From Hormiphora californensis (Eukaryota; Animalia; Ctenophora): DNA of 64,000 nt. The notes below the pieces were generated by a model. That model saw only the letters and a list, made by a program, of their open reading frames with translations. It was not told where the DNA came from and did no database searches. Each line of letters begins with the position of its first letter. Positions within the stretch are counted from its first letter, which is position 1. Positions 1 through 64,000 of the stretch are shown here, one piece after another. Made by a program: the position numbers and the translations under genes. The stretch covers positions 5,332,001 to 5,396,000 of the forward strand of contig CM035350.1 of the NCBI GenBank assembly GCA_020137815.1, read 5' to 3'.

Positions 1-276
1 GTGTCTCTTGTGGTTGTCCAATTTAGCTGATCTTGGTCACATTGGAAAGCTAATCGATAGCCAAACATAATTGGTTAAATTTTGAACCGGAAAATATTTT
101 TTCCTGGAATGAATGACAATGTTCATTCCGTTCATGAAAATGAATTTTGAGCTAGAGCTCTGATTTTTCTGTCAGGATCAAGATAGACATAGTGGAGCAA
201 CCCTGCCAAGTTACAGCTCTCCACCACATCGGCAACTATGGTGGTCTAGGGGGGGCATTTTTTTTGCCGCACACGG
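1..276. mobile_element. One end of a Tc1/mariner-type non-autonomous DNA element (other end outside the window)
   Basis: Ends ...TTTTTGCCGCACACGG followed by TA. The reverse complement aligns by eye with 43361-43590 (shared CCCTAGAC, AACTTGGCAG, TAGCTCAAA, CGGAATGAACATTGTCA). Confidence 0.55.
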
Positions 277-1139
277 TATGTTATTATGAAACAAAAAGAG
301 AGCTTGTGACGTCAATCTCTTTCCCAGAACTACTAGATAAGCTGTGATCTCTTTTTCTAGAACTCTTCTTTCATCGTTCTCACATGCACAATGGAAAACT
401 AGCTGAACTGATCAATTGTACGTTTGATTTCTTTCTCTACTGCAACAAAGACCGGCATATCAAATACAGCACTGAATTGTGCAGCTGTTGATATGCAGTG
501 ATCAAAATCAGAACAAACTGAGATATATTTCTTATTTTACCGCTGGCCAGTTTGACAGTGGATAATTCATTTTATACCCCACCCTTCACCCTCACTCTTT
601 CTAATATAATTTCCTAATTAATGGAAAAATCTACACTAACTAGATGAGGAGTTATGACGCGTGACCCCTTAGTTAATTTGACCCAACAACAGTGTGATGA
701 TGATCTAACTCACACACAGATCTATCAGTCATATCTCCATGTCAGAGATGAGCTAGTAGAGAGATGCAGTGTGTGATCGCATTCCAATTGCATTCCATCG
801 GTCCAGGGGGGTCCAATACGCAGTGTATGAGGGAGGATCGGTTTTGGTTAGAACAACACAGGGGAGACTTTTCAGATACGCCCCGCTCTATACACCCTCC
901 CCCTTTGCCCTAATTCTACTCCCCCTTTACTCCTCTCTCTCTGTGTCCTTTTTCTCCCCTCGGCCTCATATGTGCAGGAAGGGGGTTTAGTTTTTCTTTG
1001 GCGTGATTACAATTAAAAATATAAATTGAATATATGGGCAACAGCGGGATTGGGTGAAGACGGAGTAATTTGTAAGAATCTGCTAGCGTCTCTCTCTGTT
1101 TTCTCATGTAGTAACCCAATGTGCATTTAAATTGTGGAG

Positions 1140-1313
1140 AGAGAAGAAAGAGAGGGGAGAAGGGGAAGAAGGAAGGGAAAAAAGAGAGAGAAAGGGAGAG
1201 AAGGGAGAAGAAAAGGGGGGAAGAAGGGGGGGGTTTTTTTAAAATTTTTTTTTGGGGGGGGGGGGGGGGGGGTTTTTTTTTTTTTTTTTTTTTTGCCCCC
1301 CCCCCCCCCCCCC

Positions 1314-1361
<48 letters not shown>

Positions 1362-1613
1362 TTTTTTTTTTTTTGGATTTTTTTTTTTTCCCCCCCCCCC
1401 CCGGGGGGGGGTTTTTTTTTTCCCCCCCTTTTTTTTGCCCCGCCCTTTCTTTTTTCCCCCCCCCCTTTAAACCCCTTTTTCCCCCCCGCCCCTTTTTAAG
1501 AGTGGGTAGTTTTNNNNNNNNNNNNNNNNNNNNNNNNNNNNNNNNNNNNNNNNNNNNNNNNNNNNNNNNNNNNNNNNNNNNNNNNNNNNNNNNNNNNNNN
1601 NNNNNNNNNNNNN
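1140..1613. other. Low-quality homopolymer sequence plus 100-N assembly gap (1514-1613)
   Basis: Runs of G/T/C/A next to an N-run; the ORFs called here are artefacts. Confidence 0.95.
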
Positions 1614-1669
1614 AGCAAAAACGGGCGAGCGAAAAAAATAATAAAATAATCAAATGGATGAGTTACAGC

Positions 1670-1983
1670 GAGCCAGAGAGGAACAGCCAGCCCGTTCCAG
1701 AGGCAAGCTGACCCCGCTCAAGAAGACACCCCGCCCTTTTCCAGAAAAGCCAGCTGACCCCGTTCCGAGAAGCCAGCTGCCCCCCTTTCCAAAAAGCATG
1801 ACCCCCGTTCCAGAAAGCCAGTGCCCCCCTTTCCAAGAAGCACCCCACCCTTTTCCAGAGAAAAGACGTGACCCCTTTCCCCGTAAGGCAGTGCCCCTTC
1901 CATAATAAAACAGTGACCCCGCTCCAGAGAAGACAGCCACCCCGTTCCAGAGAAGACAGCTGACCCCGCTCCAGTAAGGACAG

Positions 1984-1988
<5 letters not shown>
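1670..1988. repeat. Degenerate ~20-22 bp minisatellite (CAGCTGACCCCGTTCCAGAAAAG-like), followed by (CT)n
   Basis: Recurrent CAG(C)TGACCCC(G/C)(T/C)TCCAG units, then (CT)n to ~2057. Confidence 0.8.
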
Positions 1989-2047
<59 letters not shown>

Positions 2048-3901
2048 TTCTCTCCCTCACACCCTGTCAGCTGCAGTGTTACGGACTATCTCGCCAAGAA
2101 ATAACACCGAGATCAGCTGAACCCGGGTCACATTACAAGGGTTGTACGACAACTTGAGCTGTGGTTTCATGGTATATCATGGACCAAATATAGGGGGTTG
2201 ATCACCTAATTAGGAGTAATTAATGTAGCGGCCACAGAATTGAGGCCACTTATTAATTTCACCATCATTCAAACTAGCTAGCAGGTGCTATATCAAACAT
2301 CAAGGGAAATCAGTTAACGCCAGACTGACTCCACCAGGAATCACACATTATTGAAACATGACAAACTTAGGTATGAACCTTGAATTCCCGTCAGGCCAAT
2401 CTTGATGGGGTTTCTCCCCCCTCCGCCAAAGAAAAATAGGGTCGGCCATGCTTGACGGTGGGCGGGGAAGGGAAAGAGGGGAAGGGGGGTGAAAGGTAGT
2501 AAAACCTCGGTTTTTCTTTCGATCCACTATTAAAACCAAAAACGGGCCCTTTTAGTAGTGGAGCTAACAGGGGGACTAAGTTAGGTCCGTAGCGCGAACA
2601 CAGAGGGCTGCAACATGCCCAAGTTACCAAGTACCTACTAACAGGGGCCAGGAGGGACCACGAAGCACCAACAGAAGACGACCGAATTTAGGAGAGTTTT
2701 GGGACAACCAAATAAAGACCAGCGAGGATAGACATAGTCAAGCCTTTTTTAAGAGTACGGCTGGTCACAAGATAGTGTAGCCCGAGGGAACAGTGCCGGG
2801 GGAGGGGGAAAAGCAAAATAAAAAACCCGGGGGGTTTTGGGGGCCCAAATGGGGGGGGGGGAAAAAAAAAAAAAACCCCCCCCCCCTCTCTTTTCTTTTC
2901 TCTCCTCTCTCTCCTCTCTCTCTCTTCCCCCCAAATTCTCTCTCTTCCCTCATTTACTGGTTAGTTTGCAGTATTTCAAAACCCGTCACATTTTGATACA
3001 TACAGTCACACACACGACCAACAAACCTACAAAGATATATTATGCACGTCAATCTACGCACCTTATTTGTTGAGATAAACTTTAAAGTTCAAATTGGCTG
3101 AGATGAACTTCAAATTCTGTTGTTTCATCTACTCCATCGGTAGTTCCCCCTCTACTACTGCTGCTGCGGCAGAGAGGAACAATTCCCTAGAGCCCTTGCT
3201 CCCAAGAGAATTTCAAGCTGTCATACTCTAATAGCGCTGTTGTAGTGAGCGTATCCAGCGCTGGATTTAACATTTCTTAGCCGCAGTACCTGAAAATAAT
3301 TTGAGATAACAAATTTGAAATTACAAACCCCAATAATCATCGCCCCCTCCCCGATTAGTGGTTAGGACTCAAGTTGCTATGGTTACCACAAAACAACTCT
3401 ACCATGGTAGGCTCACGTTTATGTGGTGACCGGTGAAGTGGCGGGTAAACGATCAGTGTCAATATTATTGGTTTCCTAGATCACTCCCCTCCCCCTGTAA
3501 CCTAGATACCACATGTGCCACGTGACATGTTTACACACACGTTATAATTAATGTATTGATCTAGATAGTATCAGGAGATGAGGAAAGCACATGGAGGGCA
3601 ACTCTAACAGAAACAGCTGCTCTAAGTGGGAATGAGAAGAGGTTTACCCGAGAATGATGAGAATCTCAATTAATCAGTACCAAGTAGGATCATATTATGA
3701 AGTCAATAAAAACTCAGTGGACCCAGTGTGTGTGTGCTTATCACGGGACTGTGGTGTGTGATGTGAAGTGGGTGAACCACAAATCTGCTCCCTCTCTGTT
3801 AGATCGTGATCACATACATCCCCTTTATATAGCCCGATTATTATAGCAGCTCCTAACCATATTCTATACAGTCTGTGTTGTGTGTTTTGTTCTGATATAC
3901 C

Positions 3902-6462
3902 ATGGATGCAGTTAGGGATTTCTTTAACGGCTCCTCCTCCTCAAGTAGCTCCTCCTCTAGCAGTTCCTCTTCCAGCAGCAGTGATACCCTGCGGAACTAC
4001 AGTGGTAATGAGGAGGAGAGGGTGCAGAAGAGAAGGACGGTGAGGGAGCGGAGACAAGCAGAGAGGAGGGCAGTAAGGAGGCAGGCAAGAAGGGTCAAGA
4101 GAAGGGAGGAGAGACATGCTGGTCAACAGCAAATGAAGATGGATACTTCCCTTGATATGAGTGCTAAAGGTAGCCTATGTGACGCCACTGCTCCAGCCTT
4201 GCCTGAATTGGAAATCAAAACAAAAGAATTGAAGATTGAAGGGGAACATAAACTGATCGGAGGACCTAGCACTTGTACTCCGGAACTCGTGCTCGAAGTC
4301 AACCAGCCCGAGATAGCAATCTGCGATGCAGTTGCTCCAGCTTTGCCAGAATTAAAAATCGAAACAAAAGAATTGAAGATTGAAGGGGAGCATAAACTGA
4401 TCGGAGGACCTAGCACTTGTACCCCAGAACTCGTGCTCGATGCCCACCAACCCGAGATAGCAATCTGTGATGCCAAAGCTCCTGCTTTGCCAGAATTAAA
4501 AATCGAAACAAAAGAATTGAAGATTGAAGGGGAGCATAAACTGATCGGAGGACCTAGCACTTGTACTCCGGAACTCGTGCTCGATGCCCACCAACCCGAG
4601 ATAGCAATCTGCGATGCAGTTGCTCCAGCCTTGCCTGAATTAAAAATCGAAACAAAAGAATTGAAGATTGAAGGGGAGCATAAACTGATTGGAGGACCTA
4701 GCACTTGTACCCCAGAACTCGTGCTCGATGCCCACCAACCCGAGATAGCAATCTGCGATGCAGTTGCTCCAGCCTTGCCAGAATTAAAAATCGAAACAAA
4801 AGAATTGAAGATTGAAGGGGAACATAAACTGATCGGAGGACCTAGCACTTGTACCCCAGAACTCGTACTCGATGCCCACCAACCCGAGATAGCAATCTGC
4901 GATGCAGTTGCTCCAGCCTTGCCAGAATTAAAAATCGAAACAAAAGAATTGAAGATTGAAGGGGAACATAAACTGATCGGAGGACCTAGCACTTGTACCC
5001 CAGAACTCGTACTCGATGCCCACCAACCCGAGATAGCAATCTGCGATGCAGTTGCTCCAGCTTTGCCGGAATTAAAAATCGAAACAAAAGAATTGAAGAT
5101 TGAGGAGGAGCATAAACTGATCGGAGGACCTAGCACTTGTACCCCAGAACTCGTACTCGATGCCCACCAGCCAGAGATAGCAATCTGCGATGCAGTTGCT
5201 CCTGAGGAGTACTGTCACGAACAGACAAGTACTATCATCTTCGGAGGTCCAGAATCATGTCTCCCAGAGAGGGAGTTTGAGTTTGAAGCTGGAGAGGGCG
5301 AGTACGAGGTCGAAGTGACGTACGATGGAGGTAAGAAATAAAGCTGCTACGAACCTTTGTCTACCTCCAGTGAGAGGTGTAATTGTTGCCAATGTTACCA
5401 TGGAATTACAATGAGCAACCCCCACCCATAAATAACACCCGTTATACTGTTTCAGTTGAGGAGCACGTCCCGATTGAGGGACCTGATTTTGACGCCAGTG
5501 CCATGAGTATTGAGGAGATCTCTCGAGAACTTCGTGATGCTGCCATTGATAACACAGTACATGTGGAGACCCATACCGAGACGATCACCTTCGCCGAACT
5601 CACATCAGGCGGATACGAGGAGGGACATTGTGTTGAGGATCAGATAACACCAACAGATCACCATGGTGATCTAGATATAACTCCTACCAACGGTGAAGTG
5701 ATCTTTTCTGGTGGACAGGGTGAGTCACAAATTAGGAATTCCTCCTTGGTTGATGATATTTTTGGCTGAGCACTACTCAGTGAGCTTTCTGCAGTCCCAG
5801 ACAGTCAGTGAGTAGTCCCTGACTGGAATAAAACTAGTAAAACCCTATTTCTCTGACTAAACTCCGTGCAGACAAACTAAAACCCTACTTTTTCAGAAAC
5901 CATGGACTTGGGGAGTGGGGGAGTCATGTACACCAACACAGTTACCTACACAACCAGCTGTGAGACAGATGTCCATGTGGAATCTGGACATCACGTGGAA
6001 ATCACCAGTGAGTTCCATGACGAGGAGGAGCATCATCACGAGGAGCATCACCACGAGGAGCATCATTATGATGATGAGCATGAACATGATGATTCAGAGC
6101 ATGATGAGAATGATGCTATGCATGCCCACCATGACGATGATACCCATCATATTGAGTTTGGAGGACATCAGAAGAGATCCGGTGGTTTCCTGTCCAGAGT
6201 TCATGGAATGGTGGATCGTGTGGGTGATTCAATTCACCACATTCGTCACCATGGTGACGACCATCACCATGGTGACCATCATCACCACAACCGGGACAGG
6301 GTTCACCACATGGTGGATAGGATTGGACACAGGATTGATGATGCCATTCATCACCGTCGTGGACACCATGGTGATGAGCATCACCGTGGTGATGAGCATC
6401 ACCACGGTGATGAGCATCACCATGGTGATGAACATCATCATGAAGGTGAACATCATCACTAG
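3902..6462 (+). CDS. Uncharacterised ~752-aa protein: Ser-rich and Arg-rich N-terminus, 7x48-aa Cys-containing repeats, acidic segment, His/Asp/Glu-rich tail
   Basis: Exons 3902-5330, 5456-5719, 5897-6462 joined by two phase-1 introns (GTAAG...TTCAG; GTGAG...TTCAG). Total 2259 nt, in frame to TAG. TATA-like TTTATATAG at ~3823. Confidence 0.8.
4178..5203 (+). repeat. Coding tandem repeat, 144-bp unit x7 plus a partial unit
   Basis: Units start at 4178, 4322, 4466, 4610, 4754, 4898, 5042, 5186 and encode CDAVAPALPELKIETKELKIEGEHKLIGGPSTCTPELVLDAHQPEIAI. Confidence 0.97.
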
Positions 6463-7770
6463 CCTGAATCCTACTGAAGTAAATTGTCTCTTGGAACGGC
6501 AAATGGAGCCAGGAGTGTCGCACAACGGACATTACAAACGCTCTACCGCCTGAATAATTTACGCAGTGAGAGACTGTTGCATATCAAAAGCCTACTTATG
6601 GTATTTAGAATATATACGAGACATACATATTTTTGATAGAATTCGTCCCCTTTTTTCAATGATATGAATATGTTAGATTAGATCAACAACTATTTTTACT
6701 ACTACTCTAGCGGCAGCTATTGTAGTAGTGGTCCCAAGTGTGTCACTTTGATCTTTGTCCCCATATATTATAGCTGGTATCAACCAAGATACTCACATAC
6801 TGAATTAGGACATTTGAATAGCAACAAAGTTCGTTACGGTATATATATGTCATACGATCCCGAACCTATTTTGTAGAATATGCGGCCGAGTCGGCAAACC
6901 TAGTTTTGTGAGTGACCGAAAGGGATAACTCAGTAGAATAACAGGGTGGCCTTCCGAAAATGAGGGTCAATTTCCAAGTATCTCTGGACCCAGTTGTAAT
7001 ACAAGGAACTCTACCATAAAGTTGTCCAAGTAAAACTGTATGGTAGAGTTCCTTGTACTTGATACGCATGGCCCGATCGCCATGAAACGACACTTAAGTT
7101 TTCCGAGTATTTTGGTTCAGTTCTTGTTATCTCATATTAATATTAATACCATCCTTTCCGGATAGGATTGGACACATGTTAATATCTCCCTTGTTGTTGC
7201 ATATGCTCCAACCAATGACAAGGATGACGCGGTCAAGGAGGAGTTTTACAACCAGTTGTCATCGGTTTTGGATAGGCTCCCCCGGCAGGACGTGGTCTTC
7301 CTGGGTGGGGATTTCAACGCGAGGGTTGGTGGTGGGCACTCTCTCCATCAAGTTTCAAATGACAATGGTGAGCGGTTGGAGGATTTGTGTGGTGCTTACC
7401 AGTTGTCTATTGGTGGGAAGATGTTCCCTCATAGGGATCATCACAAAGGAACGTGGAAGTCTCCTGACGGTACCACTGTCACACAGATAGATCATCTGTG
7501 TGTTGGAAACAAGTGGCGAAGTTCTCTGTTAGATGTTAGGGTCCTAAGGAGTGCAGACATCGGGTCTGATCACTACCTGGTACGAGGAAAGGTTAGGATC
7601 CGGCTGAGTGCAGCTAAGAACTGTAGAAAACCTGTCAAAGAGGTTCCAGCCATAGAGAATCTCAGGAAGGGGTGCGACGAGACACGCACGGAATACAATG
7701 TCTCTCTCCGGAACAGGTTCGAATCTCTGGAGCCTGAGGAAAGTCTGGAGGGTCAGTGGGGGCAGTTTAA

Positions 7771-9162
7771 GGGTACGCTAACCAAAATTTTTTTTCGAGT
7801 GCAGGGAAATCTCTCACCGTAGGGTTGTAGGCCATGCCAAGGAGACCTCAAATATGCAATTTGAGCTCTCAAGTCGAATTCATATTTTTGCTACAGCTGC
7901 TTGAAAAATGAACTGAAAATAAGTTTTTGGCATCTTAAAAATACATTTGTAAAGATAGGAGCATGAAAATTTGGGGATTTGAAGAGGACATGAAGGTGAA
8001 TAACCACAAAAAATTTTTTTGCAATCCGAGCTGATTTCCGGTCCTGAGATGGATTTCTTTTTTTCCACTTTAACGCCCTATTTGGCAAAGTTCCGAAAAC
8101 ATGTGAAAGCTGTAAATTGGTGAAAAGTTGCGTCTAACGATTATCTAAGTGGCCATAAATTTTGGGCGTGTCCTTATTTGAGATAAGCTGTACAGAGTTT
8201 TTTTTGTGAAAGCCGTCATTTCAGAAATAAATAAATTCCTTGTATCTCAAAAACGGCTGATCGTAGAGACCTGAGACTATGCTTAAACGATTCAGAAGGT
8301 CCGATTTTGGGGGGGTCTTCTGAGAGACATTTTGCTCCTACTTCAACCGTTTTTGCTGTAATTGCGAAAAACAAATTCTATGAAAAGGGCAAAAGCTAAA
8401 CTCCAATATCCTGTAATTAGGGAATTTTGGCTAAGAAAGGACCGAAACTATGGAAAAATGTGTAACAATCTAATTCCTTCACTATTTGGTCCATATGGGT
8501 CCCTATAATCACCAAAAACAAAATCACAAAAAATCCACGATGGCGAAGATGGGTTTTTGTTTTTCGCAATTACAGCAAAAACGGTTGAAGTAGGAGCAAA
8601 ATGTCTCTCAGAAGACCCCCCCCCAAAATCGGACCTTCTGAATCGTTTTAGCATAGTCCCAGGTCTCTACGATCAGCCGTTTTTGAGATACAGGGAATTT
8701 ATTTATTTCTGAAATGACGGCTTTCACAAAAAAAACTCTGTACAGCTTATCTCAAATAAGGACACGCCCAAAATTTATGGCCACTTAGATAATCGTTAGA
8801 CGCAACTTTTCACCAATTTACAGCTTTCACATGTTTTCGGAACTTTGCCAAATAGGGCGTTAAAGTGGAAAAAAAGAAATCCATCTCAGGACCGGAAATC
8901 AGCTCGGATTGCAAAAAAATTTTTTGTGGTTATTCACCTTCATGTCCTCTTCAAATCCCCAAATTTTCATGCTCCTATTTTTAAAAAAAAATTTTTGAGA
9001 TGCCAAAAACGTATTTACAGGACATTTTTTAAACAGCTGTAGCAAAAATATGAATTCGACTTAAGGGCTAAAATTGCATATTTGAGGTCTCCTTGGTATG
9101 GCCTACAACCCTACGGTGAGAGATTTCCCTGCACTCGAAAAAAAATTTTGGTTAGCGTACCC
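7771..9162. mobile_element. Non-autonomous fold-back DNA transposon, Kolobok-like
   Basis: TTAA TSD (7767-7770, 9163-9166); termini GGGTACGCTAACC...GGTTAGCGTACCC (GG..CC, unlike piggyBac CC..GG); ~605-bp inverted arms, ~180-bp spacer, no transposase. Confidence 0.85.
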
Positions 9163-9344
9163 TTAAGGAGGTAATCGGTGAGGTGTCACTTGAGGTCCTG
9201 GGAGCACGGCCTAAGCAGGTTCGTCAACAGCACCTGTCTCTGGAAACTCGAGACCTTATCTCTCAACGTGCTGAGCTGAAGAAGAATGATCCCGCTGGTG
9301 GATCTGAGTACTCCAGGCTTAACAAGCTGGTCAAGAAGGCCTCA

Positions 9345-10831
9345 CACGGTGTCCCTTAAGGAGGTGAAACCTCGACTAGATAAAGTTTTTTGGAGACCGG
9401 ACCTAGGTTACGTATTTTTGACCGAGGAATCCGAAAAACATAAAATTAAAATCGAAAACGTAGCGGTTTTTGCGTAAAACGGCAAAAACTGTCATTTTTC
9501 AGCGATTTTCGACTTTTTACGCTTTCTAGAGATTTTAAAAATATTTCCTTACAAGATATGATCTTGTGCTTCTAGACTAATAAAATACAATCGATTTGCT
9601 ACAAATTGGTCCCGGGTTTGTGTGATTTGGTCAAAAGCTCTCTTTACTGTGGCCCATCAAAGATGGCCACTCTGCAAATACGTTTTTGGCTCCTGTGGCC
9701 GCAGATGTAAACCAAAAGAAGATTTATTATACACCAAAATTTGCGTCTTCTGAAGGCGAACAACCTGGTTTTTACGAAATTTGATTTCATGCAGGCGTTC
9801 AAAAATTACAGCCGAAAAACTGGTACAGTGGATTTCGGAAATACCCCTACTTCAACAAACCCTAATCCAGATAAGATTTCGAAAAATATACATCTTCATA
9901 CATGAAAATGAAGCTCAGACAAATGCCAACGTGATGCAAAAAACGGGAAGTATGTAACTTATTTCGTTTAGAAGCTATAGCGAAAATAAAAGTGCTTGTA
10001 TTTGCCTTGAAAACACCCTCTAAAAACCATACTTTCAGACAATTTCTGACAATTTCAAACAAATTCTGTCCACAGGGGACTAAGTTGGTGCACTGGAGGT
10101 TACATTTTATTCGTATTGCATTTTTAGACAGATTTGCTATTTTTCAGGGCTTTTAGAGGATGTTTTCAAGGCAAATACAAGCACTTTTATTTTCGCTATA
10201 GCTTCTAAACGAAATAAGTTACATACTTCCCGTTTTTTGCATCACGTTGGCATTTGTCTGAGCTTCATTTTCATGTATGAAGATGTATATTTTTCGAAAT
10301 CTTATCTGGATTAGGGTTTGTTGAAGTAGGGGTATTTCCGAAATCCACTGTACCAGTTTTTCGGCTGTAATTTTTGAACGCCTGCATGAAATCAAATTTC
10401 GTAAAAACCAGGTTGTTCGCCTTCAGAAGACGCAAATTTTGGTGTATAATAAATCTTCTTTTGGTTTACATCTGCGGCCACAGGAGCCAAAAACGTATTT
10501 GCAGAGTGGCCATCTTTGATGGGCCACAGTAAAGAGAGCTTTTGACCAAATCACACAAACCCGGGACCAATTTGTAGCAAATCGATTGTATTTTATTAGT
10601 CTAGAAGCACAAGATCATATCTTGTAAGGAAATATTTTTAAAATCTCTAGAAAGCGTAAAAAGTCGAAAATCGCTGAAAAATGACAGTTTTTGCCGTTTT
10701 ACGCAAAAACCGCTACGTTTTCGATTTTAATTTTATGTTTTTCGGATTCCTCGGTCAAAAATACGTAACCTAGGTCCGGTCTCCAAAAAACTTTATCTAG
10801 TCGAGGTTTCACCTCCTTAAGGGACACCGTG
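9345..10831. mobile_element. Non-autonomous fold-back DNA transposon, Chapaev/CMC-like
   Basis: 4-bp TSD CTCA (9341-9344, 10832-10835); CACGG...CCGTG termini; near-perfect ~680-bp arms (9345-10025, 10151-10831). Confidence 0.85.
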
Positions 10832-12857
10832 CTCACGTTTGGATGATAATAGGTGGGCGGATTGTTTGGCATCGGATTTGGAGAATGCTGCGGTGCATGG
10901 GCGGCAGAGGGAGCTTTGGCAGCACATGAAAGATCTTTCAGGTGTGAGGAAACGCGGCGGTTCTGCTGTTCGCGACGGGAATGGTGAACTCATCGCTGAT
11001 CCTGTTCAACAGCGGGAGCGCTGGGCGGAGCACTTTTCTGAGCTGTTGAACCCCCCTGTAACTACATCACAGCTCTCGGATCTGGATGGTCTGGATGTGG
11101 ACCCGTGTTTTGAGGACCTTGGTGAGGATGATCCTCCACCTTCTCGTGGAGAAGTTTTAGCGGCACTGAAAAGGCTCAAGAATCATAAGAGTCCTGGCGT
11201 TGATGGGATTACGAATGAGCAGCTTCGGTACGGCTCAAGTGGTCTTGTCGGCCCCCTAGTGGATTTGTTTGGTGGAGTCTGGAGGGAGGAGATGGTCCCG
11301 GAGGAGTGGTTGAAGGGGGTCATTTCCGTGATTCCCAAAAAGGGTGACCCCAGTATCTGTTCTAACAACAGGGGTATTACACTGCGGTCAACAACTTCAA
11401 AGTTGTTCCAGATTGTTATGCTGAACCGGTTGGCATCAGGCCTAGAACTAGCACTCAGGGAAAACCAGTGCGGTTTTAGGCGAAACCGTTCTTGTGTGGA
11501 TCAGATTTATTCCCTCCGTACTATCATACAACAGTGTATAACATATAATTTACCATTGTACATAAACTTTATAGACTTTAAATCAGCATTCGATTGTATA
11601 AACAGGGATTTCATCTGGGCATCATTTCGCCATTATGGTCTTCCTGAGAAATATATCCGGATAATTCGTGCGTTTTTTGATGGTACAGTGAGTGCAGTGA
11701 AACATGGTGGGGAACTCTCCGATTGGTTCAATGTTCTTAGTGGTACTGGTCAGGGCGACATCCAGGGGCCGCCAGTCTTTAACATCGTTATAAACTGGGC
11801 AGCTCAGCTTGCTGAGTGTAACAAGACTGTCTCCAGGGGGCTCACTCTTCAGGGTGTTGAGAGTGGGGATGGAGGGGAGTGGCTTCTGGACCTCGATTAC
11901 GCGGATGATATGGCTGTAATGGATGATACAGAGGAAGGGCTCCAGGAGTCTACAGATTTACTGACTAAATACGCTGGGTATGCTGGTTTGAAGATCAATG
12001 CGAAAAAGACTAAAGTTATGGCATTTTCTAAGGGTCTTAACCAGCGTCCCTTTTCGGAGGCGGATACGGTCAACATATCTGTGGAGGGCAATCCGGTTGA
12101 GCAGGTGACCAGTTTCACCTATCTTGGATCGGCTATGTCCTCTGATGGTACCATCGACAAGGAGCTGGGTATCAGGATAGGGAAGGCATACAGTGCATTC
12201 AGTATGCTTTGTAGGATCTGGTACAACCGTAACATCAGGACCTGTACCAAGATCAGGATTTACAGGGCTGCTGTTCTGACGGTGCTTCTCTATGGTTGTG
12301 AGGCCTGGACCACCACGCAGGTACAAGATCGCCGGGTGGAGGCATTCCACCAACGGTGCCTGCGGAGAATCCTGCGAATACAGTGGTTTAGGAGAGTATC
12401 TAACAGGGAGGTACTGGAAAGGGCGGGGATAGAACCAATCTCGAAGTTCATAGGCAATGGGAGACTCCGCTGGTTCGGACACCTGGTTAGAATGCCTGAG
12501 GATAGGGTGCCCAACAAACTCTATCACTGGGTACCTAGTCATGGGAAACGTTCCAGAGGAAAACCGCGTAAAACCTGGTCCTCCTGTGTTCTGAATGACT
12601 ATCGAGACGCTACTGGTCAATCCCAGTCTCTCCGTGCTATTACTAACACTGCAGAGAACAGAAATGAATGGAGACAGCTCACGTCGCTGCGAGCGAGGAT
12701 ACTTGGAGCCGGCCACTCGAATGATTGAGGAGACCGAACCAAGTATCAAGTATCAAGTAAGTACCTTTCCGGCTACGTGAGGCTGCGTACGTGCGCGATG
12801 TACAGTCAGTGCCTGACAAAGTTCTTGGTGATGCCATCAGCCCGCTTCGCGTTGTTA

Positions 12858-14998
12858 CACGGTCGCTTGTAGTGGGAAAACGGTAATGGAAAACGAAGAT
12901 ACAGTAAGAGACGCGCAACCGTGACCAATCAGGGCGCTAGTACGTGCTGACACATGAACTTTTTGCCGCGCGTTATGCACCGTGCGCGTCTCCTTACTGT
13001 ATTTTGCGTTACCGTATTTTGACTGGTGGGCGGACTCTAGTGCTAACGGACTCTTTATCTAAATTCAAGGCGGACTCTATATCTAAAAGCGGACTCTTTA
13101 TCTACAGTTAGACTTTGAAAAAATTTTAGATAAAGAGTCCGCCCAATGTAGACTTTTTAGACATAGAGTCCGCCCTGTGTAGACTTTTTAGACATAGAGT
13201 CCCCTGGTACATTTTGGCGCCAAATCCCCCAACCCGGACTCTATGTCTAAAATCCTAAACCAACCCAAAACCTAACCCTAACCATAAACAATCGAAATCC
13301 GTACGACATATTGGCAGGACATCCGACAAACTGTGCAGTGTCCGTCCGATCTTTCTGATGCATCCACTGAGTCTACTATCCGTACAGTTTGTCGGATGTC
13401 CGTCCAGTCTGTATGATGTCCGTCCACGGGCAAGGTTAGAAACTATCGAATTCCGTACAAGAGTACAGAGAGTGCTATTGTAAGTACCCTGCGTGTACGG
13501 AATTCGATATTTTCTAACCCTGGCCTCATAGAACGGAAATAGAACGGTTTGGACGGAATTCGATCGTTTCTAACCAACGGAGTATGAATGGTTAGGGTTC
13601 ATGTGTTGTACGGAATTCGATACTTTCTAACCGGTTAGGACCTGTACGGAATAGGAACGATTTGGACGGAATTCGATAGTTTCTAACCAATGGAGTATAT
13701 TTTGGTTAGAGTTCAAGTGTTGTACGGAATTCGATACTTTCTAACCAGGGTTTTGTTGTACGGAATATGAATGATTTGAACGGAATTCGATCATTTCTAA
13801 CCAATAAAGAATCATATTGTTAGTGCTCAGCTTAACACCAATGCTGATCTGCCAGCCAAATTTGGCCAAATCACCATTTATGCCAATCTAAGTGATTTTT
13901 GACCTGTTTGACTTCATTTAAAGAGCTGAAAGTTATCTTCAGATGCCAAGCACTGTCTGAGGTCATTTATGCATAAAAATTTTTGGGATTTTTTAGTCAT
14001 ATATGTCCAAAATTGACCAAAAAACGCTATATTGGCTCGATTTTGGCCAAAAAACTTAATAAAAGTAAGTAGTAATAAGCGGATAACTGTATCGACAACA
14101 TTAATGCAACAATTTATTCGATTAAAAACAGTTAAGATATGACTTTGTTACAAAATTGACTTTTTCGACCCGAAATTGCACTTCACTATGAAGACGGTAC
14201 AATAGGCTAGTACTAAACAGTTAAATGCAGTCTGAGTGATAATGTGTTTTACAAAATTCCAAAAAAATTACACCATCTGAAAGAGGACGTTGAGACGTGA
14301 AGGTTAGGCCAGCTTAACCTTAAAAAAAGTTAATTGATCAATTAGATAACTGATCAATTATGTCCAAAATTGACCAAAAATGACCTGGTGTTCTGGAAGG
14401 ATAGACTTATGTTATGATCTGAAAATTCAACTAAAAATTACATAGCTGGATAGATAATCCCTTCTGTTCCCTTTTTCCGTTCTTAAAACTTCAAAATATT
14501 CAACCACTAATTAGCAGTGATTAACTAAAGTAGCACTTAAAAATAAAATGTGTCGGATTTCCGTACACTGTGTTCCTAACCGTGGGCCTGGCAGGAAATC
14601 GATTGATCTTAACCGCGCCCTCGCTGGCAGGAATTCGATTGTTTATGGCCCTAACCATCACCCTAACCCTAACATCGAACCCAAATAATGGCCCTAACAC
14701 TTCCAAATTAGTATAGAGGTACAGCAAACTCTCGTTTCCGGCCTAACGGCCGAAATCTCGAGTTCGCTGAGTTGGCAGACTCTATGTCTAATTTAGATTT
14801 ATGTAGATATAGAGTCCGCCCTTTGTAGACTTTTTAGATAAAGAGTCCGCCCTGTGTAGACTTTTTAGACATAGAGTCCTCCTAGAGTTTAGACTTATTT
14901 GGACTCTTTATCTAAATCTAAATTTAGATATAGAGTCCGCTGTAGACTTAGAGTGTAGCACTAGAGTCCGCCTACCATTTTGACTGCAAGCAGCACTG
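12858..14998. mobile_element. ~180-bp TA-target MITE split by a 1.95-kb insertion
   Basis: 12858-13024 plus 14986-14998 match the reverse complement of the uninterrupted copy at 20561-20741. Confidence 0.8.
13025..14976. mobile_element. Non-autonomous DNA transposon with 9-bp TSD (Mutator/foldback-like; Merlin not excluded)
   Basis: TSD ATTTTGACT (13016-13024, 14977-14985); TIR GGT(G/A)GGCGGACTCTAGTGCTA; subterminal GCGGACTCT(T/A)TATCTA arrays, CCTAACCCTAAC motifs and internal ACGGAATTCGAT...TTCTAACC repeats; no ORF. Confidence 0.85.
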
Positions 14999-17900
14999 TT
15001 ACTCAACAAGCTTCGTTTGAGCTGCGCTTCACGCGGCTGTTAGTAGAGGGGTGACTGCGTCACCAAGTTCAGTTCACGACACATTAGATCCATTTGATTC
15101 TTTACCTATGACCCAAAGCAACTATTTTTATAGTCCCGCCGACATCAAACAAACTAAAAACGTGATTTAAAGGGGGCGCGGGACATATACTGTTTGTCTT
15201 GTAGCAACTACTACATGCATATAAACAGGGGGAGGACATAGTCATTCTATTTTCTTTTGAGTTTCATTTTCTTCAATTCCCTTTTGGTTTTCCTTCTTTC
15301 TAGTATACCATTCTCACTGCAGTATCTCTCTCTCTATCTCTATCTGGCCTAGGCAGCTTCCGAGGGTATAATGTCGTTACTGAACGGTTCTACTGAGAAG
15401 TACTTTGTTGCAGTATATAACAAGCTGCACCGGCCCCGATACTCGGTATGCAGCCATAACGAGATTACCCCCCCCAATAGCCTCCAGTTCGCCCCAGTTT
15501 TACATTTATCTGGCCTTTCTGTTAGTCTTAGTTTTACCTTGGAGTACTGCGTGCTCGTTATTATTTTCCGTGAGATATAGCTCCAAATCCTCTCTTCGCG
15601 TCAAAGAAACCCTTGCCGTTTTGCTGCGGTCGACAAAATAATCAGGCACACTGTATGCTTTTTAAATTATGGGATTATATATTATATGTACCAAGGTGGC
15701 AGATTCGCTAACAAATCCTGCCTTGAAACTAATGGCTTCGGAAGCACGGCTTCCCCCTCTAACCTAGGTCCTGGTCAGACTGACTCTGCGATACAGAGCT
15801 AGCTCTCCTTAGAACGTGTTTAAGGAAAAGACCCAGACCCATAAGGGTATGTTGTCGGTTAGCCTAATATATATGTCTAGTACGACAACTAGGTTGTAAC
15901 ACTGTGAGTAACAGCTAAGAATAGGGGATAGACGGGACCTCCCACATACACATATATGGGAAGGGAGGAAGGGAGAGGTAGGAATGGGTATGAACCTGCA
16001 CCAGGAAGAGAAAGAAAGTTGTAAAGCTGATCCTATATATTCTCCGTATAATAGTTGGGGTATGGCCCTCATCACGTGCAGTTCAGTAACTTAGGGCAAA
16101 CCTCCCAGTATTCTTTGGCACATGTGTATTGTGGCTTCTCTCACAAACACAGCACTCCGCGGCTCGGTCGAGCTGTTGGCAGAATCTCGGCTACCACTAA
16201 TGTTAGCTTAGCTAGCTTCAGCAGCCTACTGTTGCAAGTGTTATTGTTTTGTGCACAATATTGGCGTGAGGAGGAGCTTCTCACTAGTATACGTGTTGAT
16301 ATTGTTCGGCAAGTGTTCTGTGTTAAGACTGCTGACCTGTAGTCTGTGCAATGACTCACATGTTGTCTGAGTACTCATCAACACATGTGTGTTTGGTAGG
16401 ATTCAGGGCGTTCCTCTCTCGCATGGTTGAATCACCCTGCATCATCACCCTGCATGATTCATATGGTCAAGTGTCAAATTGTTTTCCCATTTGCGGATGA
16501 TCTGTTCTTGTTCGACCTCTATTGCACATATCAGAGAGCTGGGTCACTGAGCCTGCTGCTCTACTAACATCTCCTAGACAGCGGAAGTGCTTACAAGGGG
16601 TAGGGGAGTGAGAAAGAGAGTTAAAAGAACAAGGAGGAGCCCGTAGTTCATACCGAGGCGCACGTGGGAGAAGCGGTCCCTTTTTTGATCTGTGCGACAG
16701 CCTAGTCGACCCATGCGGGCCGGGCCCTTCTGTTATATAGGGCAACAAAGGATGAATAACGCGAGGAAGTATTCGGTCAACCAAGTATAGCCGTCACTTC
16801 CTCAGAATTAGCTATATATACAGCGAATATGTAGAATTAGACACGGAGAAAGAGCTTGCAATCAAAGTATTTGAATGAAGTCTAACAGTACTCTACACGT
16901 GACGCGACGTACTACGGTGTCGGTATAAAAGTGTTCCGACTTCATTTAGTTTTACCTTGTTGTTGTTGTTGTTGTTGTTGTTTTGAGGTTAAATAGGACC
17001 GAGCAGTGAGCACCTCTCTCTCGTAAGCCGCTGCGCCACGTCAAGGCTCCTCCTCATGCAAGCGGCCGGTTGTTGTCGTTGTTGTCGTTATATATTAGTC
17101 TTCTGCAGAACTCTCATCCTGGTCGACTCTGCAGTTCCTCGCGAATCTGCTCCTTGATCTGCTTGTATCGAGCCATAATCAAGACGTATAGCGTCATTTC
17201 TGCAGAAGAGTATTTTAATTGTCCTGAGTTCTAGCACCTGCTCGATATATTTTGTCTCTGTATCTGCATTTGATCCATGCAATCGCTGCAATTGATAAAA
17301 CGTGTAAAGTAGAGCTGCTATCGATCTGCGGGTCTTTGTTGTGGTCTGACGTGGAGTGGCAGTAAGAGAGAAAGAGGGAGAGAGAGGGACAGGAAGAGAG
17401 ACACACAGAGAGACACACACAGAGAGATATTAGAAGATAGAGACAGAGATAGGGGAGGGAGACTGAGAGAGAGAGAACTGAGGAATTTCTTTTTGCACGC
17501 TAAATCGACTTGACCATGTGCGCAGGGCAGAATAAAGTTAGGTCTTTACTTTTTAGCTTCACGTTTCTCATTAAAGAGTCTTTAATAAAGACGATGCTGA
17601 ATTAGGCAATTCTTAGAAAAAGATCCGGGGAGAAGAGTTTGTTAAAAACACCTCACATGGTTTCCTGCACGTGCAGCGGTACGTGGCGGTAAATCTCAAT
17701 CATGTGTCATGTGATTGTCCCACCCACAACTATTGCGTGCTTAGGAATCTTCTGCTTCTAGAATGGACTAGGTGCACACAATAGGCCTATAAGAGAGAGA
17801 GAGAGAGATACGAGCTGCAGCAGTCAGCATGCTGTAGCAGTTGTCCTCCTATTGTCTACCTATCGTCCTATCATTTCATCAAGGAGTTAACTCAGAGAGG

Positions 17901-19431
17901 GTCGAACTCGAGTTGCAAGCCTTGTTCAACCCTCTATTAGTCCCACTGCAACAATTGGAGTTGCAAGCCTTGTTCGACCCTCTCTCTCATGAGGCCCACC
18001 AGACATTACAGTCATGTCAAGGAGTTGCAAGCTTTCTGTCTAACCTCTGCATCACTAGTCTAGAAGTTGACCTGTCTACTGCTTGGACATGTCGCGCCCT
18101 TTTGCATTCGCGGCCAAGTCTACTGCCTTCGATGAGTCGACCAGATTCTTTAGAACATCCATCCAAGTTCACTCATTTCGGACGTGTTGGCAGCGGATTA
18201 CGGGGGACCGAAAAAATATTACTGCAAACATTACTGATTAATCAGTGAGTATTTCAAGAGGTAGACTATCCCATATTCACGTTTGGATCCATTGCAACCT
18301 ATTCTCGCTCCGCGATCTCAGTCGCGTGTGACGTCGATCTCACTCAGGTATTAATGTGACCAATATTCACATATGATATTGTTCTTCCATTCTATCGAAT
18401 ATCAATTGAAGTTTGAATAATATTTATTCGGATCACGCAATGGCCACCACGGCGTCGGCCGTCGACCTAAATATCGTAAAGATTCGATTATTAAAGGAAT
18501 CTTACCATGCACCAGAATGCCGCAGCTATTATAACTGCTCTTTTTCTAAATATCGAGATGCGTTTGGAGCTCCCATGGGAGTTTCAAGATCAGGTCACCC
18601 TGTATAATATTTCGTTTTCACCCATCCCCCTTGGGAGATCAAGGAGAGAAGCCATAGAGAAAGAGATAGAAAGATCACTGATCTGATCAGAGAAAAGGCC
18701 ACGATATTGTTCCCGTTTGACATTGTTAGCACTACATTTAACTTCCGCCAGCCCGCTGCATGTCTATCCATCATTTGTCGGGATGCGATGCATGGGGGAG
18801 ACTGGATCGAGATGATGATCGTATGGTCTGGGGGTATCACATTCCTAGAATCATCGCGGGTATCTTAGAGACTTGAGCTTACTGTCCGAGAATTGAACCA
18901 GTCCCCTATTATATACATATAATGATAATATGCCTTTTGGGTGTCAGAGGTTCCGTCATGACCGGGACTTCAATTTTAGTTTTGTCTAGCCTTGGATCAT
19001 GACCGTCGATGGAGTCCATCAATTCATCCCAGACCAAAATGGGTCGAAGCTGCCTGCATGACCGACGTTGCATTCCCTAGAGGTGGGCGGTTAATTTGGA
19101 TCGTTTCAAAAGAACAGGATGTTTGGGTATTTGAGGTAACTCCGCTATCTCTATTTCTTGTTAAATGCCTGAAACATGACCGGACGGTATTGCATTATAA
19201 TGCAAGGTCTTGTATTCTCAGCTGACTGCTTCTGCCCTATCTTTGCTATCAGTAGGTATATTTTTATCTTTTTACTGCTCGACTCCGGACGGGTATTTCT
19301 AGTACGGCACTCCCATCCCGGATGGGCCATCTGCGTGGTGCCGACATGTTGTTGTGTTTCTCGCCGGTTCTAGAGAGAGGTTCTACGTATCATGTTGCAG
19401 AGCACTGTATTCCAACTACTCCACTCTACTT

Positions 19432-19435
<4 letters not shown>

Positions 19436-19519
<84 letters not shown>
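19436..19519. repeat. (GA)n microsatellite (similar tracts near 20198-20300, 50243-50342, 63440-63690)
   Basis: Direct inspection. Confidence 0.97.
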
Positions 19520-19521
<2 letters not shown>

Positions 19522-20230
19522 ACGCTAAGAAGACAGTAGTGGTGCTGGCGGCGTCTGGACAAACGTCAAAGGGTTCTTTGCCGACTGAAAATCTAACGAA
19601 TAACCATATGCTCCGCGACTGCTCCAGTCAGACGTCCGATTAAATTAGGGATAATGCTATAGCGGATCGAAGCCATGGGGAGATAGCGGCGAGAGAGATA
19701 GTTTTCACCATTTGTGGTGAGGTCATGTGTTTTAGAGAGATATATTATAGGAGCTAGTTCCTCTCGATTATAGCAATCTTCGTCCGGGCAGGAATGCAGA
19801 GGGTCATGGGACCTATCTGGGCATTAGCCCTGACGGAAGGGTACCCCCTCATCCTGTGAGAGGAGCTTTGGGTTCATTAGGTTCCCCATTCGTCACTCTG
19901 CGTCACGTATATATAAACGAGCCGCTGCATAAGGAACTCATCACATTATGAGACTTGTTGTCCCCGACAATACCTGCTAGCAGATGATAATGGAGGCGGA
20001 TAAGAACGATGTTAGCTTGTGACTAGTTGATTGAGAATCATGCTAATGCCTCATCTGCATTGAACTTATTAGCCGGTGTCATAGCGTTTAAAAAAGGAAA
20101 GTATAAACTATAGTTTATGGTATTTGAGTTTGACTTGAAACTCCATTGAACCTTGCCTTGATGGCCTCGCTTGCGTAGTGTTACAAATTTGATAATGGGA
20201 GAGAAAGAGAGAGAGAGAGAGGGAGAGAGA

Positions 20231-20290
<60 letters not shown>

Positions 20291-20560
20291 AAGAGAGAGG
20301 AGACAAGAAATAATTATGCTCCTTGTTGTTCGCACGTCTTGTTCTGGCTGGCAAAATGCCACAAGACTTGGTTAAGAAGCTCCCTGAAACTGTTATACAT
20401 ATTTTATATAATCCCTATATGAGGGGTATTTAAAAGGTAATTTTACTGAATCCCCCACTCTTTCTCTCTCCCTCATGTTCTGTCTAAATTGCTTTTTGGC
20501 CAATCAAATTCAAGTGCTGCTTGTCAAAACTACTAGTCACACTACTATAGTCACACGTTA

Positions 20561-20741
20561 CAGTGCTGCTTGTAGTCAAATTACCGTAATGAAAATACAG
20601 TAAGGAGACGCGCACGGTGCATAACGCGCGGCAAAAAGTTCATGTGTCAGCACGTACTAGCGCCCTGATTGGTCACGGTTGCGCGTCGTCTTACTGTATC
20701 TTTCGTTTTCCATTACCGTTTTCCCACTACAAGCGACCGTG
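20561..20741. mobile_element. Tc1/mariner-type MITE, uninterrupted copy
   Basis: TA on both sides; imperfect TIRs CAGTGCTGCTTGTAGT...ACTACAAGCGACCGTG; second copy at 12858. Confidence 0.8.
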
Positions 20742-21077
20742 TAAGCCTGAACCCTTACAAAAAACTCCAATGACGAGCAATAGTTAGATCATATAGAGTT
20801 CCAGAGAGAGAGAGAGAGAGAAAGAGGGAGAGAGAGAGAAAGAGGGAGAGAGAGTGAGAGAGTTCTCCAAACTAAAACTCAATTAGTGGTGCTTTAGCCA
20901 TGAATTAGAGACGCGTTGAACTTAGAGTCGCGTGACTGTATAAATATAGGACTATATTTTGTGATTGACAGACTTCATTTTATTGTTCGCAGTATTATAT
21001 ATGGTACAGCTCCAAAAATAGTTTGATTGTCAACCTATCGAAGTTTTAGGCTGATATCTATTAATGTTTTTAGCATC

Positions 21078-22630
21078 ATGTCAGCATTCTTTCTGTTTTT
21101 AACTACAGCAGCCCTGGTGGTATCTATCACTGGATCGAGAAGAATCCAAGGAGGATACAGCTCCAGCTACGGATTATCCCGATCAAGTAGGACACAACAA
21201 TCTGAGATTAATTGTAGCATTGCAGTTTGGCAGCGGATTACGGCGGCCGAAAGGAAAGCCCGAATGAGAATCCCAATTTGGTTCGGGATTCTCATTCGGA
21301 CTTGCTCCGTAATCCCCCGCGTTACGAACTGCATAGCACGTCTAATCTATTTCTTTCTTGCAGTGACTGAGCGAGACTACAACGCCATCAAGTCCAAGTT
21401 AGAGATACTGGAGAACAAGATTGATGGAGTGAAGGCTGACTATGGCTACGGCAATGTGTTTGCCATGCATATCCAGTCACAGAGCAGTCCTCAATGTCCC
21501 ATTGGAACCTACGAACTATGGGACGGATATAGCCTCGTCAAAGCCTTTGTAAGACGTCTGACACACACTTTAGTGCAGTATTCCTTGTCCTGACACAGAT
21601 CACTAGACAAGTACTCCTTGTATTACTTTATTCTCTTTCTTTCTGCAGGATGGTTCGGGATACATTGACTTGTCAGATCCAGGCTCCTGCATGCAGCAGT
21701 TCGATCCCGTCCCAAATGTGCTCTGCAAGGGAAAGAAGTGCAAGCTTAACGGGAAAAACTGGAAATCCACATGGCTCTGGGACAGGTATATATAATGGCA
21801 GTTGTTGAACTTCCTGGTGGCAACTTGTTTCTTTCGAAACAGTTTTAAAGCTGTTCAATATTGCTCAATATATTTGTTCTTTACAATTGTTCGTGTTTTA
21901 GGCAAAACGAATCAGAGGTTATGGCCAGTAGATGTTGTGTATGCGAAAGCGCCAAGACTCTCCTGGTGGTGCACTCCCAAAACCAAACGGTGCCTTCCTG
22001 CCCGACCGGATATACCTCTGAGAACTTTTGGGCGGGATACAGCTTCATCTCGGTACGTTATACAGTGTTCTGCCATTCGCCGACTATAACGTTCCTTCGA
22101 GATCTACAGATGATCTAGTCGGCCTGATCTACTAAGCTGATCTAGTCGACCTGATCTCGCAGAACTCTCAAATAATGCTCTTTGTTTGGAACTCGATAAT
22201 CCCATCTAATGTCTTAACCCCCTATTTCTTTTCAGACAGGACAATCTGGAAGAGTAAGCCTCTCATCCGTTGGAAGCTGCTTGCCCTACTTCGATTCGTC
22301 GCCCTTCATTGAATGTAACAAACGATCGTGCAAGGTATGTAAAGAGTTTTCTTGAATATTTCCAGACAGGGCCGGGGATTTTATGAAATTGAATAGAATA
22401 TTCTTCCCATGACAAATTATTCGCACTGGATGTTTTCTCAGAAAATCAAGCTGAACAACGTGTGGTTGAGCGTTGCAGGGATCACGGATGCGGAAAAAGA
22501 GACAGTTGACAGCACGAATGCTTCTCAAATGATCAGCCGGTGCCGGGTTTGTGCACTTTACACACCGAGCTTGTGGCCGAGGAAGCGAAATGTTAGGAAC
22601 CATGATTCTCATCATTATCTATTCAACTAG
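21078..22630 (+). CDS. Secreted stand-alone collagen IV NC1 (C4) domain protein, ~289 aa, no collagenous region
   Basis: Six exons 21078-21186, 21364-21548, 21649-21785, 21902-22052, 22236-22334, 22442-22630 (870 nt, all GT-AG, frame-consistent). Signal peptide MSAFFLFLTTAALVVSITG. Both NC1 halves present: HIQS..PQCP..LWDGYS, DLSDPGSCM, SRCCVCE, VHSQ..PSCP..WAGYSF, GSCL..FDSSPFIEC, ISRCRVC. Confidence 0.92.
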
Positions 22631-23153
22631 CGGATCAAGCAGTGTTATATGTTGTGTTCGTGTTTAGCTGCGTGCCACGTCTCTTCTAGCGCCATGCTAC
22701 TAATAACATTGTTAGTTCCTTTTTTAGCTATCTGAGCTCAATTGCAATATATATCCGCTGATTATATATGCTGTATGATATATGATTATATAAATAGATA
22801 TCCCCCGGCATTTATATATAGCATATCTCAATATGCCTGCCATATCTAGAGATGTAACATAGAGAATTCTACAGAAATTCTTGAAGTAAAAGCTAGAACT
22901 TTAGATCGAATTATAAAAAGAGAAAGAGTAGAATAGTGGATTATCCCCCATGACGAAAGACCGGTGAACTCTGCAGAATCTCACCACGGCAGATTATATC
23001 ACTCTTCTGCATTTGAAAATTGAGTTCAGTCACAGATCAAATTAGTTATTATACCGGTCCTGAAAGTAGCGACAAGAGGGCTGTATATTGTATGTGTGTA
23101 GGAAGTGTGTCAGAGTGAAATTGATAGGACTCAGCCTGTGTTTGTGTGAATTG

Positions 23154-23225
23154 AACTTTGAAACTCGTGCACGTGCAAAAGGGGTACACGTGTACCCCTC
23201 TTGCACGTGCACGAGTTTCAAAGTT
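23154..23225. repeat. 72-bp near-perfect palindrome
   Basis: AACTTTGAAACTCGTGCACGTGCAA..GGGGTACACGTGTACCCC..TTGCACGTGCACGAGTTTCAAAGTT. Confidence 0.9.
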
Positions 23226-23453
23226 TACTGGAAAGCGCGGTCGAGAAAACAGATAATATTAAGAGAGGGACACTGTACCCACGTGTCAAGTGTGTGAGTT
23301 TTTCGCTGAGCGATCTATTATTACTATCCAAGCGATAGAGTTTGTTATTTATAAATCATGTATTTACTCTACATGATTTGCCCTGTGGGTGAAGGATCTT
23401 TAATACTTTAATAGCTGATCTGTATTCTCAATGAGGAGCTGCTTTATGTTATA

Positions 23454-23552
23454 CAGTCGGACCCCGATTTAACGGCACCCTCGGGGGAAAGGATTTTGTC
23501 CGTTAAATCGGGGTGCCGCTAAATCGGGGGCCGTTAAATCGGGGTCCGACTG
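23454..23552. mobile_element. pogo/Tigger-like MITE (~100 bp)
   Basis: TA-CAGTCGGACCCCGATTTAAC...GTTAAATCGGGGTCCGACTG-TA; related copy at 44228-44308. Confidence 0.85.
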
Positions 23553-24014
23553 TACTTGCTGCCTCGAATAGTTAGCTGTTAGTGGATGTAGTGCCCTGTA
23601 ATAGTAAGGCGTCTACTGTCTAGGTTGTAGATAGAGTTGCTTACAAGAATGCGGCTTGATTTCAGATAAAATTCGATTTGCAACTGTAAACTGTATATTC
23701 AAAAGTGTCGGTTTATCTCTTGCGAGTATAGTGTAACAACAAACGGGATCAAATTAAAACGCGTTAATGTCAGCTTTATTGTTTAGAAACCCTTGCAGTT
23801 TTGAACTGAATCAATCAAAGAACCAATCATTACCAAATTGTCTCATATAAGACCGTCCTCTTCGCACGACGAAGGCCCGGTGCGGCTACGTGAGGCCGCG
23901 TAGCGATGTACAGTCAGTGTCTGACAATTACCAAACCAGTCATTCAAAACATCACGACTAGGACACCAACAAGTCCTATACAGTAGAAACTACACGCTAT
24001 CAAAGAAAAGTCTC

Positions 24015-27000
24015 TCAATCAAGATCTACGTCACACATGGGGTTCCTAAAGACAAAGTCTCCATCATCATCATCATCATCATCATCAGCTTCTTCTATCT
24101 CACCAGAAACCCACGGGTCATTAGAATCATCCACCACCTCAATGGTCTTAGATCGATCCCTGTAAAACTCAGCTGGGGGACGATTCCGATTGAAGAACCC
24201 CACCTTGTAGAGGACAATGATAATGAGGGAGAGAACACATAGACCACCCGATATCGAACCTACAATGATCCAAAAACTAACAGGTCGGGAGATTTTCCAA
24301 TCTCCGATTATCCTCAGTGGTGCCGTCTCTGGGCCGGTCTCACTATCCAGGGTGATATCAGCACCTTCCATCACCTCAACCCAACTCCGAATACCCAGAT
24401 CACCCGTCATGGGCTGGGAAAATGCTCCCTCCCATAACCTGGATATCAACCTGAAACCGGTGGTACCACCCTTCGGTAAGCTCTCCAGGGTGACGGTAAT
24501 GTTCCGGCAGATCAGGTTACCCACTCCGCACTTGAAAACTCGGTTCGTGGGATCAGGACCAGGATCTGATCCCATCAGTGTCTGGTGGAGGGACCATGAT
24601 GATGGGGTAACCTGCTGCCTAGACCCATCACACCGACTGGGGATATTCAGAGTATTGAGAGCACTGGTATTAAAGGTAGCATTTGTGTTAGGAAATGGTT
24701 CGATCCTGTAAGGGTAAACAAGAAAATGATCTGAGTTGTTGAAGTGAGTTGGGATCTCCAGGATGACCTTAAGGCCACTTTTGTCGATGTAACCCGGGCC
24801 AAAGTTGGTGGGTGCCACCACAGTGTCCAACTCCTGTCCTATGTCAGGGGCACACCGGGGTATGGCAGGACGGTCGTCATCTTTTCGAACCTAGACCACG
24901 TGGGGATAATAGGGCTTGTCAGGAAACCATATAATACACTGTAAAATGATCAAGGAATCGGGATCATTGGATCGTTGTACATCACATCACATCATGCAGA
25001 ACGAGGAGAGAGAAACATTCTGTGGGCCAAGGACGTCCGTTTTATTGATGTAGCATGAATCAACGAAAAGTATTGATAACACGATGATATATGATTTCAT
25101 TATAGGAATTAGGAACCTGAAATCAGACAAGAATATCCAAACAACCCCCAACATCTCCAATATATCAGACAATAATCACTAAATACGTTGGACACGTCGT
25201 TGAACACATTGAACAAGAATAAACCTGGAAAGTGGTAGTAGGAGGTATGAAATAGGACGATAGCTCCAGTCTGACCAATCTACGGACCTGCACCTCATGT
25301 TTTACAAGGTTATTGTCTGGGTTCAGGTCTGTACTACCCTCCGTTATGAGCTCCAAGCGAACCTCAAACTCGGTTACCTCTTGCTAAAATTAGGGCGAAT
25401 GAGCTTGTTTTAGGAGAATGGTGGTATAAAACATGCTACAGAAACTATATATATCTTATTATGACAGAGTTGCATAACCACATGGAACAGAAATTTCAGA
25501 AATGTTAACATCTATTATTCTGTCTGGCGGCGCCAACCCGATCTGAGAATCAAAATGCGTGTACTGCTGAGATGAGTGGAGAATGAGTGGAAAATAATAT
25601 CAGTAGCAGGAACGATGAGCTACCGTAGAATAGCTCGACATTATACCCTGGCTACTGCTTATTTTAACCTATTCCTGGACTTCAGCTGTCCAAACATTGC
25701 CCCTCATCCAAGTCATATATCAGTTAGCAATCATATAGGAACCGACCGAATCAGGAAATACTGGTCACTGATTGGCTGATAACCAGTCACGTGACCTAAA
25801 TAACGAGTTCTGATTGGTTGTTTACTTAATTCGGTCGGTTAGCAATCATAGCTAGTTATATATTCTAGAAAGTTATCAATTAACATTCTCAGTGTTTTGC
25901 GGTTATACGCTGTTTTAGATCTCTGCAGCAAGCATTATGCAGCATTCACACTTCAACATCATCATATTGAATAAAACCTGTTCCTGCGACCTGAATATAT
26001 CTCTCCCTCTCTCTAAAATCTTCCGTTCTCTTTCTATCCCTTATATATCTCTCATCGGAGAATCGTGCGGATCTTGTGGTTTTCTCATTTGCATGCATCA
26101 TATATTCTGTCGGCAATGTAGAACTAAAACCAAAATTTTCAATTTATAAACTTCTCTAAGAAGGAGACCTCTAAGAAAGAGACTTCGTCAGAGGTCAGAG
26201 CAGTGACCTGATCCTATTATCGAGAACTTTGGTCAGAGCATTGGCCTGACAGAGGAGTATATATGGGAGGGGCAAGAATTAGGGGAAGAAAGATTTGTCC
26301 CTAAAATTACCTAGCAGTATCACTACAACGTTGGCTGATTCCCAAAACTATATATCGCTCTCGGGTATCAAAGACCCGAAAATTATATATCAAGTAAATA
26401 TTAGGCTGTCCAGTAAATATTTTTAATATCAAGTTGGTATGTGGGTTCTTGGCGGCGGTACGAGGCCGGACAGACGAATGACATGCGTGGGAGCTACTGT
26501 ATCATTCTCCGAGAAGGACATGTATATATAACTAATATAGAGACACCAAAATGGAGAAAGAGACACGAGGAGAGTGATAGACAGGGGCCGACAGAGTGAT
26601 ATATTATAGCCTAGATAATCAGATAGGTATGAGGTTTTATTTATTCGGTAGAAAGCCAGAGTAGATTTTCTATTCTAGGTTTATAGATTGTATTGCTCTA
26701 GACCCTGCAGGTTCACCAGAAAAGGGTTTGAACAAAAGAAGGGTTTGATTTGCCCCAATATAGCACTATAACCGCTACTCTTACATTCAATACCCCAATA
26801 TGTGACCAATACAATCTACATCACCCCCTCACTAATTGATCCTAACCTGTACTGCAGACACATAGAACTCAACGCTGAAGTTAAATGACTCAGTCCTGTT
26901 GTTATCCAGGGCGTTATCCAGGCCACAGTAGTAGCTGCCCTCCAGAAAGGAGGTACAGATGGACAACCTCGCCCCGTTATCATCACGAACCTAGACAGCA

Positions 27001-28979
27001 GGGGAGTTATAATAGTGGTATCTTGTTTACCCTGTAGGGGAATTGTTTTTTACTCTCAGCTTCTCCTAAAATAGCTGATGAAACTATACGATACTATATC
27101 GTAGTACATTAAGGTCTCCAATACACAATATATAATAGGTTTAGAGGAAAGAGGATCTTACCTGAGCAATATGTACTCGTGCGGGCATGGTAATAACAAT
27201 GTGGCTACCGAATGGCTTGCCTAGGGAGGTGTTCCGGGTGATGGTGTAGTTGGACCAGGTCAGTTGGGTGTATCCGGGGTATAGGACATCTTTCCGGGGT
27301 GCTGTACTGTCCTCACTGTCACTGCAGATATAGTTCAATAGATATTATTAGGGTATATCACTGCAGTTTGTTGTTTGTATTACTTGTAGGGAATGGGAAT
27401 GAATCTGGGGAAGGACTAAGAGCTGTTATAATAGCACGAAACCATGTAATCCTCAAAAGAATTAGTTGATGTATTCTGGCAAAGGAACAGATCTATTAAA
27501 TAGCCAATCGGCAATTACCTCTGGAACTGCATGCCAGAAGACTCAAACATCAGGTCTGTTTCACAGGTTGCATTGCCACACGATGTCTTTATCTTGACCT
27601 GCAGATGACATGGTGGTGAACACACAATCAACCAAATCAAAGGGCAGGTGAGTAGAACTTCGCTCCTAATAAAAGGCTGCAATAAAAGGCTGCATTAAAA
27701 GGCTGCAATAAAAGGCTGCATTAAAAGGCTGCATTAAAAGGCTGCAATAAAAGGCTACAATGGATCACGCATCCAATTAGACTAAAGCAGGAGATAGACC
27801 GAATCGTCCTCCCCTAATAGTGTTTCGTTTCACGTATCGGTCTCTACCATAAGCAGTAGAGAGACCGAATCACCCGCCCCTAATTATAGTGATTCGTGCC
27901 ATGTATCCAACTAAACCATAGGTGGTAGATAGACGGAGATAGAGAGTTAGAGAGGTGAGAGTGAGAGATGCGAATCATGGACGACTAATCAAGTATTGTA
28001 TCACGTTTCATGATATCCTCTAATTAATTAAATGAAAGGCGGTTACCTATAATTTGACCTAATCGGTGCCAATACGTGATTACTGATTTTTTTAACCGTT
28101 ATTCGCCAATAGTCTTTATGTACACAATTCAGTAGAGCGGAATAACACATAATACTATGATAGGTGAACCGAGTGGTTGGGTGGTTCACCTGTCATTGTG
28201 CTACACGCTCAATCAATAAATCTACCCTACCTCATTAGACCAAGACTCTCAGTAGTTACTGACTACCTCTACTGAATCGTGGATCGATACAGAAAGACTA
28301 ATGGAGAATACATAGCGGTAGAGAATCACGTATCAGGACCGATGAGGTCTCATTGTCAATTGGTAACCACTTTTCATTAGAGGATACCATGGTACGTGAT
28401 ACCATACCGTGATACCATACCGTCTCTCTATCGCCTATGGTCTAGTTGGATACGTGACACGAATCACTATAATTAGGGGAGCGTGTTTCGGTCTCTCTAC
28501 AGCCGATACGTGATACGAAACACTATTAGGGGAGGACGATTCGGTCTATCCCCCGCTTTAGTCTGGTTGGATACGTGATCCCTTGCAGCCTTTTATTGCA
28601 GCCTTTTATTGCAGCCTTTTATTGCAGCCTTTTTCTGCAGCCTTTTATTGCAGCCTTTTATTGCAGCCTTTTATTAGGAGCGAAGTTCTACTCACCTGCC
28701 AATCAAAGAAGGGTATATCTAGCAAAGTATATGTTCCACACACAGCTGTATACCTGTGAGGTGTCATGGGAGGATCTCGACTCGTTTAATGTTAGACGGC
28801 TCCTGAACTGTCCCGATGGTACGACCGATATCTCTGATTTTATCACAATCAACTGTTGTATACTCTTTATCGCTTTCTGTTATAGTGGTGTCAAATAGTA
28901 GTGATATTATCTAACGGTGTTGAATAGAACTGTCGTTACTAAGCTTGCTTGTTTCTGACAATCGATAGTAATTGTTAAA

Positions 28980-29012
<33 letters not shown>

Positions 29013-32000
29013 TGTTTCCTGCTCTTACCGCTAAGTAGACCATGGTCTGGCCACAATACTCTTTAGACTTTCCATACTCAAACCCGGCTATTTCCTCTCT
29101 TGTCGTGAAATTTCCATCTTCAAACTTTGCCCTCTTTGCAAAGAAGCTGTACTCTACGTCCAGAGAGTGATTGACAGCCATACTGAAATCACAACTAGAA
29201 CTTATAATTTCTAGATTTTTGCTTTTCGTTCTTGTTGTGTGTTCACTGTTTATCTCCCTAACAGTCAGCCTTGCCAGGACTCGATTATGCTATAGTGATG
29301 TGAATCTTAGAACTTTTTATAGCAAAGACAAGTATTGAGAGACCGAGGAAGAGTCAATAGTCATGGGGGATTGATGTGTCTTGCTCCACCACCATGGTGG
29401 CTTGTCAGACTTGTTTTCATGCTCCTATCTTTAAAAATGTATTTTTAAGATGCCAAAAACGTGTTTTCAGTTCATTTTTCAAACAACTGTAGCAAAAATA
29501 TGAATTCGACTTGAGAGCTCAAATTGCATATTTGAGGTCTCCCTGGCATGGCCTACAACCCTACGGTGAGAGATTTCCCTGCACTCGACAAAAAATTTCG
29601 GTCTGCGTCTGTCAGAGCATTGGCCTGACCCATTCTCGCTTCTCTGCACGCGGAGCGCGCGAGAACTGTGGTCAGAGCATTGGCCTGACAGGTCTGCGTA
29701 CCCTTAAGAGGTTGTCATTTATATTGATATATTGATAGATAATACATATTGATAGAAACTGATTACTAATCTGTCAGGCCAATGCTCTGACCACAGAGAA
29801 ACGAGAATGGGGGCCAATGCTCTGACAGTTACTAATTGAACTTTAAATATCAAGGTTCGGTAAATTCGACACTGTACCTGAATGACGTATCAGCTAGAGC
29901 GGGTGCAAAGTTCTCCGGTTTGTATGTGAGGCAATATGAAAGTGGGAAACATGCCACATCCACATCCACACAGGTATCATTCTTATCTACCAGAGATACT
30001 GCTGAGTTGTTTACTCTCACATTAACTATCGGCAGTGATCTGATAGAGAGATGGTATTATATATATTTTACAAATTAAAACAAGTCGGTTTTACCTCTCT
30101 CGTCCTGAATAGACAATCAACATGGTATTTATATTTTAGGGAGATCCTTCACATTCTGCAGTGAATATATAAATCCAATTCGGCAGAAAGTTTTAGGACA
30201 TGATGTGTAAATTTTCGCCCCATTCCCCATTTTTTATGGAGATTATTCACGTGGAAAATTACTTTGGTTGTGTGCATGTGGAGGGTTGTCACCTCTAAAA
30301 TTAGAGAGGGGAGGAGGAATTTCACATGTTGCCAACCTGCCCTGCCCATCTCGCCCGCGACTACTGAAGTGACCCTGAACCGCACTAAGTAATCATGGTA
30401 ATGACCGTTGCCATAACAACGTGACCCAAAACATACTCAACCTGAATCCCAGCCGAAACAACACCTTCATTTGAATATATTAAAGTTACGGATCAAGGAT
30501 GTAGCATACTGATCCTAGAACGGCCCTGAATAATAATTGGTACCTGAACAAAAAGGCAACGTCTGAGTAGGGGGCTCCAACGACAAAATCTGGCGAGTTA
30601 GTGTTGTCAAAATCGGCTCCCCCACTGACACTCAGCCCGAACCCAAACACAGGCTTGCTGAGAGGTAGGTCCATGGAAAGTGGGGACAGAACCTGGGCGG
30701 GACGGGGTACATCGATGATGGAGTACCTCCTCCGACTTCCCATGTAAATGTATACTTTCCCAGCGTCTGGGGATAGATCAGCCGGGGCACCAATTGCAAT
30801 GTCGTCCAGTCCGTCTTTGTTAAGGTCCCCCACCACAGTTATTGTAGCACCAAACCTGTCACCTGAATACCAATTATGGGTCATATCTGGTGCAAAGTTA
30901 TAAGATCAAAGGTTCTTGTTGCCTTTACTTTTAGGAAAAGACCATACAACTCGAGGAACGTGTGGGACGTTACTCTATAATAGTGGGCCATTATTCCAGT
31001 CAGGGCTTGGGCACGTCGCGCTATACCCTGTTATACGTGGCTGAGTTTTAATATTTACCTGAATTTTCGCCGTATAGAAAGTAGCGTGGAAAGGTGCCCT
31101 TATTATTATCGACATGGTTCACCTCGTACATTGCAACCCTGCCCTTACTCCATTCTCCCGTATTCCTGTTGTCATACCAGTGGGGTGAGCCAACAAATAC
31201 CTGGGAATCGAGAGTGTGTGGGTGATCCTGCCAGGCGGAGTTAGACAGGGGTGAGCCCTGTGATTAGACTCGAAATATATTCCTATTTGCAATATAAAAG
31301 CGATTCTTCTGAAAGGTTTTAAAATATATTAGGATAGAAATGAAACCACACCACGCTCACCTGGTTCTTGTTGGGCGTGGTAGCCCCACACGCCACAGCT
31401 GCACCAGCGTACCCTCCAAGATCATATGTTCCCCTGTAGTTGGCCAGGACATAGGGGCCCAGCACAAGGGTGGAGTTGTCCCTCCACTTTAGGTAATCCA
31501 CCCTTCCCTTGGCGAAGTTGGCCCGAGGAGCACCAACAAACAGAAAGGTCTGCTTTGTGGACTTATCATAACATGATGCCTGGCTGTATCCAAAGTAGTC
31601 TAGGGCGCTAAAGTACAATGGTGCCCCTATAAACGGTCGACCCGAGGGGGATTCAATGTTCGACTTGGTGTGGGTGTCGTAGATGATCGCCCGACCTGTC
31701 CATGATCCGAACCCTGCTCCACCTACGGTGATGTGATCTTGGCCCGTGTAAGAGGAGCTTATACCTGCACTGCACCTGTGGGTAGATTAAGATGCTAATA
31801 TATGCGGTGGTGTTCGTTCTAGACGAGAAGAGAGGGTCAAGACAGAGCATAAGGAAGTGTTCAAGAGTAATTGGGTTTACTTAGTACATTGAAGGGCATT
31901 GTATCAAGAGGAATTACTTCCTAGTTAGATACACACTCCATTATACCTGTCAGTGTCTGTTTGTTTGGTAAGATCCGTTTCCCCGGGGTTTTGTGTCACC

Positions 32001-32737
32001 TCCCTACACAGGTTAGGAAGGAGTTCCACGGTCCCAGTAGATGCGGATATCCTCCAACATCGCCCAAACAGACCCTCCTTGAACTCCTTGGGGATGAGGT
32101 TCTTTTGACGCCACGTGTACCTAGGCAGTTGTGTGTTTGTTATGTTCTAATTGTCTAACAAGTTCTAACACGGAGAGGGAGGATAAGCGGTAACTCATCC
32201 AGTTCTTGGCTAAATTGCATGATCTTGGGCTTGTTGGAAGGAGAGCATTGAGTTCTTTCCAAAGAGTTCAAGAAAATTGGCATTTGGCGAAAAATGCGCG
32301 AAGTTATGGCTCAAAATAAACGTTATTTACACATTTTCCAATGTGTTTTGTACGTACTTGTGAGCGCAGACCACTGCATCAGAAGTGTCCCTGTCAGTGG
32401 ATATTGTTGATCCACACCATTGACCCTCCTTCACCTCCCCCTTCTTCAACACGCCATCCTTCTCTAACGCCACCTGAACACACCGCTCCTCAGTACAATT
32501 GTACACCGCACCCCAACCCACCCCAACTTTACCTCCGGGCAGGGTCGCATTGGCCTTGGGGGCACCCACCAGAACCCAATTGGCCCCCTCTCTACCCCGC
32601 TGGATAGCCGCGGAATACCCAAAATACTCCTCTCCACCTGTGTTGGGATCAGGGGGCTGCAGGAGAATAGGGTCAATGGTGTCCACATTGTAGGATGTAG
32701 CACCGGGGACAAGCAATACAAACAACAAAAGCAACAT
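24015..32737 (-). CDS. Integrin alpha subunit (multi-exon)
   Basis: Signal peptide then YNVDT; FG-GAP repeats (YFGYS..VLVGAPK, YFGYS..FVGAPR, RFGATI..GDLNKDGLDDIAIGAP, GFGLSVSGGADFD..DFVVGAP); TM helix followed by KVGFFNR; acidic tail. First exon 32737-32358, last exon ~24891-24015; internal boundaries only partly resolved. Confidence 0.95.
25736..25840. mobile_element. hAT-type MITE (~105 bp) in an integrin intron
   Basis: Nearly identical to 62907-63015 (GGAACCGACCGAATCAGGAAATAC...TTCGGTCGGTT); right end clipped. Confidence 0.8.
27643..28700. mobile_element. Non-autonomous DNA transposon with 8-bp TSD and GG termini (Merlin-like) in an integrin intron
   Basis: TSD AATCAAAG (27635-27642, 28701-28708); TIR GGCAGGTGAGTAGAACTTCGCTCCTAAT followed by 13-bp AAAAGGCTGCAAT tandem arrays; imperfect arms ~280 bp. 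Confidence 0.8.
29414..29703. mobile_element. Solo right-end fragment of the Kolobok-like family at 7771-9162
   Basis: Matches ~8964-9162 and ends GCGTACCC-TTAA; carries an 83-bp insertion in the TIR. Confidence 0.88.
29609..29691. mobile_element. Unclassified 83-bp element with 8-bp TSD
   Basis: CTGTCAG...CTGACAG termini; TSD GTCTGCGT (29601-29608, 29692-29699). Confidence 0.8.
29771..29828. mobile_element. Second, 58-bp, inverted copy of the same micro-element
   Basis: CTGTCAG...CTGACAG termini; TSD TTACTAAT (29763-29770, 29829-29836). Confidence 0.8.
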
Positions 32738-32984
32738 ATTGTCGACTCAACATATCGAGTAACCCGAGAGCTTAGGCGTGTATAAGCTTGCCTTATCAAC
32801 CCTCTCACACTTCAGGGGTAGGTACAGTTGGATATATTGGCAGTTCCAATACATGGTGGGCTAGTTCCAGTTTACAGCGGGCAACCTGTTTGAGAGCTGT
32901 CAGCTGTAGAGGGTTGGTTTGTCTGTCGACATCATTCCAGAGTTTCGATTCTGTGACAAAAATGGAATTGGTTTTCCGACGTCA

Positions 32985-33120
32985 CCCTACTAAAATATAG
33001 TTCGACGCGACGCGCGATCGATGAACGATCGATAAACGATCGATAAACGATCGATATCGATCGTTTATCGATCGTTCATCGATCACGCGTCGCGACACGT
33101 CGAACTATATTTTAGTAGGG
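32985..33120. mobile_element. Palindromic CMC/EnSpm-like MITE
   Basis: CCCTACTAAAATATAGTTCGAC...GTCGAACTATATTTTAGTAGGG; 2-bp TSD CA; internal ACGATCGATAA repeats. Confidence 0.8.
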
Positions 33121-33624
33121 CACTCGTGACGTCATTTACTTATCACAAAAAGCCACCTCCCTTTCCTCGACATGGGGTGGAAATTCCACTGGAATGAAAT
33201 CGAAAACTCAATCTGGCTTTTTCCGGGCGGGTTTCCAATGTGATTTGTAACTTGAGAGCGAGTAACAGGAAGACTTCATTTTGAGAAAGGTTCTACAGCA
33301 GCGTTACAGTTGATGCTCCCCCTCTATCACGATCACTCTATCTTCTCTATCTTCTCTCTCTCTCTCTCTGTATAGGCCTCTATTCACTCTCGGAGTGGTC
33401 GGATGAATATTGAAACCCAATACTCCCATTTTCATTTTCTTTGAGAGTTGTTTCATTTCGTAGATCCATCACCAGAAGGGTGCAAACCAGCTTTTTTGAG
33501 TAAGATTACTCTCCACCCCTTACTCAAAGTCAACAAGTTTAGGTGGGGTTTTGGCGCATAAAGTATTTTATGAAGGAGCACTGTTGCTTACCAACGCACT
33601 AAACCACCGACTGAATTTGTAGCT

Positions 33625-34716
33625 ATGACTTGGTTGGAGGACAAGATTGCTGGTTCCACAGTGTTGATAGTGGCTGAGAAACACTGCAGTGATGTCGATG
33701 CTGCCAAGGATTTCTGCTTGAAAGCAGGTGAGAAATTGTAACGAATTAGAACAACTATGGTTTTGGGCAAATGCCAGTAAGCCAGTTGTTGGCAAATCTC
33801 TTTTAGGATTTACGGAGGGGGAGATTGTTTTCGAGTTGGTGGAACCAGTAGCCATGGAGGAAGCCCAGACGCTGGCCAAAATCAAGGCATGTCCGATTGT
33901 CTGGGTTCGAGAAAACGTAAGTATAGTGGACACTAAAAAATAGTCCCTTTAGGTGTGTCAGCAATGGTCAATGGCTGATTCTACAACCCAACCTATCCCC
34001 GACAGCTGGTGGGTGATATTAATGCAGTGAGGCAGTCCTGGTTTGAGGGAACCCTACCAAAGGCCAAGTATGATATGATTCTTGCTGCAGCTGCTAAGGA
34101 TATGGTAGCACATACCTCCCAGTCCAATACTCTGGTCGTGTTTTCTAAGATAACATGCCCTCCCTGCACAGAGGTCAAGGTAAGAAGCGTACCAATGGCC
34201 CAAATGTAAATTGGCCACAGTAAACCTGTTACCCATTCACTTATCTCAGAAAATGTGTGACTTCTTGTTGGAGATTGGAGAAGAATAGAAGATAGTACCC
34301 GAATTCTTTGCCCCCCTCCTGGGTCCCAATAGTACATAATACATATATTGTGCCCTAAGTTCCTTGCCCCTCCAGATAATGTTTGAGGATGCTGGTTTCA
34401 CGAAGGACCAGACAAACATTGTAACCATCAGTAACTGGCCAACCATGGAGCACATCCAGGATCGGTGTAGAGAGGTTACCGGAGACAGGGGCACTCCTAG
34501 AATCTGGATCGATGGAAAGGTAGTATACTTAGTTATAGTGGGGTAATAGGTCAGGGAACCCGGAATAGAGATGAATGAATAGAGATGAAGCATTTGACAT
34601 GTGTTTTCCTTCAGATTATGGGTGGATTCAAGGAGATCAAGCCAATGTTTGAAGATGAAAGCCTACACGAGTTAGCTGAGAGCCTGGCAGGAAAGAGTGG
34701 TCCTATCTCTAAATAG
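33625..34716 (+). CDS. Two-domain glutaredoxin-like protein, copy A (~210 aa)
   Basis: Exons 33625-33727, 33807-33916, 34006-34179, 34376-34519, 34615-34716 (633 nt, GT-AG, in frame). Domain 2 has VVFSKITCPPC, TPRIWIDGK and MGG. Domain 1 has VLIVAEKHCSDV, CPIVWVREN and LVGD. Confidence 0.9.
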
Positions 34717-35049
34717 GGAATTGTAGTGAATAATTATTGAGAGAGTCCTCCTGAATGTTTTCGGAGTATTTTCAATGAATTTTAAATTGTTAGTTCATAT
34801 CAAAGATTGGATGTCTTTTCTACTCTCATAATATCTCTCTCTTTTCATTCGAGACGTGGCTATTGTAATATGATTGAACATTGAAACTCAATACTCACAT
34901 TTTCTTATTTTTCTTTGTTTGAGATCATGAGACTTGTTTCGTTTCGCTAATACATCACCTGGGTATCTAATATGAACTACAATTATTCTGTTACCTATAT
35001 CCCAGAAGAAAATGATCAATGTTGTATTTATGAGATAAAACTTGATATC

Positions 35050-35190
35050 CCCTACTAAAATATAGTTCGACGCGACGCGACGCGCGATCGATGAACGATC
35101 GATAAACGATCGATAAACGATCGATATCGATCGTTTATCGATCGTTCATCGATCACGCGTCGCGACACGTCGAACTATATTTTAGTAGGG
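35050..35190. mobile_element. Second copy of the CMC/EnSpm-like palindromic MITE
   Basis: Near-identical to 32985-33120; 2-bp TSD TC. Confidence 0.8.
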
Positions 35191-35955
35191 TCTGTATGCG
35201 GATTTTGTAGCTATGACTTGGTTGGAGGACAAAATTGCAAGTTCTACAGTGTTGATACTGGCTGAGAAACACTGTAGTGATGTCGATGCTGTCAAGGAAT
35301 TCTGCTTGAAAGCAGGTGATCAGAAAGTAGATACATATTCCGATTTTTTACCCGGATGCCATCCAGATTTGCAAAATAGGGTTCGCAATACGGATAAGTC
35401 TGTAGCATGACGCTTCAAATCTCCCAGGATTTACAGAGAGCGAGATTGTATTCGAGTTGGTGGAACCAGTATGATTTGATTTTTTGATTTGAAAAGATAT
35501 CATATAAACGTACAAATTGCACATTAAATAAATACCCGACTGACTCTTACTAATAGTTTAGCAGCCTAAGGCGCGAGTGCTTACGTCTTAATAAACTCAT
35601 TTAAAAATATTTTAAAAAAGTAGCTATAAGGCTAAAACACACTCTTATACTAGTTGTAAGCTAAATTTATTTCACTCATTAATAATAACAATTATACTTA
35701 ATACTTACCCTTGATTCCCAATCCCCTACCTCCCTCCCCCATGAACCATACCCCGAATTTAACGTCATGTCGACTGTTGGGTAGATGTTAAGATCAGTTA
35801 TAATTCACATCTGTGGTGCGGGTCCACCATCTTGTTTCAAACTGTTCAACACCACTCCAAACCTTCAATTTGAGTACAATGTAAGCTATGTGCGGAAGAA
35901 GGACAGTTACTGTAAAGATAAAAGTAGAGAAAGGGGCCCACACCACAGCAGCGAA

Positions 35956-38900
35956 TTAAGTTATGTCGTGTAAGGCTTTCCAGAGATGGTCTTTCAGTCT
36001 AGAGGAAAATAAATGGTGTTCAGCTGTATTTCTCAGTTCTTTAGGAAGTAAGTTCCACTCAAGGTGGCAGCGATAAAAGTAACAGTTTTTGAACAGGTCT
36101 ACTCTGGGTTGTTCGGTACATATAATGTCCGTACTGTCTCGTTTTGTTTGTTGTCTGGTGGCACGTCTGTCATGTAATTCCGGATTGTATTTTTGTAGGA
36201 AAGATGGGAGTTTTATAGGAGACGTCTCATAGAATATTTTATGGAACAATTTAAGATCATTATATTGAAATTTTTGAGTCATTGGGAGTACGTCAATCTC
36301 CCTGAGTTTCTTTATATACGTATCTAAACTATAACTGGTATCTGTTTCACCGAATATCCATTTTGTGGCACGTTTCTGGAGTCGTTCAAACTTAAGCAGA
36401 CTTGACTCACTTTGTGGACGCCATATTTGGCTACAGTGTTCGAACAAAGATCTAACTAGACTAATGTAGAGGTTCTTCTTTTTAAGGGGACATTTAACTA
36501 ATACGCCTACACGCTTCACCAGTCCTAATCTTTGAGAAGCTTTGGAAACAACATTTTTCTGGTGTTCGATTGGCGACAACTTGTGATTAGTTGAGACTCC
36601 TAGATCAACTTCATTTTCACATAATTTGATTTCATCTCTGCCTAGGTGATAATTTAATTGACGTTGTTTAATAATTTTAGTACACCTAAGCAGCTTACAC
36701 TTTTTAGGATGGAATATCATTTTATTATCCTTTGCCCATTCCACTAAACTATCGATGTCGGGCTGCAAACTATCTTCTTCACTATTTATAACCCGCCAAA
36801 TTTTCAGATCATCTGCATATAGCCTAATTTTAGTTAGATCATCTTCTCTTAAAACATTAACAATATCATTTATGAATAACACAAACAAGAAAGGGCCTAG
36901 TATTGATCCTTGTGGAACTCCACTCCTAACCTCTACCCATTCTGAAAAATCCCCATCTAACACAACCCTCTGTTGCCTACCAGATAAATAATTCATTAGG
37001 AAACGCAACATCTTACCTCCTAAATTAAACTCATTTTTCAGCTTATTTATTATTACATCATGAGATACACTATCAAATGCTTTCTGAAAGTCAAAGTAAA
37101 CTATATCAGTTTGATTTCGGTTATTTATGTTCAACGCTAATTCACAATTAAACTCAATCAGTTGTGACGTACATGATTTCAAGGGTACAAAACCATGCTG
37201 GTAGGGAGTTATTTTTTCTAGACAGGCTTTATACAGGCGTTCTCTTACTAATTTCTCAAAAACTTTCATAACAAGGCAAGTCAGGGATATAGGCCTATAA
37301 TTCTCAACGCATGATCGTTCCCCTTTCTTGTAAACTGGGACAACGTTCGCGGTTTTCCATTCTGTTGGTATACATCCCTCTGAGTATGATTTATTAAATA
37401 TAAGGGTGAGTGGATAAGCTAGGGATTTATGACATTTCTTAAGTACAACACCGTCAATATTATCTGGACCTGTTGCTTTTGACGCATCCAACTTTTTTAG
37501 AATCTTTAGAATCTCATCAAATCTAAATATCTCAGAGTTAAAATCATTAGTGTGATCTCTATCAATATCAACAGTTTCTTTGTAGGTGCTAGATTCAGTG
37601 AATTGATTACAGAAAAATTCATTGAACATTTCACATTTACGACGACTCGAAGAGCTAAATTTATTATTAAAGTATACTCTCTCAGGAATTCTAGTGCTAT
37701 TCGTTTTGGACTTTACGTGTTTGAAAAATTTCTTTGATACATTAGCATTTGGTGTAAGTTCATCTATAGAGGAAAGCTCGAGAAAGGATGTTTCTTTCTC
37801 TATTGCTAGTGTTCTGTATTGATGTTCTTTGAGTTCGTATTCCTCTTTAGCAACAATACTATCTATATTTTTCAAGAAGGCTTTTCTAGAGTTATCGAAC
37901 GATTTCTTAAGTTGGCGTAGTTCTTCATCATACCAAGGTGGCTGTGATCCAATTTTTACATTGACTAATGGTACATTATGACGTAGTGCAATGTCTAACC
38001 TAGACTTAAAGACTTGTAGGGACTGCTCTGCTGATCAGCAGAGCAGTCCCTACAAGTCTTTAAGTCTAGGTTAGACATTGCACTACGTCATAATGTACCA
38101 TTAGTCAATGTCTGTCGACAGATCCTTGAACTGTCCTAACCAGTCAATTCCTAAAAGCTCTTCATTTAGAGAGTCCCAATCAGCTTTTCTATAGGAGAAT
38201 TTCTTACAATTTTTATACTTAGGGCGTGATTTTTTGAAATTTATCTCACATTTTAGTGTAAGATGGTCCGACTTTACAAGACTATTCTCTTCGAGCAAAA
38301 CATTAGAATAAGTAGTTTCTATGTTAGTAAGTATTAAGTCGAGAATATTTCCATCCCTATGCGTTGGTACATTAACTAGAGATTTTAGGCCTAGAGATAA
38401 AAATAAATTGATAAAACTCTCATGAGTACTATTATTTGACACTGGGACGTCCCAGTTATCCACCGAACTTAGGTTTAGATCCCCTATAATAGTGAGATTC
38501 TTAAACTTCTTGGCAAGATTAGTATAGTAACGTTCCGCCTCTTTGAAGTGTTCCGATCCAGAATAATCATATCTATAAAATGTCGAGATACAAATGGGTG
38601 CTATATTTTTATGCTTTAGAAGAATAGTAACTATTGGTAAATCGGTCTTCGTTTTAACTAACTCTGTCTCAACTCCAATATTGTTTTTACATAGTATTAA
38701 AACTCCTCCACCTCCTTTTTTACTAAAAGTTTTCATATCCTTCTCAGTGCGGTCTTTTCTAAATATAGAGTAATATTTATCTGATATAAGTTCCCCTTCA
38801 CTAATATATTTATTCAGCCAAGTTTCATTTAAAACAACGATATCGGGCGAGTAGGTGAATAAGTATGCTTTTAGATCCCTAAGTTTAGAGGCCTGAAATT

Positions 38901-39453
38901 CAGGCTGATCCCCACCTATTGTGTGCATCTTTATCAGACCGTTAACATTACAATACACTAAGTTCAACTTTTTATCAGGCCCTGGATTAATGATGTCAGG
39001 ATGGCTTCTCAGTAGTAGCATTTTCGCTAACGACATAACAAACATAACAAGTATAGTATATCTGCATCTGACTTTGAACAAATTAATGCCTGCAATCCTA
39101 AACTTTTTATAACATCGATATGCATACTTACTATATCTCATACCTTTGACTAAGAAGAGGAATAGGACACAATTAGCATACCAAATATATGATGAGTTTA
39201 GATCAAAAGACACAAGTTGGCCTTCTTTTCTGAACTTGACGGGTGGAGGGGTACTCCTGAGCATTATTCCTAAAAGAGCTATCATTAGAATTGTGTAACA
39301 AATATATATGAGGAAATGATAGATTAGTATGTCTGTCGTTTCATTGTATTGTCTTTTGTTATTGTCGGTGTTGTCAATTTTTATCCTTTTCCCCCCAGCC
39401 AGACCCCCCGCAAAACCCCCAATAGCTTTTCTGTATTGTTCGACACTGATCAT
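35956..39453 (-). pseudogene. LINE ORF2 (hydrophobic leader + APE endonuclease + RT), disrupted by an inverted duplication at 37958-38111
   Basis: APE: YCNVNGL, LNETWL, GGGVL, GDLNL, ILDLIL, SDH. RT: YRPISL, FDFQKAFD, SGVPQGSILGP, YADD; CR1-like C-terminus YFYR...WNLLP. The frame resumes as SAEQSLQVFK...PPWYDEE below the palindrome centre. Confidence 0.93.
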
Positions 39454-39581
39454 TGAATGGGAATGGGTTTAGGGTTCAGGAATGGGTTAACAAATGGGGA
39501 AATTGGGGGACAATGATGAAAACTCGGCCCCCAAACCCCAGAGAATTGTTATCATTAAATTTCATATTATAAATCAAGATA

Positions 39582-41042
39582 TCAGTTAAAAACTAACTCC
39601 TCATACATAATCTCATTTAACACATTGTACCCATTACTGTTGAGGTGTACTCCGTCCTCCGAAAATAAAACACTATTAAAATTAAGTTCATTATTTAAAA
39701 ACTCAATTGTCCAATCCGAAACTACACAATTCAAAGACCTTCCTACACTCATCACAATACGATTGAACATGAACACGTTACTCGCTATCCAACCACTATC
39801 AGGTCTGAGAGGGATAACCGTAGCGAGAACGATCTCGGTATCCTCCCCAAACCTTCTCTTAACCTCCCTAACTAAATCTACATATGCCTTATACACACTC
39901 CCTTTTCCCTTACTCGACCTTACAAACCCTCCCCAATATCTGATGTCATTGGTCCCAAACGCCAAAATAACCTTATTAACCTCTAGACATGGGTGCGTTA
40001 CTTCCAGTCCTTTCAACATATCCATAGCCAAACTCCCCCTCCAGTTCTCATTCGGCCTACAAAGTCTCGCCCCTGAAATCGAGATGTTCACTAGCGCCGG
40101 GTCCTCGTGGATCCACTTCGTCATACTGGTTCCTAGTAGAAGTGTCCTTGGTGTCAGTCTGGGGTTCGGCAGTGTTGGTGTTGGTAGAAGGGGCGATCTG
40201 GTAGGGAGTACAGAGTTCTCTTCCTGATACCCATCTACGGCAGGCGGCGAGGTTGGCGACAAAGTCATCTGTGATGCTGGAGCTTCCACCCGAGACGGGT
40301 GTACTGCGAACTGGGGCACCTTCTGGGACTTAGCTGGGGTTGGTGCAGGTGGAGTTGGTTCTGGAGGCGATGTTTTGTGCCTCTTCCTAAAAGACAGGGC
40401 ATATCTCACGCCATGCTCAACCTTTTGCGCACGGTGCTTAAAGTGCTCTTGGCACCCTGGCTTCATGGTGTACGCCTCACCATCCTTAGTGGTTATAGAC
40501 AGCTTAGGCCGCATCCTGCCATCTCCAAGGTAGGGAATGAAATCTACAGCACCGTCGTTGCCGACGGTCACGACGGTGATGGGTGAGTTGTCCACCAGCG
40601 AAGTCTCGAAATCTGAGTGGTATCCCACGCCGTCCCCTTTTCTGTATCTAGTGACTAGGCAGGAGTTAAACTCAGTCCCTTGTTCCTTGTTAATCCTCCC
40701 CATCAGGTTATCGATGTTCGGGTATTTAGCTATGTCCTTGGGTGCCAGGTCCACATTGGCCCACCCGTAGGGACACCCAGTGTTAGTTAGCCAGGTATTC
40801 TTGCCAGTTAATCCTCCTACTTCCCATTTCATCATCTCGAGGTCCTCATCAGAAACATATCTCCCGTGGTGGGTAACAAACTGATTCGGATCCTTTTCTG
40901 GTACTCCATCTCTCTTACGCCTCTCTAGCTCCTTTTGTACAATCTGTATAATCCTCTCCAACACGGGCGATGATACCCTGGTAAAGACTTCCTCTAGAGG
41001 TGTGTTGTCTAGAATCATGTTGGAGGCGTTGTTAACAACCAT
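39582..41042 (-). CDS. LINE ORF1: short coiled coil + AlkB-family 2OG-Fe(II) dioxygenase + Pro-rich linker + SGNH/GDSL esterase (486 aa)
   Basis: FNSCLVTRY (N126/Y133), H142-S-D144, H203, R213-YALSF-R219; esterase blocks LLGTS306, G324, GTN365D, D463GVH466. Confidence 0.9.
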   Translation of the reverse strand: MVVNNASNMILDNTPLEEVFTRVSSPVLERIIQIVQKELERRKRDGVPEKDPNQFVTHHGRYVSDEDLEMMKWEVGGLTGKNTWLTNTGCPYGWANVDLAPKDIAKYPNIDNLMGRINKEQGTEFNSCLVTRYRKGDGVGYHSDFETSLVDNSPITVVTVGNDGAVDFIPYLGDGRMRPKLSITTKDGEAYTMKPGCQEHFKHRAQKVEHGVRYALSFRKRHKTSPPEPTPPAPTPAKSQKVPQFAVHPSRVEAPASQMTLSPTSPPAVDGYQEENSVLPTRSPLLPTPTLPNPRLTPRTLLLGTSMTKWIHEDPALVNISISGARLCRPNENWRGSLAMDMLKGLEVTHPCLEVNKVILAFGTNDIRYWGGFVRSSKGKGSVYKAYVDLVREVKRRFGEDTEIVLATVIPLRPDSGWIASNVFMFNRIVMSVGRSLNCVVSDWTIEFLNNELNFNSVLFSEDGVHLNSNGYNVLNEIMYEELVFN

Positions 41043-41819
41043 TCCTAAAACTCCATGGCTAAAACAGGCTGTTAATCCAAGAACATTGCGTCCTCAAATT
41101 AATTTGTTTAAAGTAGTGCCGAAAAGCCCAAACGCTGGAGGAAGCCCAAACGCTGGAGGAAGCCCAAACGCTGGCCAAAATCAAGGCATGTCCGATTGTC
41201 TGGGTTCGAGAAAACGTAAGTATAGTGGACATGTTTTGTAGACTACTTGATCATTGATTTCTACAAAAAATAGGCTACAAAATCTCAAAACACATGTTTG
41301 AAAAAATTCAAATTCACACCCTATTTTTGCAAAACATAATCTTTTCCCTTAAATAGCTGGTGGGTGATATTGACGCAGTGAGGCAGTCCTGGTTTGAGGG
41401 TACCCTACCTAAGGCCAAGTATGATATGATTCTTGCTGCAGCTGCTAAGGATATGGTAGCACATACCTCCCAGTCCAATACTCTGGTCGTGTTTTCTAAG
41501 ACACCTTGTCCACCCTGCACAGAGGTCAAGGTGAGCACTGAGAAGATGGGAAATATATAATATGGAACTTTGTAGACAGCTGCCAATAGAATTGGTTGCA
41601 CTGTCAGACCTCGTATCGCTGACCGGTCAACCCCCCCCAGATAATGTTTGAGGATGCGGGTTTCACCAAGGAGCAGACCAATATAATTACGATCAGTGGA
41701 TGGCCCTCGATGGACGCCATCCAGGAACACTGCAGAGAGCTCACTGGAGAGAGGTGGGCCCCCAGAGTGTGGATAAACGGAAAGGTATCACATAGTAGTT
41801 TCCCAAACATTACAATAAC

Positions 41820-41971
41820 TGTTTGTTGGGATGATATCTCCTTCCGGCTTGATCAATCAGGGACAAAATGAAAAACGGTGTTTTATTAACGTTATTATCC
41901 GTTAATAAAACACCGTTTTTCATTTTGTCCCTGATTGATCAAGCCGGAAGGAGATATCATCCCAACAAACA
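41820..41971. repeat. Inverted repeat, ~72-bp arms with 8-bp spacer, in intron 4 of glutaredoxin copy B
   Basis: TGTTTGTTGGGATGATATC...ATTAACG TTATTATC CGTTAAT...GATATCATCCCAACAAACA; no counterpart in copy A intron 4. Confidence 0.9.
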
Positions 41972-42868
41972 ATTATCATGCGGCTCATAAACAATTATCC
42001 GATACTTATCCTGTATTACAATAACTGCTATGACATAATGAGAACCCAAAACATACATCAGTATGGGGTATTATCAAGAATATTTTCCCAATATTTTCTA
42101 TTATTAGGCGATGGGAGGACACAAAGAGATCAAGCCAATGTTTGAAGATGAAAGCCTACACGAGCTAGCTGAGAGCCTGGCAGGAAAGAGTGGTCCTATC
42201 TCCAAATAAAGAGAGGTTTCAGATTCCCCAGATTGTTAATAACTTTCCAGCTTCCAAATGTGATAGACCATTATATTAATTTTGACAGATGTCTGGAAAA
42301 TCGGAGAAATCATTTTTATTGGGTTGATGTAAAATAAAAGGTTTTATTAATTTACAGTTATGACTACACAATGTAAAAACGTGTAACTATTTACAATCAA
42401 GGACAGCTAAAGATGTTGACTCATCTCGTTATTACGCAGCCTAGTGGATGTGTGTGTCAATTGTGATATAATGCGTCATGAGAGTACTATCCTATATCGC
42501 ATATACATAAGACCATATTATATCATAGGTTGTGTCGGTGAGAATAATAAAAGCAACGAATCAAATTGTTCTGGCAAGTGTGATGACAGTACGTGATCAT
42601 GCAGTGCACATTTTACACAGTGCCATTGCACATGAGACACTGGCATATAATGTCCCTCCATATCCCATCGGTCGCGGGGCGAGATAACTTTTCGACGCGT
42701 AGTACGTGCTTTATGCGTCCTCTCTGAGGAAAAATACAAGGGATAATAAGGATAGATAGTACACACAAAGGATAGTACTATCATAGAATCCTTTGTTAAG
42801 TGAGGGGGAAGAACAAAGAATCCTAGCTTTGTTGAAACATCTCCCTACCTCTCTCTCAGTGATGAGTG

Positions 42869-59159
<16,291 letters not shown>

Positions 59160-60069
59160 TCTATAAAGACATCCTATGGGGTTTGTCATGTTGGAGATAC
59201 AAATATAATGATTCCCTCCGACCAGGTTTGAAGTCCTAGAGCCTGGAGGAAAATCTTGGGTGGGCGCACATGAAGGAGGCCCCAGGCCTGCAGCGCTTTT
59301 TAGGGCGCCGTTACGATATGGGTGTTTACAAGTGCACGCTGCCAAAGAATCACCCTGCTCTAAATGGCTTTAACCACTCAACCAGGGACGTCGCTGGGAC
59401 TGCGGCCCAGCGCGTACCTGTGCGTCCAGGGGTCTTGGGCGACAGCCCGGGTCAGGGGCGTGGGGGGTGAAACCCCCACATGCGGGGCCCAGGGGCGCGG
59501 CCGTTTTATGCTAATTTTGACAATCCGAAAGCGCCGCCTGAAAGACGAGATTGAACGGAAAAGAAATTCAGAGAAAATTTAAAACTTTTTACTGACAACT
59601 TCAAAAAAATCCGACTTTAAAATTTCGCGCGCGAAAGTAAGACGCGCAAATAAATTACGCGCATTAGGTTCCCTCTAAAGTACCACTGCGAACCCAATAT
59701 TTTTACACTTACCGCAATCGATGTAAAATCCATTCCCGAAAACCTTCGATTCTATAATCAGTGGCCCCTTTAGGCAGTAACGAAAGAATAATTCACTTAA
59801 TTGGGTTGTGTAAAACATAATGAAGGAAGCTATTTACATATCTAACATGTTTTATACATAAACTTAAAGCGTTACGAAAACATAACGACTATTACATAAT
59901 AATATTTGTATATACACATAGGTCTTGTTGTTGTCAAAAAATACACAAATAAAAAACACATACAAGTCTTGTCTTTCTCGTTTGACAGGTAACCCTCCCT
60001 AACTATAACATATCTCTTCTGCAGTCCTCAGTTAGTTGACTACAGTAGTAACTATACAGCAACACTTCT

Positions 60070-63000
60070 CTATTTAATGTCACATAACAGCGCCACACCC
60101 CTCATAACCCACTTTTCCTCATTTACAGCCCCATGCCTCAAATTCACACTCGCAATATAGGTAAGATCTGTTCTCCGGGGCTTCTTATATATTGGGCACT
60201 CATACACCTTGCCATCACTAACGGGCGGCGTGTTCTCAGCGAATATCCGGATCACTGGGAGGGGTGTGAAGAGGACTTTTGGAGGAGGTTCCACTAGTCG
60301 GCTGTTCCTCCTGTCCCATCCAGCCCCGTCCAGGAATAGCCCGTGTACAAAGACACCCTCTGGGGGTGGCGAGGTGATGTCATCTTTTGTATACTTAGTC
60401 ATCTCGTTGTTCAGGACAACTTGGTCGAGGGCCCAGCCCTTGTGTCCTCGAGTCACTTCCTGTCTCATCGCGGTCAAGAAGCCCTGTGGGAAAGGGAAGT
60501 GTTAGAAAACATTTGAAAAGGATCAGGGGAGTGTTAAAGGAGCTGTAGGAGTGGAGCTAGGAGTTAAACACATGGAAACACTTACCTGAGGGTTAAAGAA
60601 TCCAGTCATCCAGAAGACGTTAGGTCGACCTGTAAAGCACCAAGAGTGGAACTGACTGTTCCTCTCGATGAGCTCTGTAAACCAGAACCCGATGGTGCTA
60701 CTATCCCAACTCAATTTGGTCCAAGAAGGGGGAACTTTGGCATCGTATATGCTATCCAGAGCCTCCCTAAGTTTCTCACTCATGATGATAGTGCCCTCGA
60801 TGGCCAGTTTTAGGTCCGTTAGAGTGGTCCTGACACACAAGATGACCCTCTGCATGCGATCCAACTCCTGCTTTAGGAATATGTTCATGGAGGAAAGTGC
60901 CCCCATTTCATTGATCCTCTCCCTAACTTCGTGAGGTATATAGTCGGGGGGTAACTTAGATAACATGTCATCAGCCATCCTCTGAACAAAGGTCTCCCTT
61001 GTCTCACCCAACCCTGCACTACTCTCCTTCGGCTGGATGTTCAGCACGGTATCGAGGATGTCCCTGGCTGTCTTGCTTTGGTAGGTTATGTTCGCATTGG
61101 GGTGAAGTCCAAACACTTCCGGGGAGTCAACGGGGGGTAACTTTTCAATGAAGTCAAGGTACTGCTGGACGGTTTTACAGACGGGTATGGTGTAGGGTTT
61201 CCCGGGGTCCCCGCCACCACTGGCCCAGAAGAACTGGAAGCCAGGCTGGAACATGTCCTCCTTAAACCAAGCCTTGCAGAACATCTTCAGTAGTCTCTTG
61301 TCCATGTCGTCAGTGACCCTGCCCCCGTATTGCACCTCCCCAATCATGTACCTCACCGTAGCTCCAATTGACCCCATGTCGGGGGTCCATGTCATCCAGA
61401 TGATTCTGTACAAACTGGATAGAGGCAGTGAGGTCCGCCTGGTTGAACTCGTAGGGGATGTTCCAGCCGAGAGGTCCAAACTTCCTTCTCTCCTGGACGA
61501 CAGTGTGCAACATGGCTACCGGTGTACAACATGGGCTTCCACTGGGGCATGTTCGTGATGTCCAGTTGGTCCTGTGTGATGCCATTGTAGGTCCTCTTTA
61601 CCCCCGCTTTGACCCCTTGGGGCGGCTCGTTGGTATACTTGAGGCCAATTTGAAGGAGGTTTATGGGGAACTGTGTGTGACACTCAGTTGTTGCCCATAA
61701 TCTGAAACTCTCGTGAACGGGATTGGGTGGCTCCGTGATGGTTGCCAGGAGCTCCTCCATGAAGTTGAGACCCAGATGGCAGTTCTGGAGTAATACCCAC
61801 CCACCCTGGGACATGGAATTCTGGAGGAGTCGCCGGGCATGGATCTCCTGGCCCTGGCCCATGGAGACAGCCTTACAGTCCACCTTGAATTTCTTAGCCA
61901 GACTGTCTATTTGGGCAGTAGGGTCACTTCCCATGGATAGGAAACAGATGAGCGGGGTTGCGGGATCGCTTTCACCCCACATAGTGTGGAAATCAAGGAT
62001 TACCTCCATCGGCAAACTTCTGGCCCAGGGCATCAACCACGAACTTGCGGGCCTGGGCGATCGGTTCTATCTGGACACCAGGATCTGATTAGAAGGAGCC
62101 TTTTAAAGACGTCTAGTGAGTTCTGGTATCCGTCAGGTATTATCCCTTCCTCCGGTGCATCACCGTCATACCACTGCTTCCAGGTCTTCTCATTACGGCT
62201 GAGAGGGGGGGGGGGCTGGTTAGAACGGGGGCTTAGAGGGAGATTAGATAGAGGGATAGGGAGATTAGATAGGGGGAATAGAACGGGGGCTAAGAGGGAG
62301 GGGGCTGGTCATATCTGCTGAATGCTGATGCTAAGTCACATAATGTGAGAAGTTTTATCAAAATCAGAGAAGGTGAGTTTGCTTATCGACTCTACTAACA
62401 AGTATTCCAGAATTAATCAAAAACCCCGGATGATCTGCGGGGCATACCTGACTTGCGAGAGAATTTCAGAGAACTGTGGTATTTTAGAGAGTTCCACCAA
62501 GTTCAGCCATGTCATGTCCGATATCCAGTTGCTCTTGGGTTTTGGAGGACACGCCTTTAGATCCAAGGCAGCACCACCTGTACAACAGCGGGGATTTAGG
62601 ATCTTCGTAGATATGAAAATCTACCTTGATTAGGTGCATGTCATTTTCCTATGTTCTAACCTCCATTTTATTTGGGCGGGGCTCGGGAACCGGGGTCGAG
62701 CAAGTGTTATTAGTACTGGTGATGTATCCTGCCTACTCATGAAGCACTAATTTACATTTAGTTTAGATCTAAAACAGGAACCGACCGAATCCTTTACATT
62801 TTATTTGGGCGGGGCTCGGGAACCGGGGTCGAGCAAGGCAAGTGTTATAGTACTGGTGATGTATCCTGCCTTGAAGCACTAATTTACACTTAGTTTAGAT
62901 CTAAAACAGGAACCGACCGAATCAGGAAATACCGGTCCCTGATTGGCTGATAACCAGTCACGTGACCTAAATAACGCGTTCTGATTGGTTGTTTACTTGT

Positions 63001-63221
63001 TTCGGTCGGTTCCTGATCTAAAAACATACCCTTGATGAAGGTCATGAACTCATTAGGTTTGATCCTGTTGCACTGGAGACAAATCTTTAGAGTGAGGAGC
63101 AGGGTATAGAGGAACTTGTGCTCCTCGTATAGCCCTCTAATCTGATACTTCCACACCTCGTAGGTCAGGTAGTCGATAATGTTCTGGATTCGCTTCGAGG
63201 TAATGGGCGACTTTTCCGACC
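60070..63221 (-). CDS. Axonemal dynein heavy chain (DNAH5/8-like), 3' exons; the gene continues beyond the window
   Basis: [71 protein letters not shown]|GFLTAMRQE, terminal [14 protein letters not shown]. Three apparent 1-bp insertions (~62005, ~61520, ~61362). Confidence 0.95.
62907..63015. mobile_element. hAT-type MITE in a dynein intron
   Basis: 8-bp TSD ATCTAAAA; TIR CAGGAACCGACCGAA; the adjacent ~130-bp tandem duplication (~62665-62922) includes its left end. Confidence 0.9.
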
Positions 63222-63470
63222 TGGGGAAGAGAGAGAGGGTATAACATGGCAATGGAGGCACAATTTAGTTTATAAAATATTATATCCAAATATTAAATCC
63301 AACTTAGTTTCGCTTAGTTTGCTCCCCGAAAAATGTTTCAACTTGTCATTTTGGAAGGGGGCACTTGCACTAGGGGCAGCATTAAGAATCAATCAATATT
63401 CAATATGACAGTCTCCTGTCTCGAGGAAGGGGAGATAAGAGTTAGAGAGAAAGAGAGAGGGAGAGAGAGC

Positions 63471-63533
<63 letters not shown>

Positions 63534-64000
63534 AGATGAGAGAGAGGACAAGGAGAGAGAGGGAGGAGAGAGAAGAGAGAGAGATTGAGAGAGAGAGAGA
63601 GAGGAGAGGAGAGAGAGAGAGAGGAGGAGTGAGAGAGAGAGAGAGAGGGAGAGAGGGAGAGAGGGATAGAGAGAGATAGAGATGGAGAGAGGGGGTTTGC
63701 TGTGACGCACCCACTGTTATGCCAGACGTCACGAGATCGCGAGAAAAATATCTTATACCATCTCGGGCATTTGACAGGAAATGTCTCGCCTCACAAGACA
63801 CTTAATGAAACAGCCAGATATAATTATAAGAGTTCAATAAAGTCGAATTTTTTAATCAAGGGACAGGGGGCCGCACATTCAGAGGGGTCGCGCGGCTTTG
63901 TATTTGCGCGTGATACTCGAGATCAAGTTCCTGGCAATCTTAAGACTTGAACCCAGAAGCGTTGGAAAGATAATTTTAAGACCTTTTCAACGCAACCAAA

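What the first reader, a model, noticed from the sequence alone, without database searches (positions are those of the whole stretch)
39582..41042. LINE retrotransposon ORF1 fuses an AlkB-type dioxygenase to an SGNH esterase
Seen: an intact 486-aa ORF in the ORF1 position of a CR1-group LINE. The element's two ends are fixed by the host exon it splits, so the ORF moved with it. Residues ~55-220 have the full AlkB signature (N126-SCLVTR-Y133; Fe ligands H142-x-D144 and H203; 2OG-binding R213 and R219). After a Pro-rich linker comes an SGNH esterase with S306, G324, N365 and D463xxH466. No RRM or CCHC knuckle is visible. Established: esterase ORF1s occur in CR1/RTEX-type LINEs, and AlkB domains in plant RNA-virus replicases oxidatively demethylate RNA. 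AlkB is not a standard LINE ORF1 module as far as I know, but I cannot search to confirm novelty. Inference: the element may carry its own demethylase in the RNP, removing RT-blocking m1A/m3C or host m6A marks from its RNA (or methyl marks from new cDNA). That would be a retrotransposon-encoded repair or anti-silencing system convergent with RNA viruses.
Basis: partly seen in the sequence, partly recalled or inferred. Interest (0 to 1): 0.95.

Follow-up and report, generated by a model that had tools for sequence, protein, structure and literature searches.

The report
LINE ORF1 with AlkB dioxygenase plus esterase
A jumping gene (LINE) in a comb-jelly genome makes a first protein that joins an AlkB-type nucleic-acid demethylase to the lipid esterase already known from such elements, and this design is conserved in many LINE lineages of ctenophores but appears in no paper I could search.

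Summary
Window 39582-41042 (-) is an intact 486-aa ORF1 with Pfam 2OG-FeII_Oxy_2 (AlkB) and GDSL/SGNH domains. The AlphaFold model matches ALKBH2 and ALKBH3. The esterase half is homologous to the solved ZfL2-1 LINE ORF1p esterase.

It is not a one-off capture. The genome (110.7 Mb, 45 contigs; it fits Hormiphora californensis) holds six full ORF1 copies at 97-100% identity. It also holds at least seven further lineages, down to about 30% identity, with the same AlkB-linker-SGNH order; five of them have an ORF2 or a PHD-finger ORF downstream within the DNA I held. Public data hold more than 100 clusters of such proteins, and every one with a named source is a ctenophore (Pleurobrachia, Mnemiopsis).

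Fe ligands H142, D144 and H203 and 2OG arginines R213 and R219 are invariant in 94 sequences. Non-synonymous change is far below synonymous change.

The ends are fixed by copy comparison and an empty-site contig, not by a demonstrated exon.

New point: the element begins with the host's trans-spliced leader.

The demethylase mechanism is inferred, not shown. I found no LINE precedent; the nearest are an orchid Ty3/Gypsy ALKBH5-like ORF and RNA-virus AlkB domains. Other first readers of this scan noted the same ORF1 type at four other places in this genome.

The parts
35471..41128 (-). Whole LINE copy (about 5.66 kb): SL-derived leader, 5'UTR, ORF1, spacer, ORF2 (broken here), 3'UTR, hexamer-repeat tail
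   Evidence: blastn against five sibling copies gives common ends at 35467-35485 and 41127-41129. An empty-site contig joins 35471 to 41154.
41093..41128 (-). 5' terminal leader derived from the host trans-spliced leader (last 34 nt of the 44-nt SL, with A-to-G variants, preceded by GG)
   Evidence: Matches the SL published for Hormiphora californensis (PMC8527503). Depth is 200-2500 and it is joined to many different sequences in RNA-type runs. It is 100% shared by families that are otherwise about 44% identical. Copies are truncated at different points inside the SL.
41043..41092 (-). 50-nt 5'UTR between the leader and the ORF1 ATG; contains a 3-codon upstream ORF
   Evidence: Read directly from the sequence.
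39582..41042 (-). ORF1, 486 aa plus stop
40908..40997 (-). N-terminal helices (aa 16-45) with a basic RRKR patch; possible oligomerisation or basic motif
   Evidence: AlphaFold helices 16-22 and 25-45. L28, R30, E38 and R42 are invariant in the 11-sequence alignment.
40377..40880 (-). AlkB-type Fe(II)/2OG dioxygenase domain (aa 55-222)
   Evidence: Pfam PF13532. pLDDT about 90-98. Foldseek ALKBH2 E 1e-12, TM 0.69-0.74, rmsd 2.4-3.3 A. Family profile against PDB: ALKBH2 5e-20, ALKBH3 1.5e-19, E. coli AlkB 4.5e-6. H142, D144, H203, R213 and R219 invariant in 94 sequences.
40155..40376 (-). Pro-rich disordered linker (aa 223-296)
   Evidence: pLDDT below 50 for aa 237-293. Highest non-synonymous divergence between families A and B, pN 0.385.
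39585..40154 (-). SGNH/GDSL esterase domain (aa 297-486)
   Evidence: Pfam PF13472. Family profile hits PDB 4c1b 'ORF1-encoded protein' (ZfL2-1 esterase) at E 2.3e-15 and sialate O-acetylesterases at about 1e-16. G324 invariant; S306, G363, T364, N365 and H466 at 90% or more.
39454..39581 (-). 128-nt spacer between ORF1 and ORF2
38101..39453 (-). ORF2, first part: hydrophobic leader ending in a 2A-like ...DIINPGP, then the APE endonuclease; cut short in this copy
   Evidence: Pfam PF03372 at aa 169-397; translation.
37958..38111 (.). Perfect 77+77-nt palindrome. One arm is an inverted duplication found only in this copy; it breaks ORF2.
   Evidence: the repeat finder; sibling copies are contiguous across this point.
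35956..37875 (-). ORF2, second part: reverse transcriptase (YADD present) and C-terminal region
   Evidence: Pfam PF00078, E 6e-31.
35471..35955 (-). 3'UTR ending in (AAATCA)n hexamer repeats, no poly(A)
   Evidence: The 3' ends of seven copies differ only in the number of AAATCA units.

Best explanation
This is ORF1 of a recently active CR1-like LINE family of a ctenophore, most likely Hormiphora californensis.

The protein has four parts: a short basic helical N-terminus, an ALKBH2/3-like Fe(II)/2-oxoglutarate dioxygenase, a disordered Pro-rich linker, and the SGNH esterase typical of 'type IV' LINE ORF1 proteins.

Shown: the architecture, the fold, the complete and conserved active sites of both domains, its spread through many LINE lineages of ctenophores, and purifying selection on it.

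Inferred: ORF1p joins the element's own RNP. There the AlkB domain binds single-stranded nucleic acid and oxidatively removes base methyl groups of the 1-meA/3-meC class from the LINE RNA template, and perhaps from the nascent cDNA or nicked target DNA. Such lesions stall reverse transcriptase. The same domain would also supply the nucleic-acid-binding module that esterase-type ORF1 proteins otherwise lack. The esterase would act as in ZfL2-1, in lipid or membrane association.
For: - Domains and residues.
- Fold: AlphaFold mean pLDDT 85, about 90-98 across most of both domains. Top Foldseek hits are ALKBH2 then ALKBH3, about 190 aligned residues at TM about 0.7.
- Family profile against PDB: ALKBH2/3 about 1e-19 to 5e-20, against E. 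coli AlkB 4.5e-6. ALKBH5 and FTO appear only as weaker fold matches.
- The stretch 'MKPGCQEHFKHRA' aligns with ALKBH3 'MEGATQADWQHRV'.
- Conservation: H142, D144, H203, R213 and R219 are invariant across 94 proteins of 22-89% identity.
- Selection between families: AlkB pN 0.21-0.38 against pS 0.72-0.92, the same constraint as on the esterase, while the linker evolves faster. Within family A, pairs of copies with 35 nucleotide differences show only 13-14 amino-acid differences, none at a catalytic residue.
- Linkage to LINEs: six full ORF1 copies, and families B-E with ORF1 followed by an ORF2 of about 1117-1138 aa or its start. A Mnemiopsis gene model reads AlkB-AlkB-GDSL-APE-RT.
- Breadth: 664 representatives at E<=1e-3. 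Of 96 scanned, 85 carry AlkB and 54 carry GDSL_2. Every named source is a ctenophore.
- Not a recent host capture: the host's ALKBH2-like gene is only 21% identical to the family profile.
[quoted passage not shown] A retrotransposon-encoded AlkB with demethylase activity exists in orchids (PMC9289625).
- Transcription: short contigs 99-100% identical to ORF1 occur in marine RNA-type libraries, one of them oligo-dT.
Against: - No biochemical data exist; substrate and even activity are inferred from conservation.
- The position of the 2OG-contacting Asn of AlkB/ALKBH2 is T131 here and varies across the family.
- Sequence identity to any characterised AlkB is only about 20%, so specificity cannot be transferred with confidence.
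- Viral AlkB domains match the model about as well as ALKBH2/3, so origin and specificity remain open.
- The RNA evidence is contigs from environmental libraries that may contain DNA.
Confidence: 0.6

Rival explanations
1. The AlkB domain is an m6A 'eraser' that strips host-written m6A from the element's RNA to escape epitranscriptomic silencing or decay, as proposed for the orchid Ty3/Gypsy ALKBH5-like ORF.
For: There is precedent for a functional m6A demethylase in a retrotransposon (PMC9289625). m6A affects L1 activity in mammals (PMC7873242, listed). The AlkB fold matches ALKBH5 and FTO at Foldseek E about 1e-9.
Against: The nearest relatives by profile and by fold are ALKBH2/3 (1-meA/3-meC repair). 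ALKBH5 and FTO are absent from the sequence-profile hits and are weaker fold matches, with rmsd 5.7-9.5 A.
Confidence: 0.12
2. The enzyme acts on DNA rather than RNA. It would clean alkylated bases at the nicked target or on the new cDNA, or remove a host DNA methyl mark such as N6-methyladenine from new insertions.
For: ALKBH2, a duplex-DNA repair enzyme, is the best structural match. Target-primed reverse transcription exposes single-stranded DNA.
Against: ALKBH3, which acts on ssDNA and RNA, scores equally. ORF1 proteins are generally RNA-associated (established knowledge). Nothing here speaks to chromatin marks.
Confidence: 0.12
3. The AlkB domain serves mainly as a nucleic-acid-binding scaffold replacing the RRM or CCHC of other ORF1 proteins, and catalysis is irrelevant.
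For: Esterase-type ORF1 proteins lack an RNA-binding domain (PMC3905857). AlkB proteins bind single-stranded nucleic acid.
Against: The three metal ligands and both 2OG arginines are invariant across 94 sequences down to 22% identity. That is not expected if only binding mattered.
Confidence: 0.08
4. The dioxygenase acts on a non-nucleic-acid substrate, such as a protein side chain or a lipid, together with the esterase.
For: The two enzymes are always fused. 2OG oxygenases are chemically versatile, and ALKBH family members have reported protein substrates (established knowledge).
Against: Every closest match is a nucleic-acid demethylase.
Confidence: 0.05
5. Incidental capture of a host AlkB exon, or an assembly chimera confined to this copy.
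For: None found.
Against: Six near-identical copies and at least seven diverged lineages in this genome carry the fusion, and so do other ctenophore species. The host ALKBH2-like gene is only 21% identical.
Confidence: 0.01

Closest known systems
Type IV (esterase) ORF1p of CR1/L2-group LINEs, e.g. zebrafish ZfL2-1 (PDB 4c1b; PMC3905857; Kapitonov & Jurka 2003 as cited in PMC4120745)
   Same: An SGNH esterase at the C-terminus of ORF1, upstream of an APE-RT ORF2. No RRM or CCHC. An N-terminal helical segment. The family profile hits 4c1b at E 2.3e-15. A sister lineage here has PHD fingers in the next ORF.
   Different: A complete AlkB dioxygenase domain and a Pro-rich linker lie between the N-terminal helix and the esterase. 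The host phylum is Ctenophora; PMC4120745 found esterase ORF1s of the Jockey superfamily only in vertebrates, and PMC3905857 lists chordates, cnidarians and sponges.
ALKBH5-like ORF of orchid Ty3/Gypsy (Ogre/Tat) elements (PMC9289625)
   Same: A retrotransposon that encodes its own AlkB-family dioxygenase. Activity on RNA was shown there.
   Different: That is an LTR element in plants, with a separate extra ORF, from the ALKBH5 (m6A) clade, recently acquired in one genus. Here it is a LINE ORF1 fusion, ALKBH2/3-like, old and diversified across a phylum.
AlkB domains in replicase polyproteins of plant RNA viruses (Flexiviridae, Closteroviridae) and some invertebrate picorna-like viruses
   Same: An AlkB domain carried by an RNA-templated replicator. 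The fold matches at Foldseek E 1e-12 to 1e-14. Removal of 1-meA and 3-meC from viral RNA has been reported (my own knowledge, not checked here).
   Different: In the viruses the domain is embedded in an RdRp polyprotein, not fused to an esterase, and identity is only 14-23%. No specific relationship is shown.
Cellular ALKBH2 and ALKBH3
   Same: Best fold and profile matches. HxD...H and RxxxxxR are conserved. An ALKBH3-like 'Q..(W/F).HR' strand is present.
   Different: About 20% identity. The 2OG-contacting Asn is replaced by T131. The domain is fused into a transposon protein. The host's own ALKBH2-like gene is a separate 228-aa single-exon ORF.

Membership tests
AlkB / ALKBH Fe(II)-2OG dioxygenases (Pfam PF13532) | Double-stranded beta-helix fold superposable on AlkB homologues | tested here: met
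   AlphaFold domain pLDDT about 90-98. Foldseek ALKBH2 TM 0.69-0.74, rmsd 2.4-3.3 A over about 190 residues.
AlkB / ALKBH Fe(II)-2OG dioxygenases (Pfam PF13532) | HxD...H iron-binding triad | tested here: met
   H142, D144 and H203 are present and invariant in 94 sequences.
AlkB / ALKBH Fe(II)-2OG dioxygenases (Pfam PF13532) | RxxxxxR 2OG-binding arginines and the conserved Tyr | tested here: met
   R213 and R219 are invariant. Y133 aligns with the ALKBH2 Tyr in 'linrY'.
AlkB / ALKBH Fe(II)-2OG dioxygenases (Pfam PF13532) | Asn two residues before that Tyr (2OG contact in AlkB and ALKBH2) | tested here: not met
   The position is T131 ('lvtrY' against 'linrY') and is variable in the family consensus. 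Thr may substitute; the effect is unknown.
AlkB / ALKBH Fe(II)-2OG dioxygenases (Pfam PF13532) | Oxidative demethylase activity on nucleic acid | not testable with these tools
   Needs an enzyme assay.
SGNH/GDSL hydrolases | Blocks I (GxS), II (G), III (GxND) and V (DxxH) in order | tested here: met
   G304-T-S306, G324, G363-T-N365-D, D463-G-V-H466. G324 invariant; S306, N365 and H466 at 90% or more. Pfam PF13472.
LINE type IV esterase ORF1p (ZfL2-1-like) | Esterase homologous to the LINE esterase, encoded directly upstream of an APE-RT ORF2 | tested here: met
   4c1b hit at E 2.3e-15. ORF order in the window and in nine other loci.
LINE type IV esterase ORF1p (ZfL2-1-like) | N-terminal coiled-coil dimerisation domain | tested here: inconclusive
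   Only a predicted helix at aa 25-45 with conserved L28, R30, E38 and R42. The oligomeric state is unknown.
CR1-group LINEs | ORF2 with an N-terminal APE endonuclease and an RT | tested here: met
   PF03372 and PF00078. Sibling copies have an uninterrupted ORF2 of 1136-1138 aa.
CR1-group LINEs | 3' end of short tandem repeats rather than poly(A) | tested here: met
   (AAATCA)n with n varying between copies.
CR1-group LINEs | RT groups with the CR1/L2/Rex1 reference clades in a phylogeny | not tested
   No reference RT sequences were available in the tools, and the homologues of ORF2 carried no clade names.
ALKBH5/FTO-type m6A erasers (as in the orchid Gypsy ORF) | Closest relatives are ALKBH5 or FTO | tested here: not met
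   ALKBH2/3 rank first by profile and fold. ALKBH5 and FTO appear only as weaker fold hits.

The most novel reading that the evidence does not exclude
Ctenophore LINEs form a phylum-wide lineage of retrotransposons that carry their own RNA- or ssDNA-repair demethylase in the RNP. The same elements ride on host spliced-leader trans-splicing: their RNA carries the SL, the relic SL ends in AG and so could serve again as an acceptor, which would give promoter-independent expression. In this reading the AlkB domain clears RT-blocking methylated bases, possibly including modified cap-proximal SL nucleotides, so that full-length cDNA reaching into the SL can be made. The A-to-G differences between the genomic LINE leaders and the canonical SL would then be footprints of reading modified or edited adenines.
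Probability: 0.25. Interest if true: 0.88.

Novelty: new variant of a known kind. Interest (0 to 1): 0.72.

Why it matters
LINE ORF1 proteins are classed by a small set of modules: RRM, CCHC, coiled coil, PHD and esterase. How esterase-type ORF1 proteins engage RNA is an open question that the ZfL2-1 structural paper itself raises.

An old, diversified and selectively maintained AlkB module in LINE ORF1 adds an enzymatic nucleic-acid-modifying activity to that list. It would be the first such case in non-LTR elements that I could find.

It parallels AlkB domains in RNA viruses and the orchid Gypsy ALKBH5-like ORF. That makes the idea that base methylation limits reverse transcription or survival of retroelement RNA directly testable in an early-branching animal.

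The spliced-leader head of the same elements offers a route to ask how LINEs are expressed in genomes with pervasive trans-splicing. It may also explain some of the 718 dispersed 'leader' loci reported for Hormiphora.

Tried and rejected
I could not read the contigs that encode the external homologues.
- The single metagenome scan with the ORF1 alignment returned only bacterial SGNH genes, picked up through the DG[VI]HLN pattern. The first attempt, with the 94-sequence alignment, had no stretch conserved enough to search with.
Downstream ORFs of the most divergent lineages, and the dispersed canonical SL loci, could not be read.
- The search for homologous proteins with the AlkB domain alone found one fragment. 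With ORF2 it gave thousands of unnamed APE-RT proteins and no clade names.
- The listing of cluster members gave names only for Pleurobrachia and Mnemiopsis.
- A Pfam scan of the 150-sequence alignment exceeded the size limit and was repeated on 96 sequences.
- The host-exon claim: no long frame crosses the joined flanks, so it is not confirmed.
- I looked for esterase-only ORF1 copies among the weaker genome hits. Those I could read (L021, L023, L024, L028, L030) are 5'-truncated or chimeric copies of the same families.
- Rejected readings: chimeric assembly or one-off capture; recent derivation from the host ALKBH2-like gene (21% identity); ALKBH5/FTO affinity.
Full report
**1. The observation**

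The ORF listing shows an ATG-initiated, stop-free ORF of 486 aa at 39582-41042 on the minus strand. On the same strand it is followed by a 450-aa ORF (38101-39453) and a 639-aa ORF (35956-37875).

Pfam assigns ORF1 two domains, both above the curated cut-offs:
- PF13532 2OG-FeII_Oxy_2 at aa 78-211, E 1.4e-12.
- PF13472 Lipase_GDSL_2 at aa 318-473, E 1.1e-9.

The next two ORFs are Exo_endo_phos and RVT_1. No RRM or zinc knuckle is found.

A plain sequence search of PDB already finds ALKBH3 and ALKBH2 at E about 1e-3.

**2. The element and this copy**

blastn of 33-44 kb of the window against five sibling loci fixes the common ends at 35467-35485 and 41127-41129.

The layout on the minus strand is:
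- a 36-nt leader (41093-41128);
- a 50-nt 5'UTR;
- ORF1;
- a 128-nt spacer;
- ORF2;
- about 485 nt of 3'UTR;
- an (AAATCA)n tail whose repeat number differs between copies, with no poly(A).

The window copy is defective. A perfect 77+77-nt palindrome (37958-38034 / 38035-38111) is absent from the siblings, which run straight through that point. It splits ORF2 into the two ORFs seen. Sibling copies elsewhere have ORF1 of 486 aa and an uninterrupted ORF2 of 1136-1138 aa. Whether the palindrome is real or an assembly artefact I cannot tell.

No open frame longer than 82 aa crosses the joined flanks. However, one contig in a seawater RNA-type library joins 35471 to 41154, with four other letters and without the element. 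That looks like an empty-site allele.

Together with 0.1-2.6% divergence among six full ORF1 copies, this points to recent activity.

**3. Not a one-off**

A six-frame search of the window's own assembly (110.7 Mb, 45 contigs) with ORF1 gives 57 matches:
- six full-length copies at 97-100% identity;
- a family at 66% (B);
- families at 43-45% (C, D, E);
- weaker ones at about 32%.

I read the loci. Families B, C and D have intact AlkB-linker-SGNH ORF1s of 469-523 aa followed by ORF2s of 1117-1138 aa. Family E is the same, with the ORF2 start visible.

Three more divergent lineages also carry AlkB, a long Pro-rich linker and a weaker SGNH match: L056/L059 at 527-580 aa, and L064 at 599 aa. In L056 and L059 the next ORF begins with PHD fingers, a module known from CR1-like elements (PMC4120745).

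A Pfam PF13532 search of the genome gives 35 matches. Most lie in such ORF1s and a few in host genes, including a 228-aa single-exon ALKBH2-like ORF. That host protein is only 21% identical to the LINE-AlkB profile (hhalign probability 98.4%). The domain is therefore not a recent capture of it.

**4. Beyond this genome**

- The search for homologous proteins returns 15 proteins, 13 of which are flagged with both domains.
- An exhaustive HMMER search of 1.84 billion representatives with the AlkB domain alone gives 664 hits at E<=1e-3 and 116 at E<=1e-10. Most of the best 150 are 450-600 aa long, with the AlkB part near residues 80-235.
- Of 96 scanned, 85 carry PF13532 and 54 carry PF13472.
- Some have two AlkB domains in tandem.
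- A 1443-aa Mnemiopsis-cluster member reads AlkB-AlkB-GDSL-APE-RT.
- The only named sources are Pleurobrachia bachei and Mnemiopsis leidyi.
- ESM-Atlas clusters with this architecture list Ctenophora as the only known phylum.

The genome's size, contig number and spliced leader fit Hormiphora californensis (PMC8527503).

**5. Is the AlkB domain a working enzyme?**

Conservation. In a 94-sequence alignment (22-89% identity to the query) H142, D144, H203, R213, R219, M193 and G324 are invariant. At 90% or more are Y92, N118, L129, E146, C197, Q198, S217, F218, S306, G363, T364, N365 and H466.

Selection between families. Synonymous sites are saturated (pS 0.72-0.92). The AlkB domain has pN 0.21-0.38, equal to the esterase domain. 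Between families A and B the linker is clearly faster (pN 0.385). Within family A, pairs of copies with 35 nucleotide differences show only 13-14 amino-acid differences, none at a catalytic residue.

Structure. AlphaFold with this alignment gives mean pLDDT 85 and about 90-98 across most of both domains, with a disordered linker at 237-293. Foldseek ranks ALKBH2 first (E 1e-12, TM 0.69-0.74, rmsd 2.4-3.3 A), then ALKBH3. ALKBH6, ALKBH8, AlkB, ALKBH5 and FTO follow. The second domain matches sialate O-acetylesterases.

Profile. The family profile against PDB sequences gives:

| Target | E-value |
|---|---|
| ALKBH2 | 5e-20 |
| ALKBH3 | 1.5e-19 |
| E. coli AlkB | 4.5e-6 |
| ZfL2-1 ORF1p esterase (4c1b) | 2.3e-15 |

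One caveat: the 2OG-contacting Asn of AlkB and ALKBH2 is T131 here.

Viral AlkB domains (plant closterovirus and flexivirus replicases, picorna-like polyproteins, giant viruses) match the model about as well, at 14-23% identity. The source of the domain is therefore open.

**6. Mechanism**

Shown: the architecture, the fold, intact active sites, selection, and linkage to LINEs.

Inferred: ORF1p joins the element's RNP. The AlkB domain binds single-stranded nucleic acid and removes 1-meA/3-meC-type methyl lesions that block reverse transcriptase. The ALKBH2/3 affinity favours this over an m6A-eraser role.

The AlkB domain may also fill the gap noted for ZfL2-1 ORF1p, which has an active esterase and binds lipids but has no apparent RNA-binding domain (PMC3905857).

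The rivals (m6A erasure, DNA-level action, binding only, another substrate) are scored in the Rival explanations section.

**7. What is known**

The ORF1 typologies list RRM, CCHC, coiled coil, PHD and esterase, and no dioxygenase (PMC4120745 and the papers it cites).

Six full-text searches that bore on the question found no LINE with an AlkB domain and no paper linking AlkB to ctenophore elements.

The closest precedent is a functional ALKBH5-like ORF in orchid Ty3/Gypsy elements (PMC9289625). Repbase and Dfam could not be searched.

The proteins themselves already sit in public databases. A few carry an automatic name ('alkylated DNA repair dioxygenase AlkB') and most have none.

I therefore rate this a new variant of a known kind.

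**8. The spliced leader, noticed on the way**

The first 34 nt after 'GG' at the element's 5' end are the 3' part of the 44-nt trans-spliced leader published for H. californensis.

- In four runs this piece has depth 200-2500 and continues into many different sequences.
- It is the only stretch shared at 100% by families that are otherwise about 44% identical in ORF1.
- Copies begin at different points inside the SL, up to almost its first base, and unrelated flank follows immediately upstream.
- Families A, B, C and E carry A-to-G variants (CAAAC to CAGGC or CAAGC; TCAAC to TCGGC, TCAGC or TCGAC). The divergent L057, L063 and L064 lineages carry the canonical SL.
- The G-variant occurs at only 20 places in the genome; at least 17 of them coincide with LINE copies found. 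The canonical 33-mer occurs at 494 places.

So the template RNAs carried an SL. Whether it is re-acquired by trans-splicing at each cycle or inherited is open. I found no paper describing SL-headed autonomous LINEs in animals. SL relics on dinoflagellate retrogenes are known (listed).

**9. Limits**

- There was no reference RT set for clade assignment.
- The RNA evidence is environmental contigs only.
- Four other first-reader notes record the same ORF1 type elsewhere in this genome.

Noticed in passing
window 41093-41128 (-); also L002-L025, L057, L063, L064: Full-length copies of all these LINE families begin with the host trans-spliced leader, truncated at varying points inside it. Families A, B, C and E carry A-to-G variants of the SL that are seen almost only at LINE 5' ends. 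Other lineages carry the canonical SL. The relic SL ends in AG and could act again as a trans-splice acceptor.
   Followed up: partly
window 37958-38111: A perfect 77+77-nt palindrome with no spacer, unique to this copy. It is an inverted duplication that frameshifts ORF2. It could be a real rearrangement or a long-read assembly artefact.
   Followed up: partly
L036 (G000:C5:8601000-8610999) compared with window 35483-41124: Family B shares ORF2 and the 3'UTR with family A at 94-98% nucleotide identity, but its ORF1 is only 66% identical in protein. Only the first about 250 nt of that region align, at 77%. This indicates a recent swap of the ORF1 module between lineages.
   Followed up: partly
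window 35471 / 41154 flanks: A 290-nt contig from a seawater RNA-type library joins the two flanks without the element, with four other letters between them. It is a likely empty-site allele, so the insertion is polymorphic. The 5' flank has an 18-nt tandem repeat (about 41129-41180) and a GGGCTT microhomology with the element's first bases.
   Followed up: partly
window 38977-39453 (-), ORF2 N-terminus: ORF2 starts with a hydrophobic leader of about 160 aa ending in ...HPDIINPGP. This is a 2A-like motif also kept in families C and E (QPSIVNPGP, QPNILNPGP). 2A-like sequences in APE-type LINEs are published (PMC3708506, listed).
   Followed up: no
P0030, P0033, P0104, P0163, P0171 (external proteins): Some ctenophore ORF1 proteins carry two AlkB domains in tandem ahead of the esterase. 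P0033 has two AlkB domains and no detected esterase.
   Followed up: partly
L056:3-473 (-), L059:1-534 (-): In a divergent AlkB-SGNH lineage the ORF after ORF1 opens with one or two PHD fingers, the other module classically linked to CR1-like elements.
   Followed up: partly
L055:1486-2169 (-) (G000:C5:6329263-6329670): The host's own ALKBH2-like protein is a 228-aa intron-less ORF. It is 21% identical to the LINE AlkB profile.
   Followed up: partly
L023:1498-3855 (-): A 5'-truncated family-C ORF1 is fused in frame to the open frame of an unrelated element, giving a 786-aa chimeric open frame.
   Followed up: no
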